Part shown: one piece after another, positions 1 through 64,000 of the stretch
Numbering within the stretch: position 1 is the first letter of the stretch
Layout: the number at the start of each line of letters is the position of its first letter
Sequence record: PV946933.1
DNA from: a phage
Length of the DNA: 64,000 nucleotides
Direction: 5' to 3' (one strand)
Notes under the pieces: generated by a model
Told to the model about the DNA's origin: nothing
The model's input: only the letters and a program-made list of their open reading frames with translations
The model's database searches: none
Made by a program: the position numbers and the translations under genes

Positions 1-1
1 A

Positions 2-865
2 ATGACTGCTGAAGCCCGCCAGATTCATCCAGAAGGCGTGTTAATCGATGGCGAATTGGTATACCATGAGCAAGTTGAAAAGGAGCCAGAAGGCCTAGAT
101 TTTCTTTTTGACTCTCCTGAAAATAGTAAAGTTAAAGAGTTTGCCGAAGTAGCTGAATCTCGTACTGCTTCTAATGGAATCGCTAATAAATCTTTAAAGG
201 GAACTATTTCAGAAAAAGAAGCCAAATGTATGAAGTTTCAGGTCTGGGATTATGTCCCGTTGGTAGAAATATACGGTCTTCCGGCGTTTCGTTTAAAATA
301 TGATGTACGTTTTTCTAAACTAGAACAAATGACATCAGGATATGATAAAGTAATTTTAATTGAAAACCAAGTAGTAAATAACCTAGATGAAGCTAAGGTA
401 ATTTATAAAAAGTATATTGACCAAGGTCTTGAAGGTATTATTCTCAAAAATACCGATGGATTGTGGGAAAATGCTCGTTCAAAAAATCTCTATAAATTTA
501 AAGAAGTAATTGATGTTGATTTAAAAATTGTAGGAATTTATCCTCACCGTAAAGACCCTACTAAAGCGGGTGGATTTATTCTTGAATCAGAGTGTGGAAA
601 AATTAAAGTAAATGCAGGTTCAGGCTTAAAAGATAAAGCTGGCGTAAAATCACATGAACTTGACCGTACTCGCATTATGGAAAACCAAAATTATTATATT
701 GGAAAAATTCTAGAGTGCGAATGCAATGGTTGGTTAAAATCTGATGGCCGCACTGATTACGTTAAATTATTTCTTCCGATTGCGATTCGTTTACGTGAAG
801 ATAAAACTAAAGCTAATACATTTGAGGATGTATTTGGTGATTTTCATGAGGTAACTGGTTTATGA
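2..865 (+). CDS. 30: DNA ligase, C-terminal part (5' end outside window)
   Basis: ORF open at window start; recalled T4 ligase-like sequence; sits next to alt as in T4. Confidence 0.85.
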   Translation: MTAEARQIHPEGVLIDGELVYHEQVEKEPEGLDFLFDSPENSKVKEFAEVAESRTASNGIANKSLKGTISEKEAKCMKFQVWDYVPLVEIYGLPAFRLKYDVRFSKLEQMTSGYDKVILIENQVVNNLDEAKVIYKKYIDQGLEGIILKNTDGLWENARSKNLYKFKEVIDVDLKIVGIYPHRKDPTKAGGFILESECGKIKVNAGSGLKDKAGVKSHELDRTRIMENQNYYIGKILECECNGWLKSDGRTDYVKLFLPIAIRLREDKTKANTFEDVFGDFHEVTGL

Positions 866-1050
866 AAGCTTACTTAGAAACAATTGTCATTGCTCAAAAA
901 GAAGGTGGAGATGTTTCTACTTCGGTATCACAAGTCATTCTCGAATTTGTAGATGCATATGCTTATAATAAATTTACAGAAACATTTGATGCCTACGAAA
1001 AAGGTCCAAAGTTTGAAATATATCGTACTCTCTTACCACTAGATTATTAA
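862..1050 (+). CDS. hypothetical small protein (62 aa)
   Basis: ORF start overlaps ligase stop (ATGA junction); no recognisable motif. Confidence 0.4.
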   Translation: MKAYLETIVIAQKEGGDVSTSVSQVILEFVDAYAYNKFTETFDAYEKGPKFEIYRTLLPLDY

Positions 1051-1071
1051 AGGCCTTCGGGCCTTTAATTT
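1049..1071 (+). terminator. stem-loop aaaggcc-ttcg-ggccttt followed by aatttt
   Basis: 7-bp stem with UUCG-type loop seen directly. Confidence 0.5.
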
Positions 1072-1079
1072 TATAAATA
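1072..1079 (+). promoter_or_regulatory. T4 late promoter motif TATAAATA upstream of alt
   Basis: exact TATAAATA about 20 nt before the ATG at 1100/1103. Confidence 0.6.
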
Positions 1080-1102
1080 GAATAAACACTAGAGAGGATA
1101 TG

Positions 1103-3157
1103 ATGGAACTCATTACAGAATTATTTGACGAAGATACTACTCTTCCGATTACAAACTTAAATCCAAAGAAGAAAATACCACAAATTTTTTCAGTTCATGT
1201 TGATGATGCAATTGAACAACCAGGCTTTCGTTTATGTACCTATACATCTGGAGGTGATACTAATCGCGATTTAAAAATGGGCGATAAAATGATGCATATT
1301 GTTCCTTTTACATTAACTGCTAAAGGTTCAATTGCTAAATTAAAAGGTCTCGGTCCAAGTCCAATTAATTACATCAATTCAGTTTTTACTGTTGCAATGC
1401 AGACGATGCGTCAGTATAAAATTGATGCCTGCATGCTTCGTATTCTTAAGTCTAAAACTGCTGGTCAAGCTCGACAAATTCAAGTTATTGCTGATAGACT
1501 TATCCGTAGTCGTTCAGGTGGCAGATACGTCCTTCTTAAGGAACTCTGGGATTATGATAAAAAGTATGCATATATTCTTATACATCGCAAAAACGTATCA
1601 CTAGAAGACATTCCAGGAGTTCCGGAAATTAGTACCGAGCTCTTTACTAAAGTTGAATCGAAGGTCGGCGATGTTTATATCAATAAAGATACTGGGGTTC
1701 AAGTAACTAAAAATGAGGCAATTGCGGCATCTATTGCGCAAGAAAACGATAAACGTTCTGACCAAGCTGTAATTGTTAAAGTTAAAATTTCCCGTAGAGC
1801 AATTGCACAAAGTCAGTCATTGGAATCTTCTAGATTTGAAACACCAATGTTTCAAAAATTTGAGGCTTCAGCAGCAGAATTAAATAAACCTGCCGACGCG
1901 CCTTTAATTTCTGATGCGAACGAATTAACCGTTATTTCTACTTCAGGATTTGCATTAGAGAATGCTCTTAATAGTGTTACGGCTGGAATGGCATTCAGAG
2001 AAGCTTCTATAATTCCTGAAGATAAAGAATCTGATGTTAATGCAGAAATAAAAAATAAAGCTTTAGAAAGATTACGAAAAGAATCTATTACTTCAATAAA
2101 AACTTTAGAAACTATTGCTTCTATAGTCGATGATACTTTAGAAAAATATAAAAGTGCTTGGTTAGAAAGAAATATTAACAAGCATTCGCATTTAAATCAA
2201 GATGCTGCAAATGAGTTAGTGCAAAATTCTTGGAATGCAATAAAAACAAAGATTATTCGAAGAGAATTACGTGGATATGCTCTTACCGTTGGGTGGTCAT
2301 TGCATTCTATAGTCGAAAATAAAGATTCATCTAAATACACACCGGCTCAAAAACGCGGAATTCGTGAATATGTGGGTTCAGGATATGTAGACATGAATAA
2401 TGCTCTTTTGGGATTATATAATCCAGATGAGCGTACAAGTATTTTGACAGCACCCGAAATAGAACAAGCCATCGATAATTTAGATTCAGCCTTTAAAAAT
2501 GGCGATCGATTGCCAAAAGGTATTACTTTATATCGTTCACAGCGAATGTTACCTTCAATATATGAAGCATTGGTAAAAAATCGAGTTTTTTATTTTAGAA
2601 ATTTTGTATCAACATCGTTATATCCAAACATTTTTGGTACTTGGATGACTGATTCAGCTGTGGGTGTTTTACCAGATGAAAAACGTCTAAGCATTTCTAT
2701 CGATAAAAATGATGAAGGGCTTGTTAATTCTAGCGATAATTTAGTTGGAATTGGATGGGTTATTACTGGAGCTGATAAAGTCAATGTTGTTTTACCCGGT
2801 GGAAGTTTAGCGCCTTCAAATGAAATGGAAGTCATTTTGCCACGTGGATTAATGGTCAAAATTAATAAAATAACCGATGCATCTTACAATGATGGAACAG
2901 TTAAAACTAACAACAAGCTTATTCAAGCTGAAGTTATGACTACGGAAGAACTCACCGAATCGGTAATTTATGACGGTGACCGTCTAATGGAAACTGGTGA
3001 ATTGGTTGCAATGACAGATGATATTGAAATAGAAGACAGAGTTGACTTTGCATCATTTGTTTCATCAAATGTTAAACAGAAAGCAGAATCATCTCTCGGA
3101 ATTATTGCGTCTTGCATAGATATTACAAACATGCCTTACAAGTTCGTTCAAGGATAA
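1103..3157 (+). CDS. alt: Alt-like ADP-ribosyltransferase, copy 1 (685 aa ORF)
   Basis: N-terminus MELITELFDE; C-terminal R (LYRSQ), STS (FVSTSL) and ExE (EMEVILPRG) ART motifs; position between 30 and 54. Confidence 0.8.
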   Translation: MELITELFDEDTTLPITNLNPKKKIPQIFSVHVDDAIEQPGFRLCTYTSGGDTNRDLKMGDKMMHIVPFTLTAKGSIAKLKGLGPSPINYINSVFTVAMQTMRQYKIDACMLRILKSKTAGQARQIQVIADRLIRSRSGGRYVLLKELWDYDKKYAYILIHRKNVSLEDIPGVPEISTELFTKVESKVGDVYINKDTGVQVTKNEAIAASIAQENDKRSDQAVIVKVKISRRAIAQSQSLESSRFETPMFQKFEASAAELNKPADAPLISDANELTVISTSGFALENALNSVTAGMAFREASIIPEDKESDVNAEIKNKALERLRKESITSIKTLETIASIVDDTLEKYKSAWLERNINKHSHLNQDAANELVQNSWNAIKTKIIRRELRGYALTVGWSLHSIVENKDSSKYTPAQKRGIREYVGSGYVDMNNALLGLYNPDERTSILTAPEIEQAIDNLDSAFKNGDRLPKGITLYRSQRMLPSIYEALVKNRVFYFRNFVSTSLYPNIFGTWMTDSAVGVLPDEKRLSISIDKNDEGLVNSSDNLVGIGWVITGADKVNVVLPGGSLAPSNEMEVILPRGLMVKINKITDASYNDGTVKTNNKLIQAEVMTTEELTESVIYDGDRLMETGELVAMTDDIEIEDRVDFASFVSSNVKQKAESSLGIIASCIDITNMPYKFVQG

Positions 3158-3160
3158 ATC

Positions 3161-5218
3161 ATGGAACTTATTACAGAATTATTTGACGGCGCTTCGGCGC
3201 CGGTTGTTAACTTAAATCCTAAGCATAAAATACCTCAAATTTTTGCTATTCAAGCCGGTGAAGAAAGCGTGCTTCCTGGATTTAGATTTTGTACATACAC
3301 CTCTGGTGGTGATACAAATAAAAACGTTAAGCCAGGCGATAAAATGATGCATATCGTAATGATAGGTGTTAATGAGAAACTATCATTAGTTAAACTTAAA
3401 AACTTGGGTGGAAATCCAATTGGTGTCATTAATGCGGTTTTTGATACTGCTCTTCAGACAATGAAACAATACAAAATTGACGCATGCTTATTCCGCGTAC
3501 TAAAGAGTAAAACAAATGGTGCAGCTCGTCAAATGCAAGTTATTGCCGACCGTTTAGTACGTACTAAAGGAGCAGGTCGATATGTTCTTTTAAAGGAAAT
3601 CTGGGATTACGATAAAAAGTACGCATATATTATGGTTTACCGTAAAAATGCTAATTTAGAAGACATTCCAGGTGTACCTCCTATTTCAACTGAGTTATTC
3701 ACAAAAGTTGAATCAAAGGTTGGTGATGTTTATGTAGATGTTAAAACAGGTAATGCTGTTCCTAAAGCTGTTGCTGTTGCTGCTTCTATTGCTTTAGAAA
3801 ACGATAAGCGCACGGATCAAGCTGTTATTCAGAAAACTAAAATTAGTCGTCGGTTAGCAGCACAAGCTCAATATTCTACTGTCGATGCTTCACTTCAGGG
3901 TGATAGCTTCGCTGCTAAGAAATATCAAGAGTTTGAATCTAAAGTTCCGGTATATAAAGCAGAAGGACCAATGAACTCTGGCGTTATTCAGGTTGGTTCA
4001 AACTTCAGCAAAGGAGCTATCGGTGGTATGAGAAGTGCTTCCCGTTTTAAATCTAGTGATTATGAATTAGAAAGCTTCCGAAATCATATTGCATTGGCTC
4101 ATGCGCGTTTACGTGATCCATCTATCAAGTTACAGAGCGATATATCATATCAAGGTTCTCAAGAATATTTAAAGAATAAAGAATTTTTTGATTATAAAAC
4201 TGATAAAATTTTAAGTGATCTTGCTGACATTAATATTTCTAATAGCTTTGATGTTATTAAGAAAATTGTCAATGATTTAGTTAAAGGTTCTAAAGCCACA
4301 CCAGATGAAAAGGTAGCTATTGTTCAATTTGTCATGAATGGCATTTATAAATTGATTAATGAGTCTGCTTCTCAAGCGTATGAATATGCAAGTACTGAAG
4401 TAACCCCAAAAGGATTAACTCGGGCTGAGTCTGATGTAATTGAAGATTATTGTGCAGATTCATATGTTGAAATGAACTCGTTCCTTTTAGGTAAACCGGA
4501 TTCTACCCGTGAAGAATATATGGAACGAGCTATTAAACACATCGAGACAATGGATTCTGCCTTTGCCAAAGGATCAGTTCTTCCTCCAGGAACTACACTT
4601 TACCGTGGGCAAGAAGTTACCTTTAAAACTTTACGTCATAATATTGAAAATAAAATGTTCTACTTCAAGAACTTCGTATCCACATCGCTTAAACCAAATA
4701 TCTTCGGTGAGTATGGTAAAAACTATATGGCTCTAGATGATTCCAGTACAGTATTTTCTGGTGAAGGAGAAGGTTCAGTTGATGCTGAAGATTTAATGCA
4801 TATGGGTAGTCACTCTGCTTATGCGAATGAAGATGCTGAAACTAGCGTAGGTATGGTAATTAAAGGGGCTGAGCGAATTAAAGTTATCGTTCCAGGTCAT
4901 TTATCAGGATTTCCATCAGAAGCTGAAGTTATTTTACCACGTGGAATTTTGCTGAAGATTAATAAAGTGAGTACGTACATGATGAAAGAAACTGCTTATA
5001 ATAAGTATCTAATCGAAGGCACAATCGTTCCTCCTTCTGAACAATTAGAAGAATCGGTATATGATGGCGACCATCTAATGGAAACTGGTGAAGTTCGTCC
5101 AATGGCTGGATTTAATCAATTCCTTGTAGAAGAATCAAAAGAAGAGGAAAACGAAGTTTCTCAAATCTTGGCTTCTTTGGTTAACATCAACGGAATGTCT
5201 AAAAAGTTCAAGATGTAG
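3161..5218 (+). CDS. alt: Alt-like ADP-ribosyltransferase, copy 2 (685 aa)
   Basis: paralog of copy 1: conserved N-terminal ~230 aa, LYRGQ / FVSTSL / EAEVILPRG motifs; 3-nt intergenic gap. Confidence 0.8.
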   Translation: MELITELFDGASAPVVNLNPKHKIPQIFAIQAGEESVLPGFRFCTYTSGGDTNKNVKPGDKMMHIVMIGVNEKLSLVKLKNLGGNPIGVINAVFDTALQTMKQYKIDACLFRVLKSKTNGAARQMQVIADRLVRTKGAGRYVLLKEIWDYDKKYAYIMVYRKNANLEDIPGVPPISTELFTKVESKVGDVYVDVKTGNAVPKAVAVAASIALENDKRTDQAVIQKTKISRRLAAQAQYSTVDASLQGDSFAAKKYQEFESKVPVYKAEGPMNSGVIQVGSNFSKGAIGGMRSASRFKSSDYELESFRNHIALAHARLRDPSIKLQSDISYQGSQEYLKNKEFFDYKTDKILSDLADINISNSFDVIKKIVNDLVKGSKATPDEKVAIVQFVMNGIYKLINESASQAYEYASTEVTPKGLTRAESDVIEDYCADSYVEMNSFLLGKPDSTREEYMERAIKHIETMDSAFAKGSVLPPGTTLYRGQEVTFKTLRHNIENKMFYFKNFVSTSLKPNIFGEYGKNYMALDDSSTVFSGEGEGSVDAEDLMHMGSHSAYANEDAETSVGMVIKGAERIKVIVPGHLSGFPSEAEVILPRGILLKINKVSTYMMKETAYNKYLIEGTIVPPSEQLEESVYDGDHLMETGEVRPMAGFNQFLVEESKEEENEVSQILASLVNINGMSKKFKM

Positions 5219-5247
5219 TTTACAAGTCACTCGTGTTGTGTTATAAT
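5218..5247 (+). promoter_or_regulatory. early-promoter-like GTTTAC -35 and TATAAT -10
   Basis: GTTTAC at 5218-5223, TGT-TATAAT at 5239-5247, 18-bp spacer. Confidence 0.5.
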
Positions 5248-5278
5248 AATCTTACTGACATAACATGAGGAACACAAA

Positions 5279-5569
5279 ATGAAATCTTCTTTGCGCTTTT
5301 TAGGTCAAGAACTCGTAGTTGAAGGCGTTATTCCTGCTGATAACGCTTTTAATGAAGCGGTTTACGACGAATTTATCAAAATTTTTGGAACAGATAAAAA
5401 GTTCGGAATTTTTCCTTCTGAAAATTTTTCAAAGCCAGAGCAGACTGAAAGTATTTTCCAAGGTGTAGTAACAGGTAAATTTGAGTCAGAAGCTCCGGTA
5501 AAAATTGAAGTTTATATTGAAGACAGTTTAGTTGCTTCAGTTGCTGCTTTTATTTCATTCCGTAAATAA
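5279..5569 (+). CDS. hypothetical protein (96 aa)
   Basis: ORF with upstream AGGA RBS; no recognisable domain. Confidence 0.45.
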   Translation: MKSSLRFLGQELVVEGVIPADNAFNEAVYDEFIKIFGTDKKFGIFPSENFSKPEQTESIFQGVVTGKFESEAPVKIEVYIEDSLVASVAAFISFRK

Positions 5570-5573
5570 AAAT

Positions 5574-5595
5574 ATGGGGACCGAAAGGTCCCCAT
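5574..5595. terminator. hairpin atggggacc-gaaa-ggtccccat between convergent genes
   Basis: perfect 9-bp stem with GAAA loop seen directly. Confidence 0.6.
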
Positions 5596-5597
5596 TG

Positions 5598-6563
5598 TTA
5601 TATTGCTCCTAATATTTTACTTTGCGAGTTGACAATTCCTGTCATAGTATTAATGTTTGAAATGCTTCCTGCAGTTCCTCCTAATCTACTAAGTCGTGAA
5701 AGCGAATTAGATAGTCCAGTAACACCTCCACTATTTCCGAGAACGCTTTGAATGCCATTTATAGCAGCAGATTCAAGCCATTCAAGCGCAGCTTGTCTAT
5801 CAACTGCTCCAGCCTGCATGACTCTATACGCAAAAGTAACATCAAATGTAGTTATTTGATTATCTCCATCATATGATAACTCAGGAGCGCTCACTGACAC
5901 TGGAATGCATCCGGTGAACATCACAGCAGTATGAGGTAATCCATTACGAGCATGAAGATTAACCTGAATGTCTGCCTCGACATCTTGCGGTAAAGCACGC
6001 AATCCAGTTACTGGGTCTTGAACAGCGTTAACCCAGTCTTGCATCGCACGATAATTACATGCTTCTGAATCCATCCTAAATGAAATAACCAAAGGGTCTA
6101 ATTCTCTCCCAGTTATACGAATATTAGGAGAATTATAGTTCCAGTCAGTTTCATAGGATAATCTATTCTCTGGCATTTTTACGGAGTATATCATCAATCC
6201 AGATGAGTTATATGCCATGTTAAAGAAGTCAATTAAATATGTACCAACTGTAAATGAGCCTAATAAACTTTGAACTGTACGTTGACTCATGGCACCAATA
6301 AGATATTTACTAACTCCTGATTTTCTTATCAGTTTTTGTGTGCCAGCAGTAATTAGCGTGGTAATTCCCTGATTAATATCGCCTTGAGTTAATCCTAACC
6401 AATCTGAATTTAGGCCCAAGTTATTATAAGAAAAGTTGCTAATTGAACTTATCAACGAAGAGCTTTTAGTTGATGGAGTTGTCGCAAAAACGCAGCTAAA
6501 CATATTATTACGTTGGAAATCTGCGTTTATTGCTTGATTATTAAATTCCTCTAAAGAATACAT
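5598..6563 (-). CDS. 54: baseplate tail-tube initiator gp54
   Basis: length 321 aa and T4 gene order. Confidence 0.8.
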   Translation of the reverse strand: MYSLEEFNNQAINADFQRNNMFSCVFATTPSTKSSSLISSISNFSYNNLGLNSDWLGLTQGDINQGITTLITAGTQKLIRKSGVSKYLIGAMSQRTVQSLLGSFTVGTYLIDFFNMAYNSSGLMIYSVKMPENRLSYETDWNYNSPNIRITGRELDPLVISFRMDSEACNYRAMQDWVNAVQDPVTGLRALPQDVEADIQVNLHARNGLPHTAVMFTGCIPVSVSAPELSYDGDNQITTFDVTFAYRVMQAGAVDRQAALEWLESAAINGIQSVLGNSGGVTGLSNSLSRLSRLGGTAGSISNINTMTGIVNSQSKILGAI

Positions 6564-7657
6564 TAAAAAGTCCCCGCATATAAAGAAGCACGGTTTAACG
6601 TGATAATTTCTCTCATAGTAATCTCAAGAGTAAATGTACTAGGGAGGTTTGGAGCAATAGCTAATCCGTTAAAGTTACCATTAGGTGTTTTATCAAATCT
6701 GATACTCTGTATTTGGCATGGGCCAAATATTTCCGTTTTTCCATCAAACTTAGATGTTGCACCAAAGTTTTTCACCATCCAAATTGTCGGGTTTGAAACT
6801 ACTAGGACGTTAGTTAAACTCGATGTCATTTTCTCAAATAGTGTTTTATTTTTAGCTGCGTCTTCCGGAGATAAAGGTTCAATTAACGTAGAACGATACC
6901 AATCATCTAAATACCCCTTTATTTCAGCAGCATATTGAGATTTGCCCGTTTCACCATAAGAAAAATAGTTAAAATATTGATAGATATTAATAATAGCCAT
7001 TAAATCTTCTGTGGAACGTGGAGTCAAATCCCATGTAAACACTTTAGTTCTATTTTCAGCGCCGCCATACATACTTCTGGCTGTCGTATAAATCTGTTCG
7101 TTATTATCAGCCATTATACCTTGTGTTATACTTTCCAGTGCCCCAAATACTGCAGTTGAAGCAATATTACTTAGCACACCAGTAGCAGTACCTCCGCCTC
7201 TGCTGATAAGACTTTCTTGAACATCATTAAATCTATGTGATGATGTATCAACATCAGATTTAGATCTTGGTAAAAGAATATTTGCAACAGGGGCTTTACT
7301 TATTGTTCCTGAATTATTATCTGATATTAATCCATTTGACAGTTTTGATACTGTATTACTGATAGTGTTTCTGGCTGTACGTAAAATACTCGAAGATGAA
7401 GAAGAGTAGTTAGATCTCATCGATCTAAGACTTCCAGAATCCCTAGATGACATATTGTATGCAGTAAATAATAATCCATTCTTATATAGATCTGTTACCT
7501 GGAAGTCCCCTGTAGTGTCATTACCACTAGCACGCCCAGTTGGAAACTGGGCAGTGTATGTTTTAGTTCCTACTTCTGATTTAGTACTCTGTCCGGCTGA
7601 AATTTTCTCACCGGACTTTTTAATTAAATCAGCAGTTATTTCTTTAACAATTGCCAT
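6563..7657 (-). CDS. 48: baseplate tail-tube cap gp48
   Basis: length 364 aa and order. Confidence 0.8.
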   Translation of the reverse strand: MAIVKEITADLIKKSGEKISAGQSTKSEVGTKTYTAQFPTGRASGNDTTGDFQVTDLYKNGLLFTAYNMSSRDSGSLRSMRSNYSSSSSSILRTARNTISNTVSKLSNGLISDNNSGTISKAPVANILLPRSKSDVDTSSHRFNDVQESLISRGGGTATGVLSNIASTAVFGALESITQGIMADNNEQIYTTARSMYGGAENRTKVFTWDLTPRSTEDLMAIINIYQYFNYFSYGETGKSQYAAEIKGYLDDWYRSTLIEPLSPEDAAKNKTLFEKMTSSLTNVLVVSNPTIWMVKNFGATSKFDGKTEIFGPCQIQSIRFDKTPNGNFNGLAIAPNLPSTFTLEITMREIITLNRASLYAGTF

Positions 7658-7665
7658 ATTATTCC

Positions 7666-9438
7666 TTAATTAACTCCAGTCGCATCAAATACACCAGGAG
7701 CAGTCGTGCTCGTTACGGGTGTCATATTATGAACGACAGTATTTTTCTTAATAACATTATTAGTATTATTGATTGAAGGAGATGCTTGTTGAACAGGAGC
7801 TTGTTGTGCTTTGTTCTTTTCAATAACCTGGACTTGTTTTGCTTCTGGCGATTTAGCAGAAGTTTCAGGTTTGGCATTAGGCTGATTTTTCTTGAGCTCT
7901 TGATAAGTAGCATCAATTTTAGAAAATCTAGCAGCAAGCTCTTTTTTAACTGCCGGTGAATTATTTAAATCCGGATCATCCATCCGTTTTTTAAGGTCTT
8001 CATAGGCAGCTTCAACTGATTTAACTGTTGAGTCTTTACTCATATCAGCTGAATCGGCATATTGATCAAAACGATTCATAGCAGCACGAGCTTCATTAGC
8101 TTTCATTAAAGCAATTTTAGCTTCCTCCGGAGAAAGTTGCTTTAATTTTTCTTCTTCCTCTGCTCTCTCTTCATCAGTCGTTAGTGCTTCTTTATTATCA
8201 ACACCACGAATCCAGTTAGATGCACGAGTTTTCCAGTTCGCAATTTTGTCTAGTCCTTTTGCTATCGGACCAAGTTCTCCATTCATTCTTTTATATTGAT
8301 AGTTTGCAACTTTTTCTTGGTCTTCTTTGTTAAGAGAAGCATTTGTAGTATTTTGGAAATTTTCTAGTGCTCTTCCTTCTACTTCATCAGCGGTATCCTT
8401 CATGCCAGGAATGACTCGAAGAATTGCAGCAGATAATTTAGCCATACCTAATTGAATAAGCTCTCCTAAATTAAAAAGAACCTTTCCAAGCCCTTCTACA
8501 ATAGCTACAGTCAAACCACCCCAGTCTCCCGCTTCCCAGAATTTTTTAATTTCATCGATAGAACTAAAGATGCTTTGTAATAAAGGACCCCATGTTCCGG
8601 TTTCGCTAGAGAATTTAGTAAAGTCTGTACTGAACAAATCCCAAGCCTGTGAAAATTTATCTGACCAATATTTGAAATGAACCATCAACAGGTCTATTCC
8701 GACAACAACAGCCAATATCATTGCTGTCATTTTAGCAGCTTCGATAGCAGCACTGACGGTATACTTAAATAACATGCTTGATATTTTATCAGTAATTGAA
8801 ATAGATTTCTTAAATCCGAAATCAACAGTCTTTGTTAATTTATCTAAAGCTTGAGATAATTTTAAGTTAAATGCGTCTTTTTTCTGTTTTTCTTCTGGCG
8901 ATTCTTGTTTGGGCTCAACTGGCTGAGGGGTAGGGAAAAAATCAGCATCAGGATCATTATTAACTGCTTCAGGAGCCGGTAATAAAGGACCCACAGATTC
9001 AGCTGTATCATCCTCAACAACTTTAACAGGAATAGCGCTTTCAACTGTGGCTAAACTGGTTCCTGTTTGTTGAATTCCAGCTGTCTGAATTTTTTGCTCT
9101 AATAAACTCGTTAATTTATCTAATTTACTCCCGAGCGATTCACCGATTTCTTTATTAATATTGTTGCCAATTTCAACAGTTTCAGCAATTAACTCGGAAC
9201 CAGCAGTAGTATCACTCACTGCGTTTTCTACGTTGTCAATTGCTCCAATTATTTCATTCGATTTTTCTTCGACAGTTTGAGCAATTAGTTCAGAAGCAGC
9301 TTGAGCATCATCCAATTTCGTAGATATATCGTTAAGTCCAGATAAAGTATTAGAAGCGGATTTAGCCGCTTCCTGTGTTGGTTTATTATCTGAAATAACT
9401 TTTCTACGCATCGTTTGCATTTCTTGTGGCTTTTTCAT
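7666..9438 (-). CDS. 29: baseplate hub / tail length determinator gp29
   Basis: 590 aa as in T4; order. Confidence 0.8.
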   Translation of the reverse strand: MKKPQEMQTMRRKVISDNKPTQEAAKSASNTLSGLNDISTKLDDAQAASELIAQTVEEKSNEIIGAIDNVENAVSDTTAGSELIAETVEIGNNINKEIGESLGSKLDKLTSLLEQKIQTAGIQQTGTSLATVESAIPVKVVEDDTAESVGPLLPAPEAVNNDPDADFFPTPQPVEPKQESPEEKQKKDAFNLKLSQALDKLTKTVDFGFKKSISITDKISSMLFKYTVSAAIEAAKMTAMILAVVVGIDLLMVHFKYWSDKFSQAWDLFSTDFTKFSSETGTWGPLLQSIFSSIDEIKKFWEAGDWGGLTVAIVEGLGKVLFNLGELIQLGMAKLSAAILRVIPGMKDTADEVEGRALENFQNTTNASLNKEDQEKVANYQYKRMNGELGPIAKGLDKIANWKTRASNWIRGVDNKEALTTDEERAEEEEKLKQLSPEEAKIALMKANEARAAMNRFDQYADSADMSKDSTVKSVEAAYEDLKKRMDDPDLNNSPAVKKELAARFSKIDATYQELKKNQPNAKPETSAKSPEAKQVQVIEKNKAQQAPVQQASPSINNTNNVIKKNTVVHNMTPVTSTTAPGVFDATGVN

Positions 9439-9968
9439 TCAAATAATCCAATAATATTGCCAATTCCGGTTATTGGACCATTAGGGCCAGGAATTGCTAA
9501 AGTTGTAAAAATGTCATTTGCCCATTTTAAAACGAATGCTGGCATCTCAAGAAAATTAATTTCTTTAACTTCATCATTGACCTTAAGCAAGCATTTGGAT
9601 AACATATCGCTCACCGTTAAAAATTGTTCAAATTTTCCAGGAGGTCTAAAATAAAATGTATTTCCTTGGTATTGAAATTCCAATCTTTGGCATACATAAA
9701 CATCATTAATGTCATAAGTATAACCATCTATTTCTTTGCGAGATTTAATCTTTCCATTAAATTCCAATAAATGAATAGAAACGAAATCAACTTCTGCCGG
9801 TGATAAATTCGGACAAATAGAATCAATAAGAAGTTTTAAATTTTCATCAGGACCTTTAACATCTTTTAAAATGTTATAATGTTTAAGACCCATTTTAGGA
9901 ATAGAAACTTCTTTATTGCTTATTGGAAGAACTACTTTCTTCAGTGGTAGTATCAGATTTAAATTCAT
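9435..9968 (-). CDS. 28: baseplate hub distal subunit gp28
   Basis: 177 aa; order. Confidence 0.75.
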
Positions 9969-11088
9969 TTTTAACCTTAACTGGGTCTATTGTTTCCAGT
10001 TTCGTTGCATTAGTGAACATATATAGATGAGTTACTGAATTATTATTGGATAATTCGTGGATAACTTCATCAACGTAAAATTCTGTTTTAAATTGGTTTT
10101 TACTATCATTAAAAATAATTTTAACGCCAGGTGTCAAGTTAAAATTACCGACAGTAGAACATTTAGCATAGCCATCGTATTGCGCCATAGTTTGAAGACG
10201 AATAGCTTCTTCATATCCGTTCCTATAAGTCATTTCAGAATAAGCACCTGACCTTGACACTACAATAGAGTTTTCGCCCTTTCCTGTAGTAATCATTGGT
10301 ATTGAAGAATCTAAAAATGAATGCGCATAGATAGTAGCATTTTTCATTGGGTCACGTTTGTGAGGATTCGATTTAGTCAACCAAACGAAATCATATGCTA
10401 ATGGATATTTTAATTCTTGGATGAATTGACCTATTAAAGATGGCTCACCGACAATCATTGGATATGGTTCTTGATTTATCATCATATCATAGTCCATCAT
10501 GTTAACTCCCATGATGTCTTGCCACACAAATACAAATTTGTCGCTTCCTACAGCTAGACCAACTTCTCTTACATAGGACAAATAATTTTCAAATGTACTA
10601 GTCCATGGAATATCAGGAACATAAGCATTTATAGCATTTATTGCTGGAGTTAATAATGTGCGATCTTGATAAATGACGCCAAGCATTTCCTTTATAGATT
10701 CACCTGCATCAGAGAAAAACGGTCTGCCAAATTTAAGATTTTCTATAGAATGAATAGTTCCCAATTCAATAGCAATGATGTTATCACCCTTTGAATCTAC
10801 TGACACGGAAAAATGCTTACACCCATAAATTCGTGTTTTAACATTATTAATATCGTTTGCATTAGCTACAGAAATCTGAATTATTTCATTTCCATCCATT
10901 TTTGTATGGATATTTTTAGAATCATAAAACTGCAGCATTCCTTCATTTCGGCCATAAAGAGAATCCCGCATAGTTAATGTGGTAATAGTAGCAGCTAATT
11001 CAACAAATCTATTATTACTCCAAGCGTCGTAGCTATCAAATAATTTAACGCTGAGATTTGGATATCCTGGGCGTTGCAACATACTCAT
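9913..11088 (-). CDS. 27: baseplate hub subunit gp27
   Basis: 391 aa; order. Confidence 0.85.
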
Positions 11089-11837
11089 TATTGTTTATCC
11101 TTCTCAATCAGTTTTAATACGAATCCGCGCTCAGCAGGAATCATTTTCATTATTGAATTTAAGCTATAATTACTTTTTACGAGCGTGTGATTGATTTGAT
11201 AAAAAGTAAATATTTCATCTGGGTTAACTAATAGCTTAAATACATCTACTATATCAGTGTATTTTTTTACATACTTATTACAACACGACATATGCAATGT
11301 TAAATTAATAGGATTCATTGCATCGAGAATTTTTTCTAATGTTTCTATCTCGATTGCATCAACAAGTTCTATTTGACTTGATTCGCTAATTTCCTTCCAA
11401 TCATACCATGTTTCATCTACTTGAACAGAATGAATATTTTCAGTAATCATCTTTGCTTTATTTTCATAAAACTCAGAAGGAAACTTTAATTTAATTTTAA
11501 CATTAGCTACATCAAAAACAGGTTCCTTTAATTCTTTTTGATATATTTCAAATGGAACTGTCTTTTCTTTTTTACATTTTGGACATACAAATGTGACCGG
11601 TACTTTAGTTTTACCTATTGACCCTACAAATACCTGCAAAAATATAAATGGTTGCCAAGTCTTCGGATAGTCTCCAAAATAATCAGCAATTAAATCAGCA
11701 ATTATTTCTTTTTGTTCTTGTGGTGACCGATGTTCTATATCGTTTCGAACTAACAAAAAATCTCGATAATCTTCTACCGTAAATGGTTTAAAACGATGAA
11801 CACCATCTGGTAATTTACAACGAATAATGTTTGCCAT
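11088..11837 (-). CDS. 51: baseplate hub assembly catalyst gp51
   Basis: 249 aa; order. Confidence 0.8.
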
Positions 11838-11854
11838 AGATGCTCCTTTTATTC

Positions 11855-11866
11855 TATTTATAAATA
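11855..11866. promoter_or_regulatory. overlapping divergent late promoters (palindromic TATTTATAAATA)
   Basis: TATAAATA readable on both strands, about 20 nt from the gp51 and gp26 starts. Confidence 0.55.
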
Positions 11867-11887
11867 TGATAAATAAAGGAGCTAAAT

Positions 11888-12514
11888 ATGTATGAATACA
11901 AATTTGATGTGAGAGTTGGTTCTAAAATAATCAACTGTCGCGCATTTACTCTTAAAGAATATCTAGAACTTATTACTGCTAAAAAGAACGGTTCAGTAGA
12001 AGAGATCGTTAAAAAGCTAATCAAAGACTGTACAAATGCAAAAGATTTAAACCGCCAAGAATCAGAACTACTGCTGATTCATTTATGGGCGCATTCTCTT
12101 GGAGAAGTTAATCACGAAAACTCCTGGAAGTGCACCTGTGGAACTGAAATACCAACCCATATAAATCTATTACATACACAGATAGATGCACCAGAAGACC
12201 TCTGGTATACACTGGGTGACATTAAAATTAAGTTCCATTACCCTAAAATTTTTGATGATAAAAATATAGCCCACATGATAGTATCATGCATAGAAACGAT
12301 TCATGCTAACGGTGAAAGCATTCCAATTGAAGACTTGAATGAAAAAGAGTTGGAAGATTTATATTCTATCATCACAGAGTCAGATATTGTAGCTATAAAA
12401 GATATGCTTTTAAAGCCTACTGTGTATTTGGCTGTTCCAATTAAATGTCCAGAGTGTGGAAAATCTCACGCTCATGTAATAAGAGGACTCAAAGAATTCT
12501 TTGAGCTATTGTAA
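11888..12514 (+). CDS. 26: baseplate hub subunit gp26
   Basis: 208 aa; order. Confidence 0.8.
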
Positions 12515-12912
12515 TGGCAAATATTAATAAGCTTTATTCTGACATTGACCCAGAAATGAAAATGGATTGGGACAAAGACGTTTCCAGATCCCTTGGATTA
12601 AGGTCAATTAAAAATAGCCTTTTGGGAATTATTACAACCAGAAAAGGGTCGAGACCATTTGACCCGGAATTTGGATGTGATTTATCTGACCAGCTTTTTG
12701 AGAATATGACTCCTCTTACTGCTGATACTGTTGAGCGTAACATTGAAAGCGCAGTAAGAAACTACGAGCCACGTATTGATAAATTAGCAGTTAATGTAAT
12801 ACCAGTTTATGATGATTATACTCTGATAGTAGAAATACGCTTTTCGGTCATCGATAACCCTGATGATATTGAACAGATAAAACTACAACTGGCTTCCAGT
12901 AACAGAGTATAA
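12514..12912 (+). CDS. 25: baseplate wedge subunit gp25
   Basis: 132 aa; order. Confidence 0.85.
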   Translation: MANINKLYSDIDPEMKMDWDKDVSRSLGLRSIKNSLLGIITTRKGSRPFDPEFGCDLSDQLFENMTPLTADTVERNIESAVRNYEPRIDKLAVNVIPVYDDYTLIVEIRFSVIDNPDDIEQIKLQLASSNRV

Positions 12913-12938
12913 TGCTTCACGTATAAACATGGTATAAT
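12912..12938 (+). promoter_or_regulatory. MotA-dependent middle promoter (aaTGCTTcA box plus TATAAT) upstream of uvsY
   Basis: TGCTT at 12913-12917, TATAAT at 12933-12938, 13-bp spacing. Confidence 0.6.
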
Positions 12939-12978
12939 GAATCTAAGTCCATCCAATAACAATTGAATAGAGAACAAT

Positions 12979-13392
12979 ATGAAATTAGAAGATCTTCAAG
13001 AAGAATTGAAGAAAGATGTGTTTATAGATTCGACTAAATTACAGTATGAAGCAGCTAATAATGTGATGTTATATAGTAAATGGCTTAATAAGCATTCAAG
13101 TATTAAAAAGGAAATGCTTAGAATTGACGCACAGAAAAAAGTTGCTCTTAAAGCTAAATTAGACTACTACTCGGGACGAGGAGATGGTGATGAATTTAGT
13201 ATGGATCGTTATGAGAAATCAGAAATGAAGACAGTTCTATCAGCCGATAAGGATGTTTTAAAAGTTGATACTTCATTACAATATTGGGGAATTTTATTAG
13301 ATTTCTGTAGCGGAGCTCTTGATGCTATTAAATCACGCGGATTTGCTATTAAGCATATTCAAGACATGCGAGCATTTGAGGCTGGAAAATAA
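12979..13392 (+). CDS. uvsY: recombination mediator UvsY
   Basis: 137 aa as in T4; position. Confidence 0.85.
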   Translation: MKLEDLQEELKKDVFIDSTKLQYEAANNVMLYSKWLNKHSSIKKEMLRIDAQKKVALKAKLDYYSGRGDGDEFSMDRYEKSEMKTVLSADKDVLKVDTSLQYWGILLDFCSGALDAIKSRGFAIKHIQDMRAFEAGK

Positions 13393-13616
13393 TGAGATAT
13401 AGCATTGATGATGCTTTTAATTATGAAGAAGAATTTGAAACGGAAATTCAATTCTTAATGAAAAAGTATAATCTCAAGCGTCAGGATATTCGTATCCTGG
13501 CCGACCACCCATGCGGTGAAGATGTCCTTTATATTAAAGGAAAATTTGCCGGATATCTTGATGAATATTTTTATTCTAAAGATATGGGCATTGATATGCA
13601 TATGAGAGTTATATAA
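13392..13616 (+). CDS. hypothetical protein (uvsY.-1 position, 74 aa)
   Basis: ATGA coupling to uvsY stop. Confidence 0.55.
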   Translation: MRYSIDDAFNYEEEFETEIQFLMKKYNLKRQDIRILADHPCGEDVLYIKGKFAGYLDEYFYSKDMGIDMHMRVI

Positions 13617-13644
13617 ATAGATATATAATTTAGAGGAGACAATC

Positions 13645-13812
13645 ATGTCAGATAAGATTTGTGTTGTCTGTAAAACTCCAATCGATTCTGCATTGGTTGT
13701 TGAAACAGACAAAGGTCCTGTACATCCTGGGCCTTGTTATAATTACATTAAAGAACTACCAGTTTCAGAAAGTTCGGAAGAACAATTAAATGAAACACAA
13801 CTTTTGCTATAG
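13645..13812 (+). CDS. small Cys-containing protein (55 aa; CVVC...PGPC)
   Basis: GAGGAG RBS 8 nt upstream; below the 60-aa cutoff of the ORF track. Confidence 0.4.
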   Translation: MSDKICVVCKTPIDSALVVETDKGPVHPGPCYNYIKELPVSESSEEQLNETQLLL

Positions 13813-13868
13813 TGTGACCTTTAGTCTATAGTTTTGGCCCTTCCTTTTTGGTTGGGCCTTTTTTTAAT

Positions 13869-14099
13869 TTAAAAGCTTTCTTCTACTTCATCGTCTGAAT
13901 CTTCTAATTCAGCTCTTTTTCCTGCCAAAGCATCTCTGACTGAGATGTCATCAGTATCTTTTAATTCAGTTTCTTTGACTCTTTTCTTATAATAAGCTTC
14001 AAGTTCTTCTAAACCTTCTAATGTTTGGCATGATGCAATTTTACCCATAAATTCATCAATAGAAGCTTCATAAAGAAATTGTTTAAATTCTAGTAACAT
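13869..14099 (-). CDS. uvsW.1: UvsW.1 (76 aa from ATG at 14099)
   Basis: GGAGA RBS before MLLEFKQF; 76 aa equals T4 UvsW.1. Confidence 0.7.
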   Translation of the reverse strand: MLLEFKQFLYEASIDEFMGKIASCQTLEGLEELEAYYKKRVKETELKDTDDISVRDALAGKRAELEDSDDEVEESF

Positions 14100-14124
14100 C
14101 TTTTTCTCCAAAGGGCCGAAGCCC

Positions 14125-15636
14125 TTATAAATTAACTGTTTTCATTACGTAATTAAATTTTTCATCTGCATAGCGCTGAATACGATCAATGCCGTGTTTT
14201 AAAAGATAATTCAAATGAACATATTTCTTTTTCGTATTAGCAGATTTTGGCTTAACACCGCAATCATCTATGAGGTCCCAGACCGTTGCGATTGTTTTAG
14301 AACCATGCTTACGTAATACGCGACCTATTGTTTGCAATACAATAATTTTAGATTTAACACCGTGTGCTAAAACAACGTGATGCAGATTTTTAACTGAAAT
14401 ACCAGTAGAAAATACACCATAACTAGCTACTATAATTATTCCTTTACCGTTTTCAGCTAGGGTTTTCATTACGTTGCGTGTTTCGGTATCAACTTCCCCT
14501 GATACGTAATAAACTTTATCGTATTCATTTTTAATTAAATCGAAAATAGCTTTACCGTGCGATACGTGTTTAAACATGACAAAAGCGTTTTCATCTTTTT
14601 GCGCAAGTTTAATAGCTAATTTAGCGATCCATTTATTTCTTTTACTGAGCCCAGTAATAATTTTTATTTCTTCTTGGTAAGTTTTTCCCTTTAATTTAGT
14701 AGTGAACTCATCAGGATAACGAAGAAAAATACTATTAATTTTTAACTCAGTTACTTGTCCATCTTCCATTAATTTAGAAGTCGTTACTGGCTTAAATATT
14801 TCACCAAACATTCCAACATACTGCATGATATTAGCTTTGCCATCACGCAATGAACCTGATAGACCAAATTTGAACATGCAGTTATTTAAACCTGATATGA
14901 TAGATGAAATGCTTTTTCCTGTAGCAAGATGGCATTCATCATTCATCATCATTCCAAATTGTGAAAACCATTCTTTTGGTTGTTTTACTACAGTTTGCCA
15001 TGTACCAACAACGACTGGCGCATCATTTTTATATTTATCATCTTTTGATGCTCCACCACCGATTTTCTTTATCATTGCATGACTGAATAAACGATAATCA
15101 ACAAAGTCATCAGCCATCTGAGTTGTTAAAGCAGTTGTTGGAACAATGATAAGAATTTTACCTTCATAATTTTCCAAATAATATCGAGCAAGCAAAGCTT
15201 GAATTAAAGATTTACCTGCGGATGTTGGAAGATTAAGAATTCTACGACGATTAACTAATCCTTCGAACACTGCATCTTTTTGATACCAGTGCGGTTCAAT
15301 TCTTTTATTTCCTGAATAGATTTCTAATTTAGAAAGCCATTCATCAAAATCTTTTCTTGATAATTCTTCTTTTTCGTTAATCTGTGGGTCAATCCAAGCT
15401 TTATAGCCAAAGTTATCACAGAACTTTTTAATTTGCCCGACTAAGCCAAACGGAAGAAGGCGATTATAATCTAAAAGACGGATTCGTCCATCCCAGTGAC
15501 CATATTTGTATTTCGGATTAAACCGATACCCATCAGCTTCAAAGCTAAAGAAATCACGGAGTTCATGAAATGTACTTTCTTCACAATCAATTCTCACGTG
15601 ACTAAAATCATAAAAATGTACTTTAATGTCAGTCAT
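14125..15636 (-). CDS. uvsW: UvsW helicase (SF2 DNA/RNA helicase)
   Basis: 503 aa; helicase motifs (GKS Walker A, DECH). Confidence 0.85.
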   Translation of the reverse strand: MTDIKVHFYDFSHVRIDCEESTFHELRDFFSFEADGYRFNPKYKYGHWDGRIRLLDYNRLLPFGLVGQIKKFCDNFGYKAWIDPQINEKEELSRKDFDEWLSKLEIYSGNKRIEPHWYQKDAVFEGLVNRRRILNLPTSAGKSLIQALLARYYLENYEGKILIIVPTTALTTQMADDFVDYRLFSHAMIKKIGGGASKDDKYKNDAPVVVGTWQTVVKQPKEWFSQFGMMMNDECHLATGKSISSIISGLNNCMFKFGLSGSLRDGKANIMQYVGMFGEIFKPVTTSKLMEDGQVTELKINSIFLRYPDEFTTKLKGKTYQEEIKIITGLSKRNKWIAKLAIKLAQKDENAFVMFKHVSHGKAIFDLIKNEYDKVYYVSGEVDTETRNVMKTLAENGKGIIIVASYGVFSTGISVKNLHHVVLAHGVKSKIIVLQTIGRVLRKHGSKTIATVWDLIDDCGVKPKSANTKKKYVHLNYLLKHGIDRIQRYADEKFNYVMKTVNL

Positions 15637-15686
15637 GTCTAAATACCATGTAATAAATATATCTATATTTATACTGAGGAAATATT

Positions 15687-16367
15687 ATGATAGATAAAGA
15701 TTATATTGCAGAGCTGAAGGCTCTTGATGATAATAAAGAAGCTAAAGCTAAATTAGCTGAATATGCTGAACAGTTTGGTATAAAGGTCAAAAAGAATAAA
15801 TCTTTTGATAATATCGTTGTTGATATTGAAGAAGCCCTCCAGAAGCTCGCTAGTGAACCTATGCCAGAGACTGATGGGTTATCTATTAAAGACTTAATCA
15901 ATGCTGCTGATGCTGCAGAGGGATTAAAATATGACGATGAAGAAGTCAATCCAGAGGCAGCACTTCTGATTGATTCTCCGGTTAAATCTGATATTAAAAT
16001 TGAAGTAGTCGAAACGGATAAAATTCCTGAAAATACCGATGTTTTGATTGAAGATACTCCTTTTGTTGAAGAAAAATTCGAACAGGCTGTAGCTGAGATT
16101 ATTGAATCTGAAAAGCCGTCTGTATTTACTCTTCCGGAAAACTTTAGTCCGAATCTTCAGCTGATTGGAAAAAATCCAGGATTCTGCACTGTTCCTTGGT
16201 GGATTTACCAGTGGATTGCTGAAACTCCGGATTGGAAATCTCACCCAACTAGTTTTGAACACGCGTCGGCACATCAAACTTTATTTAGCTTAATTTACTA
16301 CATTAACCGCGACGGATCAGTTCTAATTCGTGAAACACGCAACTCTTCTTTCGTAACATTAAAATAA
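15687..16367 (+). CDS. acidic protein at the inh / hoc.1 position (226 aa)
   Basis: position between uvsW and hoc; identity as Inh not verifiable. Confidence 0.5.
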   Translation: MIDKDYIAELKALDDNKEAKAKLAEYAEQFGIKVKKNKSFDNIVVDIEEALQKLASEPMPETDGLSIKDLINAADAAEGLKYDDEEVNPEAALLIDSPVKSDIKIEVVETDKIPENTDVLIEDTPFVEEKFEQAVAEIIESEKPSVFTLPENFSPNLQLIGKNPGFCTVPWWIYQWIAETPDWKSHPTSFEHASAHQTLFSLIYYINRDGSVLIRETRNSSFVTLK

Positions 16368-16376
16368 GGATAACTT

Positions 16377-17228
16377 ATGGCTTTTACAGTTGATATAACT
16401 CCTAAAACACCTACTGGAGTTATAGATCAGACTCAGCAGTTTACTGCTACACCCAGTGGTGAAACTGGAGGTGGAACTATTACCTATGCTTGGACTGTAG
16501 ACGATGTTCCACAAGATGGGGCTGAAGCAACTTTTAGTTATGTACTAAAAGGACCTGCCGGTCAAAAGACTATTAAGGTGGTTGCAACAAATACAATTCC
16601 AGATACTGATGCTGAAACAGCAGAAGCTACTACAACTATCACAGTTCAAAATAAGACACAGACAACTACCTTGGCAGTAACTCCTGATAGTCTTGCTGCT
16701 GGAGTGATTGGAACTCCTGTTGAATTTACTGCTGCCTTAGCTTCTCAACCACCAGGCGCATCTGCTACGTATCAGTGGCATGTAGATGGTTCTCCTGTGA
16801 GCGAAGCAACTTCTGCTACATTCAATTACACTCCTTCCACAAGCGGAGTTAAAACAATTAAGTGTGTAGCTCAAGTAACTGCGGCAGATTATGATGCAAA
16901 GGAAGTTACTTCTAATGAAGTATCACTGACTGTGAATGATAAAGTTGCTCAAGAACCAGAAGGTGAATTACCTTATGTTCATCCTCTTCCACATCGTACT
17001 TCAGCTTACATCTGGTGCGGTTGGTGGGTTATGGATGAAATCCAAAAAATGACCGAAGAAGGTAAAGATTGGAAAACTGACGACCCAGATAGTAAGTACT
17101 ACTTGCATCGTTACACTCTTCAGAAGATGATGAAAGACTATCCAGAAGTTGATGTTCAAGAATCGCGTAATGGATACATCATTCATAAAACTGCTTTAGA
17201 AACTGGTATCATCTATACCTATCCATAA
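16377..17228 (+). CDS. hoc: Hoc outer capsid decoration protein, 2 Ig-like domains plus capsid-binding C-terminus (283 aa)
   Basis: two ~95-aa Ig-like repeats; position. Confidence 0.75.
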   Translation: MAFTVDITPKTPTGVIDQTQQFTATPSGETGGGTITYAWTVDDVPQDGAEATFSYVLKGPAGQKTIKVVATNTIPDTDAETAEATTTITVQNKTQTTTLAVTPDSLAAGVIGTPVEFTAALASQPPGASATYQWHVDGSPVSEATSATFNYTPSTSGVKTIKCVAQVTAADYDAKEVTSNEVSLTVNDKVAQEPEGELPYVHPLPHRTSAYIWCGWWVMDEIQKMTEEGKDWKTDDPDSKYYLHRYTLQKMMKDYPEVDVQESRNGYIIHKTALETGIIYTYP

Positions 17229-17232
17229 TCTT

Positions 17233-17259
17233 AGGGGCTTCGGCCCCTTTCTTCATTTT
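17233..17259 (+). terminator. aggggc-ttcg-gcccct hairpin plus T-rich tail
   Basis: seen directly after the hoc stop. Confidence 0.6.
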
Positions 17260-17316
17260 GAAAGCACACAAAACACAATCAGAAAATGATGTATATAATG
17301 GCACCAACTCGATAAC

Positions 17317-17532
17317 ATGAGATTGATTATGAGAACTGAGGTTGTGGTGTTTACTCTTCATGAGTCTGGAAAGTCATTCATTGAAATTGCTCGTGAATTG
17401 AACTTACAGGCGAAAGAAGTGGCTGTATTATGGGCTCGAGCTATGACTGCTAAAAATAAATTTGAGACTCGAGAAAAAGTTGTCTATAGAAAAAGACATA
17501 TTAATAAAAAGGTGAAAAATGGAACAGTATGA
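17317..17532 (+). CDS. hypothetical protein (71 aa)
   Basis: ORF between hoc and rnlB. Confidence 0.4.
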   Translation: MRLIMRTEVVVFTLHESGKSFIEIARELNLQAKEVAVLWARAMTAKNKFETREKVVYRKRHINKKVKNGTV

Positions 17533-17797
17533 TCTTTATGAAAATGAATCTTTTGCTAATCAATTACGCGAAAAAGCACTTAAAAGTAAACAGTTTAAAC
17601 TAGAGTGTTTTATTAAAGATTTTTCGGAACTTGCTAATAAATCAGCTGAGCAAGGTAAAACATATTTTAGTTATTATTGTACCGCTCGCGATAAATTGAT
17701 TACTGAAGAAATTGGTGATTGGCTGAGAAAAGAAGGATTTAGCTTTAAAGTCAATAGTGATCAGCGTGATGGTGATTGGTTAGAAATTACATTTTGA
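17519..17797 (+). CDS. hypothetical protein (92 aa)
   Basis: ORF coupled to upstream gene. Confidence 0.45.
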   Translation: MEQYDLYENESFANQLREKALKSKQFKLECFIKDFSELANKSAEQGKTYFSYYCTARDKLITEEIGDWLRKEGFSFKVNSDQRDGDWLEITF

Positions 17798-17806
17798 GGA
17801 TTAATT

Positions 17807-18811
17807 ATGTTTAAAAAGTATAGCAGTCTTGAAAATCATTACAATTCTAAATTCATTGAAAAACTTTACAGTTTAGGATTGACTGGCGGCGAATGGGTAG
17901 CTCGTGAAAAGATTCATGGCACAAATTTCTCACTGATTATTGAACGCGATAAAGCAACTTGTGCTAAACGTACTGGACCGATTCTTCCTGCTGAAGATTT
18001 CTTTGGGTATGAAATTATTCTAAAGAATTACGCTGATTCCATTAAAGCAGTACAAGATATTATGGAAACTTCGGCAGTTGTATCTTATCAAGTCTTCGGC
18101 GAATTCGCTGGACCTGGCATTCAGAAGAATGTTGATTATGGTGATAAAGATTTTTATGTATTTGACATTATTGTTACTACCGAAAGTGGTGATGTGACTT
18201 ATGTCGATGATTATATGATGGAATCATTCTGTAATACATTCAAATTTAAAATGGCTCCACTTTTAGGTCGCGGTAAATTTGAAGAGCTTATTAAATTGCC
18301 AAATGATTTAGATTCTGTCGTCCAAGATTATAATTTTACAGTAGACCATGCTGGATTAGTTGATGCAAATAAATGCGTTTGGAATGCCGAAGCAAAAGGC
18401 GAAGTATTTACCGCTGAAGGATATGTATTGAAACCTTGTTATCCTTCTTGGATGCCTAATGGCAATCGCGTAGCGATTAAATGCAAGAACTCTAAATTTA
18501 GTGAAAAGAAAAAGTCTGATAAGCCTATTAAAGCTAAAGTTGAACTGTCAGAAGCTGATAACAAATTGGTGGGAATTTTAGCTTGTTACGTTACACTGAA
18601 CCGAGTAAATAACGTTATTTCTAAAATTGGCGAAATTGGTCCGAAGGATTTTGGAAAGGTGATGGGACTAACTGTTCAAGATATTTTGGAAGAAACTTCT
18701 CGTGAAGGTATTACTCTAACTCAAGCGGATAATCCTTCTTTGATTAAAAAGGAATTAGTTAAAATGGTACAAGATGTACTTCGTCCAGCTTGGATTGAAT
18801 TGGTAAGTTAA
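17807..18811 (+). CDS. rnlB: RNA ligase 2 (Rnl2)
   Basis: 334 aa; N-terminus [21 protein letters not shown] and nucleotidyltransferase KIHGTN lysine motif. Confidence 0.9.
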
Positions 18812-18817
18812 ATAAAA

Positions 18818-18835
18818 AGGGACCTTTCGGTCCCT
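18818..18835. terminator. bidirectional hairpin agggacc-tttc-ggtccct
   Basis: flanked by T-runs on both strands, between convergent rnlB and gene 24. Confidence 0.6.
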
Positions 18836-18840
18836 TTGTT

Positions 18841-20124
18841 TTATTCATCAACGATAATTTTTGGTAGCTTAACACCTAATAAAACAGACAAATCTGAACG
18901 ACCCGCCATTTTATCCATGTCTCCACCATCAATTATTCTTGCTTCTTTTTCGTCTTTTGCTACAGTGTAAGGATTTGCAGATAAAGCATATCTAACCAAT
19001 AAACCGATAGATGGCTGCAAACTTTCTGGATCAACTACAACTTTAAATGCACCTACATGTTCAGGGTCATCTAAGTCAAGACCTTCTGTATACGGAGCAT
19101 AGAAAATTGATCCGACAATTTCTTTTTCGCCAATATTTTCTACCACGCCAACGATTACATAATCTAATGGGCTGTTAGTATCGCAATAAAGCGGTAAACC
19201 ATTAGCTAAGAACCCATAGGCATTTTGTGAAAGATATTTATCATCTTCTGGTTTATGTTTTAACCAACCTGATGCAGCAAGAATCGCAGCGGCACGAGCT
19301 GAAGCAACACAGAACGTTGCTGTATAAGTTGATTCTTTTTGGATATGCGAAACCATTTCACATACCATTCGGTATAATGAACGACCGGCTTCAGGTGCAG
19401 ATGCATAACTCAAATCAATGAATCCGGTATCAGTAATTCCTGTAACTTTATAGCGTTTTGACACTGTAATCAAAGACTGTAGAATATCTTTATTGATTTC
19501 ATCCGCCATTTCAGTTGCAAGCAAATCTTCCAAGAAATTAGGAGCATCGAATCCATTTGCTTCTAAATCTTGTGCTAATTCAACTGTAATGCCAGTTTTA
19601 AGTTTACGAGATTTAACTGCGGTTTGCCATTTATTAATCTGGAATCTAGCATCAGCAATTTCGCTATCAGAGCTTTCAAATTTGCTCGTTGACGCTGCGT
19701 CAGAAAATAGACGAACCTTTAAAAGAACAATTGCAATCTGAAGAGCTAGTTCTAAATCGCTTTCTTCAATGGTAGCAAAAGGTGTATCTTCTAATACTTT
19801 ATAAACGATATTATTATATTTGAATAAATCGCCTTTATTGAGAGTTAATTTAGACTCTTCTGTTAATTCTGTGATTTGTTCTCGGTCTACATACCCAGCT
19901 TCGCCAGCGTAAGTAGCACCAGTTTTAAATGTAAATTCATTATCTGGGTTAAGGTATTTGATACCATAAAAAGCAGCAACAGGTTGATTAGTTCTTTGCG
20001 TTGCTACAATGTCAGAATATATTAATTTAGTGGTAGCGCGAGTCAAAGCAACGAGATTTGGGCGACCGATTGAGTTGCTATTCGTTGTGGTTGATTCGCG
20101 CAGAAGTTCGTTGATTTTAGCCAT
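18841..20124 (-). CDS. 24: head vertex protein gp24
   Basis: 427 aa; position. Confidence 0.85.
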   Translation of the reverse strand: MAKINELLRESTTTNSNSIGRPNLVALTRATTKLIYSDIVATQRTNQPVAAFYGIKYLNPDNEFTFKTGATYAGEAGYVDREQITELTEESKLTLNKGDLFKYNNIVYKVLEDTPFATIEESDLELALQIAIVLLKVRLFSDAASTSKFESSDSEIADARFQINKWQTAVKSRKLKTGITVELAQDLEANGFDAPNFLEDLLATEMADEINKDILQSLITVSKRYKVTGITDTGFIDLSYASAPEAGRSLYRMVCEMVSHIQKESTYTATFCVASARAAAILAASGWLKHKPEDDKYLSQNAYGFLANGLPLYCDTNSPLDYVIVGVVENIGEKEIVGSIFYAPYTEGLDLDDPEHVGAFKVVVDPESLQPSIGLLVRYALSANPYTVAKDEKEARIIDGGDMDKMAGRSDLSVLLGVKLPKIIVDE

Positions 20125-20151
20125 TGTATTTTCCTTGTTGAAATATAATAC

Positions 20152-20159
20152 TATTTATA
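20152..20159 (-). promoter_or_regulatory. late promoter TATAAATA (minus strand) upstream of gene 24
   Basis: motif 28 nt before the ATG. Confidence 0.55.
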
Positions 20160-20223
20160 AAGTTATTTACAAGACCAAAGTAATATGATATTATATTCAT
20201 ATACAAATGGAGTGGTGTTTAAA

Positions 20224-20886
20224 ATGAAATATTTAATATATCAAATTACTAATATCATCAATGGAAAAATTTACATCGGAGCTCATGCTACTCTTGACGA
20301 AAACGATGGTTATATGGGTTCTGGCGTAAACATCAAAAAATCCATCAAAAAATATGGTATTCATAACTTTAAAAAAGAAATTCTTTATTCTTTCTCCTCA
20401 TCTGAGGAGATGTATAAAATGGAAGCTTTACTAGTCAATGAGGAATTCGTTATGAGAACTGATACTTATAATGCTGCTATTGGTGGTAGAGGAAATCCAG
20501 TTATAGTTCATTTGCAAGATCCTTCATATCGTAATATGTTATCAATGCGAACAAAAGAAGGAATGACTGCGGAAGCTAAACGAAAAATATCAAAGGCAAA
20601 AACAGGCGTTAAGCAATCTGATGAAACTATCGCGAAGCGAGTTAAAGGGCGCAATGAATATTATAAAACACATGTTCATCCACGAAAAAATAAACCTATA
20701 TCGATTTCACATCGTAAAGCTATTTCTGAAAAACTTAGCGGTATTAAAAAATTTATTCCAATATGTATAAAGGGTGTCAAATTTGATAATCCTGATTACG
20801 CAGCGGAGCATTTTAAAGTTAGTCCTAAAACTATTCGCAATTGGATAAATGCGGATGATATGCCTGATTGCTATCGTATAAAATAG
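20224..20886 (+). CDS. segD: GIY-YIG homing endonuclease (SegD-like)
   Basis: N-terminal KIYIGAH...YMGSG GIY-YIG module; sits between 23 and 24 as T4 segD; start codon uncertain (20185 or 20224). Confidence 0.7.
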   Translation: MKYLIYQITNIINGKIYIGAHATLDENDGYMGSGVNIKKSIKKYGIHNFKKEILYSFSSSEEMYKMEALLVNEEFVMRTDTYNAAIGGRGNPVIVHLQDPSYRNMLSMRTKEGMTAEAKRKISKAKTGVKQSDETIAKRVKGRNEYYKTHVHPRKNKPISISHRKAISEKLSGIKKFIPICIKGVKFDNPDYAAEHFKVSPKTIRNWINADDMPDCYRIK

Positions 20887-20890
20887 AAAA

Positions 20891-20910
20891 AGGGAACCCG
20901 AAGGTTCCCT
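20891..20910. terminator. hairpin agggaacc-cgaa-ggttccct
   Basis: follows the gene 23 stop on the minus strand with a T-run. Confidence 0.55.
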
Positions 20911-20935
20911 AAAATTGTGCTTCTATCGTTAGAGA

Positions 20936-22501
20936 TTAGATACCTTTAACATATACACGTCTAAAGTAAGCGTTTTTACCAAGGCTATTCAGAATAGAAG
21001 GCATACCGCTCTGGATGCGAGAAGCCGGAGCCTGAGCAGCGGATTCTGCAAATGGGTTGATACCGATACCGTAACGAGTTTTGAATCCCATTACTGGTTG
21101 GAAGTTCTTCGGATCGGAACCACGCAGCGGAGTCAGAGCTACATATGGAGCATAGTAAATACCAGCATCCATTTCGTTCGGACCTTTATAACCTACAGTG
21201 AAATAATCCTGTTTAGCATACTGGTCGATATATACACGGTATTTACCACCCAGAACGCCGGCAAATACTGACTTGGTAGTATCAGTGTTAAAGCCGGTAG
21301 CCAGACCCTGTGCAGCATAAGAAATGCCAGTATCAACTGAAGCCAGAACGTTAACTACGTTACGGGAAGCGATAATGAAGTTACCTTCACCACGACCGGT
21401 CTGACGAGCAATTTCAACTGCTTCTTTGTCAATCTGGAACAACAGAGCTTTAAAGGATTCACCCGCCCAGCGAGCACCACGAATATCAATTGGATCCTGG
21501 AAGTCAAATACACCAGCTTTAGAACCCGGAGTCAGGGTCATACCAGATTTACCAACCTGTGCGGAGTAGTTAATCCAATCAACAATTTCACGGTTGATTT
21601 CCAGCATGATTTCGGTAGCCAGAATACCAGACAGTTCAGCATCAGCATCCATACCGTGAACAGCGCGGAGGTCTTGTGCTAATTCGATAGAGTAAGCAGC
21701 TTTCAGCTGGCGAGATTTAGCTTCGATAACTTGCTTATCGATACGGAAGCCCATTTCATTCCATGGGTTATCGGTAGAACCGTTGAAACCTTCCTGGAGT
21801 TCAGCGATAGAAGTAGCCATACCTTCAGCGATTTCTACCAGTACACCAGCTTCCATTTGTTTCTTAATTTCAGCATCTAATTTAGCTGCGTCAGTTGCAC
21901 TAGTATCAATTTGCTTAGCTTCTGTAGCTTGCAGATACACAGTACCAGTGTCCTGGAAGAAGTGGGTGTAAATAGTTCCAACTTCAAGAGTATCACTTGC
22001 TTTCAAAGCAGCGAATTTCTTAGCAGCACCCTGACCAGAGAACATTGCATCTGGACCATACATTGGGTGGAATGCTTCTTTAGCACCGGCAGCGATTGGG
22101 TCTTTACCATATACTGCGCGCAGTGCGAATACCTGACCGGTCGGGCTGTTCATCGGCTGAACACCGCAAATATCGAAAGCAATCAGGTTAGGAATAGCAC
22201 GACGTACCATACCCATAACAGCTGGGCCAATCTGAGTTACTGCGCCAGAAGTCTGACCTGCAGCGATGTTAGTAGCGTTGTAACCGTGGTCACCACCGAT
22301 TTCAGCTTCTGTTAAGAAAGAACCGAACGCCTGAGCGATTTTTTCGTCTTTGTACTCTGGAGCTGTCTGGAAATCTTTTTCCTGGTTTTCAAAGATTTTA
22401 GCGATAATCGCTTGTTTGCTATTAGCAATTTCCGGTAAACCCTCACCTTCCAGTAATGGCTTCCATTTGTTCAAAAGTTCAGCTTTAGTTTTGATAGTCA
22501 T
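20936..22501 (-). CDS. 23: major capsid protein gp23
   Basis: 521 aa; N-terminal propeptide ending LTEAE/IGGDHGY. Confidence 0.95.
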   Translation of the reverse strand: MTIKTKAELLNKWKPLLEGEGLPEIANSKQAIIAKIFENQEKDFQTAPEYKDEKIAQAFGSFLTEAEIGGDHGYNATNIAAGQTSGAVTQIGPAVMGMVRRAIPNLIAFDICGVQPMNSPTGQVFALRAVYGKDPIAAGAKEAFHPMYGPDAMFSGQGAAKKFAALKASDTLEVGTIYTHFFQDTGTVYLQATEAKQIDTSATDAAKLDAEIKKQMEAGVLVEIAEGMATSIAELQEGFNGSTDNPWNEMGFRIDKQVIEAKSRQLKAAYSIELAQDLRAVHGMDADAELSGILATEIMLEINREIVDWINYSAQVGKSGMTLTPGSKAGVFDFQDPIDIRGARWAGESFKALLFQIDKEAVEIARQTGRGEGNFIIASRNVVNVLASVDTGISYAAQGLATGFNTDTTKSVFAGVLGGKYRVYIDQYAKQDYFTVGYKGPNEMDAGIYYAPYVALTPLRGSDPKNFQPVMGFKTRYGIGINPFAESAAQAPASRIQSGMPSILNSLGKNAYFRRVYVKGI

Positions 22502-22519
22502 TTGTGTTAACCTTTAAAA

Positions 22520-23329
22520 TTAGAAACGAGATGCGACTTTCGCATATACACTTACAATATCTTCTGCACCAGGTGCAGTTTTATCTTCTACAGCTTCAGT
22601 GACGAAATTCAGTCCGGCTGCTTCAGTATCAGGAGTATTTATACCCTCAGTAATAGTGCTTTCATCTTTATTAGACTTCTTCACCATTTCTACGATGGCA
22701 CTCAATTTATTTGAGAATTCATCTGAATAATCCATACCTTCGACCAGAGCAGAGACTTTTTCTTTTTGAGACTCAGTCAGATCTTTAGTACTTTCGCTCA
22801 ATGCCACTTCACGCTGCACATAATTGATATATGCGTCGCGCATATTGAGTTCTTCGAACAGACGAGCTGATTCTTCTTTATGTTCTTGCAGCTCTTCTTC
22901 CATTTCAGCCACAACATCAACTGATTCTTCTGGAACAACAACGTTGTGTTCAACAAAGAGCTCTTTTAATCCACCAAGCATGGATTCAAACAGTTCGGCT
23001 TTGATGCCTTTATCAACTGCTAATTTATTTTCAGCGAGCCATTCTTTCGCAAGATGGTCGATGAATTTAGAAGCTTGCTCAGCGATTTTCTTCTCAGCTT
23101 TTTCTTCGGCTTCTTCTTTATTTTTTTCTACTTCTTCTTCTGCTTTTTCAGCAATTTTAGCGATATGAGATTCAGCTAATTTAACGGCGTGCTGCTTGAC
23201 GGTAGCTTCGAATACAGTGCCGAAAGTTTCTTTTGCTTCCGGAGAAATATTAACTGATTCGAAAATACTATCAAGAGCAACGGAAGCATCAATTTTTTGC
23301 GCTTCAGCAATCAGTTGTTCTTTAAGCAT
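22520..23329 (-). CDS. 22: prohead core scaffold gp22
   Basis: 269 aa acidic coiled-coil; position. Confidence 0.85.
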   Translation of the reverse strand: MLKEQLIAEAQKIDASVALDSIFESVNISPEAKETFGTVFEATVKQHAVKLAESHIAKIAEKAEEEVEKNKEEAEEKAEKKIAEQASKFIDHLAKEWLAENKLAVDKGIKAELFESMLGGLKELFVEHNVVVPEESVDVVAEMEEELQEHKEESARLFEELNMRDAYINYVQREVALSESTKDLTESQKEKVSALVEGMDYSDEFSNKLSAIVEMVKKSNKDESTITEGINTPDTEAAGLNFVTEAVEDKTAPGAEDIVSVYAKVASRF

Positions 23330-23359
23330 TTTGTAGTCCTGTTGTTTAGATAATAATAT

Positions 23360-23998
23360 TTATAACGCTTTTTTCATGGCCTCTGCGAGAGCCATATAGG
23401 CGTCATCGGCACTTGTATCGGCTTCCGCCGTCTGTGATTCGGTAATTTCCTTAGGAGTTACCCATGCATCTGGAGCACTTGGACCCCATACTGCATCAAC
23501 ACCTACAGTTAATTTGAATCCTTCGTTTACGATACGATAACCTTTATTTGTGTCAGTCAATGAACCTAATCCACGAGAAGAAACTCCTGGAATCCATCCG
23601 GCACGAATATTAGCTGCTAATTTATCTCCAGGACCGTGGTCACCTTCAATAACACGAGCTCGTCCGTATACGTCATTTCCTTTCCACCACATATCTTCTA
23701 TAATGATAGCGGCTTGCATCGGGTCAACATTAGCGCGTGGAGGATGATTTAATTCTCCGAGAGCTTGTTTAGTTAAAACTTGCTCATTAATATAGTCTTT
23801 TACCGCTTTTTCTAATATGCGTTTTGGATAAAGACGTTTATTTCTATTGACGACTTCCGCTTGCATGAATATTCCTTCGATGTATAAACCCGGTTTTAAA
23901 CCTAAGTCTTTTCCATCGTGGGATTCAAGCATTGGCACACCATCAATAATTTCGCCAGGTTGACCCCAAGTTTCAATTAGTAATTGGGGTTCATTCAT
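23360..23998 (-). CDS. 21: prohead core protease gp21
   Basis: 212 aa; position. Confidence 0.85.
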   Translation of the reverse strand: MNEPQLLIETWGQPGEIIDGVPMLESHDGKDLGLKPGLYIEGIFMQAEVVNRNKRLYPKRILEKAVKDYINEQVLTKQALGELNHPPRANVDPMQAAIIIEDMWWKGNDVYGRARVIEGDHGPGDKLAANIRAGWIPGVSSRGLGSLTDTNKGYRIVNEGFKLTVGVDAVWGPSAPDAWVTPKEITESQTAEADTSADDAYMALAEAMKKAL

Positions 23999-24423
23999 TA
24001 GCTTAATCCTAATGCTTTACGGCGTTTAAGAGCTTTTTTACGCTTACGCTGAGCACGAGATTGACCTGCTGGATTGGCAATCTTCGTTTTGGTAGCTTTG
24101 CGAGCAATTTGTCTACGTTTTGCTTTAGACAGCCCAGTGGTTTGAAATGCATTACGTTCGCGTGTTTTGCGGTCTTTAGTACGTGTAATTTCACCACGAG
24201 CTGAAACATGCTTAACAATGAATTCATTTAACGGCATATTTTCATTAATAGAAGCTAATGCAACTGCTAAATCAGTTTCATCATCAAGCATATTCTCGAC
24301 AATTGTATTTATATCGTCTTTATTTAAAGCAGAAGACAATTCGTCAAAGCGACCCTGTGCTTCAGGAATAAGTGCTTCGACATTCTCGAGAACTAATTCA
24401 TGAGTTTCAGGGATCAGAAGCAT
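23998..24423 (-). CDS. 68: prohead core protein gp68
   Basis: 141 aa; position. Confidence 0.75.
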
Positions 24424-24667
24424 TATTCATCATCCTCGTCTTCGTCATCTTCGTCAGAGTCTTTGTCTTTTTTGTCGTCTTTATCATCACCATCTTCGTC
24501 TTCATCATCCTCGTCTTCAGGTTCTTCACCTTCGATTAAGAAATTACGAGCGATAGCGATTTTTTCTTCTTTAATTAAATCAATCGTTCTTGCAGCCATG
24601 GCTTCAGCAAATAATTTACGAGCGGCTACGAGGTCGTTTGATTTAATAGCTTCAATTAAACCTTCCA

Positions 24668-24668
<1 letters not shown>
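24423..24668 (-). CDS. 67: prohead core protein gp67 (acidic DE-rich C-terminus)
   Basis: 81 aa; position. Confidence 0.75.
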
Positions 24669-26293
<1,625 letters not shown>

Positions 26294-26325
26294 TTAAGCA
26301 GGATGGGGATTTCTCCCCATTCATT

Positions 26326-26817
26326 TTATTCCCAATAATCGAGAGCGAGAGTTACTTCAAAGGTTTGGATTTCATTGTTTGAATCCCAATCTAATTGAAG
26401 TTCACCCACGTTGGTAGGCCACAAGCCTTTAATTTCGACTTCTTTTGTTACAGTTTTAGCGTCACGAGCATATTGGCGAACAACAGCGCTCTTTTTATAC
26501 TCTGCTGGTTTTCCACCAGTAATTTCGTTCCCTTGCCCAGCAGCAATGCTTTGCCAGTCAACAAACTTCTGGCGAGCATCATGTGCCTCATCGTTCATTA
26601 CTGTAACAGTCCAGTCATCGAATGTACGATCGCCTGCTACGTTAATTTTACGGTTCATAAATCCGACTGGAATTTTTTCTACAATACCAGCTGGTAAAGC
26701 AGTGGCTTTACATTGAAACGTAAAATTTTGTCCAAGATAAGAAATTTCTACTTGGAATAAGTTAGGTCGAGCAAAATCACCAGATTCAAACGCTCGTGTT
26801 ACATCATCTACAAACAT
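26326..26817 (-). CDS. 19: tail tube protein gp19
   Basis: 163 aa; position. Confidence 0.9.
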   Translation of the reverse strand: MFVDDVTRAFESGDFARPNLFQVEISYLGQNFTFQCKATALPAGIVEKIPVGFMNRKINVAGDRTFDDWTVTVMNDEAHDARQKFVDWQSIAAGQGNEITGGKPAEYKKSAVVRQYARDAKTVTKEVEIKGLWPTNVGELQLDWDSNNEIQTFEVTLALDYWE

Positions 26818-26831
26818 ATTAGCCTCTGTAG

Positions 26832-26839
26832 TATTTATA
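26832..26839 (-). promoter_or_regulatory. late promoter TATAAATA upstream of gene 19
   Basis: motif 15 nt before the ATG; a second copy lies at 26891-26898. Confidence 0.55.
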
Positions 26840-26924
26840 TCCCTATGTTTAACCTAGGGCATATAGAATTAAAGAATTAAGGATATAGTGTATTTATATG
26901 GCCTGCCGAAACAGGCCTTTAGAA

Positions 26925-27482
26925 TCATTCTAGTAAATCCCAAAGATCTACGCTATTTCTTTTTGACTTTTCTCGGTTAGATTCCCAAGTGATTATTTCT
27001 AAATTTTTTACGCTTGCTATAATTTCCGGCGGAATTAAATTATCAAATCCATATTTGATAGATACTTTATGATCGAGTTGGTAAGCACCTTCTACACCGC
27101 ACACTCCTATTTTATCAGCATTCGGCCATTTTGACCAAATTTTTCTTATTTTAGCTGACTTAGTTATAGAATGAACTCTACTAGCATATAATGCAAACTC
27201 TTTTCTTTTACCAGTCCATCGAGGATGTTTATCGCCTCTTTGCCATGGTCTGCTTATTCCGGATTGAACTTCCGAATTTTTAATAGCAACTTGTTTAATG
27301 CTGCATTTTCTACACGCATGTGTGGGTGTTCTATTTAAAAGCTGAATGCTTCTACTAAATTTAATACCGCATAAATCACATTTAGCGTCAACTATTTTAT
27401 TACTATTCTTTGGCATTAATTCTATTGGAACAGATACTGTATCATGATATGATACTTCATATCCTAGAATTGCCGACCACAT
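26925..27482 (-). CDS. HNH homing endonuclease-like protein
   Basis: C-terminal YQLDHKVSIKYGFDN...NLEIITWESNREKSK HNH motif; N-terminal Cys pairs; the ORF-track start at 27569 is a TTG, so the ATG at 27482 is preferred. Confidence 0.65.
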   Translation of the reverse strand: MWSAILGYEVSYHDTVSVPIELMPKNSNKIVDAKCDLCGIKFSRSIQLLNRTPTHACRKCSIKQVAIKNSEVQSGISRPWQRGDKHPRWTGKRKEFALYASRVHSITKSAKIRKIWSKWPNADKIGVCGVEGAYQLDHKVSIKYGFDNLIPPEIIASVKNLEIITWESNREKSKRNSVDLWDLLE

Positions 27483-27547
27483 TTTTGAATGATTTCTTGG
27501 TTTTATTGTAACAAACTTAGAAATAATCACTTGTTTCCTCGAGAATA

Positions 27548-27561
27548 GGGGCCGAAGCCCC
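27548..27561 (-). terminator. hairpin ggggc-cgaa-gcccc after gene 18
   Basis: seen directly; lies between the gene 18 stop and the likely HNH start. Confidence 0.45.
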
Positions 27562-27569
27562 ACAATCAA

Positions 27570-29549
27570 TTAACCTGCAAGACCAGTTAACTCATCGAAA
27601 TCTGCACCAGTAGCAGTTGCGACGAAATTAAGTTGGATATAATTTATACTACGAGCCGGTTGGATGTAGAATGTTGCAACAAACTCATTTCTATCAATTA
27701 CTGACGGAGTGTTATTTGTTGTATCGCAAACTACACGATATTCATAAATTCCACCGAGAGCTTTAATTCCCTGTAAGTATTGGGCAGTTTCTGTGCGGAA
27801 TGATGAACGAGTAAACGCGTTGTTTAATTCGAACAAACGATATTTTGAACTACGTCCGATATTCGTTTTCAACATATTAAACAGACGACGAACGTTAATA
27901 CGATCAAATGGAGAAGGAACAGAAGTAGCTGTTTTATCACCATACAATACGTAACCATCACCACCTGTACCAGTTACTGGGTTGATAGCTTCTTGGTATA
28001 AACGGTCGCGCTGAGCTTGGCGAGTTTCAATAGCAAGTTTAATAACGTTAAGAATCTGACCACGATTATAACCAGCTGGAGACATCCAAGTCTGAGAAAC
28101 GTTATCAGTTCTTGCGCATAAACCGGCAATATCAGCTGCTAATGGAACCCAGCGATTGACATCATTATATTTGTCATATTGATATTTGTAGTTACCATCA
28201 ATTGCTGCGTAGGTTGAACTGATATTAAAGTTATTATCAGTGTATGAACCTGCTGCAGTTCTCCAATTGACTAAGTTATCAACAGCACGAGTTACAGGAA
28301 TTCCAACTACAGTTTCACGCGGTGGTGAGCACAATACTAAGCAATCTTGGCGAGCATCCCCAATTGAAACGACGTGTTTTTGGACAGTAGATGCTGTTTC
28401 TAAAGATTCACCGGCACAAGAACCCGCAATAAACAGCTGAACGTCAACGGATTCACGGTCAGCAAAGAAGTCCCAAGCTTCCATTAAATCTCCTGCTGTT
28501 ACTTCAGCATTTGATGATAATCCACCAGACAGAGTTAAAATTCCAGAGAAGCCTTCTGGCCAGTTTTGTGCAGTTGCAAAAATATATTCTGAACCACCTT
28601 TTGCGAAAAAGTCATCAATATAGATGTTACTATCGTAAATATCTTTTTCGCCACGCTTTGTTGAAAGAACGACGCTTTGAACAATAGCATCATTGCGACG
28701 AACTATAATAGCGTATTGCGAATCAGTTTGTGGTCCATATCCAAACACTGCTTTGGCAGTAGATGCGCGTGTTCCGCCACCTGGATAAATTGGGAGTAAT
28801 GCAGAAGCTCCTTTTGCGTAGTCAGCTTTAGATACGATTTCGATTTCGATTTTATCGCCCAACTCGCCTGGATAAAGAGCTACTACTCCTGGAATTCCAT
28901 ATTTTTCGAGATTTGTTTGAAATTCAACTGCTGTCATAGCAGCTTCAGCATTTTCAATCTCAGCTAATAAAATACCGGAATCAGTAATAATTTTTCCAAG
29001 AGTTATTACTGCAGCTAAACCAGAGGAAGACGAAGAAATTTCCGCGGTCCAGTTAGAACCTAATGCTGGATATTCACCGACTTCTTTCGCTTTAGCGATA
29101 ATTTTTGCGGTAGGAATATTAATTTTCTTAATTTTTCCATCAGCATCTACTTCGGTAATTTTACACTCTGTTTCAACATCTTCTGAAACATACTTAACCG
29201 TGATTTTATCTCCAACCGCGTAGTTACTACCTGGGGTAGAAATAGTGTATTCAATATTACCAGCAATCGGAGATGAGTTTTTAGCGGTATCTCTATCGAC
29301 AGCACGCACAACTCGCAAATCATTTCCGTATTGTAAGAAATTCATTGCAGACATAAAATAGTCAGCAGTTTCAGCTGTAGGTTGACCAAAAGTATTAACT
29401 AAATCTACTTCATTTGTAACCTGTTTAATTTGAAAAGCAGGACCCCACTGGAATTTACCGGCCAAAGCTGCTGTACCAGTAGAGTTATTAACCACGGTGC
29501 TTTGAACCGTAGTTTCTTTGAGCTCAATGCCCGGAGATAATAAAGTCAT
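27570..29549 (-). CDS. 18: tail sheath protein gp18
   Basis: 659 aa; position. Confidence 0.9.
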   Translation of the reverse strand: MTLLSPGIELKETTVQSTVVNNSTGTAALAGKFQWGPAFQIKQVTNEVDLVNTFGQPTAETADYFMSAMNFLQYGNDLRVVRAVDRDTAKNSSPIAGNIEYTISTPGSNYAVGDKITVKYVSEDVETECKITEVDADGKIKKINIPTAKIIAKAKEVGEYPALGSNWTAEISSSSSGLAAVITLGKIITDSGILLAEIENAEAAMTAVEFQTNLEKYGIPGVVALYPGELGDKIEIEIVSKADYAKGASALLPIYPGGGTRASTAKAVFGYGPQTDSQYAIIVRRNDAIVQSVVLSTKRGEKDIYDSNIYIDDFFAKGGSEYIFATAQNWPEGFSGILTLSGGLSSNAEVTAGDLMEAWDFFADRESVDVQLFIAGSCAGESLETASTVQKHVVSIGDARQDCLVLCSPPRETVVGIPVTRAVDNLVNWRTAAGSYTDNNFNISSTYAAIDGNYKYQYDKYNDVNRWVPLAADIAGLCARTDNVSQTWMSPAGYNRGQILNVIKLAIETRQAQRDRLYQEAINPVTGTGGDGYVLYGDKTATSVPSPFDRINVRRLFNMLKTNIGRSSKYRLFELNNAFTRSSFRTETAQYLQGIKALGGIYEYRVVCDTTNNTPSVIDRNEFVATFYIQPARSINYIQLNFVATATGADFDELTGLAG

Positions 29550-29577
29550 TTTTAATCCTCTTTAATATGCTTTAATA

Positions 29578-32718
<3,141 letters not shown>

Positions 32719-32759
32719 GATTTCTCCTAATCTGGGCTTTAATTAGTTTATAATATTTA

Positions 32760-34461
<1,702 letters not shown>

Positions 34462-34474
34462 TTAAAAATCCTTT

Positions 34475-34490
34475 GGGGCCTTGCGGCCCC
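34475..34490 (-). terminator. hairpin ggggcc-ttgc-ggcccc after wac
   Basis: perfect 6-bp GC stem directly after the wac stop. Confidence 0.5.
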
Positions 34491-34493
34491 ATG

Positions 34494-35951
34494 TTATGCT
34501 GGTGATAAAAAGGTAGAAAGTAGTACCCATTCGCCGTCTTTACGAACGTAAGCTTGGCCATCTTTTGGAGCTTCAGGGATATAACCTGCTTCCTGTAAAG
34601 TCTGAACATCCCCCTGTAATGAAGATACATTACTTTTAATACTACGCATTTCTTGATTAATAGAAGAAATGTTAGTTTCATTAGCTTTTATTGAATTAGT
34701 TAATCCGCGCTCTTCTACCGTTGAACCATTTGGATTTGTGCCGCTTACTAGTTTATTTAGTGCAACAACTTGGCCTTTAATTCCAGTAGTGTTATTACCA
34801 ATTTCAACTTGTAAGTTTTGAACATCATTGTTCAGTCTATTAACTGAAGTTTCAACAGTTGAAACCCTATTTAAAAGAGACCCAGGAGGAGAAGGCTGAC
34901 CTCCACTAGAATCAGTTCCAACGATTTGGTTTAGCCATGAAACGTTTGCTCGTAGTCCAGATGAAGTGTTTTCACCAACAATTCCATTTAAAAACTCAAT
35001 TGATGTGGTATTATCTTTAATTCTACCTTTAATACTAGAAGGAATATCATCTGAGCCAATTGACGTTTCAATGACAGTCAATCGTTGTTTAATACCTCCG
35101 CTTTTATTTAGTTCATCATTTAAAGCTGAAACTTCTCGTGTATTAGTGTTAACATCTGTGATTATTGAAGTATTTCCTGGATATCCAATAGAAGTTTTGA
35201 TAGATTTAATTTCGGAACTAAGATTAATCTGCGATTGATCTAAATTATGAACACGTGAATATATGCTTTCACTGAATGAAGATGGTCTTTGTCCAAGTTC
35301 TTGTCTAAGATTTCCGACTTCAATTGTCAGTGAACCTACATCAGATTCAATAAATTTTTCTTCCAAATCACTTAGACGTATTCCTTGGGAAGTTATAGCA
35401 TCTGTATTATTAATGATGCGGTGCTTCATACCCGTGCTGCTATTTCCTACAACAGGAAGACCATTAATGTCTTGCCCAGCATATTGTCCTAATTCTCTTT
35501 TAATCCATAACAAATCATTTCTAATCGTTCTATAAACTGAATTTGCTTGCGAATTAAATGGACCAATATCAGAAAGAATATTATCAACCGTAGTATTTGT
35601 GCCATTTAATATATCAGTGTGTTCATTCGTGAGTGTCTTTAAATTTGATATATCATTTTTATTAATGCTGATCTGTGATAGCGCTTCTATATCTCCTGAT
35701 ACATCTAAAATGCCTTGAATGGTTTTAATATCTTCCTGAGATGTTTCAATGGCAGTTTTAAGAATTCCTACATTTTCGTCGAGAACCTCGACATTTTTAA
35801 ACACGGAAACAGTTGGTCTATTCATTGACCCATCGTTTCCATACTTAGTACTAGCTCCTAATATTTCTTCACCATTTTTAATCCATGAAATACGTTCCTG
35901 ACCTTCGCCAGGAACGCTATCAACAAAAGGTAACTCTTTTAATTCAATCAT
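34494..35951 (-). CDS. wac: fibritin (whisker) with C-terminal foldon
   Basis: C-terminus [27 protein letters not shown]; 485 aa. Confidence 0.9.
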
Positions 35952-35960
35952 TTGTAATCC

Positions 35961-37511
35961 TTAGTAATGAACTTTAATAATATAGTTTAATGATATATTC
36001 CATGGTCTAGTTTCATAACCAATTAATCCTTCACGATTAAGTGTACCATGAGCATCTCTCGGTCCACCTAATTCAAATCCATCATTAGTGAAGTATGAAG
36101 CATTATCCCAGTCGGAATATTTTCTAGTTCCAAGATATCCTTGATAAACTGACGCGCCAAATGGGCCTTCACTTCTGTTATATTCACCCCAACCACCAGC
36201 ATGTTTATGGTATGACATTTGTTGTGCCTGAACACCACCAACATGCATTCCGTCACATCCTACACCAAGTCTATCCTTCCCATAGCCATCTTGTCCTCGT
36301 TGATTTAAAATATGACCGCCCGTGCCAGCTCCTCTGACGAAAAGACCTCGCATATCAGGAATGCCAGGGTTATTCCAATCACCACCAAATCTTGTTCCAA
36401 CTGTGTTTCTATAATCAGGATATTGATCTCCTGACACGGTTCCGCCGTGGCACATAATCCAACCCGGAGGTGCTGAATCACCCGCAAACATCATAATAGT
36501 TCCAACTGGAACTCTTTCGGACGCATATCTTTCAGTGGCAACAGGTTGATCGCCATTTTTCCACATACCGCCGCGTGACCAAATTCCGTTTGCTGTAAGA
36601 TGGTCTAAATTTAAAGAACCATTAATAGTTTGTCCACCACGAGTATTAATTACATCTGCGTTCCATGCTAATGCTCCAGAGCTATCACCCTCGGGGGCAA
36701 TACCGGCTTGCGTCGTTAATTTTACCACCCCACGCATAGAACCAGTAGCTCCTCGACCATTTAGTGTTTCACCTGTTACTGCAACATCTCCTAAATTACT
36801 GTTAATTTCCGATTGTGTTCCTAAACGTATAACACCCTTATATTCTTGTGTTGCAACAGAATTCATAAAGGTATACGGAGAAATTGCATATCCTTCGCGG
36901 AGAGTTCCTTGACGAGTTTGCGCAACAGTAGATAATTGAACTACACCTCTCACAGATTCTGATGCAGTATCTTCGGAAGGAGCTATTTGTGAAATTAATT
37001 TTATTGCAAGTTTTTGCGTTTTTAATGGAGTCATTGCCGTAGTATCATCAACTCCAGCTAAAGCTGCAGGTGTTGATGATATTTTAATAACCCCGTTTGA
37101 TGACTCAGACGAATATCTATTTTGGAACACATCGTCAGTATGGTATTTCAGTTTTTGCGGCGTTATTGATGAATTATTATCTGAGCCTTCTAATGTTTCT
37201 TCATTTGTTGAATAGCGCGTTAAACCATACTTAGTTTCAGTAGCATTTGGATACAATAATCTTGTTGCTAATGTAGCTGGTGTAACGATTTTAGAATTAT
37301 TAGTTCCATCTAAAACCTCTTGCTCTGACGCAATCATTGCTATTCCTTTAACTTCCATAGTTGCATCAGGAATACCATTTACGCCGATATTACTTATTTT
37401 TGATAATGCAGACTGCACTGTCGTGACAGTGTCAGGAAAATTCGATCCTACTGGATCGAATTTAACATATTTTGATTCATTTGATACGTGCTGATATGTA
37501 TTGTTACTCAT
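35961..37511 (-). CDS. 12: short tail fiber gp12
   Basis: 516 aa; position. Confidence 0.85.
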
Positions 37512-38167
37512 GCTATTCTCTCAAAATAATAAAATACCGTAGGTTGTGTGTGACTATCTAGCGTGACAGTTTGCGCACCTAATAATTGCCAAGTTCCGTA
37601 TCCAGGTTTAGAAGGAGAAATTATTTCTTGTTTGAAAGTAATTCCTTTATCAGAGTATTGTTCTAAGATATGTTCTTGGTTATCTAAATACTTAACTTGT
37701 ATTTTATTTCCTATGGTAGGATGGTCTTCAAATGAATCAATTGCAATAAATTTTGCAACCATTTCCTGCAGAGCTGTTCTAACGGCACTGGTAAATTCTA
37801 TTGAAGTCATTCCATTAGTAGCTTTAACAGGAATGCCAAACATGTTAACAATAACTGGGTCACCTGGTTTGGCTGAAGTATCATTGACAGTTCCTTCAAA
37901 TGACCAATAGTCTGTTTGCTGCACGCCAGTAGGAGATACGCCACTTATATTAACTAATACAGCTCCAACCTGTTGCTCTGCCATATTTCTAACATCATTA
38001 ATAGCAGATTCTACATTTGGGTCATAAAACCCTTTTGCTATTTGTGAAATTGTTACAGCACCTACTGGCTGATTATTCATAACCGAAATATCATTTTTCT
38101 TAGTTCTAAAACCAAGAAAATCTGCTAAGCGGGAAATAACTCCCGCTTTATTATTAAGTAAACTCAT
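37508..38167 (-). CDS. 11: baseplate wedge gp11
   Basis: 219 aa from MSLLNN; TAATG junction with gene 10. Confidence 0.8.
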
Positions 38168-39972
38168 TATGCAATCCTTATCCAACGGTATACAGTAATA
38201 GACGGTTGAATATTACTAATATTAGCAGGAGGAGTATGTGAAGAGTTTGTTGTTGCGTAGTCTTCACGATATTTTGTATATATAGGACCAGTTTCATCTG
38301 GGTCATATTGGCAACCTCCAATAATAACTGATCCGTTTTCGTCTTCAATTAAAACTCTTTCGTCGGTTTTAGTTGCAGGAAGATTTGCGTTTTCAAGTGT
38401 CACCGTTGTTGTTCCAACTGTTCCACCGGCAGTATGTGAAGGATTTCCGCTAGAATCTAAATCATTATTGTTTAAAGCAAAGTTTGGATCCGTAACATCA
38501 TCATTCCATCCTACTAAAACTTGTCCTTTACCAAATAATTTCCATGAACCAAATCCCATATAAGTCACCGGATTATTTGGATTTATAGCATTTTCATAAA
38601 TTGAACCAACAGGATAAATGCTATCGAAAATAGATGATATTGAATTATACGTTCTAGTATAAGAATCAACTTTTTCAACATTTGGCCAACCGATTTTATC
38701 AAAATCGGTTAAGGCTACATCACCAGTAACTTCGGTAGATGATCCTTTGCTAACATAACGGTCATCCGTTAATTCAATAATGTCATCTTTTTCTAAAAGA
38801 GTTCCTAAATCATTATTGAACCATGTTATAACGATAATGTCGCCGGATTCAAATTTTCTATCAAATAAAAGACTGATAGGTTTTCCGTCTTCATATTCTA
38901 TAGAATAATCCGTGTTTGATTCTTTCCATTCGCCACCAAGAGATATACATCCTTCTTGCGTATCTGAATTAGCGCCTTCACACAAAAACAGAGGATATCC
39001 AGCTGTTCCAGCCTGCTGCTGTAAAATTCCATTAAAACGAACCTCAAGAGAGTTAGGATTAATAGGTTCACCAGGAATTAATCCAAATGCAGAAAATGGA
39101 ATTGATTTCATCGCCGATAAATCAGTAACATAAATGCTTCCTTCTAAAGAAGTCTTTGATGTTAGTTTTGAATCTAGTACTTTTATTTGGCGTCTTGTAT
39201 ATGAACTTCTCCATTGTGATACACCATCCATAAATGTTTCAATTTGAACGGTGTCACCAATATTACATGGCTGTCTTAGCCTAATATTAAATCCATCAAG
39301 AGGAACTAATTCGCCTTCATTTTCGCCCGGAGAGCCAAAGTCACTGTTTTCGCTAAATACATCACCGTAATACAATTCGTTACCACGATGTTTTACTCTG
39401 ATGTTATTGACATTATAACTAGTTCCATTGAAAACATCTAAAAAGTCAGTTTGTCCTTGAACTTCAACTAAAAATTCTTTGCGAGCTACATTACTAATAT
39501 CTGAACTAACAATTTTGTCAATTTGTTTGTTTTTGACATATTCCCAACGTCCTGGAGCGCAATAAACGAGCTCTAAATCACTAAATTGAATATTAATTTC
39601 AACTGACGATGACGACCCTTTAATTGTATCTCCGGAAGCAGCTACTAAAGTAACTGGATTGATGTTCCATGTAGCGAATACGTCTCTAGCTCTAATTACC
39701 TTGTTGTAATCATTAACAGTTCCTTTAGGAAGTTGTAGAGTTACTCTTCCAGACGAAGTATTAATGGCATATGATTTTCCCCATTCTGCCGTTAGTGTTT
39801 GTCCAGATGAAGCATCATAAGTTTTCCAGGCACCGGCTGAATATGGAACATCTCCATCACCAAGTTCATAATAAAGTTCATCAAAGTTTTCATTTATTTT
39901 TATACCACCTTTACGCAGGTAGTCACCGGTACCATCATCAACAACATTACCGATATTAATATTTTGTTTCAT
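38167..39972 (-). CDS. 10: baseplate wedge gp10
   Basis: 601 aa; position. Confidence 0.85.
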
Positions 39973-40838
39973 TATTGAGCCACCCCGATTTTCTGCGTAG
40001 CGATAACTTTAACTGCTGCTCTCATACCGACAGTTGAAGAACTTATAGTCGCCGTTACATAATTTTCTTTAATACTAAATGCAATATTAGCGATTTCGTC
40101 TTCTTCGGTTTCATTCCCAACCCGCATGACAGCATATTCAGAAGAAATGACCGTTGAATTAACAGTATCTACAAGAATATTTATTTCTGCCGTTTTAATT
40201 TTTCTTCCATCTACCGATTGACAAGTAACTAGCAATTTAGCCATATTGTATTCAGTACGATGAAATAATGGAATGTCAACTGATCCAGATGTAGAAATAT
40301 TCCATGTACCTTCGGCAGGTGATTCCTTTTGGCCAAACATACTTTCAATAGAATAATTCCAAACTGACGTAGAATTATCAGATGAAATACAGCGCAAAGT
40401 TACTTTACTATATGGGCTAGTTACTACCAAATTACCCGAAACACCTTTAATTGAATCAATGGCTTGAATTGTTAAAGGATTAGTAACTGATATCGATCCA
40501 TTAGAATTAATGAATTCAACACAGTCGCCGAGTTCTCCTCTTTCAATGATAACTTTAACACCAACAGCAGAGGTATCAATATCATGTCTAGTGCCAACTT
40601 TTACTGGAGTTGCGTACTCTGTGATAGAATGCTTTTGATAATATCCAGTAGCATGGATAATTTGGCCGTCAGCACCAGTACCATTTGCTACTGCCATTTT
40701 ACGTTGATCGCCAAACGCGTTATAAATTGCATTAAAATCACTATTAATTTTATTACCACCGTCGAATAAGATATCACCAGTAGAAGCGTTACCAATTTCG
40801 CCGGTATCAATCAATTTCTTTGGTTCTTGAATGAACAT
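39972..40838 (-). CDS. 9: baseplate wedge / long tail fiber socket gp9
   Basis: 288 aa; position. Confidence 0.85.
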   Translation of the reverse strand: MFIQEPKKLIDTGEIGNASTGDILFDGGNKINSDFNAIYNAFGDQRKMAVANGTGADGQIIHATGYYQKHSITEYATPVKVGTRHDIDTSAVGVKVIIERGELGDCVEFINSNGSISVTNPLTIQAIDSIKGVSGNLVVTSPYSKVTLRCISSDNSTSVWNYSIESMFGQKESPAEGTWNISTSGSVDIPLFHRTEYNMAKLLVTCQSVDGRKIKTAEINILVDTVNSTVISSEYAVMRVGNETEEDEIANIAFSIKENYVTATISSSTVGMRAAVKVIATQKIGVAQ

Positions 40839-40863
40839 AGCGGTTTCCTTATGAGTTTATAGT

Positions 40864-40871
40864 ATTTATAA
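40864..40871 (-). promoter_or_regulatory. late promoter TATAAATA upstream of gene 9
   Basis: motif 26 nt before the ATG. Confidence 0.55.
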
Positions 40872-40876
40872 AGAAA

Positions 40877-40898
40877 AAGGGAGCCCATGGGCTCCCTT
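40877..40898 (-). terminator. palindromic hairpin gggagccca/tgggctccc after gene 8
   Basis: seen directly. Confidence 0.5.
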
Positions 40899-40901
40899 AA
40901 T

Positions 40902-41906
40902 TTAAAATGTAAACAGAATATTGATTTCTTCTGTTTGATCCATTGCCATAATAATAGGTGGCCTATTTTCCATATAAATCATTTCGCCCGAATGCCTCAT
41001 TAAATCTTCCGGATCATAGTAATCCTTTTCAGCTTTAACGTTTGGGTCATTTGGATGAACTTTAGCTTCAAGAGGATTCGTGATTATCGATATTTGTCTA
41101 AATCCTTTATTTCCTGGCAATGCAGCTTCAGGAAAATACACTGAATCTAAGTATGCTTTAAAACGAATAGTATTTGCCTTAACCCGGTAAATTAATCCAA
41201 AATCATCTTGCTGCCAGGTGAGGTTATCTTCATACCCCCATCTAGTTGGGTCTTCTTTTAATTCCTCAGGCCAAGGAACTACGATATATTCATTTGTGCA
41301 TCTGTTTATAGATACATCAGGCGGAATCTCAAAAAGATATTCCCATACATACCCGTCTCCAGGTTCGATTGTTCCTTCCGCGTCTCCTCGACCTTCAGGA
41401 GGAGTCATTGACCTAACAGAAGGAGTCCATTTTCCACCTAGCTTAAGGCATTCATCCTTATTAGTTAAAGACTCAATTGAGCACATTCCAGTATCAGGAA
41501 CATCTAAACAACGATATACTAACCAGCCTGCGCCTGATTCGGTAGCGTTGTAAGGAGCTGAGTTACACACTACAATATCGTTAATTCTAAATGTGTATGG
41601 ATCCGGATATCTAGTATCTCCCCAATCTCGACGAGGAATAACTGCATCAAGCATAGATGGAAGAACCTTCACGGTTCCCATCATATGAGTCCACATGTCA
41701 GTTACACCTAACACAGAATCGGTGGGATAAGGTGGGGCAAATCCCACCTCATTTTCGTTTGATGACCACGGTTCTGATCTTCCAAATGTAATAAAGATAG
41801 TGTTTTTATCCGGACCACTTCCAATTGAATTATAAAAATTCAACATTTTTTCTGTTCTAAATTTTGAAGTAACTATCGCACGATAGATAACACTTGAATC
41901 ATTCAT
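40902..41906 (-). CDS. 8: baseplate wedge gp8
   Basis: 334 aa; position. Confidence 0.85.
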   Translation of the reverse strand: MNDSSVIYRAIVTSKFRTEKMLNFYNSIGSGPDKNTIFITFGRSEPWSSNENEVGFAPPYPTDSVLGVTDMWTHMMGTVKVLPSMLDAVIPRRDWGDTRYPDPYTFRINDIVVCNSAPYNATESGAGWLVYRCLDVPDTGMCSIESLTNKDECLKLGGKWTPSVRSMTPPEGRGDAEGTIEPGDGYVWEYLFEIPPDVSINRCTNEYIVVPWPEELKEDPTRWGYEDNLTWQQDDFGLIYRVKANTIRFKAYLDSVYFPEAALPGNKGFRQISIITNPLEAKVHPNDPNVKAEKDYYDPEDLMRHSGEMIYMENRPPIIMAMDQTEEINILFTF

Positions 41907-44900
41907 CTATTTTAACCTGTGTTGGATTTTCAGGGTCTCTTGGATTTCCTATATTATCTTTTAGACGTTTATTAACTAAATCCCTAAATTGCGCAAATGT
42001 TGTTCCAGATGCATCAAATAGAGGACTCATTAACTTGCGTCGTTCAGAAGGCAATCGACCTTGAAATATTGAATTATTATTTTCAGCATTATAGTCATCA
42101 GGAAGAGGATATTCTACACCAGCCATTGGGCCAGGTTCATAAATTGCTTCGCCTGTTACTGAGTCATGCTCAATTTCGCCGGTTGGAGTTAATTTAGCTA
42201 CTCTATCAGCATATTCAGTAGGCAATCCAGAATCCCATTTATAGTTTTTGTATTTATTAATTATAGTCTCTGTATGTTTAAGAGTTAAACCGACATTAAT
42301 AAACATTGTTAAAAGAGTAATTGCTATAAATCCAAATCCTACTGGATGAACAAAACGAATAACGTCAGATTTCCAGCGGGAAGAAGGTAAATTGGATTTA
42401 ATTTTCATTACATAATATGATCTACTTCTATTAATATAGTCTATATTATTTTGAAGCAAATCCTTTCCTTTAACCCCGCGAATAATTTCGCCTTCGAAAC
42501 TAGGGAGTCTTTCTGCTTTAACTTCTTGACCGGCAATTAATCTTCCCAAAAGATTATGAATAGTTACGGTCCATTGCAATTTACCATTAGAATAGCTTCT
42601 TTCTATATAAGTAACATTACATCTTCCTGTAGCTGTATAAATCGTTTGTCCTACTAAATCTTCAGTCAAAGAATCAGATTGAACGATTATATCATATTCA
42701 GTACCAGCCCCAGACTCAATTTCAATTTCAACCTCTTCATTATAAAGAACTTTAAAAAGAAATTTGTATGATGCTTCAATTCCTTTAGTAGAATAAAAAT
42801 CATAGCTACGTGATTCGAAAAATCTTGCAACAGCATCGCGTTTGTCAGCATTTAAATAAATGTTTCTTTTATATATCTCTGACCACAAATATTCCCATGC
42901 ATGCTCTTCTCGTGGATATTTGTTACGAATTAAATTTCGTAAATTGTTATACTGAGTTCCATATCCATCAGAAAGATACTGAATATATGCTTCGCAAAAT
43001 GCCTCAAAATTCGAATCCTGTAGCAAATAAGAATCAGGCATCATTGTGCCAATCAATGGTCTTAAATCAGGGTCAGCTAATCCATGCTCTTCTTCAGGCG
43101 ACCAAGGAGTTTCATGCTCTTGGTTTTGTAAAAATGCTTTTAAAAATATTTCAGTTGGCTTCCAAATTATTTCAACCGTGTCTCTAACACGATAGTTAAA
43201 ATCATAGTAAGAAATTATTTCACCAGAAGACTTATAAAAAAGCATCCCAGATGCGTATTTTTTAAATCCCGTGAATTTAACATTTGGCATTACTATAGTA
43301 CAATCGCCATCATCCCAGTATTCATGAACTAATCTATCTGGTGATGTTTCAGGAATATTTTCTATAACTTTAGTGTATTTTAAATCAGCATAAACTACTA
43401 CAGCTCTGTCAGAGTTGTTTATCCAACAACGTGTGTTAGATTTTTTAGACCAGTTAAAGAATGGTTCTGCATAGTATTTCATCGGCTGAGGAGTAAAAGT
43501 TTCCCAATCAGACTTTTCATCTGCTATAAATGCCATCATATGATAATGCTTATCAGCTAACCATTCACGAGGAAATTCATATTTAACAGCACCGATTAAC
43601 TGATATTTTACTGCAGTTTCAGGGTCATTAACAACATTATCACTTAAAAATTTAAAATTGCTCGATGATAGAGAAACTAATTTACCATCAGTTGACATAT
43701 TCGCATACCCTGGTTGAATACGTCTTCTTTCTTCTTCAGTGTTGCCAAAAACTCTTTTCCATGTTTTCGTGGCATGATTTAAAACATATATTCCTTTATC
43801 GGCAGAATCAATTATTTTTGATGTTCTAGGATTAGCATTTAATGTTTCAACTTCTCCGATAATAAGAGCAAAAACTTTATCACCAATAGAATCCATTTTA
43901 TAACATACTGCTTTAGGATTTCCGGTTATAGTCATCGTATCAGGTTCAAATAGCCGTTCCGAATATGTTGGAGATAATGGGTCAGAATCTATAGGTGCAT
44001 TACTCGTTTTTATGTATCTAACTTTGTCTCTGGCGACAACGTAAATGTAATCATCAGTGCAAGTAATAGCTTCTGCAATGCGATATACATTAGCTGGCAA
44101 AGTCGCGTAAGTGGCAAAAATTTCTACATCAAATCCTAGATGTAATTGGTCGCCAAGTTTAGCAAATGTTATATCCTGCGAACTAAATCTGACATCATCA
44201 GCTGACCATCTAACATCAGTAGATTTGCGGCCATAGAAAATCTTGTCGTATCCTAGAACGTATGTTGTGTTTGCAGATTGGTAATATACAGTCTTAGATA
44301 AAGGATATCCTACACGGTCATTGAAGAGCTTTACAGCTTTCCAGGTTTGTCCTTTATCATTAGATACTTTAACTACAGGTTGATAACGCTCAAAAAGATA
44401 TAGAATCCCTTCTGATTCCATCAAATAAACTCGGTTAATATCCTTACATACTTGCTGAATAGAACCTTGTATTTCATGATACTCATTTTCACCAATAATA
44501 AAATTACTTATTGATGAAACATCAACATATGATGGGCTGAATTGAAACGATTCATTCATCAATGCAGCCATTATAGTGTCATTGTTAAAATTGACATAGT
44601 CAGAATTATTAAGAGTAAATTTTTCCTGAATGAATTTATTAGCTAATTGCATTTCAATCATGTTTTGAAATGTATAAGCGTTTGTAGCAAAAGTTTCAAA
44701 CTCTTCAGTATAAATCCAATCAGACTGCTCAAAATCCTGCGCAGCTGTAGCTACTCTAATAATGTACGATGTCAATGGATTAGCATTATCAAAAAAGAAG
44801 CTGTTATTTGCAGTATATCCTAAGTTAATCCATCTGTATTGATTACTCGGGAGATTTTCCCCCGAGTTTGTTTTTGTCTCAGCGATTTCTACAAAATAGT

Positions 44901-44997
44901 AGAAATTAGCACCAACGTCATCCCAGCGTACTTGCACCTGATTTGCGGATAACTTGGAAATTCTGAGACTAGTGACTGAAGGTGCTTTTACTGTCAT
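41899..44997 (-). CDS. 7: baseplate wedge gp7
   Basis: 1032 aa; position. Confidence 0.9.
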   Translation of the reverse strand: MTVKAPSVTSLRISKLSANQVQVRWDDVGANFYYFVEIAETKTNSGENLPSNQYRWINLGYTANNSFFFDNANPLTSYIIRVATAAQDFEQSDWIYTEEFETFATNAYTFQNMIEMQLANKFIQEKFTLNNSDYVNFNNDTIMAALMNESFQFSPSYVDVSSISNFIIGENEYHEIQGSIQQVCKDINRVYLMESEGILYLFERYQPVVKVSNDKGQTWKAVKLFNDRVGYPLSKTVYYQSANTTYVLGYDKIFYGRKSTDVRWSADDVRFSSQDITFAKLGDQLHLGFDVEIFATYATLPANVYRIAEAITCTDDYIYVVARDKVRYIKTSNAPIDSDPLSPTYSERLFEPDTMTITGNPKAVCYKMDSIGDKVFALIIGEVETLNANPRTSKIIDSADKGIYVLNHATKTWKRVFGNTEEERRRIQPGYANMSTDGKLVSLSSSNFKFLSDNVVNDPETAVKYQLIGAVKYEFPREWLADKHYHMMAFIADEKSDWETFTPQPMKYYAEPFFNWSKKSNTRCWINNSDRAVVVYADLKYTKVIENIPETSPDRLVHEYWDDGDCTIVMPNVKFTGFKKYASGMLFYKSSGEIISYYDFNYRVRDTVEIIWKPTEIFLKAFLQNQEHETPWSPEEEHGLADPDLRPLIGTMMPDSYLLQDSNFEAFCEAYIQYLSDGYGTQYNNLRNLIRNKYPREEHAWEYLWSEIYKRNIYLNADKRDAVARFFESRSYDFYSTKGIEASYKFLFKVLYNEEVEIEIESGAGTEYDIIVQSDSLTEDLVGQTIYTATGRCNVTYIERSYSNGKLQWTVTIHNLLGRLIAGQEVKAERLPSFEGEIIRGVKGKDLLQNNIDYINRSRSYYVMKIKSNLPSSRWKSDVIRFVHPVGFGFIAITLLTMFINVGLTLKHTETIINKYKNYKWDSGLPTEYADRVAKLTPTGEIEHDSVTGEAIYEPGPMAGVEYPLPDDYNAENNNSIFQGRLPSERRKLMSPLFDASGTTFAQFRDLVNKRLKDNIGNPRDPENPTQVKIDE

Positions 44998-46976
44998 TGT
45001 GATATAGGCTCCAAATCGATAGTTAAGTATTGTGGACGTAAATCATTTTCAAATACAATCAGTGAACCATCGCGTGTGAAAATAACATCGTCTATTGGAT
45101 CAGAATATAGCTCAATAGTCTGAACCTCAAATTTATCGGATGTTAAATTAATTTTAGCGATATTCCAATAAATCATGTCAGCTGGATAATTTATTTCACC
45201 GATAACGTAGTATTTGTCGCGTCCATCGGAACTTGCTAATTTATTAAAATCATTGCCTGTATATGGCTGAATGTTTTCATTTTCTGTAACATCACCCGAA
45301 GCAAATGGACCAATAATAACTTTACCAATTCCTTTAGAATCTCGGTCTGTTGATACTATACGAACGTCATATAATACATCTTCTTCTAAGCCAGTATCAG
45401 GATTTACAACCTTTCGTCCGGAATTAAATGAAAACGTATTAGATTCCATAGAACGATCTTTTATTTGATTATTGTATTTAATACCTGCTTCAGGCGTTTT
45501 ATAGAAGTTTTGTACTTCACGAACCATTTGAATTGTCGCGGATGAGCCAATGATAGAATGATCTGCATCATCTACGTATGTCAACATCTTAGATTTAGCA
45601 AAAGATGAGTTAAAAATTTCTACATCTTCGGTATAATAACGATCAATTTTATCAATTATTTGACCTTCTAGCCACTGTTCTGATTCTTGCAGCTTATTTA
45701 AAGCATATGTGACTTTTAAATTAGTCTTAACAAAAAGATAATTAGGAGAAATAATTGATGGTGTAATAGGAGCTAAATTATAATCTTTGAGATAATTTTT
45801 AATATCTTCACGTTGTACAGTAGTTAAATATAGTCCTGATTTAGGTTTAGCAGCAATAAATGCATAACCAGGTTTAGTAGAATCAGTGAAAGTCTGAACC
45901 GCTTGAATAATAGAACCGAATCTTTCTGAAACGAATGTATCATAGTCGGTTGCAGTTACGCAGCGTTGCTGGGTTTCGCGTTTAATAGTGCCCAATTCGC
46001 GAATACGCTCAATATCTTCTGGATCGCCGCCGCCATCTGCCCCAACAAAATCTGGGTCATCGTTTGGGTTTTCGTTAATATTGATGACAGTTATATTTGT
46101 TAATGTATCTGCGTATGAAAATCCGACTGCGCCATTCGCATCTGCACCGTTAGTACTGATGTACTCAATAACAATCGTAGAGTTCTGAGTAGGTTTAAGA
46201 CCTCCAATATAATTAGCGGTCAATGCTCCTTCTGCCGCGTTAACAGAAATCTCACCTTCACCAAAATAAAATTCAGTATTTCCATCAATAGTTTCACGCA
46301 TGTAGTAAATTGTTGATGTAGAACCAGCATGAACCATTGACTTTCTTGTCCAGTTAATCCATTCTGCTCCATCAACGTATAGTTTAACTTGGTTTCTATC
46401 TATATTTTTGTCATAAATGATAATAGGTGTTAATTTATCATAAATGATTTCAGTTCTTACTATACGCCCCTGGGCTAATTTTAAACGCGGAAAATATTGG
46501 TTATTTTTATCGCGAATAGCAATAACATCTTCGGTAGATACAAAGTTGTAAGGATTAACGGAAGTATCTTTTGCATATGCTAAAAAGCGAGTACCACGAG
46601 GAATAGTAATGTAATTTCTATTCAATGCGTCTGTGCAAGTTAGCATAATTTCAGTTTGAGCAGCTGATTTTGAAGTAGGTAAATATCCATTATCTTGTGC
46701 CGCTTGAACTACTGAACTACGTAAGTTAGCAGTACGCATAAAGCTTTCATATACGGCAGCATTACCAAACTGCTGAATGTATAATGTATTATAAGCTAAA
46801 AGGTCACACAGAACGTTTAATCTTGAGCCTTCAAAATCATAATCCAAAAATTCATTTTGACCATTAAGCCATTCAATGAGGTTTTGTTTTATTTCAGCAA
46901 ATGTACCCCCGACGAATATCTCGGGAATAGCATTTGCTGTTCTTGTTAATTGATAATTTACAGGGGTATTTGCCAT
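44994..46976 (-). CDS. 6: baseplate wedge gp6
   Basis: 660 aa; position. Confidence 0.9.
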   Translation of the reverse strand: MANTPVNYQLTRTANAIPEIFVGGTFAEIKQNLIEWLNGQNEFLDYDFEGSRLNVLCDLLAYNTLYIQQFGNAAVYESFMRTANLRSSVVQAAQDNGYLPTSKSAAQTEIMLTCTDALNRNYITIPRGTRFLAYAKDTSVNPYNFVSTEDVIAIRDKNNQYFPRLKLAQGRIVRTEIIYDKLTPIIIYDKNIDRNQVKLYVDGAEWINWTRKSMVHAGSTSTIYYMRETIDGNTEFYFGEGEISVNAAEGALTANYIGGLKPTQNSTIVIEYISTNGADANGAVGFSYADTLTNITVININENPNDDPDFVGADGGGDPEDIERIRELGTIKRETQQRCVTATDYDTFVSERFGSIIQAVQTFTDSTKPGYAFIAAKPKSGLYLTTVQREDIKNYLKDYNLAPITPSIISPNYLFVKTNLKVTYALNKLQESEQWLEGQIIDKIDRYYTEDVEIFNSSFAKSKMLTYVDDADHSIIGSSATIQMVREVQNFYKTPEAGIKYNNQIKDRSMESNTFSFNSGRKVVNPDTGLEEDVLYDVRIVSTDRDSKGIGKVIIGPFASGDVTENENIQPYTGNDFNKLASSDGRDKYYVIGEINYPADMIYWNIAKINLTSDKFEVQTIELYSDPIDDVIFTRDGSLIVFENDLRPQYLTIDLEPISQ

Positions 46977-46984
46977 TTTGAATC

Positions 46985-47278
46985 CTATTTAATGAATACT
47001 TTAGATGATGCCTGAGCCACAGTATCACCGCATGATATTGGATCAGCCATTTGAACAGCTTTCTTTCCAGTGACATATACTTTAGAAGTTCTAGGTTGTG
47101 TCACTCCGCCATGTGTTTCATATGGTTTTTTAATTTCTGTATGTTCTGTAATTGGATCACCTGCCACGAGAACAGCAATTCCTCCAGTGAATACTTTACT
47201 TTGTGTAGCATTCACAACTGTTGGAGGCCATGCTTCATGGCCAGCAGTAACACACTTATCATAACTTAATCCTGACAT
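46985..47278 (-). CDS. 5.4: PAAR-repeat spike tip protein gp5.4
   Basis: 97 aa; position between 5 and 6. Confidence 0.75.
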
Positions 47279-47836
47279 TTATTGCCTCTCATACACGTAG
47301 CTTCTTAATTTATTAGCCCAACGACTCCAATTTCCAACTATAGTTTTTGTATAATTTTTAACAAGGGTTTTTCTTATTGGAGCAGGAGGATCCGTTGGTT
47401 CAGTAGTATCAGAAGATGACCTAGAATTACTGCCAGAACCTCCAGATTCACTTTGTTCTTGATAGTCATATATTAATGTTACTTCATAAGTGAATGTCTT
47501 CTGGAGGTTTTGAGGAGCTTTCCATAGATATAACTGAGTATTAGAATCAGTTGGAAGGTCTTCCCATGAAGCAGCAGTTTTAAATTCATTATCTAAACGA
47601 TATTTCAATGCGTCATTTCCAAATCCAAATACAGATTCATACGTTCCATATAAACGATTTTCTTCTACTAAAACCCCAGGAGTTTCTTCGTAACTAGTTA
47701 TATTTATAGATACTAACGTTTCACCTGTTTCTAATTGAGCGGTAAAGGTGACGTCGATAGAAGAACCTTCCATGGATTCTCCTAAATCAGCGCTCATTGG
47801 AAGTATATTAGCCAATGTCAATCCTCGATCCATCAA
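47279..47836 (-). CDS. hypothetical protein between gene 5 and 5.4
   Basis: 185-aa ORF; start ambiguous (overlaps the gene 5 3' end). Confidence 0.5.
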
Positions 47837-49535
47837 TTGTGTATTGACCAGATGAAATAGAACTCATAGATGCCATTTTTTCTGTCCAATCACCACCAAC
47901 GTCCCAATCAACTGTCCCAGCAACTTTCCAAGAAAGATTTCCATTTACTGTATTAGTCTGATTTCCTTCAACTAAAGTGGTAGCATCCCCTTTAACTGTA
48001 ATGTCAGCATTACCTTCAACTACAATAGTAACATTGCCTTTAACTAGGATAGTTCCATTACCTTCAACTGTCTTAGTTTCATCGCCACGCACAAATATTG
48101 TGTTGCTTCCATCTATTTGGTGAAGACGATTATCCATGTTGTAATAAATTTCTGATCCACCGACGTTAGTCTTTTTATCGCCAGCTACCAAAAAATTACC
48201 GTCAGCATTTGTTATATCATACAAATTATCAACAGTTTTTCTCGTTCTTCTTCCTGATGGTGATACTTCCTCATACGTTCCAGTCGGATGAACTAATCTG
48301 TATCGTTCTTGCCCAGGGGTATCATCAAATTCCTGAATATGACCGCTTTCAGTTTCCATTGTGTGAACATACGGATATTCACCTTTATATGAAGAAACAG
48401 GTTCTTTGAATAAAATTCTCGAATCATTCGGAATAGGAGGGTCAGCCGGGTCAGAAGACTTTGCTACAGTAGCAGCCATTGCTGACAAAGACCTAGCTGG
48501 TGTTTTAACTTCAATACCGTATGATTCCAAATTACCTGTAAGAATAATCATGGTAACACGGGATGCACGGCCTTTTGTTTGTTGATACCATAATGAATCA
48601 CGACCGGCTTTGTATGCTTTTTCCCAATCTCCGGCTAACATAGCAGTTAACATTGTGTTAAATTTAGCTACACCGCCAACACCCATCTGAAATGCCATAT
48701 TTTCTAATGCCATTTGACGAGAACGATTAACTGCTTTCCAAACTGGGCCAACTTTAGAATGTGATTTAATGTCACGTTGCATATCAGCTAAATCACGTTC
48801 AAATAAAGTTACCGCTTCTTCCATTGTAATAGAACCTGGATTTCCGGTAATTTCACGACCAACTTGTTTTGATAAAACTTTATTAATTTGGGCCATATCA
48901 CGAACTGGTTGCTTCATGATAAGATGACCAATACCAATTGTCGGATATCCTTCTGTATCCCAATAAACTTTTAGTCTTAATCCTTCATCACGGCGAAGCA
49001 TTTCAGCCATTGACATATTTGGATTATCATCAGTTGGAATCTCTGATAGCGGTCTATCATCAGGATTTATCGCAGTGTCTAGATTGCTATCTTGGATAAT
49101 GTTAGAAGACGAATCATATCCTACTTCTCCGCCTTGGTTTAATACGTTAGTATCATTTCCTAGACGTCTAGGATACTGCCCAGTTGGGTCAGAAAATCCT
49201 TCAAGTCTATTAGGTTTTTCGCGAACTATCCCACCATACGTGCCAAGGACAATTCCGTTAGTTTTCCATTTGTCTAAAAAATGACCATAAACTCTAGTTC
49301 CTTCTACTGGTCCTGTAACAGAACCTCCAATTCCAGACATTGCTGCAGAAGTTATCGGTTGAATAACTGACATCCATGGCAATTTATCGGTTGGAATACC
49401 CATTACATCGCCTTGCGCTCTTTGGGGTGGATGCAGACCAACCACACGAACACGAACGCGACCTAATTTTAATGGGTCCATTCTATCTTCAACAACACCA
49501 ACAAACCAGTTGAGGTTATTACTTATCATTTCCAT
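47808..49535 (-). CDS. 5: baseplate hub / cell-puncturing protein gp5 with lysozyme domain and beta-helix
   Basis: 575 aa; internal EGLRLKVYWDTEGYPTIGIGH lysozyme motif; C-terminal VxGxxxxx repeats. Confidence 0.9.
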   Translation of the reverse strand: MEMISNNLNWFVGVVEDRMDPLKLGRVRVRVVGLHPPQRAQGDVMGIPTDKLPWMSVIQPITSAAMSGIGGSVTGPVEGTRVYGHFLDKWKTNGIVLGTYGGIVREKPNRLEGFSDPTGQYPRRLGNDTNVLNQGGEVGYDSSSNIIQDSNLDTAINPDDRPLSEIPTDDNPNMSMAEMLRRDEGLRLKVYWDTEGYPTIGIGHLIMKQPVRDMAQINKVLSKQVGREITGNPGSITMEEAVTLFERDLADMQRDIKSHSKVGPVWKAVNRSRQMALENMAFQMGVGGVAKFNTMLTAMLAGDWEKAYKAGRDSLWYQQTKGRASRVTMIILTGNLESYGIEVKTPARSLSAMAATVAKSSDPADPPIPNDSRILFKEPVSSYKGEYPYVHTMETESGHIQEFDDTPGQERYRLVHPTGTYEEVSPSGRRTRKTVDNLYDITNADGNFLVAGDKKTNVGGSEIYYNMDNRLHQIDGSNTIFVRGDETKTVEGNGTILVKGNVTIVVEGNADITVKGDATTLVEGNQTNTVNGNLSWKVAGTVDWDVGGDWTEKMASMSSISSGQYTIDGSRIDIG

Positions 49536-50109
49536 AAGATTTCTCCATTATACGTATAAGGTCGTTCATAAATGAATTGATGTCTGATTTTGCTATTATT
49601 TTTATTTGACGAAGTTTTTCATTTTCAAGAACAGCAGCTTCATACGTATCAACAGCAGCAAGTGCTCCTTCATATTGAGGATATTTTCTAGCTTTATCGC
49701 CTTTGTCATACCAAACATATGGATTATCATCGTATGATATTAAATTATAAAATTTTTCACCATTCTCATTCACATGATATACTATTTGGTCTCCACCTAC
49801 ATTTTTGTATTTTTGTATAGATGCTTGATAAGCAGCTTCTTGCGAAGTAATCCATCCATAATACGGATCATAATTATCATTACACATCAATAAAACCCAA
49901 TACAACTGCGGATTTCCATATATAGCATTTGCTAATTCTTCCGGGCGTGGTGAACCTTTAATATAATAAGTACGTAAGCGGTATCCCGCAAGAGCGCGTT
50001 TGAAATAGTCTTTATAGTTTCTAAAAATATCTGTCATAGGAATAGTCGGCGCGTTTTTATTCACCGTTTTGGCCGCATATTCAATCGGATCAAAAAATGT
50101 AAAGAGCAT
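49519..50109 (-). CDS. 53: baseplate wedge gp53
   Basis: 196 aa; position. Confidence 0.8.
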   Translation of the reverse strand: MLFTFFDPIEYAAKTVNKNAPTIPMTDIFRNYKDYFKRALAGYRLRTYYIKGSPRPEELANAIYGNPQLYWVLLMCNDNYDPYYGWITSQEAAYQASIQKYKNVGGDQIVYHVNENGEKFYNLISYDDNPYVWYDKGDKARKYPQYEGALAAVDTYEAAVLENEKLRQIKIIAKSDINSFMNDLIRIMEKSYGNDK

Positions 50110-50122
50110 GGGCCCTCCTGTT

Positions 50123-50145
50123 TATAAATATATTATCTATTTATA
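50123..50145. promoter_or_regulatory. divergent late promoters: TATAAATA on plus strand (gene 4) and on minus strand (gene 53)
   Basis: motifs at 50123-50130 (+) and 50138-50145 (-). Confidence 0.55.
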
Positions 50146-50156
50146 AGGAGAATCCA

Positions 50157-50609
50157 ATGGCATATTCTGGAAAATGGGTTCCTAAAAATATATCAAAATA
50201 TAGAGGTGACCCTAAAAAAATTACGTATAGATCAAATTGGGAAAAATTCTTTTTTGAATGGTTAGATAAAAATCCAGAAATTATTGCATGGGGTAGTGAA
50301 ACAGCAGTAATTCCTTATTTTTGTAATGCAGAAGGGAAAAAACGTAGATACTTCATGGATATTTGGATGAAAGATTCTTCTGGACAAGAATTTTTTATTG
50401 AAATAAAACCTAAAAAAGAAACACAACCGCCGGTTAAACCAGCACATCTAACAACCGCAGCGAAGAAAAGATTTATGAATGAAATTTATACATATTCTGT
50501 TAACACTGATAAATGGAAAGCAGCACAATCTTTAGCTGAAAAGCGTGGAATAAAATTTAGAATTCTAACAGAAGATGGATTACGAGCTCTTGGCTTTAAG
50601 GGGGCATAA
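50157..50609 (+). CDS. 4: head completion protein gp4
   Basis: 150 aa; position. Confidence 0.8.
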
Positions 50610-51433
50610 TGGCTATTTTTCAAATAATTAATGAAAGCACTCCCCAAGTTCCAAAGGTTAAGCAATCATTAAACGAAAAGAAATGGATTCAGATAGGTCT
50701 TGAATACAAAAAGGCCAAAGCAAAAGGAATGACAGGAAAGCAATTTGCTGAAGAAAGAGGAATCAAATACTCTACGTTTACTTCGGCAATGTCAAAATAT
50801 GCTTCAGGAATTAAAACAGCTGAAAAGATTCAAAAGCTTGAATCAAAACCAATGAATAAACTCAATAAGCAAGAAAGACAACTGCTTATGATAAATTCAT
50901 TCAGGCAAACATTGCGTGATAAAATTCGCAATGAAGGTGCAGCAATTAATAATAAAACCAGAAAGTGGTTTGCTGAAACTATTAAGCAGGTAAAAGGACA
51001 TAAAGTTGTTCGCCCGCAGCCGGGACGAATATATGCTTTTGCTTACGATGCTAAACACAAGGAAACTCTTCCTTATTGGGATAAATTTCCTTTGATAATT
51101 TACCTCGGTTTAGGTAAACACAATTTAATGTACGGATTGAACTTGCACTATATTCCACCTAAAGCTCGTCAGCAATTTCTAGAAGAGCTTTTAAAGCAAT
51201 ATTCAAATACACCTACTATTACTAATAAAACGAAATTAAAAATTGATTGGAGTCAAGTGAAAGGATTTAGAGGTGCAGACCAAATGATTAAGGCATATAT
51301 ACCTGGTAATATCATGGGTAGCCTTGTTGAAATCGCCCCGAAAGACTGGGCGAACGTTGTGTTAATGCCACTTCAGCAGTTCGTTTCAAAAGGAAAACGT
51401 TTCTCTGCAAACAAAGTCTGGTCAAATATCTAA
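50609..51433 (+). CDS. 2: DNA end protector gp2
   Basis: 274 aa; position. Confidence 0.8.
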
Positions 51434-51539
51434 TTCTATTATCTTCCATTCTTTTCTATTGTTTGTTCTAATTGGAATTGAATGGAAGGGACTTAGACCC
51501 ATTATACCACCAACATTTATAAAGCATTATGAGGAATAT

Positions 51540-52070
51540 ATGTCACAAGCTCTGCAACAAATTTTTAACCAAGCAAATACAACTAACTTTGTAGTATCAA
51601 TACCACATAGTAATACTACATCTGCTTTTACTTTAAATGCTCAGTCAGTTCCTATTCCGGGAATTAGGATACCTGTTACTGATACCGTGACTGGGCCGTT
51701 TGGACTAGGCCGAGCACAGCGTCCAGGAGTTACATTTGAGTACGACCCACTCATTGTGAGATTTATAGTTGATGAAGAGCTTAAGTCGTGGATAGGAATG
51801 TATGAATGGATGCTAGGAACTAGTAACTATCTTACAGGCGAAAATACTGCCCAAAAAACAGGTCCTGAATACATTACGCTTTACATTTTAGATAATAGTA
51901 AAACTGAAATCGTGATGTCAATAAATTTTTATAAGCCCTGGGTTTCTGACCTGTCTGAAGTAGAATTTAGCTACACAGAAGATTCAGACCCAGCCTTAGT
52001 ATGCACAGCAACGATTCCTTATACGTATTTTCAAGTAGAAAAAGATGGAAAAATTATAGCAGAAGTTTAA
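51540..52070 (+). CDS. 3: tail tube terminator gp3
   Basis: 176 aa from MSQALQQIF (ORF track extends upstream). Confidence 0.75.
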   Translation: MSQALQQIFNQANTTNFVVSIPHSNTTSAFTLNAQSVPIPGIRIPVTDTVTGPFGLGRAQRPGVTFEYDPLIVRFIVDEELKSWIGMYEWMLGTSNYLTGENTAQKTGPEYITLYILDNSKTEIVMSINFYKPWVSDLSEVEFSYTEDSDPALVCTATIPYTYFQVEKDGKIIAEV

Positions 52071-52119
52071 TGCTTCAGTTTCATGTGTTATAATCTTAAC
52101 TAAATTTGAGGAGAAACAT

Positions 52120-52832
52120 ATGAAACTAATCTTTTTAAGTGGTGTAAAGCGTAGTGGAAAAGATACTACTGCAGATTTTATTATGAATAATTATTCTGCA
52201 GTTAAATATCAACTTGCTGGTCCTATTAAGGATGCATTGGCTTATGCATGGGGTGTATTTGCAGCAAACACTGACTATCCTTGTTTAACTCGTAAAGAGT
52301 TTGAAGGAATTGACTATGATCGTGAAACTAATTTAAATCTGACTAAATTAGAAGTAATTACGATTATGGAACAAGCATTTTGCTATCTTAATAGTAAAAG
52401 CCCAATTAAAGGTGTGTTTGTTTTTGATGACGCAGTTAATTTCGTAGCATTTAACAAGATTGCTGACGTTATAAATAATATTGAAGATCAATGGTCAGTC
52501 CGTCGTCTGATGCAAGCCCTAGGTACGGATTTGATTGTTAATAACTTCGACCGCATGTATTGGGTAAAATTATTTGCTTTAGATTATCTTGATAAATTTA
52601 ACTCAGGTTATGATTATTATATCGTTCCTGATACTCGTCAAGATCATGAAATGGATGCGGCTAGGGCGATGGGTGCTACAGTAATTCATGTAGTTCGTCC
52701 TGGTCAAAAATCCAATGATACTCATATTACAGAAGCTGGATTGCCAATTCGTGATGGCGATTTAGTAATTACAAACGATGGTTCTCTTGAAGAACTTTTT
52801 TCTAAAATTAAAAATACACTAAAGGTACTATA

Positions 52833-52833
<1 letters not shown>
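52120..52833 (+). CDS. 1: dNMP kinase gp1
   Basis: P-loop GVKRSGKDT; 237 aa. Confidence 0.9.
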
Positions 52834-53530
<697 letters not shown>

Positions 53531-53542
53531 TTTCACAAAGTT

Positions 53543-53582
53543 GTTTACACGTTGATGAGGTAGTGATACTATTACCTCATCA
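53543..53582 (+). promoter_or_regulatory. early promoter with stem-loop (PeSL-like) copy 1
   Basis: GTTTAC, then tgatgaggta-GTGATACTAT-tacctcatca perfect inverted repeat. Confidence 0.6.
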
Positions 53583-53602
53583 AAATTAATTAGGAAAATA
53601 AA

Positions 53603-53875
53603 ATGAAAACTTTCAAAGAGTTTATCGTTGAATCTGCTCTTAATGAAGAAGTAAAAATTAGCAAATCTGTTAAGACTATGATTGATAATATAAATCATCT
53701 TTATAACATTGATTTGACGAATCATGTAACGTTAGGAAATAAACGAAACTTTTTTGTATTTGATATTTCAGAACTTGATCAGAATCAAATTAATAATATT
53801 GAACGCTTTGCTAATGAAAAAGGTCTGCGTCACGAGACGGCTGGTTATAAAAAATATGCAATTTATTTAAAATAA
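53603..53875 (+). CDS. internal-protein-like head protein with capsid-targeting leader (ipI position, 90 aa)
   Basis: N-terminus MKTFKEFIVE; position next to 57B. Confidence 0.6.
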   Translation: MKTFKEFIVESALNEEVKISKSVKTMIDNINHLYNIDLTNHVTLGNKRNFFVFDISELDQNQINNIERFANEKGLRHETAGYKKYAIYLK

Positions 53876-53878
53876 ATT

Positions 53879-53920
53879 GTTTACACGGTGGTTTAGTTGT
53901 GATACTATTACCCTATCAAA
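53879..53920 (+). promoter_or_regulatory. early promoter with stem-loop (PeSL-like) copy 2
   Basis: GTTTAC...GTGATACTATTACCCTATCAA. Confidence 0.55.
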
Positions 53921-53942
53921 ACAAAACTAAATGGAAATCAAA

Positions 53943-54251
53943 ATGAAAACATATCAAGAATTTATCAATGAAGCGGCTGCACCAAAGACATTCGTTATTA
54001 ATACTCAGGCGAGTCTTGATGATGAGTACGCGGAGGCAATTCTGAGGTCACTTGCTAAGAACGGCGTTGAAGTAATCGCCTCGGACTTTAAGAAAGGGGC
54101 TTCCGAGATGTTTATTTCTATAACTAAAGGATCTAAAGCTAAAATCAAATCATCATTCGGTGTTGCTCGTACCGATCAAATCGACAATCATGACTTTAAA
54201 CAAACTGGTGTTAAACGGCAGAACACAATTGCATCACGCGGAATAAAATAG
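53943..54251 (+). CDS. IPII-paralogous internal protein with capsid-targeting leader
   Basis: MKTYQEFINE leader; body aligns with the ipII product (PKTFVINTQASLDDEYAEAI vs PKVFQICSQGNLDKEYVDAI). Confidence 0.65.
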   Translation: MKTYQEFINEAAAPKTFVINTQASLDDEYAEAILRSLAKNGVEVIASDFKKGASEMFISITKGSKAKIKSSFGVARTDQIDNHDFKQTGVKRQNTIASRGIK

Positions 54252-54263
54252 TTTATAAAAACA

Positions 54264-54305
54264 GTTTACTTTTAGATGGGGTAGTGATACTATTACCCTA
54301 TCAAC
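54264..54305 (+). promoter_or_regulatory. early promoter with stem-loop (PeSL-like) copy 3
   Basis: GTTTAC...gatggggta-GTGATACTAT-taccctatc. Confidence 0.55.
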
Positions 54306-54321
54306 TACTGAGGAGAATAAA

Positions 54322-54507
54322 ATGAAACGTTGTGAATTAATTCGAAATGTTGCTATTGCAATTTCTGCTTCCGCTTTTAGTTTTTCAATGTTTGTTGGAT
54401 TTATATGCGGATTATTAACTACAGCAGAAAATGTTTTTTCACTTGTAGTAGCATTTTTAATTGGTTTAATCGCTATTGTTATGGATAAAATTTCTAAAGG
54501 TGAATAG
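54322..54507 (+). CDS. small hydrophobic (membrane) protein, 61 aa
   Basis: two predicted hydrophobic segments; GAGGAG RBS. Confidence 0.5.
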   Translation: MKRCELIRNVAIAISASAFSFSMFVGFICGLLTTAENVFSLVVAFLIGLIAIVMDKISKGE

Positions 54508-54508
54508 A

Positions 54509-54886
54509 ATGTATAAAGTGTACGCGGATTATCAGGCTAATCCATCTAAAAAGCCAAGCTGTCAAATAGGATGGGCTCATGATACTTTGCTTGAAGCAGT
54601 AGATGCTGCTCAAAAATTGGGATATAAATATGTAGAGATTGTTCAACTACCATCAGGAAAAGTTATTACTCTTGAAGAGTTCAATAATATTAAACCAAAC
54701 TTTTTACTTTTTGCAGGTGATAATTATTATCCTCGTGGTGGATATGATGATTTGATTGCGTATGCTGAAACAGAAGATGAATTACGCCAAATTATTGAAG
54801 ACAATAAATCAAAACGATTTGGCGATAGTTTTGACTGGTGGCAAATCGTAAATGCCCATACACATACTATTGTTGATAAAGGTTAA
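54509..54886 (+). CDS. hypothetical protein (125 aa)
   Basis: ATG at 54509 with AAAGGTGAA RBS. Confidence 0.5.
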   Translation: MYKVYADYQANPSKKPSCQIGWAHDTLLEAVDAAQKLGYKYVEIVQLPSGKVITLEEFNNIKPNFLLFAGDNYYPRGGYDDLIAYAETEDELRQIIEDNKSKRFGDSFDWWQIVNAHTHTIVDKG

Positions 54887-54888
54887 TA

Positions 54889-55176
54889 ATGATTCTTTAT
54901 GCGAAAGTATCATCCATTGAAAATGGATATAAATATGATCAAGAAGCAGCTAAAGCCTTGATTGATGATTATGGCATTTTAACATGTTTTGAAGTTGAAA
55001 AGGTTTACATTGACCGTTCATCTTCTCAAGTTAAATTAGTGAAGGAAGACCGTAAATTTAATACAGTAAATTTTGATTTCTTTATTGAAACAGAAAAAGG
55101 TCCTCTTGAATATGATATTTTCAAGAATCCTTTGGGTCTTGAATGCATCGTAAATATGTATTATCATAAATGGTAA
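54889..55176 (+). CDS. hypothetical protein (95 aa)
   Basis: coupled to the preceding ORF. Confidence 0.5.
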   Translation: MILYAKVSSIENGYKYDQEAAKALIDDYGILTCFEVEKVYIDRSSSQVKLVKEDRKFNTVNFDFFIETEKGPLEYDIFKNPLGLECIVNMYYHKW

Positions 55177-55273
55177 ATATGCTTTAAGAATTATTTGTTA
55201 TTATTAACTCATATCGCACTGATTAATACCCTCTATCATCAAGGGTTCTTGTTTGAGAGCCTTTGTTAATAAT

Positions 55274-55346
55274 TGGGAATTAGCCAAGTTGGTAAGGCAT
55301 AGCATTTTGACTGCTAGATGCAAAGGTTCGAGTCCTTTATTCCCAG
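55274..55346 (+). tRNA. tRNA-Gln (anticodon UUG)
   Basis: cloverleaf read by eye: acceptor tgggaat/attccca, anticodon loop ttTTGac. Confidence 0.85.
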
Positions 55347-55347
55347 C

Positions 55348-55434
55348 GCGAGAATGGTCAAATTGGTAAAGGCACAGCACTTAAAATGCTGCGGAATGAT
55401 TTCCTTGTGGGTTCGAGTCCCACTTCTCGCACCA
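55348..55434 (+). tRNA. tRNA-Leu (UAA), type II, CCA encoded
   Basis: acceptor gcgagaa/ttctcgc; loop cTTAAaa; long variable arm. Confidence 0.85.
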
Positions 55435-55439
55435 AATTT

Positions 55440-55513
<74 letters not shown>

Positions 55514-55523
55514 ATTTAATTTA

Positions 55524-55597
55524 CTCCGTGTAGCTCAGTTTGGTAGAGCGCCTGATTTGGGATCAGGAGGTCCAAGGTTCAAATCCTTGTATGGAGA
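55524..55597 (+). tRNA. tRNA-Pro (UGG)
   Basis: tagctcagtttggtagagc D-arm; loop tTTGGGa. Confidence 0.85.
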
Positions 55598-55599
55598 CT

Positions 55600-55689
55600 G
55601 GAGGCGTGGCAGAGTGGTTTAATGCACCGGTCTTGAAAACCGGCAGTCGCTCCGGCGACTCATAGGTTCAAATCCTATCGCCTCCGCCA
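55600..55689 (+). tRNA. tRNA-Ser (UGA), type II
   Basis: acceptor ggaggcg/cgcctcc; loop cTTGAaa; long variable arm. Confidence 0.85.
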
Positions 55690-55694
55690 GTTTT

Positions 55695-55770
55695 GCTGAT
55701 TTAGCTCAGTAGGTAGAGCAACTCACTTGTAATGAGAAGGTCGGCGGTTCGATTCCGTCAATCAGCACCA
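55695..55770 (+). tRNA. tRNA-Thr (UGU)
   Basis: acceptor gctgatt/aatcagc; loop cTTGTAa. Confidence 0.85.
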
Positions 55771-55771
55771 A

Positions 55772-55846
55772 GGCCCTGTAGCTGGAAGGTTCAAGCAAGC
55801 GACTCATAATCGCCAGATGGTGGTTCAATTCCACCCAGGGCCACCA
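55772..55846 (+). tRNA. tRNA-Ile (CAU, lysidine type) or Met
   Basis: acceptor ggccctg/cagggcc; loop cTCATAa. Confidence 0.75.
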
Positions 55847-55859
55847 AATTAAGAATTAA

Positions 55860-55946
55860 GGGGAGTTATCCCGTAGAGGTAGCGGTGTGGACTGTAAATC
55901 CATTGTCATTGCGACTCGGGTGGTTCGACTCCATCACTCCCCACCA
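55860..55946 (+). tRNA. tRNA-Tyr (GUA), type II
   Basis: acceptor ggggagt/actcccc; loop cTGTAaa; long variable arm. Confidence 0.8.
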
Positions 55947-55950
55947 ATTT

Positions 55951-56025
55951 GGATGTGTAGCTCAATGGCAGAGCGATCGCCTGTTAAGCGATTGGTTATA
56001 GGTTCGAATCCTATCACGTCCGCCA
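55951..56025 (+). tRNA. tRNA-Asn (GUU)
   Basis: acceptor ggatgtg/cacgtcc; loop cTGTTAa. Confidence 0.8.
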
Positions 56026-56029
56026 AATC

Positions 56030-56105
56030 CGAGGCATAGCTCAGAAGGAAGAGCAAGGACCTTCTAAGTCCTGGGTCGTAGGTTCGATCCCTACTGCCTC
56101 GACCA
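56030..56105 (+). tRNA. tRNA-Arg (UCU)
   Basis: acceptor cgaggca/tgcctcg; loop cTTCTAa. Confidence 0.85.
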
Positions 56106-56121
56106 ATTAAGTGAGGAAAAT

Positions 56122-56472
56122 ATGAAAGGTAATGTTTATTTAGTAGTTCATGATTTAACATTCTATTTTAATCACAATGACACTGTTATTTCTGAACGTG
56201 TAATTAATTTACTTTATCAGCATGCAGATTATGTTTATGTCGAAAACGAATACGGTCATTGGCAATTTCTCAAAAATCGTTCATTTGGTTTAGATGGTTA
56301 CGAATACTTTGAACGTAAAGACCTTTTAGATAAAATTCCATTATCTACACAATATCAAAATCACAAGTCTTTATATAAATGCCGTCCAATTCGAAATGCT
56401 GAATCTGCGTATGAAGTAATTGATTTATGGCGTAAACGTCGTGGACAGGTTGATGCTTTAAAAGAATACTAA
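56122..56472 (+). CDS. hypothetical protein (116 aa) immediately after the tRNA cluster
   Basis: GAGGAAAA RBS; no recognisable motif. Confidence 0.5.
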   Translation: MKGNVYLVVHDLTFYFNHNDTVISERVINLLYQHADYVYVENEYGHWQFLKNRSFGLDGYEYFERKDLLDKIPLSTQYQNHKSLYKCRPIRNAESAYEVIDLWRKRRGQVDALKEY

Positions 56473-56559
56473 GAAACCGGGTCGCTATCGGTAAGTCGTC
56501 GGACTGATGTTCCCTGGAGTATAGTTTCTCCCACAGTTTTACTGTGTTCTGATTCTTTA

Positions 56560-56730
56560 CTATCACAGCAGAAACGGCGCATCAAATTATCGATTCGAGG
56601 AAATATCTTTGCCGTAAGCCGAGTAGCGTTTTTGACGGAACGTTCGGATATGGTCGAGATATGGCCTTTTAAAAATATTAAGTAGCGTCAACTGCTTAAT
56701 AACCGGGTTCGAATCCCGGCGTTTCGTACA
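56560..56730 (+). ncRNA. candidate small stable RNA with tRNA-like 3' module
   Basis: T-arm ccggg-TTCGAAT-cccgg followed by a 7-nt strand (cgtttcg) complementary to cggaacg at 56636-56642; no ORF; boundaries approximate. Confidence 0.35.
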
Positions 56731-56779
56731 AACACTTGCCTTAGCAGGTGGAACCCCGACAAGGTTGCCGCAAGGCTTA

Positions 56780-56806
56780 GCCCCGACCGAAAGGTTGGGG
56801 CTTTTT
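56780..56806 (+). terminator. rho-independent terminator gccccgacc-gaaa-ggttggggc plus TTTTT
   Basis: 9-bp stem, GAAA loop, T5 tail. Confidence 0.7.
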
Positions 56807-56808
56807 AG

Positions 56809-56816
56809 TATAAATA
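56809..56816 (+). promoter_or_regulatory. late promoter TATAAATA upstream of a CTS-bearing gene
   Basis: motif 40 nt before the ATG at 56856. Confidence 0.5.
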
Positions 56817-56855
56817 TAGTAGTGTATTAAATCACGAATTAAAACAGGAAATAAG

Positions 56856-57329
56856 ATGAAATCATATGCTCAATTTTTAAATGAAGTGGTGTTAAATGAA
56901 GCATCCGCTTCAGATGTTCGCGCTGTAGCAACTGCTGCTATTAAAGCTGGTAAATATTCTTATAAAGATGCTTCTGACGAATCCCGGTACAAGTTCTACG
57001 ACGATATGAGAGCTGAAGGCTTTGTGGGTAACTATGTTACCACCGCCTGGAAAAGTCTGGTTGCTACTGGTGCGGCTTTCGAAAAACCTTCCGGTAAACC
57101 TGCTCCTAAAGCAGATCCTAAAGCTGCACAAGAAAAAAATATTGTTAAAGGAATTATCGCTAAATATGAAGCTATCCTTAAAGAGCTTTTAGTAATTAAA
57201 ACCGAAGGCCAAAAATTAGCCCGTGCCTATAGTTTCAAAGATAATCCACATGCTCATGACCTAGAGTATGTTGAAGATCTCCAAAAAATCATCAAAGACC
57301 GCATTTGGTCTGCTAAACAAATCAAATAA
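56856..57329 (+). CDS. internal-protein-like head protein with capsid-targeting leader (157 aa)
   Basis: N-terminus MKSYAQFLNEVVLNE. Confidence 0.6.
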   Translation: MKSYAQFLNEVVLNEASASDVRAVATAAIKAGKYSYKDASDESRYKFYDDMRAEGFVGNYVTTAWKSLVATGAAFEKPSGKPAPKADPKAAQEKNIVKGIIAKYEAILKELLVIKTEGQKLARAYSFKDNPHAHDLEYVEDLQKIIKDRIWSAKQIK

Positions 57330-57337
57330 CATTCTTA

Positions 57338-57365
57338 GCCTCGACCGAAAGGTTGGGGCTTTTTA
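57338..57365 (+). terminator. rho-independent terminator gcctcgacc-gaaa-ggttggggc plus TTTT (repeat of the one at 56780)
   Basis: stem-loop plus T-run; one mismatch relative to the upstream copy. Confidence 0.7.
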
Positions 57366-57454
57366 GTTTGAATCGCATAGAGAATGCTGTTACGGATAAT
57401 AACAAAGTAATAAATAATTAATAACTGACCGATAAATTATTTCAAGGATTTTAA

Positions 57455-58018
57455 ATGAAAACCTATGCCGAATTTTTAACCGAAGCAGCAAAATTACCAT
57501 CTGAAGCAGAACTTACTAAAGTATTCTTCCAATTGGACCCAAAAGACCGTGGCGATTTTCTTAAGTGGAAAGCTAAAGCTATTGAAATGTATAACATCGA
57601 TAATAGTTCTTTTACGATGAGTCAAGAAAATAAATTCAATAAAGCATTTTTCAAAATTTCTAAGAAATTAGCATCTGGCGCTCAGGTTCCTAAATCTGCA
57701 TTAGCTACTCCTGAACGTGCACCTGTTAAAATTTCTAAGAATATGTTCGACACTAAAAAATACGTTAATGCTTTGAATAAAGCTCTTGATGCATTGGATG
57801 ATGCAAAGAAGGCAGCCCGTGATCTTCAAGACGTGTACACCGATTTTGATCGTAAAACTAAAGGTTCTATTTCAAATAGCGAACGCAATAGTGTAAGTGT
57901 TTATTCTGATAGCCTTGATGTTCTTGGCGATGCGTATACTGAAATTAAAAATCGTATTAACACCGCATCTAAGCTAAAAGCTGCCGTAGAAGCTATAATA
58001 ACTAAACTAGGTAAATAA
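57455..58018 (+). CDS. internal-protein-like head protein with capsid-targeting leader (187 aa)
   Basis: N-terminus MKTYAEFLTE; Lys/Ala-rich body. Confidence 0.6.
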   Translation: MKTYAEFLTEAAKLPSEAELTKVFFQLDPKDRGDFLKWKAKAIEMYNIDNSSFTMSQENKFNKAFFKISKKLASGAQVPKSALATPERAPVKISKNMFDTKKYVNALNKALDALDDAKKAARDLQDVYTDFDRKTKGSISNSERNSVSVYSDSLDVLGDAYTEIKNRINTASKLKAAVEAIITKLGK

Positions 58019-58026
58019 TTTTAAAT

Positions 58027-58051
58027 CCCTATCTAAATGATAGGGCTTTTT
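58027..58051 (+). terminator. hairpin ccctatc-taaat-gataggg-c plus TTTTT
   Basis: seen directly. Confidence 0.65.
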
Positions 58052-58185
58052 GATATCTAGGCCTTTCTGGACCTCTCTAAGAATCATTTAGTTTCTACCC
58101 TTTATAATATATTATCCTATCCTTTAATTGCCCCTCCCTGTCCTAGAATTCCCTAAAACTTTTTAAAAAATTTTTTCACAAAACT

Positions 58186-58217
58186 GTTTACATCCCCGTT
58201 CTTCCATGGTACTATAC
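58186..58217 (+). promoter_or_regulatory. early-promoter-like GTTTAC ... TGGTACTAT
   Basis: -35 GTTTAC at 58186-58191; extended -10 at 58207-58217. Confidence 0.5.
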
Positions 58218-58259
58218 AACTATCAACTACTGATACAGAAAAACAACTTGGAGAATGAA

Positions 58260-58523
58260 ATGGATAATTACGGCGAACTGTTCAACTTCTTTATGAAATG
58301 CGTTTCAGAAGATTTCGGTCGTACAGTGAATGATATTAAAGTCATCGGTCCTGACCATCCGATGTTTGAAACTTACGCAGTAATGGGTAATGAAGACGGT
58401 CAGTGGTATACTGTAAAAGTTGTGATTAATATGTTCACTGCTGAAGGTTATGTTAAACTGTCTTCTAAAGTTTATCATGATAATGATGAAATCGCAGAAG
58501 AATATTTCAATAATATGAAATAA
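58260..58523 (+). CDS. hypothetical protein (87 aa from ATG at 58260)
   Basis: GGAGAA RBS; the ORF-track start at 58206 falls inside the promoter -10. Confidence 0.5.
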   Translation: MDNYGELFNFFMKCVSEDFGRTVNDIKVIGPDHPMFETYAVMGNEDGQWYTVKVVINMFTAEGYVKLSSKVYHDNDEIAEEYFNNMK

Positions 58524-58591
58524 TTGTGTACAAACACCAAGGACGGTGTTATTATAGACTTATCAAAACAAACACAGAAACGGAGAAATAA

Positions 58592-58768
58592 ATGACTACT
58601 TTAATTATTTGGTTCGACGAAAATGAAGAAACATACTGCGTGAACATTGATGAAAGTCCAATGCCTGACTTTGAATCTTCAGATAAGAAGTCGGTTATAT
58701 CTTGGGCTGAAGGTTATAAAGCAGCAAAAGGCGATGTTAAAATAGTTTATAAACTCTTTGAAATATAA
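58592..58768 (+). CDS. hypothetical small protein (58 aa)
   Basis: ACGGAGAAATAA RBS then ATG; below the ORF-track cutoff. Confidence 0.4.
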   Translation: MTTLIIWFDENEETYCVNIDESPMPDFESSDKKSVISWAEGYKAAKGDVKIVYKLFEI

Positions 58769-58811
58769 TATTCTCACGGATTTTAAATCTTAATCAACCT
58801 AAGGAAATACT

Positions 58812-59405
58812 ATGAACACACTGAAGAAAATTGTTGAGTTTATTCGCACTAAACTTGGTTCTGCTATGGCTAAGAATCTATCTGTTGAAGAACAGTATAC
58901 TGCTGCAGCAGCAAAACTGCTTGATAAAATTAAAGACCTAAAAACTGCTTCTGTTAAATCTATTAATGAAGAAAAACGTATTCGTGAACTTGTTATCGAA
59001 AAGAATCGACAAGCCGAATCAAAAGAGCGTGAAATTCGTAAACTTCTTTCCGAAGGTCAAGATGTAACATTGCACGCTAAACTCGGTTTACTATATCGTC
59101 GAACAGCTGAGCAGTTGACTACTAAAGCTGATGGTTATGCTGAAATGCGAATTGAAATCGCCAAGAAAGTAGTTGAGTTAGATGATGCTCGCCAAGAACT
59201 TGCAGTTAAATTGGAATATATTCGTGAAACTCGTGCGGCAAATGCCCTTGGAATTAGTACTGCCGATGATGTAGTTGAAATTGCAGCATTGACTAAGGTT
59301 GATATTGAAGATACCCTTGCTCGAGTTGAAACCTTTAACGGTAATATTTCTGGGGTTGAAACCACTTCTGCCGATGTTCAGGAATACATTAATTCTCTGA
59401 AATAA
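58812..59405 (+). CDS. hypothetical coiled-coil protein (197 aa)
   Basis: heptad-like Lys/Glu-rich sequence; AAGGAAA RBS. Confidence 0.5.
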
Positions 59406-59410
59406 TGATA

Positions 59411-59426
59411 AGGGGCTTCGGCCCCT
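59411..59426 (+). terminator. hairpin aggggc-ttcg-gcccct
   Basis: seen directly; weak T tail. Confidence 0.45.
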
Positions 59427-59445
59427 ATTACTGGAGTAAATAGGA

Positions 59446-60054
59446 ATGAGAATGCAAAATGATTTCAATTCAATGTTTGAAGAGTTCCAAAGACAGGTTG
59501 ATGTTCCAGACCAATTACTAAATGCTCTTAAACGTATGGCAGAAGGACGTAATTATTATTGGGGTTCTTCATATGAAACTGATGAAAGTCTTTCTGGAAG
59601 ATTTTCCAGAGGTAAAAAGTCTTTAATACGTCCTGGAATACTTATTAACAGTATTGAATCAATTCATTCATTGACGTGTGATTTTGATGTTGAATTTACT
59701 GATTTCATTTCTCCTGAATGGACAGTTTGTTATTTAAACGACGATTTTGATTATCTCGGTGTTTATAGTTTAAGTGACGCATGGTTTAAACGTAACTTAC
59801 AAAAGTCAAATTTATTCTATATTGATACTACAGTAAAATTTCAGGGAAAGAAATATTTCTTTACTCTTATAGTTGATTCTGAAACGAAGCATGAAAATAA
59901 ACGTATTCTTAGTAAAAGAAATATCTTGAATATTGTTGATGATCTTTTTGATAAATTAGTGGAAAATCCTAATTTTGAAAGTGATTTATTACTAGAAAAA
60001 TTTGTTAAGGAATGTAGAGAATATGTCAAAGCCATCACTATACCTTCCAAATAA
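59446..60054 (+). CDS. hypothetical protein (202 aa)
   Basis: ORF with AGGAA RBS. Confidence 0.5.
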   Translation: MRMQNDFNSMFEEFQRQVDVPDQLLNALKRMAEGRNYYWGSSYETDESLSGRFSRGKKSLIRPGILINSIESIHSLTCDFDVEFTDFISPEWTVCYLNDDFDYLGVYSLSDAWFKRNLQKSNLFYIDTTVKFQGKKYFFTLIVDSETKHENKRILSKRNILNIVDDLFDKLVENPNFESDLLLEKFVKECREYVKAITIPSK

Positions 60055-60415
60055 ACCTTTGAAGTATGAATTAAAGCGCCAGCTAATTCCTACTGATGTA
60101 TTAATAGGTCCTGTTATACTCATATCATTTGTAATTCTATTGATTATTGGAGGTGTTTTAGATGTTATGACTGATATTGATTCTGGCGAAATACTTGTGT
60201 TAATGCTAATTCTTCCATTAATAGTTCCACTTTTATTAGTACCTGTAAATTGGGTAGGATACTGGTATCAAGGAAGGCATTATCGTAAACGCGTACGCGA
60301 TTGGAAAGCACAGTGTAAAAAGATTAAAAAGGAACATCAGCTTAAACTTGCTGCGTATGAATTTAATGAAATTATGAAATTTGTTAAGGAATCACGATGC
60401 AAAAGCCAAAATTAA
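60002..60415 (+). CDS. small membrane protein (start uncertain, 60002 or 60023)
   Basis: two long hydrophobic segments. Confidence 0.45.
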   Translation: MLRNVENMSKPSLYLPNKPLKYELKRQLIPTDVLIGPVILISFVILLIIGGVLDVMTDIDSGEILVLMLILPLIVPLLLVPVNWVGYWYQGRHYRKRVRDWKAQCKKIKKEHQLKLAAYEFNEIMKFVKESRCKSQN

Positions 60416-60740
60416 ATAAAGTCAAATATTCGTTTTCTGAGTCATTTTTAATTTTTGCTGTGGCGTTGGCTGCAGCTCTTGCGGGTAGTCTTTTTGGATT
60501 GTTAATTGACTGTCTTATTTTAAACATCGACGGCACAGTAAATATAACAGAAGTTTGGAGTGAGCTTTGTTATACTAAAATTATTTCATTATTTTCATTC
60601 TTTGGTATCATTTTATATTTTCATTATGATAACTTTAAAATAAATTGGCAAAGAAAAAAGGATTACAAAATACAATTAAAAGAATATAATAGCTACATTT
60701 CTTATATTGAAAATGAAGCAATGAAAGAGTTTGTGAGTGA

Positions 60741-60759
<19 letters not shown>
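60397..60759 (+). CDS. small membrane protein (120 aa)
   Basis: hydrophobic segments; overlaps neighbours by a few codons. Confidence 0.45.
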
Positions 60760-61728
<969 letters not shown>

Positions 61729-61743
61729 AGTTGTTTACTTTCT

Positions 61744-61772
61744 CCTAGAACTGTGATAGTATATTCATAGTT
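61744..61772 (+). promoter_or_regulatory. early-promoter-like GTTTAC ... TGATAGTAT
   Basis: -35 at 61744-61749; -10 at 61764-61772. Confidence 0.5.
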
Positions 61773-61799
61773 ACTAATTAAAATATTTAAAGGAACCAT

Positions 61800-62117
61800 A
61801 TGAAAACGTTTAAAGAATTTATTGCAGAATCTGCCCAAGGACAACGTGTAGAAGGCGGTTATATCTGGATTGAACAAGTTGAGCCGCCAAGTCGCACTTC
61901 TACAGGTAAATGGAAAATCACTGTTGATGGTCCTGGTGGTAAACGTAGGACTCTTAAAGAAATTAACGGGTACTATGAAGAAGCTCTTTCTGACGCGGGT
62001 ACTTATATGATGCAAATCATGATTAAAAACCCAGAAAATCGTTTTGCGGCTAGAGTTTTCCGCCGTATTGGAAATAAGCTTTATGATGCATATTCTAAAA
62101 ACTTCCCTAAAGAATAA
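61800..62117 (+). CDS. internal-protein-like head protein with capsid-targeting leader (105 aa)
   Basis: N-terminus MKTFKEFIAE; basic body. Confidence 0.6.
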   Translation: MKTFKEFIAESAQGQRVEGGYIWIEQVEPPSRTSTGKWKITVDGPGGKRRTLKEINGYYEEALSDAGTYMMQIMIKNPENRFAARVFRRIGNKLYDAYSKNFPKE

Positions 62118-62132
62118 AAATAAAGGAAATAC

Positions 62133-62711
62133 ATGAAAACCTATAAAGAATTTATCGCTGAAGCTTCTGTAGTAAAGGCCAAAGGCATTAATAAAGATGA
62201 GTGGACTTATCGTGGCGGAAACGGCTTTGACCCTAAAACTGCTCCACTTGAACGATATCTAGCCACAAAAGCTTCTGATTTTAAAGCCTTCGCCTGGGAA
62301 GGACTTCGCTGGCGTAACGATCTAAATATTGAAGTTGACGGACTTAAATTTGCTCATATTGAAGATGTTGTTGCTAGTAACTTAGACGCAGCTTTTGTTA
62401 AAGCCGACAGTGATCTTCGTCGCTGGAATTTAAAACTGTTCTCTAAACAAAAAGGCCCGAAGTTTGTGCCTAAAGCCGGTAAATGGGTCATTGATAATAA
62501 ATTAGCTAAGGCTGTCAACTACGCTGGTCTTGAATTCGCCAAGCACAAATCATCATGGAAAGGTCTTGATGCAATGGCTTTCCGTAAAGAATTTGCCGAT
62601 GTTATGGCTAAAGGCGGCTTTAAGGCAGAAATAGATACCTCTAAAGGTACGTTTAAGGACGCTAATGTTCAGTACGCTTATGCCGTTGCTAATGCAGCCC
62701 GTGGTAATTAA
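62133..62711 (+). CDS. ipIII: internal protein III
   Basis: MKTYKEFIAE leader; 192 aa; position next to e; recalled similarity to T4 IPIII. Confidence 0.8.
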   Translation: MKTYKEFIAEASVVKAKGINKDEWTYRGGNGFDPKTAPLERYLATKASDFKAFAWEGLRWRNDLNIEVDGLKFAHIEDVVASNLDAAFVKADSDLRRWNLKLFSKQKGPKFVPKAGKWVIDNKLAKAVNYAGLEFAKHKSSWKGLDAMAFRKEFADVMAKGGFKAEIDTSKGTFKDANVQYAYAVANAARGN

Positions 62712-62752
62712 TAAGGCCTATACTTAGGCCTATTTACATTTAAAGGAAACAT

Positions 62753-63055
62753 ATGAAAACATTTAAAGAATTTATCACTGAAGCAAAAGCCCCGAAGGTT
62801 TTTCAAATTTGTTCACAAGGAAATTTAGACAAAGAATACGTTGACGCCATCGTAGCAAGCATTGTCAACCAAGGCGTGCAAGTAGATGCAGTTGAATTTA
62901 CCAAAGGCCCTACCTTTAATATCGTTGTATCTAAGGGTTCTTTGGCTAAAATTAAAAAGGCCTGGGGTGTTATGAGAGCTTACCAAGTAGATGATTCTGC
63001 TCCCGGGCCGAAAGTACGAATGAATACCCTTAAGGGAGGCCGTGAATACGTTTAG
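62753..63055 (+). CDS. ipII: internal protein II
   Basis: MKTFKEFITE leader; 100 aa; position. Confidence 0.75.
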   Translation: MKTFKEFITEAKAPKVFQICSQGNLDKEYVDAIVASIVNQGVQVDAVEFTKGPTFNIVVSKGSLAKIKKAWGVMRAYQVDDSAPGPKVRMNTLKGGREYV

Positions 63056-63133
63056 GCCTATTGTCTATACTTATTAGAATATTATACGGACTACCATGTG
63101 CCACGGAATGGCCCAACCTAAAAGAGAAACTAA

Positions 63134-63673
63134 ATGAGAACATTTTTAACTGGTCCTTATCTATCCCTGATGAATGCTTTTACACACCATTCTGATGCTA
63201 GAGTAGAAGAAATTTGTAAAAACGATTATATCCCACCATTTGAAGACTTACTCAAACAGTATTGCACACTTCGACTAGATGGTGGACGTCAATCCGGTAA
63301 ATCAACTGCAATAACTAATTTTGCCGCTAATTGGTTATATGATGGTGGAACAGTTATTGTTCTTTCTAATACTTCAGCTTACGCTAAAATTTCTGCGGGC
63401 CACATTAAAAAAGAGTTTTCTCGTTATTCTAGCGATGATATTCGATTCCGCTTATTTACCGATTCTGTCCGTAGTTTTATCGGTAATAAAGGAAGCAAGT
63501 TCAGAGGTTTATCGCTTTCGCGGATTTTGTATATAATCGATGAGCCTGTTAAATCTCCTGATATGGATAAAATTTACGATATTCATATTGAAACTGTGCA
63601 CCACTGTTGCAATAGTAAATGCTGCATTGGTGGTATTACTCGTCCACAGTTTTTCATAATCGGAATGCAATGA
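63134..63673 (+). CDS. small P-loop NTPase (179 aa)
   Basis: Walker A GGRQSGKST and Walker B ILYIIDEP; four Cys near the C-terminus. Confidence 0.55.
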   Translation: MRTFLTGPYLSLMNAFTHHSDARVEEICKNDYIPPFEDLLKQYCTLRLDGGRQSGKSTAITNFAANWLYDGGTVIVLSNTSAYAKISAGHIKKEFSRYSSDDIRFRLFTDSVRSFIGNKGSKFRGLSLSRILYIIDEPVKSPDMDKIYDIHIETVHHCCNSKCCIGGITRPQFFIIGMQ

Positions 63674-63999
63674 TGACAGACACGCAACTTTTCGAATATC
63701 TTTATTTTTCGCCAAAAACTATTAAAAATAAATTGGTGAATCATTTTGAAATTTTGGCAAATAACAACGTCTTGAGCGAATTTTATCCTAAGCAATACAA
63801 ATTACAAAAAGGCGTATTCAAAGGATGCAGAGTTTTGTGCACTGCTCCTAATGCAAGATTAATGAATAAAATTCCATATTTTACCATGGAATTTATTGAT
63901 GGACCTTTTAAAGGACTAATCACCCAAAGTTTAATGGCATATGATTCTGAGCCATTTTTAATTAAAGAGCAATCTTGGATAAATTTATTTTCTAATTGA
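63670..63999 (+). CDS. hypothetical protein (about 109 aa), translationally coupled to the P-loop gene
   Basis: ATGA start/stop overlap at 63670-63673. Confidence 0.45.
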   Translation: MMTDTQLFEYLYFSPKTIKNKLVNHFEILANNNVLSEFYPKQYKLQKGVFKGCRVLCTAPNARLMNKIPYFTMEFIDGPFKGLITQSLMAYDSEPFLIKEQSWINLFSN

Positions 64000-64000
64000 G

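Follow-up and report, generated by a model that had tools for sequence, protein, structure and literature searches.

Two Alt-like genes stand next to each other in a stretch of phage DNA of 64,000 nucleotides (PV946933.1; the window), and they raise the question whether the second encodes another copy of the first enzyme or a second injected enzyme with targets of its own. A sequence-only reading of the window had proposed two injected effectors, and the adjacent pair that it recognized on the + strand is real: ORF A has 684 residues from the ATG at 1103, which matches the T4 alt start (685 from the alternative ATG at 1100), and ORF B has 685. The locus is best read, with a probability of roughly 0.6, as a normal Tequatrovirus alt-alt2 operon in which the second product, Alt2, would be packaged, trimmed by gp21 and injected, and would ADP-ribosylate partly different host proteins. 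The features of the locus, in window positions, are the following.

862..1050, + strand: alt.1 homolog, 62 aa, the upstream neighbour (Pfam PF24647 Phage_blade, E 1.9e-29)
1046..1069, + strand: terminator-like stable hairpin, then a U-rich run, after alt.1 (RNA fold, dG -13.5 kcal/mol, z -3.8)
1072..1079, + strand: T4-type late promoter motif TATAAATA, exact match, 23 nt 5' of the alt start
1103..3157, + strand: ORF A, alt, 684 aa, orthologous to T4 Alt
3146..3160, + strand: A-B junction, with an SD-like AAGGA in the final A codons, the A stop at 3155-3157 and a 3-nt spacer, then the B ATG
3161..5218, + strand: ORF B, alt2 (alias alt.-2 or alt.-1), 685 aa
5219..5247, + strand: strong sigma-70/T4-early-type promoter, TTTACA-17-TATAAT with TG, 11/12 match, the best of the region
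5279..5569, + strand: alt.-3 homolog, 96 aa, the downstream neighbour, syntenic with T4 (Pfam PF17602 DUF5498, E 1.4e-64)
5574..5595, both strands: bidirectional terminator-like hairpin in the alt.-3/gene 54 interval (terminator scan)

The alt.1 homolog marks the gene 30 - alt.1 - alt context, in synteny with T4 and W143. The motif TATAAATA is the sole promoter-like element ahead of the A-B pair, and a search for late or early promoter motifs between ORF A and ORF B found none. The AAGGA within A and the 3-nt spacer fit co-transcription and coupled translation of the two genes. The promoter at 5219..5247 serves alt.-3 and delimits the alt-alt2 late unit on its downstream side. The ORF map and synteny thus put the pair at the genomic position of the Alt family, from gene 30/alt.1 to alt.-3/gene 54, behind a late promoter.

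The first gene is readily identified. T4 Alt is a head-packaged, injected NAD+:arginine ADP-ribosyltransferase (ART), of which about 40 copies stay in the head and are then ejected, and it is experimentally cleaved after ITE-6 and LTE-619 (PMC5694885; PMC9026906); its computed mature mass of 68.2 kDa reproduced the published value. ORF A has the same position, identical gp21 sites and 96% identity to T4 Alt (NP_049811) over the full length. The parts of the two proteins, all on the + strand, are as follows.

aa 1-6: ORF A N-propeptide, gp21 site ITE-6
aa 7-235, through nt 1807: ORF A N-domain
aa 236-405, nt 1808-2317: ORF A helical centre
aa 406-619, nt 2318-2959: ORF A ART (PF03496 ADPrib_exo_Tox, E 2e-34)
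R478 (2534-2536), S503/S505 (2609-2617), E574/E576 (2822-2830): ORF A catalytic residues
aa 620-684, nt 2960-3154: ORF A C-propeptide, gp21 site LTE-619
aa 1-6, nt 3161-3178: ORF B predicted N-propeptide, motif LITE/LFDG (the slash marks the cut)
aa 7-235, through nt 3865: ORF B N-domain
aa 236-415, nt 3866-4405: ORF B helical centre
aa 416-631, nt 4406-5053: ORF B ART (PF03496 ADPrib_exo_Tox, E 5.5e-20)
R482 (4604-4606), S507/S509 (4679-4687), E587/E589 (4919-4927): ORF B catalytic residues
aa 632-685, nt 5054-5215: ORF B predicted C-propeptide, motif QLEE/SVYD

A C-terminal ART with R, STS and ExE motifs had been claimed for both proteins, and every motif quoted is present with PF03496 matches around it: LYRSQ (R478), STS 503-505 and EMEVILPRG (E574/E576) in ORF A, and LYRGQ (R482), STS 507-509 and EAEVILPRG (E587/E589) in ORF B. 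A PDB sequence search with ORF A returned weak CdtA matches only, and with ORF B no match. Between phages the first gene, alt, is itself a mosaic of T4-type, T2-type and Bp7-type modules.

Overall, ORF A and ORF B are 41% identical (E 5e-158), far above chance. The N-terminus (aa 1-235) had been described as near-identical over about 230 residues; its actual identity is 68% in protein and 67.5% in DNA, and with a dS of 1.38 the synonymous divergence is saturated. Given these values and a longest in-register exact match of 20 nt, recent gene conversion was rejected as the source of the common N-terminus. Older or occasional recombination between the N-domains may have taken place, since the N-domain tree, which takes in other Straboviridae, follows phage lineage and not paralog type, and since hybrid genes exist. 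The ART regions are 35% identical (E 2e-37), as are the C-terminal tails (E 1e-9).

The centres (236-405 of A, 236-415 of B) gave no BLASTP match to each other, and hhalign of A-type against B-type centre profiles returned a probability of 0.6%, so that distant homology of the two is unsupported. The earlier statement that the central regions are unrelated therefore holds in so far as no similarity is detectable, over about 170-180 residues and not the 250 proposed. Both centres are predicted to be all-helical by AF2 (ORF A, model m313ece2061b8) from shallow alignments of 16-17 sequences, and were modelled as generic helices only, with no pointer to a specific target.

Family membership of ORF B was assessed in several ways. 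Both ORFs match PHROG 802 along its whole length, and PF26846 Tevenvirinae_ADPRT is precomputed on the 98%-identical cluster of ORF B and on the hybrids. The family-specific N-domain of about 230 residues is joined in ORF B to a C-terminal ART with the catalytic residues; across 17 diverse members R, S-x-S and E-x-E never vary, and among 58 representatives their conservation is 90% or more. The fold is of the C3/VIP2-like R-S-E kind, an ART beta-sandwich core plus an N-terminal helical sub-domain, which superpose on solved members. The C3, VIP2, iota, Vis and Certhrax toxins are, however, only 12-24% identical in sequence and lack the Alt N-domain, helical centre and gp21-processed propeptides; they are delivered by binary-toxin pore or secretion, whereas Alt is delivered by the phage capsid. 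The MuF (phage Mu F-like) head domain that precedes the ART in MuF-fused phage enzymes was looked for and is absent. T4 ModA and ModB belong to the same broad R-S-E clade (Iyer et al.). At 200 and 207 aa, however, both are small, the literature describes them as not packaged, and kinship with A or B was rejected (pairwise BLASTP E > 0.9, no phmmer match).

The possibility was considered that the N-domain is a general delivery module in the style of polymorphic toxins or polyvalent proteins. The domain is rare (69 clusters among 1.84 billion representatives), PF03496 occurs in 56 of the 58 long members and no other Pfam family was seen; with no non-ART effector fusions in this set, the idea was rejected.

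ORF B is an intact gene in most of the genus, being complete in about 402 of about 500 Tequatrovirus records (~80%), T2 and RB14 included, at 93-99% nucleotide identity; its 98%-identity protein cluster (P0001) holds 772 member sequences. Purifying selection on the gene is strong (dN/dS 0.049 against RB14 and T2), most of all in the N-domain (0-0.02, against 0.045 in the ART). The sequence-only reading was right that T4 has a single complete alt. The 5' 339 nt of ORF B correspond, at 95-97% nucleotide identity, to T4 alt.-1 and alt.-2 (61 and 67 aa), which the T4 record attributes to an old duplication of the initial part of alt. The T4 gene is broken by two deletions, the first of a single nucleotide across from window position 3320, whose frameshift separates alt.-1 from alt.-2, and the second seen in alignments and junction reads:

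3500..5198, + strand: segment of ORF B missing in T4, 1,699 bp

Imperfect 9-bp direct repeats flank this segment, CTAAAGAGT (3500-3508) and CTAAAAAGT (5199-5207), and the T4-type junction occurs in 91 records, T4 included. The comparison suggests that alt.-1/alt.-2 are better called the remnant of a full-length paralog than a partial duplication. T4 and its close relatives have lost alt2 by the 1.7-kb deletion and the model phage therefore shows only one Alt; as a natural alt2 deletion mutant, T4 would also account for why Alt2 was missed by classical work.

The second gene is thus dispensable in nature. Single-copy alt::alt2 hybrids lacking the Alt effector module also exist in metagenome contigs; an assembly artefact is unlikely for L017 and L018 (long contigs, two assemblers, no long shared repeat), while L016 and L019 lie on contigs that stop at the gene and may be artefactual. 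Deletions and hybrids together indicate that in some hosts, at least, either enzyme is enough by itself, a situation also compatible with overlap in function.

For Alt2 we infer expression, packaging, cleavage, injection, activity and distinct targets along the following lines. The two old paralogs would be transcribed together from the one late promoter, each encoding an arginine-type (R-S-ExE) mono-ADP-ribosyltransferase with a short N-propeptide, a ~230-aa N-domain, an all-helical centre, a C3/VIP2-like core and an acidic C-propeptide. Made late, Alt2 would be incorporated into the prohead core as T4 Alt is, trimmed by gp21 after ITE-6 and LEE-631 to a mature form of about 69 kDa and retained in the filled head. 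Injection along with the DNA would then bring it into the next host, there to ADP-ribosylate host proteins using NAD+. Alt and Alt2 would have the capsid-entry module in common. The (L/I)xE cleavage motifs are kept in ORF B and in all 21 family members examined; their shortness tells against the reading. Because both documented gp21 motifs are kept, Alt2 is most likely packaged and injected like Alt. The earlier proposal that both products travel in the head is likewise favoured by the common late promoter and the conserved N-domain. ORF B resembles T4 Alt in its whole architecture, with 68% identity in the N-domain, R-S-ExE, both cleavage motifs and the late operon, but differs in overall identity (41%), in the ART (35%) and in a centre of about 180 residues with no detectable homology. 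Different targets for Alt and Alt2 are plausible: with wholly different centres and strongly different catalytic cores, they would most likely be at least partly different.

The most serious competitor is a redundant duplicate, in which Alt2 is packaged and injected but shares its targets with Alt, RNA polymerase alpha among them, and simply adds dosage or robustness. In keeping with this, the two proteins agree in domain architecture, catalytic residues and processing motifs, and the phages without alt2 and the hybrids without the Alt effector module are evidently viable. It is nevertheless unlikely, as the cores and centres have diverged to the extent described and ORF B retains a dN/dS of about 0.05. 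Moreover, trees of the centre, ART and C-propeptide resolve A-type and B-type clades, each with Dhakavirus copies in the same gene order. These trees place the A/B split before that of Tequatrovirus and Dhakavirus; both lineages have thus been retained side by side for long, which argues against redundancy. Furthermore, one Alt variant cannot simply stand in for another: on a Mokosh type I strain, phage growth is rescued by T4 Alt but not by Bas37 Alt (preprint 10.1101/2025.11.20.689424), so that in this assay at least the variants differ in function.

It is improbable that Alt2 acts late in the producing cell and is not injected, whether by modifying phage or host proteins as particles are assembled or as an accessory to the core or scaffold. 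Its only promoter is late, and the literature searched yielded no functional study of Alt2, no virion proteomics on it and no direct record of the protein in mature virions; however, it has both gp21 propeptide motifs and its most constrained part, the N-domain, in common with Alt, which is retained in the head and ejected. Use of a non-protein substrate or of non-canonical chemistry, for example ADP-ribosylation of nucleic acid or the RNAylation reported for ModB, is very unlikely. Such ART chemistry does exist in T4 and in related toxin families, and the central domain of ORF B is unlike that of Alt; but R-S-ExE and the nearest matches in structure (Vis, C3, iota, VIP2) are those of protein- or arginine-directed enzymes, and similarity to ModB is not significant. 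Decay of Alt2 into a non-functional copy, to which its loss from the T4 lineage through a deletion and a frameshift would point, is effectively refuted by the selection data, the full 685-aa ORF in the intact records and the invariance of all catalytic residues.

The novelty implied by the sequence-only reading did not survive comparison with the databases. It had named a standard two-gene arrangement as evidence against its idea, and that arrangement is essentially what exists, T4 itself keeping only a remnant: the pair is the majority state of the genus, annotated in hundreds of genomes. Alt2 of the BASEL phages Bas36, 39, 42, 44 and 45, alt.-2 of RB14 and alt.-1 of T2 are the ORF B gene (685 aa, same position, 94-98% identical), with no substantive difference; these records give a name only, without function or experiment. 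The duplication and the idea of diverged targets are already found in the T4 GenBank note, in Nolan 2006 and in a 2026 paper, and a reading as functional divergence with an expanded target range has been published for another phage (PMC13600099). As a discovery the pair accordingly adds little, its likely meaning being in print. New here are the selection on B, the sharing of the late promoter, the gp21 motifs, the age of the A/B split, the mosaic alt and the hybrids.

The locus has value as a pointer to a strongly conserved, probably injected ART, present in most of T4's closest relatives and deleted from the reference phage. We suggest tentatively that Alt2 is a second capsid-delivered enzyme with its own host-target set, possibly with anti-defence targets in it, and, more broadly, that the alt locus may swap effector modules behind a fixed packaging domain. 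Such swapping could be one source of the differences in host range between T-even phages. The T4-, T2- and Bp7-type modules, the A/B paralogs and the unequal-crossover hybrids all point to alt as a site of module exchange. Since Alt variants differ against Mokosh, comparing Alt, its allelic modules and Alt2 offers a tractable route to host takeover and host range by injected enzymes.

Copy number at the locus varies by genus in the Straboviridae. Tandem alt paralogs occur at the same place in Dhakavirus LHE83 (three copies), Jiangsuvirus PspYZU05 (three) and Acinetobacter phage Ac42 (two, annotated "alt gene duplication"), and an alt duplicate was noted in Aeromonas phage 44RR (Nolan 2006). 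In centre, ART and tail the third LHE83 copy and the Alt of Dhakavirus JS10 belong to the B-type; Mosigvirus JS09 carries a single copy, of the A-type.

Positions 1-9000 of the window form a T4-like (Tequatrovirus) segment, with its orientation reversed relative to the T4 map. The alt locus, in window coordinates, is laid out as follows.

2-865: gene 30 (DNA ligase), truncated by the window start
862-1050: alt.1, next to gene 30
1046-1069: stable, terminator-like hairpin 3' of alt.1 (dG -13.5 kcal/mol, z -3.8)
1072-1079: T4 late-promoter motif TATAAATA, 23 nt 5' of the alt start
1103-3157: ORF A (alt)
3161-5218: ORF B (alt2)
5219-5247: early-type promoter, the strongest of the region, past ORF B and ahead of alt.-3
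5279-5569: alt.-3, after ORF B
beyond alt.-3: genes 54, 48 and 29, on the strand opposite to the alt genes

The two adjacent Alt-like ORFs of the sequence-only reading, with the ADP-ribosyltransferase (ART) motifs that it quoted, are real. Full-length alignment of ORF A and ORF B gave 41% identity (E 5e-158); both matched Pfam ADPrib_exo_Tox, and PHROG 802 ('Alt-like RNA polymerase ADP-ribosyltransferase') covers both end to end. The alignment to T4 Alt, ModA and ModB that had been proposed as a check identified ORF A as the T4 Alt ortholog (96% identity across 682-684 aa), with ORF B 41% identical to T4 Alt. Neither ORF resembled ModA or ModB (E > 0.9), and no MuF domain was found by Pfam search. 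Read from an in-frame ATG at 1100, ORF A would begin with MMELITE and be 685 aa long, a start also seen in some database entries, e.g. P0120; the annotated T4 start corresponds to 1103. The likeness of the two proteins differs by segment.

Identity of ORF A and ORF B by segment
aa 1-235 (N-domain): 68% identical
A 236-405 against B 236-415 (centre): no BLASTP match
ART region: 35% identical
final ~60 aa: 35% identical

The claim that the middle regions are unrelated held at the sequence level, since profile-profile comparison of 7 A-type with 6 B-type centres (those like ORF A or like ORF B) likewise gave a probability of only 0.6%, but the length concerned is ~175 residues, not 250. The N-termini had been called near-identical, which they are not: DNA identity is 67.5% and synonymous divergence is saturated (dS 1.38, dN/dS ~0.2). 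Their likeness is that of an old duplicate whose similarity was maintained by selection, not that of a recent copy.

Downstream of alt, the T4 record has the small ORFs alt.-1 and alt.-2, with a note tracing the two jointly to an old duplication of the initial part of that gene. T4 DNA aligned to window 3100-3499 at 95-97% identity, and opposite window 3320 it lacks one base, a frameshift that parts alt.-1 from alt.-2. The alignment then resumed at window 5199 and continued onward at 96% identity. The intervening T4 deletion is 1,699 bp and lies between two 9-bp direct repeats that match imperfectly, CTAAAGAGT (3500-3508) and CTAAAAAGT (5199-5207); T4 retains one of the copies. The match 5' of the deletion, the frameshift and the jump to 5199 argue that T4 holds the remains of a once full-length ORF B.

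Approximately 500 phage records matched this region (504 and 499 in two counts). The segment deleted in T4 was present in 402 records at 93-99% identity, including T2, RB3, RB14 and several phages of the BASEL collection. A 140-nt query spanning the T4 junction found full matches in 91 records, many of them natural isolates (e.g. ACG-C40, HY03, SG1, F1, slur03, RB55 and RB59). Two genes are the usual state, and the T4 form is a minority lineage polymorphism. The sequence-only reading had named a two-gene arrangement standard in T4 as an outcome that would count against it, and this largely came true, though T4 itself keeps only the wreck of alt2; the interpretation was partly supported, but its implied novelty did not survive. 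The pair is in fact already known and annotated. BASEL records name the second gene 'ADP-ribosyltransferase Alt2'; it is 'alt.-2' in RB14 and 'alt.-1' in the note of a T2 record. Nolan et al. (2006) classed alt.-1/alt.-2, along with the RB49 and 44RR duplicates, as paralogous duplications of alt. Two paralogous Alt-like proteins of 43% identity were described in phage 6phi13, for which functional divergence and a wider target range were proposed (2026, PMC13600099). Literature searches, virion proteomics included, found no experimental studies of Alt2. What interest is left lies in Alt2 itself, which is conserved, probably injected and, because T4 is without it, experimentally unexplored.

Both ORFs carry every Alt-family feature that can be tested by sequence, namely the N-domain, an ART with R-S-ExE, the locus with its late promoter, and the predicted processing motifs. 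No promoter-like elements were found between ORF A and ORF B. ORF B starts 3 nt past the ORF A stop codon, with AAGGA within the last codons of ORF A. With one late promoter ahead, none between and the next past ORF B, the two genes look like a single late transcription unit. The upstream hairpin directly adjoins TATAAATA, so that the putative terminator and the late promoter lie within ~35 nt (1046-1079). The early-type promoter past ORF B belongs to the alt.-3 homolog (DUF5498; window 5219-5569); T4 Alt.-3 mutants with a C-terminal extension evade the CmdTAC defence system (PMC11618068).

T4 Alt is present at ~40 copies in the prohead core, stays in the head and is ejected (PMC9026906, PMC5694885). 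Mass spectrometry showed that it is cut by the prohead protease gp21 after ITE-6 and LTE-619, giving a mature form of 68.2 kDa (PMC5694885), the same mass as that computed here from sequence. The corresponding motifs of ORF B are an N-terminal LITE|LFDG and, at residue 631, QLEE|SVYD. All 21 family members compared, from five genera, have an (L/I/M)-x-E motif at both sites, and in a 58-sequence alignment, where few columns reach 90% conservation, the two glutamates of these motifs do. The predicted mature Alt2 comprises residues 7-631 (69.2 kDa) without the acidic 54-aa C-propeptide. AlphaFold models of ORF B (pLDDT 76.6) and ORF A (72.9) share one layout: an alpha/beta N-domain to ~195, an all-helical region to ~470, the ART beta core and a low-confidence C-terminal tail. 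Between the window and its RB14 and T2 orthologs, the dN/dS of ORF B was 0.049 (N-domain 0-0.02, centre ~0.1, ART 0.045). Taken together, the late unit, shared layout, gp21 motifs and purifying selection support Alt2 as a functional enzyme that would be made late, packaged in the head and injected; we infer its expression, cleavage, packaging and activity from these features. The C-terminal propeptides of both proteins (window 2960-3154 and 5054-5215) are acidic (pI 4.1-4.6) and modelled with low confidence; they share YDGDxLMETGE, a motif found across the family, end in K-F, and may serve in targeting, tethering or auto-inhibition.

Copy number at the locus varies among Straboviridae.

Mosigvirus JS09: 1 copy, sequence L004 5995-8082
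Acinetobacter phage Ac42: 2 copies, annotated 'alt gene duplication', sequence L007 5986-9961
Jiangsuvirus PspYZU05: 3 copies, sequence L005 5996-11783
Dhakavirus LHE83: 3 copies in tandem, sequences L003 6913-11508 and L006 1-1665

Per-domain trees were built by neighbour-joining with no bootstrap. The centre, ART and C-propeptide trees each parted into an A-type clade (T4 Alt, window A, JS09, LHE83 copies 1 and 2) and a B-type clade (window B, JS10 Alt, LHE83 copy 3). The LHE83 gene order is that of the window, A-type first and B-type last. Since both clades include Dhakavirus copies in the same order, the A/B split is older than the separation of these genera. Unlike the others, the tree of the N-domain tracks phage lineage: either window N-domain is only ~43% identical to LHE83 copies of both types. 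This suggests co-evolution with a lineage-specific head-core partner, or occasional recombination.

Recombination does take place: four database proteins each showed one clean A-to-B switch, at residues ~50, 105, 185 and 222. These different breakpoints within the N-domain argue for repeated unequal crossover, of which a single-copy alt::alt2 hybrid would be the expected product. Hybrids with an Alt-type N-domain and an Alt2-type centre, ART and tail were seen in contigs L017 (5001-7055), L018 (4001-6061), L016 and L019. The hybrid is the sole alt gene between alt.1 and alt.-3 in L017 and L018, two long metagenome contigs built by different assemblers. The possibility that the N-domain is a general delivery module of the polymorphic-toxin style was ruled out, as its family is small (1.84 billion representatives yielded 69 clusters at 50% identity) and 56 of the 58 long members join it to ART, with no other Pfam families.

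The first alt gene is mosaic within Tequatrovirus. Identity of ORF A to its T2 and RB14 counterparts is 99% for the N-domain and 92-95% for the C-propeptide (dS 0.11-0.19), but only 34-35% for the centre and 67% for the ART (window 1808-2962; dS ~1.0-1.2). The centre and ART module is T4/window-type in ~175 records, T2-type in ~313-319 and Bp7-type in ~34. Roughly 84 records combine a T4-type Alt with an intact Alt2, as in the window, a figure obtained by subtracting the 91 T4-junction records from the 175. According to a 2025 preprint (10.1101/2025.11.20.689424), T4 Alt aids evasion of a Mokosh type I system and Bas37 Alt, notably different in sequence, is no substitute, independent evidence that variation in Alt enzymes alters function. 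A tentative proposal, to which we give somewhat less than even odds, is that Alt2 has targets of its own, perhaps anti-defence ones, and that the locus swaps effector modules; if true, it would be of moderate interest.

Elsewhere in the window, 10 tRNA genes are clustered at 55274-56105 (Gln, Leu, Gly, Pro, Ser, Thr, Met/Ile(CAT), Tyr, Asn and Arg); Table 1 of Nolan 2006 gives 8 for T4.

Follow-up and report, generated by a model that had tools for sequence, protein, structure and literature searches.

ORF19.1 at the tail sheath–tail tube junction of T4-like phages, a probable free-standing homing endonuclease gene of the zinc-ribbon and HNH type

For intronless homing, the T-even phages are the classic system; their endonuclease gene mobE sits between nrdA and nrdB, and Hef of phage U5 is a free-standing endonuclease of a T4-like phage that lacks a classical motif. 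MobA–MobE, the free-standing HNH homing endonucleases of T-even phages, carry the HNH domain at the N-terminus, seven T4 seg and mob genes are promoterless cassettes, and at nrdA/mobE in T4 the start codon overlaps the upstream stop (PMC2988022). Among other T4-like genomes, hef-like genes were tabulated in phages 133 (one gene) and Acj9, together with one 'other HNH' gene in T6 (Petrov et al. 2010, Table 5; PMC2993671). A further known enzyme, I-HmuI of Bacillus phage SPO1 (PDB 1u3e), is intron-encoded and has its nuclease domain at the N-terminus. The gene analysed here, ORF19.1, is omitted from the standard T-even endonuclease catalogue of seg, mob, hef and intron-encoded genes and is not mentioned in the T4 mobile-element review (PMC2988022); a literature search for ORF19.1 and gp19.1 found no experiment on the protein, the name matching only Candida genes.

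The window, i.e. the whole stretch of phage DNA that was analysed (64,000 nucleotides, PV946933.1), contains an open reading frame between the genes for the tail sheath (gene 18, gp18) and the tail tube (gene 19, gp19), which by sequence corresponds to "ORF19.1" of phage T6. It is not new as a sequence, as T6 ORF19.1 has been in GenBank since 1994, where its annotation is still hypothetical. Like the T4 mob genes, ORF19.1 is a free-standing, promoterless intergenic cassette between conserved genes that is patchy among close relatives, and it combines an HNH-type catalytic motif with a regulatory hairpin or terminator near its 5′ end; its relatives in other lineages also resemble nrdA/mobE in that their start overlaps the upstream stop. 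Unlike the mob genes, it has no detectable sequence similarity to them, occupies one tblastn place per genome, places the zinc ribbon N-terminally and the nuclease C-terminally, i.e. in reversed domain order, goes unrecognised by curated HNH profiles, and lies in the late structural gene block and not among nucleotide-metabolism genes. The structural match to I-HmuI is weak, and a four-cysteine zinc ribbon takes the place of the NUMOD/HTH modules of that enzyme. By analogy ORF19.1 would work like the T4 Mobs and I-HmuI, yet the missing similarity, the reversed domain order and the lack of a curated profile match place it outside both families. We regard it as probably the T6-type allele of a free-standing zinc-ribbon and HNH-type homing endonuclease gene; a free-standing homing endonuclease insertion had already been proposed in the first-pass annotation of this DNA, and it is supported by a polymorphism with fixed boundaries, by conserved D-H...N...N residues and by the mobility of the family.

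Anatomy and expression of the ORF19.1 gene

The window genes around gp18 and gp19 are T4-type late genes on the minus strand, on which gene 18 (27570-29549), gene 19 (26326-26817) and the reading frame between them all lie. The maximal open reading frame (26925-27569) begins with a TTG that immediately follows the gp18 stop; the true start, judged from the sequence, is very probably the GTG at 27530, because a Shine-Dalgarno GAGG (27537-27540, kept in T6, ADUt and HP3.2) is located 6 nt 5′ of it and because the PHROG 5104 profile and all homologues start there (M-I-I-S-K). The coding sequence so defined (26925-27530) specifies 201 aa and ends with TGA. A dN/dS of 0.07–0.12 was determined between close ORF19.1 alleles, which, together with hundreds of homologues, identifies the frame as a genuine gene and, together with the intact frames, indicates a protein under selection. 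A decaying copy in Salmonella phage S16, where 106 aa are annotated, was ruled out by tblastn, which recovered a complete, uninterrupted frame that starts with GTG; the short annotation is an artefact of that GTG having been missed. As a separate matter of start codons in the window, the program-called portal ORF, gp20 (24668-26254), begins at an upstream TTG (MENTMKFN...), and the conventional T4 gp20 start is presumably the internal ATG (MKFNVLSLF...).

No TATAAATA late-promoter motif occurs inside the cassette, and the nearest one upstream of ORF19.1 is the gene 18 promoter motif (29578-29585), so that ORF19.1, without a promoter of its own, is carried by the gene 18 late transcript. The hairpin described in the first-pass annotation after gene 18 and before the ORF was found as GGGGC-UUCG-GCCCC (27548-27561, minus strand), 9 nt past the gp18 stop and within the inserted sequence. 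Stem-loops of differing sequence follow the gp18 stop and precede the endonuclease start in T6, S16, PKO111, L019 and L097 as well; such a recurrent stem-loop may give the gene 18 message back its 3′ hairpin and keep read-through low. In the window the leader hairpin leaves the ribosome-binding site uncovered, and the 86-nt leader folds no better than its shuffles (z = -0.08); translational occlusion by this hairpin is not claimed.

Presence, absence and exchange at the gp18–gp19 junction

Alignment of the junction in the window, T6, ADUt, HP3.2, T4 and T2 delimited an inserted cassette on the minus strand (26926-27569, boundaries ±1 bp), namely 644 bp in the window (27569-26926) versus the 8 bp TACGGTGC in T4 and T2, whose empty junction reads gp18-TAA / TACGGTGC / ATTCTAAAGGCCTG... 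The last base of the ORF19.1 stop coincides with the first base of the flank common to the empty genomes. ORF19.1 is absent from T4, as the first-pass annotation had supposed, and likewise from T2 and RB32. The ORF is also followed, as had been described, by a hairpin (GGCCUGU-UUCG-GCAGGCC, 26900-26917, fold z = -2.6) and by two T4 late-promoter motifs TATAAATA (26891-26898 and 26832-26839), all on the minus strand and the latter serving gene 19; as context of an insertion they need correcting: the hairpin, both motifs and the gene 19 start of the occupied genomes recur base for base in T4 and T2, both without the ORF. They are native T4 backbone outside the insertion, and only the upstream UUCG hairpin is insert-borne.

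When 50,697 phage records were searched by megablast with the junction, 674 matched, including 521 with ≥95% identity (RefSeq/GenBank duplicates counted), with spans of 1701 bp for occupied and 1065 bp for empty junctions. The whole query, i.e. the T6-type allele, was matched in 70 of these 521, including T6 and Yersinia phage PST, and a second allele in 48, including RB5, RB10, HP3 and ADUt, while the remaining records were empty, T4, T2 and RB32 among them. About one-quarter of the T4-group phages are thus occupied, and about three-quarters of the Tequatrovirus records are without the gene. The same empty junction was present in all five IMG/VR Tequatrovirus contigs from the junction scan, a number too small for population analysis. 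The gp18–gp19 junction is hence polymorphic, with fixed boundaries, intact neighbour genes and differences between close relatives. Two records, MG010123.1 ('Staphylococcus phage SAJK-IND', 32 kb) and OR584013.1 ('Pseudomonas phage PsgM02F'), contain a Tequatrovirus gp19 at 100% as well as ORF19.1 alleles and are probably mislabelled or contaminated.

The first-pass annotation had proposed to align this junction for presence/absence polymorphism and for the target site. The former was found; a polymorphism marking target-site immunity was not, as occupied and empty genomes do not differ in the final 110 nt of gene 18 or in the ~150 nt that come first downstream. About 60 nt before its stop, gene 18 has a cluster of four substitutions in 6 nt (27625-27633; ATC CAA CTT versus ATT ACT TTG, Gln versus Thr), which segregates among Tequatroviruses independently of the cassette. 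Target-site immunity through this cluster, which at first seemed to go with the cassette, was ruled out, as the empty contigs L091 and L093 carry it and the ADUt allele occurs without it.

Full-length homologues adjoin the gp18 3′ end in Jiaodavirus, Gelderlandvirus, Karamvirus, Twarogvirinae, Emdodecavirus and many environmental T4-like contigs; in the distant phages with a homologue at this place, gp18 and gp19 are only 30–50% identical to those of the window, and in some lineages the endonuclease start overlaps the gp18 stop (TGATG, TAATG, ATGA). By tblastn, the C-terminal domain was located in 246 records versus 2,369 with gp19, an occupancy of ~10% that is sporadic in every genus (by host, 40 of 321 for Klebsiella and 15 of 69 for Acinetobacter); these 246 records hold 247 places, so that T-even genomes have no paralogues. 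A conserved position with low occupancy fits both the repeated re-invasion of one target and an old resident gene that has often been lost. In the latter case ORF19.1 would be a vertically inherited gene of the T4-like tail module, missing from T4 itself by loss, whose nuclease serves the phage in competitor exclusion or DNA processing and not its own selfish spread. Inheritance of this kind, ancient and with repeated loss, would also explain the position conserved in phages with such divergent gp18 and gp19, and it conforms to the recurrence of that position across Tevenvirinae, Twarogvirinae, Emdodecavirus and environmental contigs, to the start/stop overlaps, which suggest long co-adaptation, and to the strong purifying selection. 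Across 20 loci, moreover, allele identity tracked flank identity positively though weakly (rho 0.37–0.48, versus 0.71 for gp19 against gp18), and no allele was found to be much more similar than its flanks.

Against such an old residence stand, first of all, alleles of 46–50% identity within flanks of 99–100% identity, observed in two separate phage groups. The window and ADUt are 99–100% identical in gp18 and gp19 and have the same cassette boundaries, but their ORF19.1 proteins are only 50% identical. At the DNA level, the identity between the window and this second allele is ~90–100% in the leader and over the last ~225 bp, apart from a short dip near 27006-27045, whereas the central block (~27150-27505, minus strand, residues ~10–127) is only 30–60% identical to that of the RB5/ADUt-type allele by sliding window (alignment A1); a divergent block between similar ends indicates that the presumed DNA-binding half has been exchanged. 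The second group comprises two T4-like genomes from IMG/VR, L007 (3936-4830) and L018 (3819-4690), with identical gp19, gp18 C-termini of 99% identity and alleles of 46% identity. These alleles flank opposite sides of a common 138-bp intergenic segment and so define two distinct insertion points, one immediately behind gp18 and the second separated from the gp19 start by 4 nt. In addition, a family member lies inside rnlA (RNA ligase 1) of Acinetobacter phage 133 (L096, HM114315; 1570-3647), where a 273-aa ORF19.1 relative splits the gene and overlaps both halves, which match positions 1–32 and 48–223 of the T4 RNA-ligase profile (Pfam RNA_lig_T4_1); the depositors had annotated it with "some similarity to ORF19.1 of Enterobacteria phage T6". 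Allele replacement in near-identical flanks, the two insertion points and the rnlA insertion together support the mobility of the ORF19.1 family, and the allele replacements favour re-invasion. That allele identity follows flank identity so loosely, compared with gp19 against gp18, also speaks for mobility. Considering also the sporadic ~10% occupancy among gp19-bearing records and that T4, T2 and most relatives do without the gene, we find it unlikely that ORF19.1 is an old resident.

Some further loci of the family deserve mention. Phage 133 has one hef-like gene on the published list (PMC2993671) in addition to the ORF19.1 relative that splits rnlA, and no protein named Hef was among the matches of protein searches with ORF19.1 and with this relative. 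The endonuclease ORF of Enterobacter phage EcL8g (L097) ends within the first gp19 codons. As further evidence of mobility, four separate copies of the C-terminal domain lie within 8 kb of one environmental contig, a cluster of related endonuclease genes around gp18- and gp20-like genes that is recorded for the IMG/VR contigs L061 and L062 (~700-5800).

Zinc ribbon and HNH-like domain of the protein

Both protein features noted in the first-pass annotation, a C-terminal HNH motif and N-terminal cysteine pairs, were confirmed. The motif QLDHKVSIKYGF...NLEIITWESNREKSK is present in ORF19.1 and invariant or nearly so in the family, and the pairs are C51-x2-C54 and C73-x2-C76 in the numbering of the 201-aa protein. 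An AF2 model (pLDDT 89) displayed two domains, an N-terminal zinc-ribbon module and a separate nuclease-type C-terminal domain, connected by a lower-confidence linker at residues 90–110. The zinc ribbon with its four cysteines (27303-27380, minus strand) lies inside the N-terminal domain (residues ~1–95). The HNH-like core (residues 149–189; 26964-27086, minus strand) has D153-H154 at the end of one strand, N176 at the start of the next and N185, R186 and K188 in a helix; with β150–154, β177–181 and α182–188, the β-hairpin and the following helix of the ββα-metal fold are present in the predicted structure.

Conservation singles out the same residues. Invariant in 44 homologues are C54, Y115, G145, Q151, D153, H154, S157, G161, N176, L177, W182, N185, R186 and K188, with C51, C73 and C76 nearly so; among 144 representatives of ~25–45% identity, D153, H154, N176, L177, N185 and K188 are conserved at ≥90%. 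The residue set of HNH enzymes, i.e. a general-base His preceded by Asp, a structural Asn and a metal-ligand Asn, is matched by D153-H154, N176 and N185. The match to an HNH profile on which the first-pass annotation had made its reading depend was not obtained, and formally this goes against that reading: no HNH family in Pfam or NCBIfam was hit at E ≤ 1 by either ORF19.1 or the ADUt allele, and the weak Pfam matches among the relatives (HNH_4 in 2 of 144, 9.5e-4; HNH in 2 of 144, 2.4e-3) all fall short of the usual cut-offs. One family alone was matched strongly, PHROG 5104, a functionally unassigned family of phage proteins (E = 8.7e-82, residues 14–213 of the long ORF on profile positions 1–209 of 228). 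Despite the missing profile match, the conserved D-H...N...N pattern supports a predicted HNH (ββα-metal) nuclease.

In structure and profile comparisons, about half of the best 60 matches were His-Me-finger enzymes (Cas9 HNH domains, McrA, T5 SciA, Cap5, PacI, PtuB and I-HmuI), and the BFVD structure matches include proteins labelled HNH or homing endonuclease; Foldseek of ORF19.1 against the PDB gave no meaningful match, and family-profile searches of PDB sequences gave only the similarity of the zinc-ribbon region to mitoribosomal mS66 (E = 2e-4). ORF19.1 resembles the Cas9-type HNH domain (HNH_4) in the pattern D-H ... N-x8-N-R-x-K, with NLEIITWESNREK against NKVLTRSDKNRGK of a manually entered SpCas9 sequence. 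By hhalign its D-H, N and N fell on D839-H840, N854 and N863 of that sequence with the same N-to-N spacing, at a non-significant E of 0.12. The two differ by 8 inserted residues between the strands bearing His and Asn, and the biology is unrelated. The Gme HNH (4h9d) and phage GVE2 HNH (5h0o) proteins are single-domain enzymes of ~95 aa with 8–17% identity and no fixed genomic site.

The N-terminal four-cysteine ribbon is presumed from its sequence to be a DNA-binding module of the DUF4379/treble-clef type, DUF4379 being matched weakly by ORF19.1 and by 9 of the 144 relatives. In other relatives NUMOD3, several HTH or DUF7487 modules precede the same C-terminal domain, which also occurs alone, at unrelated loci; such swapping of the N-terminal module is typical of site-specific endonucleases with their modular build. 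The family is large: of 1.84 billion cluster representatives, 6,547 matched its profile with E ≤ 1e-3, and 119 reached E ≤ 1e-30.

These data also bear on the idea that ORF19.1 is a nucleic-acid-binding regulator, in which the zinc ribbon is joined to a degenerate, inactive HNH-like domain and which tunes, for example, gene 18/19 expression. A hairpin-bracketed site between two stoichiometrically coupled structural genes would suit such a protein, as would the lack of a curated HNH profile match; yet no position of the family is better conserved in the 144 diverse representatives than the would-be catalytic D-H, N and N, which an inactive domain would not keep, and the C-terminal domain also stands by itself or follows other DNA-binding modules at loci unrelated to this one, so that we hold this explanation to be quite improbable. 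An accessory HNH nuclease of DNA packaging or virion assembly, like the HNH proteins beside the terminase genes of cos phages, is the least probable of all, for, although an HNH-like protein does lie within the structural gene block and the terminase large subunit gene is just upstream of gp18 in PKO111 and phiM19, ORF19.1 is dispensable (missing from T4, T2 and most Tequatrovirus records), its zinc ribbon and variable cassette are the architecture of a site-specific enzyme, and T4-type phages package by headful.

Proposed homing and its consequences

Returning to the homing endonuclease, we infer its catalytic activity, its target site and its homing as follows. Read-through from the gene 18 late transcript past the short UUCG hairpin would yield a message translated from the GTG behind GAGG. 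In the resulting protein the N-terminal zinc ribbon would recognise DNA and, through the linker, position the C-terminal HNH-type nuclease domain, with D153-H154...N176...N185 as the putative catalytic residues. During mixed infection the enzyme would nick or cut the gene 18/19 junction region of an empty-site phage, and recombinational repair off the cassette-bearing genome would copy the cassette into the empty site. Such a mechanism would account for the patchy distribution as well as for the exchange of alleles between near-identical phages. If the junction itself is recognised, insertion would destroy the site; if cutting takes place at a distance, the phage's own genome may be cut too. 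Both situations are known for T4-type endonucleases.

More tentatively, and with the odds rather against it, the family may form a distinct, unmodelled lineage of HNH-like homing endonucleases (more than 6,000 metagenome clusters at 50% identity), the full-length form of which would have tracked the sheath/tube junction across the T4 superfamily and persisted by swapping DNA-binding cassettes and alternating between the two insertion points; it could then cause tail-module markers to be exchanged or excluded locally when phages co-infect a cell. Were ORF19.1 active, it would add to the known enzymes an endonuclease family with reversed domain order and no curated profile, the T6-type and RB5-type alleles would offer a natural two-allele system for the effect of a DNA-binding-module swap on target choice, and some of the local mosaicism or marker exclusion around genes 18–20 in crosses of T6 with T2 or T4 could be explained.

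The interest of ORF19.1 lies mainly in its conserved position, its swapped recognition cassette and its missing profile model. If the enzyme is active, a new profile model would be justified and would annotate thousands of metagenomic proteins. In MW883059, AP018814/NC_054907, MT968995, PQ571308 and PQ657822 the gene is labelled as a holin, a putative head morphogenesis protein or a type II restriction endonuclease, and these labels are wrong.

Follow-up and report, generated by a model that had tools for sequence, protein, structure and literature searches.

Three repeated elements between 53543 and 54304 of a 64,000-nt stretch of phage DNA (sequence record PV946933.1; the whole stretch is referred to here as the window) are best explained as strong T4-type early promoters that, together with the leader codons downstream of them, serve as recombination linkers at the classical ipI hyperplastic locus, a reading to which we assign a probability of about 85%. 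Host sigma-70 RNA polymerase would use these cassettes immediately after infection; cassette 1 would drive the Ip9-like gene, cassette 2 the Ip7-like gene and cassette 3 the trna.4-trna.3-trna.2 block. The otherwise unrelated internal protein (IP) genes have in common only a promoter block of ~60-70 nt and the leader codons MKT[YF].EF and, as the sole shared sequence, these would therefore provide the linkers for phage homologous recombination. The mobile unit would extend from core to core, comprising the 3' half of one cassette, the 5' UTR, the IP gene and the 5' half of the next cassette. For the hairpin associated with the cassettes, the most likely role is not that of a canonical intrinsic terminator: it would mark the 3' end of the message coming from upstream, or insulate it, whether through attenuation, through pausing or by shielding it from 3' exonucleases.

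The source phage is a T4/T2-like Tequatrovirus. On the plus strand, genes 1, 57A and 57B occupy 52120-53530 and are followed by small ORFs and by ten tRNA genes (55274-56105), and comparison with the T4 annotation revealed the same gene order (57B, ipI, trna.4, trna.3, trna.2, tRNAs). The T4 57B homologue (53075-53530, plus strand) encodes Acb1, an anti-CBASS phosphodiesterase (Pfam PF23474, E = 2.6e-60), and constitutes the constant left flank of the variable locus. Next on the same strand are two ORFs assigned to internal head protein families, a 90-aa Ip9-like product (53603-53875; phrog_7673, E = 9e-56) that clusters with RB32 Ip9, and a 102-aa Ip7-like product (53943-54251; phrog_2667, E = 2.7e-42) that clusters with T2 and RB32 Ip7. 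Their leaders, MKTFKEFIVE and MKTYQEFINE respectively, fit the MKT[YF].EF..E capsid-targeting pattern, and their small size is likewise that of T-even IP cargo. The plus-strand block that follows (54322-55176), identified by PHROG matches and by the T4, T2 and RB32 annotation, consists of trna.4 (54322-54507), which encodes a 61-aa membrane protein with the N-terminus MKRCELIRNV and without the MKT[YF].EF..E leader, trna.3 (54509-54886) and trna.2 (54889-55176); the three genes are tightly packed, and trna.3 and trna.2 have no promoter of their own. Pfam returned no match for the five small ORFs, whose families were given by PHROGs, and Rfam at gathering thresholds identified only the ten tRNAs in 52500-58500 and no family for the hairpins. 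A late promoter is located at 52470, upstream of the IP genes. We considered cassette 3 as the main promoter of the tRNA cluster and dropped this assignment: the T4 cluster is transcribed mainly from a middle promoter just upstream of it, and a MotA box matching that promoter is present at 55178-55186 in the window.

The sequence-only reading had described the repeat with a 15-nt spacer, for which the window contains no match even with two mismatches; its coordinates were nevertheless right, and the true spacer is 14 nt. The motif GTTTAC-N14-GTGATACTATTACC has exactly three matches, all on the plus strand (53543-53576, 53879-53912 and 54264-54297), as that reading had counted, and a search of the 64 kb for the element returned no further site even when three mismatches were allowed. 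Dinucleotide shuffles yielded no match in 100 trials (0 expected by chance), and a repeat search of the window grouped the three sites into a single 61-nt family with 72-77% identity. Every copy presents a TTTACA or TTTACT -35 element, a 17-bp spacer, a TGn extension (TG at -15/-14) and a TACTAT -10 element, and the AT content of the 25 nt preceding the -35 is 80%, 92% and 80% in copies 1-3, against 64% for the window. Cassette 1 (53543-53583, plus strand) has its -35 (TTTACA) at 53544-53549, its -10 at 53567-53572 and a predicted +1 A at 53579; cassette 2 (53879-53919, plus strand) has the corresponding elements at 53880-53885 (TTTACA), 53903-53908 and 53915, and cassette 3 (54264-54304, plus strand) at 54265-54270 (TTTACT), 54288-54293 and 54300. 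All three are intergenic, with the upstream stop codon 3-13 nt before the G that precedes the -35 and with GGAAA or GAGGAG and an ATG downstream. The start codons at 53603, 53943 and 54322 lie 26, 30 and 24 nt from the motif end, within the 20-40 bp originally proposed; an in-frame ATG at 53931, upstream of 53943, falls inside the Shine-Dalgarno-like GGAAA.

This architecture follows the UP/-35/TGn/-10 design described for T4 early promoters, and all three copies fit TTTACW-N17-TAYWAT, the promoter consensus of the promoter-early stem-loop (PeSL) elements of PST/T4 (Comeau 2014, PMC4122927). The three repeats can thus be classified from their sequence as paralogous T4-type early promoters, with predicted activity and start sites. 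The same three sites are annotated as "predicted early promoter" in the record of phage fPS-65. The sequences upstream of T4 ipI and trna.4 are positional homologues of cassettes 1 and 3 and are near-identical to them, and we take these T4 sites to be mapped early promoters. The T4 RefSeq record carries no promoter features over the ipI-trna.4 stretch, and the expected T4 coordinates 73903 and 73536 (each ± 1) do not appear in the supplement examined of a bioRxiv paper on NAD-capped T4 RNA, which includes a dRNA-seq table of T4 transcription start sites. As anticipated, the motif also occurs in related phages: near-identical cassettes are found in T4 and T2, with cassette 1 being 94-97% and cassette 3 78-97% identical across T4, T2 and RB32.

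To compare the cargo of these cassettes, we assembled 49 related loci, of which 36 were obtained from IMG/VR by anchoring on Acb1 and 13 came from phage records in GenBank; these were used because scanning IMG/VR for the exact pattern yielded nine stretches, too small a set for a population comparison. The interval between 57B and trna.4 contains from zero to six IP-like ORFs, belonging to more than 12 sequence clusters, and nearly all ORFs in this interval start with the MKT[YF].EF leader. The 16 Tequatrovirus loci present eight arrangements (IpI; IpI-Ip6; Ip5-Ip6; Ip5-Ip7; Ip5-Ip9-Ip7; Ip9-Ip7; Ip7; and Ip6). Comparison of T4-like genomes thus bears out the suggestion that cargo varies between conserved cassettes. 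The accompanying claim that all three downstream ORFs are exchangeable holds only in part. On the evidence of the 49 loci, the Ip9-like and Ip7-like ORFs are exchangeable cargo, but trna.4 is found in 47 of the 49 ORF sets and is therefore a fixed right flank.

Nucleotide comparisons locate the changes in identity at the cassettes. With a 2.3-kb stretch as query, 908 phage records were matched, nearly all of them Tevenvirinae, and the best match, Escherichia phage ECO07P3, is 99.6% identical over the cassette region and also has the Ip9-Ip7 arrangement. When the query is restricted to the 791-bp interval, 610 records match, many of them only at query positions ~1-93, 344-435 and 726-791, which correspond to the cassettes. 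Nucleotide identity to RB32 is 98% in 57B, 80% in Ip9, 97% in Ip7 and 98% in trna.4, with abrupt shifts at the cassettes. In the Mosigvirus LF82-4, the backbone is 69-79% identical, yet Ip7 reaches 94% (nucleotide) and cassette 3 reaches 96%; at another locus, the backbone is 75% and Ip9 91% identical. Such values show that Ip7 or Ip9 has moved across genus boundaries.

Alignment of 46 Tequatrovirus cassettes further delineated the site of exchange. A 10-bp core, GTGATACTAT, is invariant in 43 of the 46, and around it four types of 5' half and three types of 3' half occur in seven of the 12 possible combinations. The 5' half tends to accompany the upstream gene, with alpha following 57B, beta following Ip5 or IpI, and gamma following Ip6, Ip7 or Ip9; delta corresponds to copy 2 of the window. 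The T2 cassette between Ip5 and Ip7 (beta+a) and the RB32 cassette between Ip9 and Ip7 (gamma+a) are recombinants with broken stems. Ip7 is found downstream of 3' halves of type a or b, and Ip9 downstream of type a or c, indicating that crossovers also occur in the conserved leader codons. In loci devoid of Ip5, the beta 5' half directly follows 57B, as would be expected had two tandem cassettes recombined and the DNA between them been deleted. In the record of RB32, Ip9 and Ip7 are already described as "flanked by 43 bp direct repeat". The hybrid cassette at junctions without Ip5 and the direct repeat around the RB32 Ip9-Ip7 insertion would indirectly favour the excision of mini-circles by recombination between adjacent cassettes, a feature of PeSLs.

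These data can also be read, as a possibility that we take seriously without finding it probable, as reflecting ordinary paralogous early promoters that were duplicated with tandem IP genes and are kept similar by tight promoter constraint, with shuffling as a by-product of the very active general homologous recombination of T4, acting wherever there is some homology, and not a property of a mobile cassette. Consistent with this, trna.3 is mosaic, being 81-93% identical or absent between flanks of 97-99% identity, and is not bordered by cassettes; exchange can therefore take place without them, and part of the plasticity is accounted for by general homologous recombination. Likewise, the IP genes at 62133, 62753, 56856 and 57455 in the window have no such cassette, crossovers fall in the coding leader as well as in the promoter, and the authors who described PeSLs themselves state that no recombinase is associated with the elements (Arbiol 2010, PMC2839356). 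Against this account stand three observations: in many of the 610 matching records homology is confined to the cassettes, the halves reassort exactly around the core, and cargo crossed genera with its adjoining cassette, as in LF82-4. In practice, the difference between this account and the linker reading is mainly one of emphasis.

The sequence-only reading had also placed the -10 of each copy within an inverted repeat, which is the case for copies 1 and 3 but not for copy 2. In copy 1 the repeat is perfect, as had been noted, and spans 11 bp (TTGATGAGGTA, 53552-53562; TACCTCATCAA, 53573-53583), with the -10 in the loop; the corresponding RNA folds at -18.1 kcal/mol (z = -4.6), and none of 200 shuffles folds as well. 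Copy 3 contains an imperfect repeat (TAGATGGGGTA, 54273-54283; TACCCTATCAA, 54294-54304) with one G-T and one A-A opposition, again with the -10 in the loop, and its RNA reaches -16.2 kcal/mol (z = -2.6), an energy attained by 3 of 200 shuffles. The 5' arm of copy 2 is degenerate, and no significant stem was detected in this copy (-8.8 kcal/mol, z = -0.56; matched by 47 of 200 shuffles). Stemless cassettes persist, both as copy 2 here and as the recombinant T2 and RB32 cassettes, and the stem is therefore dispensable, at least locally.

To assess the stem more broadly, we examined 78 unique promoters with an extended -10 drawn from all loci and the window, using as controls cassettes with swapped 3' halves or with a shuffled 5' arm. 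A fold across the -10 at or below -10 kcal/mol is predicted in 50% of the 78 promoters and in 2-3% of the controls (Mann-Whitney P ~ 1e-12). At least nine unrelated arm sequences occur in one register (e.g. TTGATGAGGTA, TAGATAGGGTA, GGTAGGACTA, GTGTAGGGATA, GAGGGCTAT and GGGAACAT), and the arms covary in several Tevenvirinae genera. In an ungapped alignment of 77 of the 78 promoters, the helix scores 0.279 for covariation; shuffles score 0.184 (none of 500 reached the observed value; the promoters are related by descent, and the shuffle statistics overstate their independence) and slid registers 0.085-0.174. Because the arms covary in a fixed register above the level of shuffles, the stem is under selection. 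Although stem sequences are unrelated to one another, the centre of symmetry always falls on T-12/A-11, the two bases with which the -10 begins, and the 3' arm of the stem covers approximately -6 to +5 relative to the predicted +1, so that the hairpin can form only in RNA read through from upstream.

A selected stem just past the upstream stop codon would suit a composite of promoter and efficient terminator, as PeSLs were first defined, in which each small gene forms an insulated single-gene unit, and the PeSL211/210 stem-loop of RB49/phi1 indeed lowered lacZ expression to an extent comparable with that seen for rrnB T1. We nonetheless regard this explanation as unlikely for the cassettes of the window. 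Among 38 strong stems, not one has five or more T within the 8 nt beyond it (the average is 1.76), the cassette tails in the window, AAAUUAAUU and CUACUGAGG, are A-rich, and the stems are AT-rich. A terminator scan of the window, which did pick up two canonical terminators with GC-rich stems and T tails (56779 and 57337), did not flag the cassettes, and copy 2 lacks a stem altogether. The products of T4 IP genes are needed late, for head assembly, and an efficient stop would cut the IP genes off from the late promoter at 52470. Since no T-run follows the stems, the hairpins do not appear to be canonical intrinsic terminators, and the "terminator" label is unsupported by their sequence. We would therefore advise reserving the term "promoter-terminator" for T-even cassettes with 3'-end data.

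There is also a slender chance that the inverted repeat is a separate conserved device, distinct from a terminator, whose action would be at the DNA level: a cruciform or single-strand hairpin forming at the -10 would modulate the open complex or be cut by T4 endonuclease VII. The fixed register and centre of symmetry across unrelated stem sequences, the missing terminator tail and the presence of recombination junctions in and beside the stem would agree with such action, which we consider improbable given that the hairpins are weak by DNA parameters (-9.3, -2.7 and -4.9 kcal/mol for copies 1-3) and that the PeSL and T-even literature examined offers no experimental precedent for it. A comparison of mismatches in the stems, made to separate RNA-level from DNA-level function, gave 13 G-U against 10 A-C and favours neither; the interior G-T wobbles found in otherwise perfect stems, in small numbers, would suit RNA better than a two-strand cruciform. 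The recogniser under DNA-level action would be RNA polymerase or a structure-specific nuclease such as endonuclease VII, and nuclease breaks would steer recombination to the cassettes. Were this the case, the hairpin itself would actively direct recombination to these promoters, and with it the exchange of anti-defence genes. Finally, although an inverted repeat over the -10 occupies a classical operator position, we rejected as very improbable its reading as an operator through which a dimeric DNA-binding protein represses these early promoters: a sequence-specific protein would need one conserved half-site, yet the arms vary from cassette to cassette, with at least nine unrelated covarying sequences.

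Both the cassettes and the exchange of their cargo are already known, and the sequence-only reading is in this respect a correct rediscovery with errors of detail. Repoila, Tetart, Bouet and Krisch, in EMBO J in 1994, reportedly described IP ORFs that vary in number and identity, with a conserved leader and conserved regulatory flanks. As later papers describe it, that work concerns the same locus (57B, ip genes, trna.4, tRNAs) and the same families (IpI, Ip5, Ip6, Ip7 and Ip9), and these descriptions reveal no substantive difference from the locus analyzed here. According to the later accounts, Repoila et al. (1994) identified such elements at two T-even IP loci and proposed IP shuffling (PMC2839356, PMC4122927). 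PeSLs were defined by Arbiol 2010 (PMC2839356) and Comeau 2014 (PMC4122927), who cite the IP locus as PeSL-like, and the former considers the T-even IP-locus elements analogues, not homologues, of the RB49/phi1 PeSLs.

The likeness to PeSLs that the sequence-only reading had asserted stands insofar as the cassettes are early-promoter/stem-loop repeats in a hyperplastic region, but it does not extend to homology with the RB49/phi1 elements, and copy 2 has lost its stem. Like PeSLs, the cassettes are intergenic, combine an AT-rich tract, -35 and -10 elements with a 17-bp spacer, a stem-loop (in copies 1 and 3), a Shine-Dalgarno sequence and an ATG, and are repeated in a hyperplastic region beside insertions, deletions and replacements between close relatives. 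A stem over the -10 is among the commonest positions named for PeSLs (PMC2839356; PMC4122927), although the legend in Comeau 2014 (PMC4122927) places PST stems just upstream of the promoter, whereas those of the window embrace the -10. The RB49/phi1 PeSLs present near-perfect TTGACA/TATAAT boxes and stems with G/C runs shown to terminate; the GC-rich RB49/phi1 element is the sole experimental case of termination. In contrast, the window cassettes combine GTTTAC/TACTAT and TGn with AT-rich stems and no T-run, one copy being stemless, and neither the RB49/phi1 boxes nor their G-run/C-run stem were found in them. Integron cassettes, lambdoid "morons" and Botstein-Campbell linkers are comparable in that small accessory genes move between short conserved sequences that aid their expression, an analogy drawn by the PeSL authors themselves (Arbiol 2010, PMC2839356). 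Unlike in integrons, there is no integrase/attC-like system, each gene brings or receives a promoter, and exchange apparently proceeds by general homologous recombination.

These results leave current understanding unchanged, the phenomenon having been published in 1994, as far as later descriptions of that work convey, and named in 2010. As a class, T-even internal proteins are packaged in the capsid and processed by the prohead protease. Those of T4 are injected along with the DNA, and three of them, Ip1, Ip2 and Ip3, act against GmrSD-type restriction enzymes, each disarming a single specific one. Because of this injection and of the disarming of GmrSD enzymes by Ip1-Ip3, the cassette-bounded slots can be seen as the place where T-even phages keep and swap first-strike anti-restriction proteins, and linkers composed of promoter and leader would explain quick changes in host range. 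By their sequence assignment, the Ip9-like and Ip7-like products are candidate injected anti-defence proteins.

Related early promoters are also present elsewhere in the window. At 61733-61778 (plus strand), a GTTTAC-N14-GTGATAGTAT promoter precedes an IP-like gene (61800-62117) at a second IP locus, and its -10 is enclosed by a stem that differs from those of the cassettes (AGAACTGTGA / TCATAGTT, -10.3 kcal/mol). Another, at 58186-58231 (plus strand; GTTTACA...TGGTACTAT...CTATCAACTACTGA), has no stem; two of its blocks, TTCACAAAAC upstream and ATCAACTACTGA in the transcribed part, are shared with cassettes 1 and 3.

Besides the Ip9-like and Ip7-like genes, five ORFs on the plus strand carry the internal-protein (IP) leader, at 56856-57329 (MKSYAQFLNE), 57455-58018 (MKTYAEFLTE), 61800-62117 (MKTFKEFIAE), 62133-62711 (MKTYKEFIAE) and 62753-63055 (MKTFKEFITE), and the window therefore contains three IP loci with seven IP-like genes. 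Among these five additional ORFs, only the gene at 61800 is preceded by a cassette-like early promoter (61733), and nothing beyond a Shine-Dalgarno sequence precedes the genes at 62133 and 62753. The IP-like gene at 56856-57329 has one copy of the same canonical terminator hairpin, AGCC[C/T]CGACCGAAAGGTTGGGGCTTTTT, on each side (56779-56802 and 57337-57360, plus strand), and is a second type of IP gene with repeats at its borders, these being terminators rather than promoters. The first terminator copy is followed by the late-promoter consensus TATAAATA at 56809-56816 (plus strand).

Sequence identities among related loci indicate that IP genes moved between genera recently. In locus L057 (Escherichia phage LF82-4, a Mosigvirus; 2566-2943), Ip7 and cassette 3 are 94-96% identical to the window, and backbone genes 1, 57A, 57B and trna.4 show 69-79% identity to it. 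Loci L024 and L003 are further examples; Ip9 in L003 is 91% identical to its counterpart in the window, versus 75% for the backbone. Mosaicism also extends to trna.3 (54509-54886), which shows 81-93% identity, or is missing, in phages with trna.4 and trna.2 at 95-99%; this mosaic segment has no cassette at either border.

The transcripts predicted at 53579-53583, 53915-53919, 54300-54304, 58222-58226 and 58562-58566 all start with ATCAA. Most of the related promoters of other phages are alike in this respect, with the consensus ...CTATCAA, and conservation of this initial transcribed sequence does not depend on the stem. A preference for A at +1 has been reported for T4 promoters, and the A-first predicted transcripts of the window fit it. 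The late-promoter consensus TATAAATA also occurs at 52470-52477 (plus strand), within gene 1 and upstream of 57A. Late transcripts from this putative promoter could reach the IP genes only via read-through of cassette 1, a requirement relevant to the question of termination at the cassette hairpin.

Directly upstream of tRNA-Gln, at 55178-55204 (plus strand), is a middle promoter with a MotA box (TATGCTTTA, 12 bp, TATTAT). This agrees with work on T4 in which a middle promoter was reported to be the main source of tRNA-cluster transcripts (PMC2330249). Together, this promoter and the T4 precedent rule out cassette 3 as the main tRNA promoter. An exact 13-nt repeat, GGATATAAATATG, which includes the late-promoter consensus TATAAATA, is present on the plus strand within trna.3 (54620-54632) and early in trna.2, ~36 nt past the start of that ORF (54925-54937). 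The two copies may serve the tRNA region as late promoters, or may reflect chance.

The cluster itself comprises 10 tRNA genes (Gln, Leu, Gly, Pro, Ser, Thr, Met, Tyr, Asn and Arg; 55274-56105, plus strand) and lacks segB, whereas T4 has 8 tRNAs and segB; the clusters of relatives vary in the presence of His, in carrying Ile or Met, and in the presence of segB. The sequence GGTTCGAATCCCGG (56700-56726, plus strand), located upstream of the 56779 terminator, resembles a tRNA T-arm but received no call from ARAGORN or Rfam. Possibly it is homologous to the T4 stable RNAs rnaC/rnaD, whose position, following tRNA-Arg, corresponds to this one.

Follow-up and report, generated by a model that had tools for sequence, protein, structure and literature searches.

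Two internal-protein cassettes, ip9 and ip7, at the ipI locus of a T4-like phage encode candidate injected inhibitors of host defence

The internal proteins (Ips) of phage T4 carry an N-terminal leader that targets them to the head and is cleaved by gp21, and the mature proteins are packaged and injected (PMC3012670; bioRxiv 10.1101/2022.04.14.488369). T4 Ip1, Ip2 and Ip3 each inhibit one distinct GmrSD-type enzyme, with no cross-protection, and the authors of that study propose the same role for the other proteins of both Ip loci (PMC12373910). Bas37_0260, a leader-bearing protein encoded at the same locus in Bas37 (phage KarlGJung, MZ501089), is an injected inhibitor of McrBC (HIDEN-SEQ preprint, bioRxiv 10.1101/2025.11.20.689424). 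All four of the leader-bearing Ips characterised to date (Ip1, Ip2, Ip3 and Bas37_0260) thus act on type IV restriction enzymes.

Here we analyse the corresponding locus in a 64,000-nucleotide stretch of phage DNA (PV946933.1), hereafter called the window. The nearest records over positions 53531–54330 are the Escherichia phages ECO07P3 (99.6% identity) and ECO07P2 (99.1%), and we assign the source phage to Tequatrovirus, the T4-like phages. The genes on the + strand follow the order gene 3, gene 1, 57A, 57B, ip9 (ORF1), ip7 (ORF2), tRNA.4, tRNA.3, tRNA.2 and a ten-tRNA cluster. The interval from 57B to tRNA.4 corresponds to the classical T4 ipI locus, one of the two polymorphic Ip loci (57B–tRNA.4 and e–denV), and the preliminary description had correctly placed the two ORFs there. 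Its upstream boundary is gene 57B (53075..53530, + strand), which carries this name in the T4, RB32 and T2 annotations; it matches Pfam PF23474 Acb1 with an E-value of 2.6e-60, and its predicted product is a nuclease of the Acb1 anti-CBASS family. This anti-CBASS gene adjoins ip9, a neighbourhood that we count in favour of an anti-defence role. The downstream boundary is the 61-aa tRNA.4 ORF (54322..54507, + strand; phrog_1692), so named in the RB32, T4 and T2 annotations. Both ip9 and ip7 are already-named T-even internal protein genes, and the window contains no new gene.

The leader of the T-even Ips, as defined by Black and by Repoila, is a segment of ~10–11 residues of the form MKT(Y/F)(Q/K)EFI-x-E. 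Both ORFs begin with it, as MKTFKEFIVE in ORF1 and MKTYQEFINE in ORF2, which bears out the earlier observation of two ORFs with a capsid-targeting leader. A six-frame scan of the 64 kb with the pattern M-[KR]-x-[YF]-x-[ED]-F-[ILVM]-x-[ED] returned exactly six matches, and each of them opens a + strand ORF. For so specific a motif, this far exceeds what chance would give. The leaders of Ip9 and Ip7 align with those of T4 IPI and IPII and of RB15 Ip5, Ip7, Ip8 and Ip9. At the leader end, residues 8–10 form the (L/I)-x-E protease motif (I-V-E|S in Ip9 and I-N-E|A in Ip7); the phage also has the gene for the cognate protease, and the cleavage itself is predicted. The putative leader remover is the prohead serine protease encoded by gene 21 (23360..23998, − strand; Pfam Peptidase_S77, E 1.5e-111), and the targeting partner of the leader would be the scaffolding core protein encoded by gene 22 (22520..23329, − strand; Pfam T4_CASP, E 9e-90). 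If the biology of T4 applies, the leader would direct the Ip9 and Ip7 precursors into the prohead scaffolding core, gp21 would cut after Glu10 to leave mature proteins of 80 (Ip9) and 92 (Ip7) residues, and these would be packaged alongside the DNA and delivered by injection to the next host. Our literature searches found no virion or functional experiments on Ip7 or Ip9.

The ip9 gene (53603..53875, + strand) encodes a 90-aa precursor, in which the leader occupies codons 1–10 (53603–53632). ORF1 aligns over its full length with RB15 Ip9 (CAA84463; 79% identity, 90/90 aa, E 7e-55) and matches phrog_7673 over residues 1–90 (E 9.4e-56), and we identify it as Ip9. The family was found in 182 of 50,697 phage records, and an identical (100%) Ip9 is present in phage ECO07P2. 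The predicted mature protein has 80 residues, a mass of 9.3 kDa and a near-neutral, weakly basic pI of 8.0. In it the [LIV]-x-E motif recurs twice, after residues 15 and 57. Because of these extra sites and the weakly basic mature form, the processing of Ip9 could differ from the prediction.

T4 IPI/IPI*, the inhibitor of the E. coli CT596 GmrSD, resembles Ip9 in its 57B–tRNA.4 locus, its N-terminal targeting leader, its small size and its status as a presumed injected inhibitor. However, the similarity detected by BLASTP ends with the first 7 residues, and the propeptide of IPI, which is a member of phrog_4363, is 19 residues long. In IPI*, helices at the termini flank two beta sheets (PMC3012670), whereas the AlphaFold2 model of Ip9 is a compact structure (pLDDT 78) with the order alpha-alpha-beta-beta-alpha-beta-beta. 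We found no sequence or fold homology of the mature part to IPI*. The earlier suggestion that ORF1 is an IPI-type protein is accordingly replaced by its assignment to Ip9. A fold search of BFVD with Ip9 gave one significant match, an unnamed 535-aa protein.

The ip7 gene (53943..54251, + strand) encodes a 102-aa precursor with 97% identity to RB15 Ip7 (CAA84464) over 102/102 aa. It matches phrog_2667 (E 2.7e-42), and we identify ORF2 as Ip7. An alternative in-frame ATG at 53931 would add MEIK to the N-terminus. We take the start as 53943 on the grounds of the repeated block of ribosome-binding site and start codon (GGAAA..AAAATGAAAAC, repeat D2) and of every annotated homologue. Mature Ip7 is predicted to have 92 residues, a mass of 9.9 kDa and a pI of 9.7, with 15 K+R among the 92 residues. 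Its AlphaFold2 model (pLDDT 75) has a ferredoxin-like beta-alpha-beta-beta-alpha-beta order, and the leader and the tail are disordered.

A second Ip7-family gene (62753..63055, + strand; 100 aa, leader MKTFKEFITE) occupies the position that ipII holds in T4. Its product and Ip7 are 50% identical over 82 aa (E 3e-26) and 44% identical over the full alignment, in agreement with the ~45% given in the preliminary description, and both fall in phrog_2667. T4 IPII (Ip2, inhibitor of the ECOR21 GmrSD/BrxU) is of comparable length (100 aa) and begins with a leader of identical type, but it belongs to phrog_7857, and only 11 leader residues align with Ip7 or with the product of 62753–63055; mature Ip7 has no homology to mature T4 IPII. 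The two genes of the window are therefore true paralogues within the Ip7 family and not paralogues of T4 IPII, so that the paralogy noted earlier is real and the IPII label attached to it is not. Two Ip7-family genes in one genome are unusual: the family was found in 284 of the 50,697 phage records, and these 284 records held just 288 matching places.

Bas37_0260 is likewise a small leader-bearing protein encoded by an alternative cassette at the 57B–tRNA.4 locus. It represents neither Ip7 nor Ip9 and forms a distinct 77-aa family, with leader-trimmed hhalign probabilities of 0.1% to Ip7 and 0.3% to Ip9. Its BLASTP similarity to the two proteins is dominated by the leader, and the neighbouring bas37_0261 is Ip5.

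Among the described loci, those of RB15 and RB32 are the most similar: their ip genes share with the ip9 and ip7 of the window the locus, the leader and the flanking repeats (a 43 bp direct repeat in the RB32 annotation). RB15 and RB32 differ in having Ip5 and Ip8 cassettes, both of which are absent from the window. Ip genes are flanked by repeats of ~60–70 bp with an early promoter and an overlapping stem-loop, and we found this arrangement here. Three 61-nt copies of a direct repeat (family D1) bound the ip9 and ip7 cassettes. Copy 1 (53523..53583, + strand) contains an early promoter and an overlapping hairpin. The promoter scan identified the former as a sigma-70-type sequence, TTTACA-17-TACTAT with a TG extension, at 53544–53572. 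The hairpin is strong (dG −9.3 kcal/mol, z −5.3) and arises from an inverted repeat around the −10 box. Copy 2 (53859..53919, + strand) has its promoter at 53880–53908 and a hairpin that is degenerate or lost. Copy 3 (54244..54304, + strand), which lies upstream of tRNA.4 and closes the cassette array, has a weak hairpin (dG −4.9 kcal/mol, z −1.8). The promoter scan picked up copies 1 and 2, and copy 3 has the same GTGATACTAT element. A second repeat spans the ribosome-binding site, the start codon and the leader codons. Each of ip9 and ip7 thus has its own ribosome-binding site and its own early promoter, the latter inside the ~61-nt repeat. No late-promoter consensus lies directly upstream of either gene; the nearest upstream one, TATAAATA (52470..52477, + strand), is inside gene 1. 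Terminator prediction over 52800–54600 gave no candidate site, and late transcripts from 52470 may read through ip9 and ip7.

In order to compare the contents of the locus, we surveyed 39 loci (36 from IMG/VR, together with those of RB32, T2 and ECO07P3). The interval between 57B and tRNA.4 contains nothing, Ip9 alone, Ip7 alone, Ip9 with Ip7, Ip5 with another leader-bearing ORF, Ip8 with Ip9, or other leader-bearing ORFs, and the reverse order, an Ip7-like gene followed by Ip9, also occurs. The comparison with RB32 reveals a mosaic. The identity is 98–100% from 57B to ~53620, inside the leader codons of ip9, 68–85% across the ip9 body and the middle repeat, and ~97% from ~53940, at the ip7 leader, through tRNA.4. 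A 328-bp segment of RB32 that is absent from the window is the Ip5 cassette. The dS against RB32 is 1.46 for ip9, as compared to 0.06–0.10 for 57B, ip7 and tRNA.4; at about 1.5, the ip9 of the window is a deeply diverged allele, of the type present in WG01, QL01 and IME341 (95–96% identity). This identity mosaic and the ip9 dS far above that of its flanks indicate a foreign ip9 allele in an RB32-like backbone. Both recombination breakpoints map to leader or repeat sequence, and recombination in the repeats and the leader codons moves the cassettes from one phage to another. The window is a clean natural example of cassette replacement at leader codons.

The pairwise dN/dS is 0.06–0.10 for ip9 and 0.08–0.19 for ip7, and gave no sign of gene-wide positive selection in either gene. 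This purifying selection, together with the compact AlphaFold2 folds, marks both genes as functional. Within Ip9, residues 46–90 are very strongly constrained (dN/dS 0.01–0.03), and residues 11–45 are more relaxed (0.17–0.30). Neither protein gave a Pfam match above threshold, and the PDB sequence search with both returned chance-level matches only, with no solved structure, IPI* included. We found no catalytic domain or motif in Ip7 or Ip9, which fits small binder proteins.

How might these proteins act? By analogy with the four characterised Ips, an anti-defence role for Ip7 and Ip9 is reasonable, and the preliminary description, which had regarded them as candidate injected anti-defence proteins, was sound in this respect. 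Each mature protein would bind and block one specific host nuclease before the onset of phage gene expression. The likeliest class of target would be the modification-dependent (type IV) restriction enzymes, whether of the GmrSD/BrxU or of the McrBC kind, and the targets of Ip7 and Ip9 would differ from each other and from those of Ip1, Ip2, Ip3 and Bas37_0260. Neither protein has sequence or profile kinship to any Ip with a known target. On balance, we favour the reading that the locus holds two cassettes whose products are packaged and injected, each blocking a host nuclease that is likely of type IV.

The distribution of Ip9 bears on the nature of its target. By tblastn and profile searches, we found the Ip9 core without the leader, approximately residues 19 to 90, outside the T4-like phages. 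A 72-aa protein of ~45-kb, Kagunavirus-like siphophages (vB_Eco_AMO_3701M, M01, vB_EcoS-K1_SXAU_B4 and a Klebsiella phage) is 48% identical, and its first residue corresponds to residue 19 of Ip9. Its gene neighbours, an early cluster of small unknown ORFs, offered no functional clue. The core also occurs in an unannotated ORF of the Seuratvirus ECP2304, in leaderless metagenomic proteins of 66–77 aa, near the C-terminus of a 755-aa Kuttervirus protein (phrog_3867), and at residues 663–733 of an 861-aa relative of the latter. A Pfam search with the Kuttervirus fusion protein gave nothing significant. A profile built from the Ip9 alignment and run against 1.84 billion representatives had 15 matches, all of them small phage-type proteins or the large fusion, and none of the 15 is annotated. 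Across the Ip9-core proteins, R68 and G81 are invariant, and N61 and A86 are nearly so. The existence of leaderless homologues of the Ip9 core, including the Kuttervirus fusion, is possibly a new point.

These homologues suggest that the target of the Ip9 core is not limited to phages with glucosylated hydroxymethylcytosine (glc-hmC) DNA. A strictly glc-hmC-specific Ip9 target is less certain because the leaderless core is found in siphophages and a Seuratvirus without glucosyl-hmC DNA. Ip7, Ip9 or both may therefore be injected anti-defence proteins with a target other than a type IV enzyme, such as another nuclease, an abortive-infection sensor or a host takeover target. The occurrence of the leaderless core in siphophages, Seuratvirus and Kuttervirus would be explained by a target not tied to glc-hmC DNA, and the neighbouring 57B/Acb1 counters CBASS, not restriction. 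In addition, T2 is restricted by GmrSD-ECOR21 and GmrSD-ECOR17 (PMC12373910). T2 carries Ip5 and Ip7, which makes it unlikely that Ip7 acts on either enzyme, with the proviso that T2 stocks may differ between laboratories. However, the DNA of Seuratvirus and Kuttervirus is also modified, so that a type IV enzyme could still be the shared target, and such enzymes are the targets of every leader-bearing Ip characterised so far. We thus judge a non-type-IV target to be possible, though unlikely.

That Ip7 and Ip9 are instead generic basic head-filling proteins, which neutralise DNA charge or aid packaging or ejection and have no specific host target, is improbable. Mature Ip7 is indeed basic, and the lysines of T4 internal proteins touch DNA phosphates (PMC3012670), but mature Ip9 is near neutral. 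Specific compact folds and strong purifying selection, especially in residues 46–90 of Ip9, also argue against generic filling, as do the leaderless homologues of Ip9 in unrelated phages. The highly variable presence of the genes at the locus is typical of accessory host-range genes, not of structural needs.

We regard it as more improbable still that Ip9 acts mainly in the cytoplasm early in infection, expressed from its own early promoter, with a leader that is incidental or weakly functional. In line with such a role, the early promoter, and not a late one, lies directly upstream, the homologues in other phages work without a leader, and the internal L-x-E and I-x-E sites could lead to the destruction of Ip9 in the prohead. 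Nevertheless, the leader is kept in all T4-like Ip9 alleles, and its codons are maintained despite being a recombination site. Moreover, activity in the cytoplasm does not exclude packaging, as T4 ipIII is active by either route, injection or leaderless expression in the cytoplasm (bioRxiv 10.1101/2022.04.14.488369). Finally, the naming of ORF1 as IPI-type and of ORF2 as a paralogue of T4 IPII, in favour of which one could cite that both ORFs share leader and locus with T4 ipI and that ORF2 resembles the ORF in the ipII slot of the window, is almost certainly wrong, since BLASTP detects the leader alone in common with T4 IPI and IPII, the PHROG families differ, and no solved structure in the PDB, IPI* included, matches by sequence.

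In the light of the leaderless homologues, the layout of Ip9 reads as a leader, a short linker and a portable core. The capsid-targeting leader is able to carry foreign cargo, and this layout fits that known capacity. We tentatively raise the idea, which is rather less than probable, that the Ip9 core is a mobile accessory domain, leaderless elsewhere, that became an injected effector in the T4-like phages by the addition of the leader. If so, the target of Ip9 would be a host factor or defence encountered in common by phages of very different DNA chemistries, rather than a glc-hmC-specific GmrSD, and the combination of leader and cargo would offer a natural way of bringing cytoplasmic anti-defence proteins into the virion.

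As the first phage proteins in the cytoplasm, internal proteins decide whether the modified T-even DNA survives the immediate host nucleases. At least ten leader-bearing families exist, and function has been tested in four (Ip1, Ip2, Ip3 and Bas37_0260). Knowing what Ip7 and Ip9 act on would add to the recorded pairings between type IV restriction enzymes and their inhibitors, which bear on phage host range and on the choice of therapeutic T4-like phages.

The ip cassettes of the window are directly preceded by gene 57B (53075-53530, plus strand), whose product belongs to the Acb1 family of anti-CBASS proteins (Pfam PF23474, E 2.6e-60). In PHROGs and in many genome records, 57B is still named “RNA ligase” or “hypothetical”. 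Within ip9, codons 1-6 of the leader (MKTFKE, window 53603-53620) are identical to a sequence of the related phage RB32, where they form the start of Ip5, and the remainder of the gene is foreign. This junction indicates that the leader of ip9, the capsid-targeting sequence, is itself recombinant.

The window encodes further proteins with such leaders. The sixth leader-bearing ORF (57455-58018, plus strand) is situated downstream of the tRNA cluster, in neither of the two classical Ip loci. Its 187-residue product (phrog_2280) starts with MKTYAEFLTE, has a mature pI of 9.5, and may be a further capsid-targeted protein. The tRNA cluster (55274-56105, plus strand) consists of ten genes, for Gln, Leu, Gly, Pro, Ser, Thr, Met/Ile(CAT), Tyr, Asn, and Arg, and the segB homing endonuclease is absent inside it, whereas T4 has eight tRNAs together with segB. 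Relative to the window cluster, ECO07P3 carries an extra tRNA-His. Another leader-bearing ORF (61800-62117, plus strand; 105 residues, MKTFKEFIAE, phrog_3966) immediately precedes ipIII (62133-62711) and has an early-type promoter a short distance upstream. The two late-promoter matches TATAAATA, at 61200 and 61213, are both upstream of the ORF 61234-61728, which intervenes between them and the leader-bearing ORF.

How far do Ip9 sequences extend beyond the window? A leader-bearing Ip9 is present in Escherichia phage Av-05 (KM190144, 99906-106127), at a locus with T4-like genes for an asiA-type anti-sigma factor, a nudix hydrolase, and a lysozyme. The record is 121 kb, circular, and placed in Vequintavirinae/Avunavirus; its classification or assembly may be questionable. 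An Ip9-like domain also occurs within large proteins: at residues 678-737 of a 755-residue protein (phrog_3867) of the Kuttervirus Salmonella phage maane (locus L009, 473-2740), and at residues 663-733 of its 861-residue metagenomic relative (P0055).

The cassettes are also rearranged in other phages. The 77-residue “ip7 protein” of Escherichia phage OLB35 (P0031; MH992122, 75912-76007) looks like a natural chimera, in which an Ip7 truncated at the N-terminus continues in the same reading frame into the last 32 residues of an Ip9 allele (DENQFNNIQRFANDKGLRHEPGGYKKYAIYLK). Its origin would be explained by a deletion that joined an ip7-like cassette to a neighbouring ip9 cassette, the two being arranged as in the IMG/VR locus L014 (IMGVR_UViG_2974739009_000001, about 4034-4720), where an Ip7-like gene (68% identity) is followed by Ip9 (73% identity). 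This order is reversed relative to that in the window, and therefore the cassettes vary in order as well as in presence.

What the first reader, a model, noticed from the sequence alone, without database searches (positions are those of the whole stretch)
56473..56779. About 300-bp non-coding stretch with a tRNA-like 3' module, candidate small stable RNA(s)
No plausible ORF exists on either strand. The region contains a canonical T-arm (ccggg-TTCGAAT-cccgg) followed by a 7-nt strand cgtttcg that can pair with cggaacg about 90 nt upstream to give an acceptor-like helix, but no canonical D or anticodon arms. It ends at a strong terminator. T4 carries two small stable RNAs of unknown function near its tRNA genes; this region may encode their counterparts or a divergent tRNA-like RNA.
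Basis: partly seen in the sequence, partly recalled or inferred. Interest (0 to 1): 0.55.

Follow-up and report, generated by a model that had tools for sequence, protein, structure and literature searches.

The report
T4-type stable RNAs rnaD and rnaC
This stretch holds the T2/T4 phage genes for the two small stable RNAs (species 2/rnaD and species 1/rnaC) at the end of the phage tRNA cluster; they have been known since the 1970s, their function is still unknown, and comparison with related phages shows that rnaC folds like a tRNA without a free anticodon.

Summary
The window comes from a T2/T4-like phage (Tequatrovirus). Region 56473-56779 is the ortholog of rnaD (species 2 RNA, about 56469-56584) and rnaC (species 1 RNA, 56591-56730). 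A conserved 3' trailer and an intrinsic terminator (56779-56808) follow. The layout matches the annotated T2L record AJ880101, including the trna.2 ORF. Identity to T2L is 109/116 for rnaD and 136/140 for rnaC, and rnaC is 137/140 identical to T4.

The T-arm and terminator it described are real. Its acceptor helix is not: across 30 homologs from about ten phage genera, CGUUUCG pairs with the 5' end of rnaC (CGAUUCG, 56591-56597), not with CGGAACG.

The covariation-supported fold of rnaC has a 7-bp acceptor stem, a T-arm, a 3' end resembling NCCA, and a long arm plus a hairpin. The loops of these two (UUGACG and CGUCAA) are complementary and covary, which suggests a kissing contact. rnaD is also a conserved structured RNA and occurs in rV5-like phages too.

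No Rfam family matches either RNA. Their function remains unknown; a tRNA-mimic decoy role is my inference only. This is a known element, so interest is modest.

The parts
56469..56584 (+). rnaD (species 2 RNA) ortholog, T2-type. The 5' (56471-56516) and 3' (56561-56584) ends are conserved. The central module (56517-56560) is variable.
   Evidence: Coordinates were transferred from RB6 (KM606996) and T2L (AJ880101) annotation. Identity is 109/116 to T2L. The conserved ends and two alternative central modules are visible.
56476..56492 (+). rnaD 5' hairpin: stem 56476-56480 / 56488-56492, loop GUCGCUA.
   Evidence: RNAalifold on 11 rnaD homologs shows compensatory changes at 4 of 5 pairs. The whole stem is replaced in Karamvirus and Jiaodavirus while the hairpin is kept.
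56495..56580 (+). rnaD long hairpin. The base helix is G56495 and 56497-56501 with 56575-56580. An inner helix follows, then the conserved CCCUG, then distal T2-type hairpins (56516-56531 and 56532-56546).
   Evidence: 22 predicted pairs, 15 with changes on both sides. The distal hairpin 56532-56546 is also listed.
56591..56730 (+). rnaC (species 1 RNA) ortholog, 140 nt by the T2L annotation. The T4 and RB6 records place it at 56590-56728.
   Evidence: Identity is 137/140 to T4 and 136/140 to T2L. The covariance model finds a single copy in the window, 160 bits at 56589-56731 (the window sequence is in the model, so this is not an independent test).
56591..56597 (+). rnaC acceptor-like stem, 5' strand CGAUUCG. 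It pairs with 56720-56726 (CGUUUCG). In this window positions 4 and 5 form a tandem U.U mismatch.
   Evidence: Pair 3 changes A-U to G-C in 21 of 30 sequences. The two U.U positions are Watson-Crick in TG1, L035 and PM2. Pair 1 changes C-G to A-U in PM2.
56598..56667 (+). rnaC long arm. H2 is AGG/CCU (56598-56600 / 56665-56667). H3 is 56604-56607 / 56658-56661. H4 is 56612-56615 / 56650-56653. H5 is 56620-56622 / 56644-46. H6 is 56627-56631 / 56638-56642. The apical loop UUGACG is at 56632-56637. The near-invariant GG is at 56663-56664.
   Evidence: Coordinates; pair counts. GG becomes CG only in the three sequences whose T-loop position 2 changes U to G.
56676..56701 (+). rnaC second hairpin: stem 56676-56685 / 56692-56701, loop CGUCAA at 56686-56691. 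The loop is complementary to 56632-56637, the proposed kissing loop.
   Evidence: Stem: 8 of 9 pairs have changes on both sides. Loop-loop contact: 99-100% of cells pair, with UUGAUG/CAUCAA in the TG1 clade and UUGGCG/CGCCAA in Marfavirus.
56703..56719 (+). rnaC T-arm: 5-bp stem and 7-nt loop UUCGAAU.
   Evidence: Covariation CCGGG/CCCGG, CCUGG/CCAGG, CUUGG/CCAAG.
56720..56730 (+). rnaC acceptor 3' strand CGUUUCG (56720-56726) followed by the 3' tail U-A-C-A (56727-56730).
   Evidence: Across the alignment the tail reads U-[A/U/C]-C-A. It is a true U-CCA in Marfavirus and in Pectobacterium phage PM2.
56731..56778 (+). Conserved structured 3' trailer of the tRNA-cluster transcript. It holds hairpin 56733-56750 and small hairpins, and a partial direct copy of the terminator's 5' strand (CCCCGAC..AAGGUUG).
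   Evidence: 77/78 identical to T2L when counted together with the terminator. Fold z-score is -3.9. It is kept even in a T4-like contig that lacks rnaC.
56779..56808 (+). Intrinsic terminator: 10-bp stem, GAAA loop, U-run. It ends the tRNA/rnaD/rnaC transcription unit.
   Evidence: PMC2330249 states that T4 tRNA-cluster transcription terminates after the species I gene.
56122..56472 (+). Context: ORF trna.2 (116 aa, function unknown) lies between tRNA-Arg and rnaD. Its stop codon overlaps the start of rnaD homology.
   Evidence: 333/351 nt and 110 of 117 aligned codons (stop codon included) match T2L trna.2. It falls in phrog_3355, function unknown.

Best explanation
The interval is the 3' end of a T2-type phage tRNA operon. 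It encodes the orthologs of the T-even small stable RNAs rnaD (species 2) and rnaC (species 1), then a conserved trailer and the operon terminator.

Shown here:
- Identity and synteny with the annotated T4, RB6 and T2L genes.
- For rnaC, a covariation-supported fold. A 7-bp acceptor-like stem is formed by the 5' and 3' ends. A canonical 5-bp T-stem with a 7-nt T-loop and a 3' tail of the form U-N-C-A complete a tRNA 'top half'.
- In place of D and anticodon arms, rnaC has a 3-bp helix carrying a long irregular arm, plus a 9-10-bp hairpin. The apical loops of these two are complementary to each other and covary.
- For rnaD, a 5' hairpin plus a long hairpin with a swappable distal module.

Inferred:
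- Both RNAs are cut from the polycistronic tRNA precursor by the host tRNA-processing machinery. RNase P would cleave 5' of C56591, because rnaC presents an acceptor/T-arm minihelix and in other genera sits 4-6 nt from flanking tRNA genes.
- 3' ends would be made by downstream cleavage and exonuclease trimming. rnaD would be released between the preceding tRNA's 3' end (or, in this window, the trna.2 ORF) and the rnaC RNase P cut.
- The mature RNAs are compact and therefore stable.
- rnaC cannot decode, because it has no free anticodon loop. Its most likely role is as a tRNA mimic that engages some protein binding the tRNA acceptor/T-arm, acting as a decoy or sponge that is useful only in some hosts. 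That last step is speculation; the function is experimentally unknown.
For: Homology and synteny.

rnaC structure: RNAalifold on 16 sequences gives 39 pairs, 25 of them compensatory. On 30 sequences from Tequatro-, Gapriver-, Karam-, Moon-, Kanagawa-, Gelderland-, Teguna-, Winkler-, Mosuguk- and Marfavirus, 46 pairs are 92.7% paired and 30 pairs show changes on both sides. No shuffle of 500 reaches this, and slid controls pair at 36-51%.

Kissing loops: 100% paired on 16 sequences and 99.4% on 30, with two independent double substitutions.

tRNA-like 3' end: encoded UCCA in Marfavirus and PM2, and a perfect 7-bp acceptor in PM2.

Possible GG/T-loop contact: G to C co-occurs with T-loop U to G in IME523, L038 and LC53.

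Gene context: rnaC lies between tRNA-Trp and tRNA-Gly in Karamvirus, between tRNA-Phe and tRNA-Trp in Winklervirus, and after tRNA-Met in Marfavirus.

rnaD structure and spread.

[quoted passage not shown] They are detected as late-accumulating RNAs by RNA-seq and northern blot (PMC9697503). The T4 primary transcript carries eight tRNAs plus species I and II and ends after species I (PMC2330249). A SNP in rnaD was fixed in all lines of a T4-like phage adapting to host ECOR34 (PMC12685909).
Against: No expression or processing data exist for this particular phage. The T2L record itself marks rnaD as 'putative', predicted from homology of its ends.

The kissing loop rests on only two independent covariation events. 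It is reduced to 4 bp (GACG/CGUC) in PM2. DNA-level inverted-repeat selection cannot be formally excluded.

The GG/T-loop contact rests on one clade.

Nothing tested here bears on the decoy function. rnaC is precisely replaced by an ORF cassette in one T4-like contig, so it is dispensable at least there.

The window's 3' tail is ACA, not CCA.
Confidence: 0.85

Rival explanations
1. A divergent or intron-containing tRNA gene, or a tRNA pseudogene. Its acceptor stem would be CGGAACG (56637-56643) paired with CGUUUCG (56720-56726).
For: cmscan aligns 56635-56727 weakly to tRNA-Sec using this helix (17.3 bits). PG7 annotates a 95-nt 'tRNA-Met' at the equivalent place.
Against: The score is far below the gathering threshold, and default ARAGORN finds nothing. 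On 16 homologs the helix is only 81% paired with no pair changed on both sides. It competes with a hairpin that is 100% paired with 5 of 6 pairs compensated. In Melville, PEi20, Marfavirus, EnC15 and PM2 the internal strand has diverged and can no longer pair. The mature RNA annotated in T4 and T2L starts about 45 nt upstream of this strand.
Confidence: 0.03
2. Both RNAs are processing by-products with no function of their own. They would be structured spacers of the tRNA operon that simply resist nucleases.
For: The function has been unknown for decades. From my own knowledge, the tRNA region is dispensable in laboratory hosts; PMC2330249 also calls it non-essential. rnaC is absent from one T4-like contig. 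The central module of rnaD is swapped between T2-type and T4-type phages.
Against: rnaC is 95-100% conserved across hundreds of Tequatroviruses and recognisable in about ten genera. Helices are kept through many compensatory changes, and loops and linkers are invariant. rnaD is kept in unrelated rV5-like phages. A SNP in rnaD was fixed convergently in host adaptation.
Confidence: 0.08
3. They act in cis. The structured elements would organise maturation of the polycistronic tRNA precursor (entry sites for RNase III, E or P, or protection of the 3' end) rather than acting as free RNAs.
For: The elements always lie inside or at the end of tRNA clusters. From my own recollection, unverified here, T4 species 1 RNA and its surroundings were used as RNase III, RNase E and RNase P substrates in 1970s-80s work. 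The trailer is conserved.
Against: The mature RNAs accumulate as abundant stable species late in infection. A conserved tRNA-like 3' end and an intramolecular loop-loop contact are not needed for a mere cleavage site.
Confidence: 0.1
4. They are trans-acting base-pairing regulatory sRNAs that target host or phage mRNAs, possibly with Hfq or ProQ.
For: Some papers call them 'small regulatory RNAs'. The 3' trailer plus terminator looks like a 3'-derived sRNA: hairpins followed by a terminator U-tail.
Against: No target or seed was identified. No similarity to the E. coli genome was found. The mature rnaC and rnaD lack the terminator U-tail that typical Hfq-dependent sRNAs carry.
Confidence: 0.08
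5. Small proteins are encoded here, as 'hypothetical protein' calls in several deposited genomes imply.
For: Several records annotate one or two hypothetical proteins over the match.
Against: Only 21-38-aa ORFs lie within the region. The substitution pattern is paired compensatory change in helices, not codon-like. Curated T4, RB and T2L records annotate ncRNAs.
Confidence: 0.01

Closest known systems
Bacteriophage T4/T2 species 1 RNA (rnaC)
   Same: 137/140 nt identical to T4 and 136/140 to T2L. It occupies the same position, after rnaD and before the conserved trailer and terminator.
   Different: Nothing substantive. Three substitutions relative to T4: two in the second hairpin that keep pairing, and one in a loop of the long arm.
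Bacteriophage T4/T2 species 2 RNA (rnaD)
   Same: The 5' 46 nt and the 3' roughly 24 nt are near-identical to T4 and RB6. The whole RNA is 109/116 identical to T2L rnaD.
   Different: The central roughly 45 nt belong to the T2 type and are not homologous to the T4 type (92/126 overall against RB6). As in T2L, it follows the trna.2 ORF rather than abutting tRNA-Arg.
Canonical tRNA (Rfam RF00005; ARAGORN)
   Same: 7-bp acceptor stem made by the two ends. It is directly followed on the 3' side by a 5-bp T-stem with loop UUCGAAU. The tail is discriminator-like U plus NCA. The gene sits among tRNA genes. A GG may contact the T-loop.
   Different: There is no D-arm or anticodon arm of canonical size and no free 7-nt anticodon loop. 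It is 140 nt long and is not detected by tRNA models.
tRNA-like domain of tmRNA
   Same: The 5' and 3' ends form an acceptor stem next to a T-arm, and a long helix leaves where the D/anticodon region would be.
   Different: There is no tag reading frame and no pseudoknot array. An extra hairpin lies between the long arm and the T-arm. ARAGORN tmRNA search and Rfam give nothing.
Bacterial Y-RNA-like tRNA mimics (YrlA) and viral tRNA-like structures
   Same: The concept is shared: a non-decoding RNA that copies the tRNA acceptor/T-arm shape and is handled by tRNA enzymes. This comparison is from my own knowledge and was not tested here.
   Different: In YrlA the tRNA-like module is internal and the ends form a Ro-binding stem. 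Plant-virus tRNA-like structures have pseudoknotted acceptors at mRNA 3' ends. No Rfam match to any such family at E up to 10.
3' external transcribed spacer sRNAs of tRNA operons (e.g. E. coli 3'ETS-leuZ)
   Same: This applies only to the trailer 56731-56808: a conserved, structured end of a tRNA operon finishing in a terminator hairpin. From my own knowledge, as an analogy.
   Different: There is no evidence that the trailer accumulates or binds Hfq.

Membership tests
T-even species 1 RNA (rnaC) | Sequence homology to the annotated T4/T2L rnaC over its full length | tested here: met
   137/140 to T4 and 136/140 to T2L; alignment.
T-even species 1 RNA (rnaC) | Position at the 3' end of the tRNA cluster, after rnaD and before the terminator | tested here: met
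T-even species 1 RNA (rnaC) | Accumulates as a stable RNA of about 140 nt in infected cells | not testable with these tools
   Shown for T4 in the literature (PMC9697503); no data for this phage.
T-even species 2 RNA (rnaD) | Homology of the 5' and 3' ends to T4 rnaD, immediately upstream of rnaC | tested here: met
T-even species 2 RNA (rnaD) | Shared secondary structure: 5' hairpin plus long hairpin with a conserved base | tested here: met
   22 pairs, 15 with changes on both sides.
T-even species 2 RNA (rnaD) | Stable RNA of about 116-120 nt produced from the T2-type gene | not testable with these tools
   The T2L record calls it 'putative', predicted by end homology.
tRNA | Reaches the Rfam gathering score or an ARAGORN call | tested here: not met
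   No hit at gathering. Best is tRNA-Sec at 17.3 bits against 47. ARAGORN default finds nothing.
tRNA | 7-bp acceptor stem contiguous with a 5-bp T-stem and 7-nt T-loop | tested here: met
tRNA | D-arm and a 5-bp anticodon stem with a free 7-nt loop | tested here: not met
   These are replaced by a 70-nt arm and a 9-10-bp hairpin with a 6-nt loop that pairs with the arm's apical loop.
tRNA | 3'-terminal NCCA, and aminoacylation | tested here: inconclusive
   The window encodes U-ACA; Marfavirus and PM2 encode U-CCA. Aminoacylation cannot be tested here.
tmRNA | tRNA-like domain plus a tag-peptide reading frame and pseudoknots | tested here: not met
   ARAGORN tmRNA search finds nothing. No Rfam tmRNA hit at E up to 10.
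Any Rfam 15 family | Match at the family's gathering score | tested here: not met
   neither rnaC nor rnaD has an Rfam family.

The most novel reading that the evidence does not exclude
rnaC may define an undescribed structural class of phage RNA that is absent from Rfam. It would be a tRNA-shaped molecule with acceptor stem, T-arm, NCA/CCA end and a GG/T-loop elbow, whose anticodon-equivalent loop is permanently masked by an intramolecular 6-bp kissing contact. It would act as a non-decoding tRNA mimic, for example a decoy for host immunity factors or toxins that act on the tRNA acceptor end or body. That would explain why it travels with phage tRNA clusters and is needed only in some hosts. 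rnaD would be a second independent module of the same accessory tool-kit, shared even with rV5-like phages.
Probability: 0.2. Interest if true: 0.7.

Novelty: already known. Interest (0 to 1): 0.3.

Why it matters
As an object, this region is ordinary. It is the T2-type copy of two RNAs sequenced in the 1970s and annotated in GenBank.

It matters only because their function is still an open question after 50 years. The comparative model assembled here gives concrete handles for experiments:
- the true acceptor stem, with its conserved tandem U.U mismatch;
- the NCA/CCA 3' end;
- the covarying loop-loop contact;
- the spread over about ten genera for rnaC, and to Vequintavirinae for rnaD.

Practical uses are compensatory mutants, precise deletions, pull-downs, and seed alignments for two missing Rfam families. 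The model would also stop rnaC from being mis-annotated as an odd tRNA or as hypothetical proteins.

Tried and rejected
- Rfam at gathering and at E up to 10: only chance-level hits.
- ARAGORN tRNA and tmRNA searches: nothing by default. With introns allowed it makes a call that uses the rejected acceptor helix. A construct with the long arm deleted gave only a forced 'tRNA-SeC with intron' at lowered thresholds.
- Search for more distant rnaC relatives, to add independent covariation events. Three IMG/VR pattern scans and one metagenome scan returned only the same clades plus three chance hits.
- BLAST iterations did add Ursula, VR7, LC53 and PM2.
- E. coli genomes: no similarity to rnaD or rnaC, so there is no evidence that they copy a host RNA sequence.
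- Promoter scan: promoter-like sites are no more frequent than in shuffles, so nothing was inferred.
- Literature searches for a function. Only statements of unknown function were found. The classic papers (Paddock and Abelson; Apirion lab; Miller 2003) are not in the held library, so anything I say about RNase III, E or P work on species 1 is from memory.
- PHROGs for the flanking ORFs: families of unknown function.

Full report
**Setting.** The window carries a cluster of ten tRNA genes at 55274-56105, in the order Gln, Leu, Gly, Pro, Ser, Thr, Met(CAU), Tyr, Asn, Arg. The 343 bases around the finding match about 800 phage records. Nearly all are Tequatrovirus (T4/T2-like), at 84-99% identity, and the best is Salmonella phage GRNsp7 at 99.1%. 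The records with careful annotation label the matched stretch rnaD and rnaC.

**Check of the observation.**
- T-arm CCGGG-TTCGAAT-CCCGG at 56703-56719.
- CGTTTCG at 56720-56726.
- CGGAACG at 56637-56643.
- A 10-bp terminator hairpin followed by a T-run at 56779-56808.

ARAGORN and Rfam at gathering thresholds call nothing in the interval. A permissive Rfam scan gives only chance-level hits. No ORF longer than 38 aa lies wholly within the interval.

**Identity.** I aligned the window to RB6 (KM606996), T4 GT7 (KJ477686) and the T2L tRNA-cluster record (AJ880101) and transferred their annotation.
- rnaD (species II RNA) maps to 56469-56584.
- rnaC (species I RNA) maps to 56590-56728 by the T4/RB6 coordinates, or to 56591-56730 (140 nt) by the T2L coordinates.

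The window has the T2L arrangement. A 116-aa ORF, trna.2 (56122-56472), sits between tRNA-Arg and rnaD, and its stop codon overlaps the first bases of rnaD homology. Identities to T2L are 333/351 nt for trna.2, 109/116 for rnaD, 136/140 for rnaC and 77/78 for the trailer plus terminator. rnaC is 137/140 identical to T4. rnaD has near-invariant 5' (56471-56516) and 3' (56561-56584) parts, and a central module that comes in a T2 type (this window) and an unrelated T4 type.

[quoted passage not shown] The T4 primary transcript is described as carrying eight tRNAs plus species I and II and ending after the species I gene (PMC2330249). The same paper describes the T2L layout with trna.1 and trna.2. 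One experimental-evolution study found a single SNP shared by all lines of a T4-like phage adapting to E. coli ECOR34, and it lies in rnaD (PMC12685909). The classic sequencing and processing papers are not in the held library.

**Structure of rnaC.** Iterated BLAST and pattern scans recovered rnaC homologs outside Tequatrovirus:
- Karamvirus (PG7, UFV01, Pet-CM3-4, EnC15, myPSH1140)
- Moonvirus
- EcS1 (genus not retrieved here)
- Kanagawavirus (PEi20, IME523)
- Gelderlandvirus (Melville)
- Tegunavirus (TG1)
- Gaprivervirus (VR7)
- Winklervirus (LC53)
- Mosugukvirus (PM2)
- the unclassified phage Ursula
- Marfavirus (PWKp18, EK29, Marfa-like contigs)

In these genera the element sits like a tRNA gene inside the cluster. 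It lies between tRNA-Trp and tRNA-Gly in Karamvirus, between tRNA-Phe and tRNA-Trp in LC53, and after tRNA-Met in Marfavirus, a few bases from its neighbours.

RNAalifold on 16 sequences predicts 39 pairs, of which 25 have compensatory changes. On a 30-sequence alignment, the full model of 46 pairs is 92.7% paired and 30 pairs show changes on both sides. No shuffle of 500 reaches the observed values, and structures slid by 1-3 columns pair at only 36-51%.

In window coordinates the model is:
- Acceptor-like stem 56591-56597 / 56720-56726.
- Invariant 3-bp helix AGG/CCU, 56598-56600 / 56665-56667.
- A long arm of four further helices ending in loop UUGACG (56632-56637).
- An A-rich linker.
- A 9-10-bp hairpin 56676-56701 with loop CGUCAA (56686-56691).
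- The T-arm 56703-56719.
- The 3' tail UACA.

**The acceptor stem.** Only 81% of its cells pair and none changes on both sides. That strand belongs to a local hairpin that is 100% paired, with 5 of 6 pairs compensated. The true partner is the 5' end of rnaC. Pair 3 switches between A-U and G-C. Positions 4 and 5 are a conserved tandem U.U in 27 of 30 sequences but are Watson-Crick in TG1, L035 and PM2. In PM2 pair 1 changes from C-G to A-U, and the stem is a perfect 7 bp followed by U-CCA. The tail after the stem reads U-[A/U/C]-C-A-A throughout, and Marfavirus also encodes UCCA. rnaC therefore has the complete 'top half' of a tRNA: a 12-bp acceptor/T-stem stack, a T-loop and an NCCA-like end. 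That explains the odd tRNA labels on this locus in some deposited genomes.

**Tertiary contacts.** The apical loop of the long arm (UUGACG) is the exact reverse complement of the loop of the second hairpin (CGUCAA). The two covary: UUGAUG/CAUCAA in the TG1 clade and UUGGCG/CGCCAA in Marfavirus. All cells pair on 16 sequences, 99.4% pair on 30, and slid controls pair at 15-51%. PM2 keeps only GACG/CGUC. This supports a kissing-loop contact, but on two independent events only.

Separately, the near-invariant GG at 56663-56664, just 5' of the CCU strand, becomes CG in exactly the three sequences (IME523, L038, LC53) whose T-loop changes from UUCGAAU to UGCAUGC or UGCAUCC. The change is U to G at the second T-loop position, while the C at the third position stays. 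This is what a tRNA-like G18:U55 / G19:C56 elbow contact would predict. It is one clade, so I treat it as a hint.

**Structure and spread of rnaD.** Within Tequatroviruses the 5' hairpin shows an A-U to G-C change, and the distal part is swapped as a module. Unexpectedly, the conserved core of rnaD also occurs elsewhere:
- In a Vequintavirinae phage (LTH01, directly after tRNA-Met).
- In phage MirsaeidiM_Esher1 (directly before tRNA-Thr).
- In the tRNA-Asn to tRNA-Asp gap of Karamvirus and Jiaodavirus genomes.

RNAalifold on 11 such sequences gives 22 pairs, 15 of them with changes on both sides. The elements are a 5' hairpin (window 56476-56492) whose stem sequence is entirely replaced in some lineages, a conserved base helix (56495-56501 / 56575-56580), an inner helix that covaries, a conserved CCCUG, and a variable distal hairpin. 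rnaD is thus a real structured RNA family and an independent module, not just a spacer. It shows no tRNA-like features.

**Trailer and terminator.** Bases 56731-56778 are almost invariant among Tequatroviruses and fold well, with a z-score of -3.9 when folded together with the terminator. They are retained in a T4-like contig in which rnaC itself has been precisely replaced by about 100 nt plus a 127-aa ORF. The terminator at 56779-56808 is duplicated at 57337-57365, after the next ORF.

**How it most likely works.** Homology, synteny, the two folds and the tRNA-like module of rnaC are shown. The rest is inferred. The operon is transcribed through the tRNAs, trna.2, rnaD and rnaC to the terminator. 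RNase P would cut 5' of C56591, because rnaC presents a standard acceptor/T-arm substrate with U at position -1. The rnaC 3' end would be trimmed back to UACA, as for a tRNA with an encoded CCA. rnaD would be what remains between the upstream cleavage and the RNase P cut, protected by its structure.

rnaC has no free anticodon loop, so it cannot decode. Its conserved surface is the tRNA top half. I therefore consider a tRNA-mimic role most likely: binding, titrating or diverting a protein that recognises the acceptor/T-arm or the 3' end. That would fit an accessory, host-dependent benefit. I put this functional step at about 0.2-0.25. Nothing here tests it. The rivals are inert by-products, cis-acting processing elements and base-pairing sRNAs, and each is weighed in its own section.

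**Comparison and novelty.** The element is a member of the known rnaC and rnaD families. It is not a tRNA, not a tmRNA, and not a member of any Rfam 15 family. As a finding it is already known. What may be new is the comparative structural model and the taxonomic spread.

**Verdict.** Observation: partly confirmed, because the features are real but the acceptor partner is wrong. Interpretation: supported. Interest: 0.3.

Noticed in passing
window 56122-56472: A 116-aa ORF (T2L 'trna.2', phrog_3355, function unknown) is inserted between tRNA-Arg and rnaD. In T4 and RB6 rnaD abuts tRNA-Arg. Its TAA stop (56470-56472) overlaps the start of rnaD homology, so the rnaD 5' end must form differently here than in T4.
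   Followed up: partly
window 56779-56808 and 57337-57365: There are two near-identical copies of the same terminator hairpin (AGCC[C/T]CGACCGAAAGGTTGGGGCTTTTT). They bracket a 157-aa ORF (56856-57329, phrog_2280, function unknown). This looks like a cassette inserted with, or next to, a duplicated terminator.
   Followed up: partly
L021:3513-4220 (minus strand; IMGVR_UViG_2706795408_000001, 170 kb): In this T4-like contig rnaD and the trailer/terminator are intact, but rnaC is precisely replaced by about 100 nt of other structured sequence plus a 127-aa ORF. The ORF's N-terminus (MLTYAEFLN...) resembles that of the window ORF at 56856 (MKSYAQFLN...).
   Followed up: partly
L059:690-805 (Escherichia phage LTH01, Vequintavirinae); L060:700-815: rnaD-like RNAs occur outside the T4-like phages. 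One is directly after tRNA-Met in an rV5-like phage and one is directly before tRNA-Thr in another. They have a compact distal hairpin (GAGUUCCCUCAACGAUAAC) that is shared with Karamvirus and Jiaodavirus but not with T4 or T2.
   Followed up: partly
L061:575-716, L063:~575-719, L003:~505-646 (Karamvirus), L062:~575-706 (Jiaodavirus): In the tRNA-Asn to tRNA-Asp gap, the rnaD-like element is followed by a further stretch of about 130 nt. It folds into a long, very stable hairpin (CGAAAGUUUACUUUCGGAG ... CUCACGAAAGUAAAUUU). This is another unannotated structured RNA candidate in these tRNA clusters.
   Followed up: no
L003:1553-1647 (PG7 'tRNA-Met'); rows H12, H191, H226: Several GenBank records label part of rnaC as a tRNA (Met, Arg, Lys or Phe), or lay one or two 'hypothetical proteins' over rnaC and rnaD. 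These are probably annotation artefacts of tRNA finders that use the alternative CGGAACG helix, and of ORF callers.
   Followed up: partly
L018, L038, L053 (IME523 clade, LC53); equivalent to window 56663 and 56708-56714: One clade has replaced the canonical T-loop UUCGAAU with UGCAUGC or UGCAUCC. At the same time GG became CG next to helix 2, and neighbouring bases changed (GAUGAUGG to GAUGCUCG or GAUGGUCG). An alternative 4-bp pairing between the T-loop and the arm (GCAU/AUGC or CAUC/GAUG) is also possible in these sequences.
   Followed up: partly
window 56731-56808: The 3' trailer plus terminator (about 78 nt: hairpins, then a terminator with a U-tail) has the look of a 3'-derived Hfq-type sRNA or a 3' external transcribed spacer sponge. 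It contains a partial direct repeat of the terminator's 5' strand (CCCCGAC..AAGGUUG at 56754-56767).
   Followed up: no
window 55860-55946: tRNA-Tyr(GTA) only just passes the Rfam tRNA threshold (30.2 bits against 29), whereas the other nine tRNAs score 59-74 bits. It is a long-variable-arm tRNA. This is probably not a problem, but it stands out as the outlier of the cluster.
   Followed up: no
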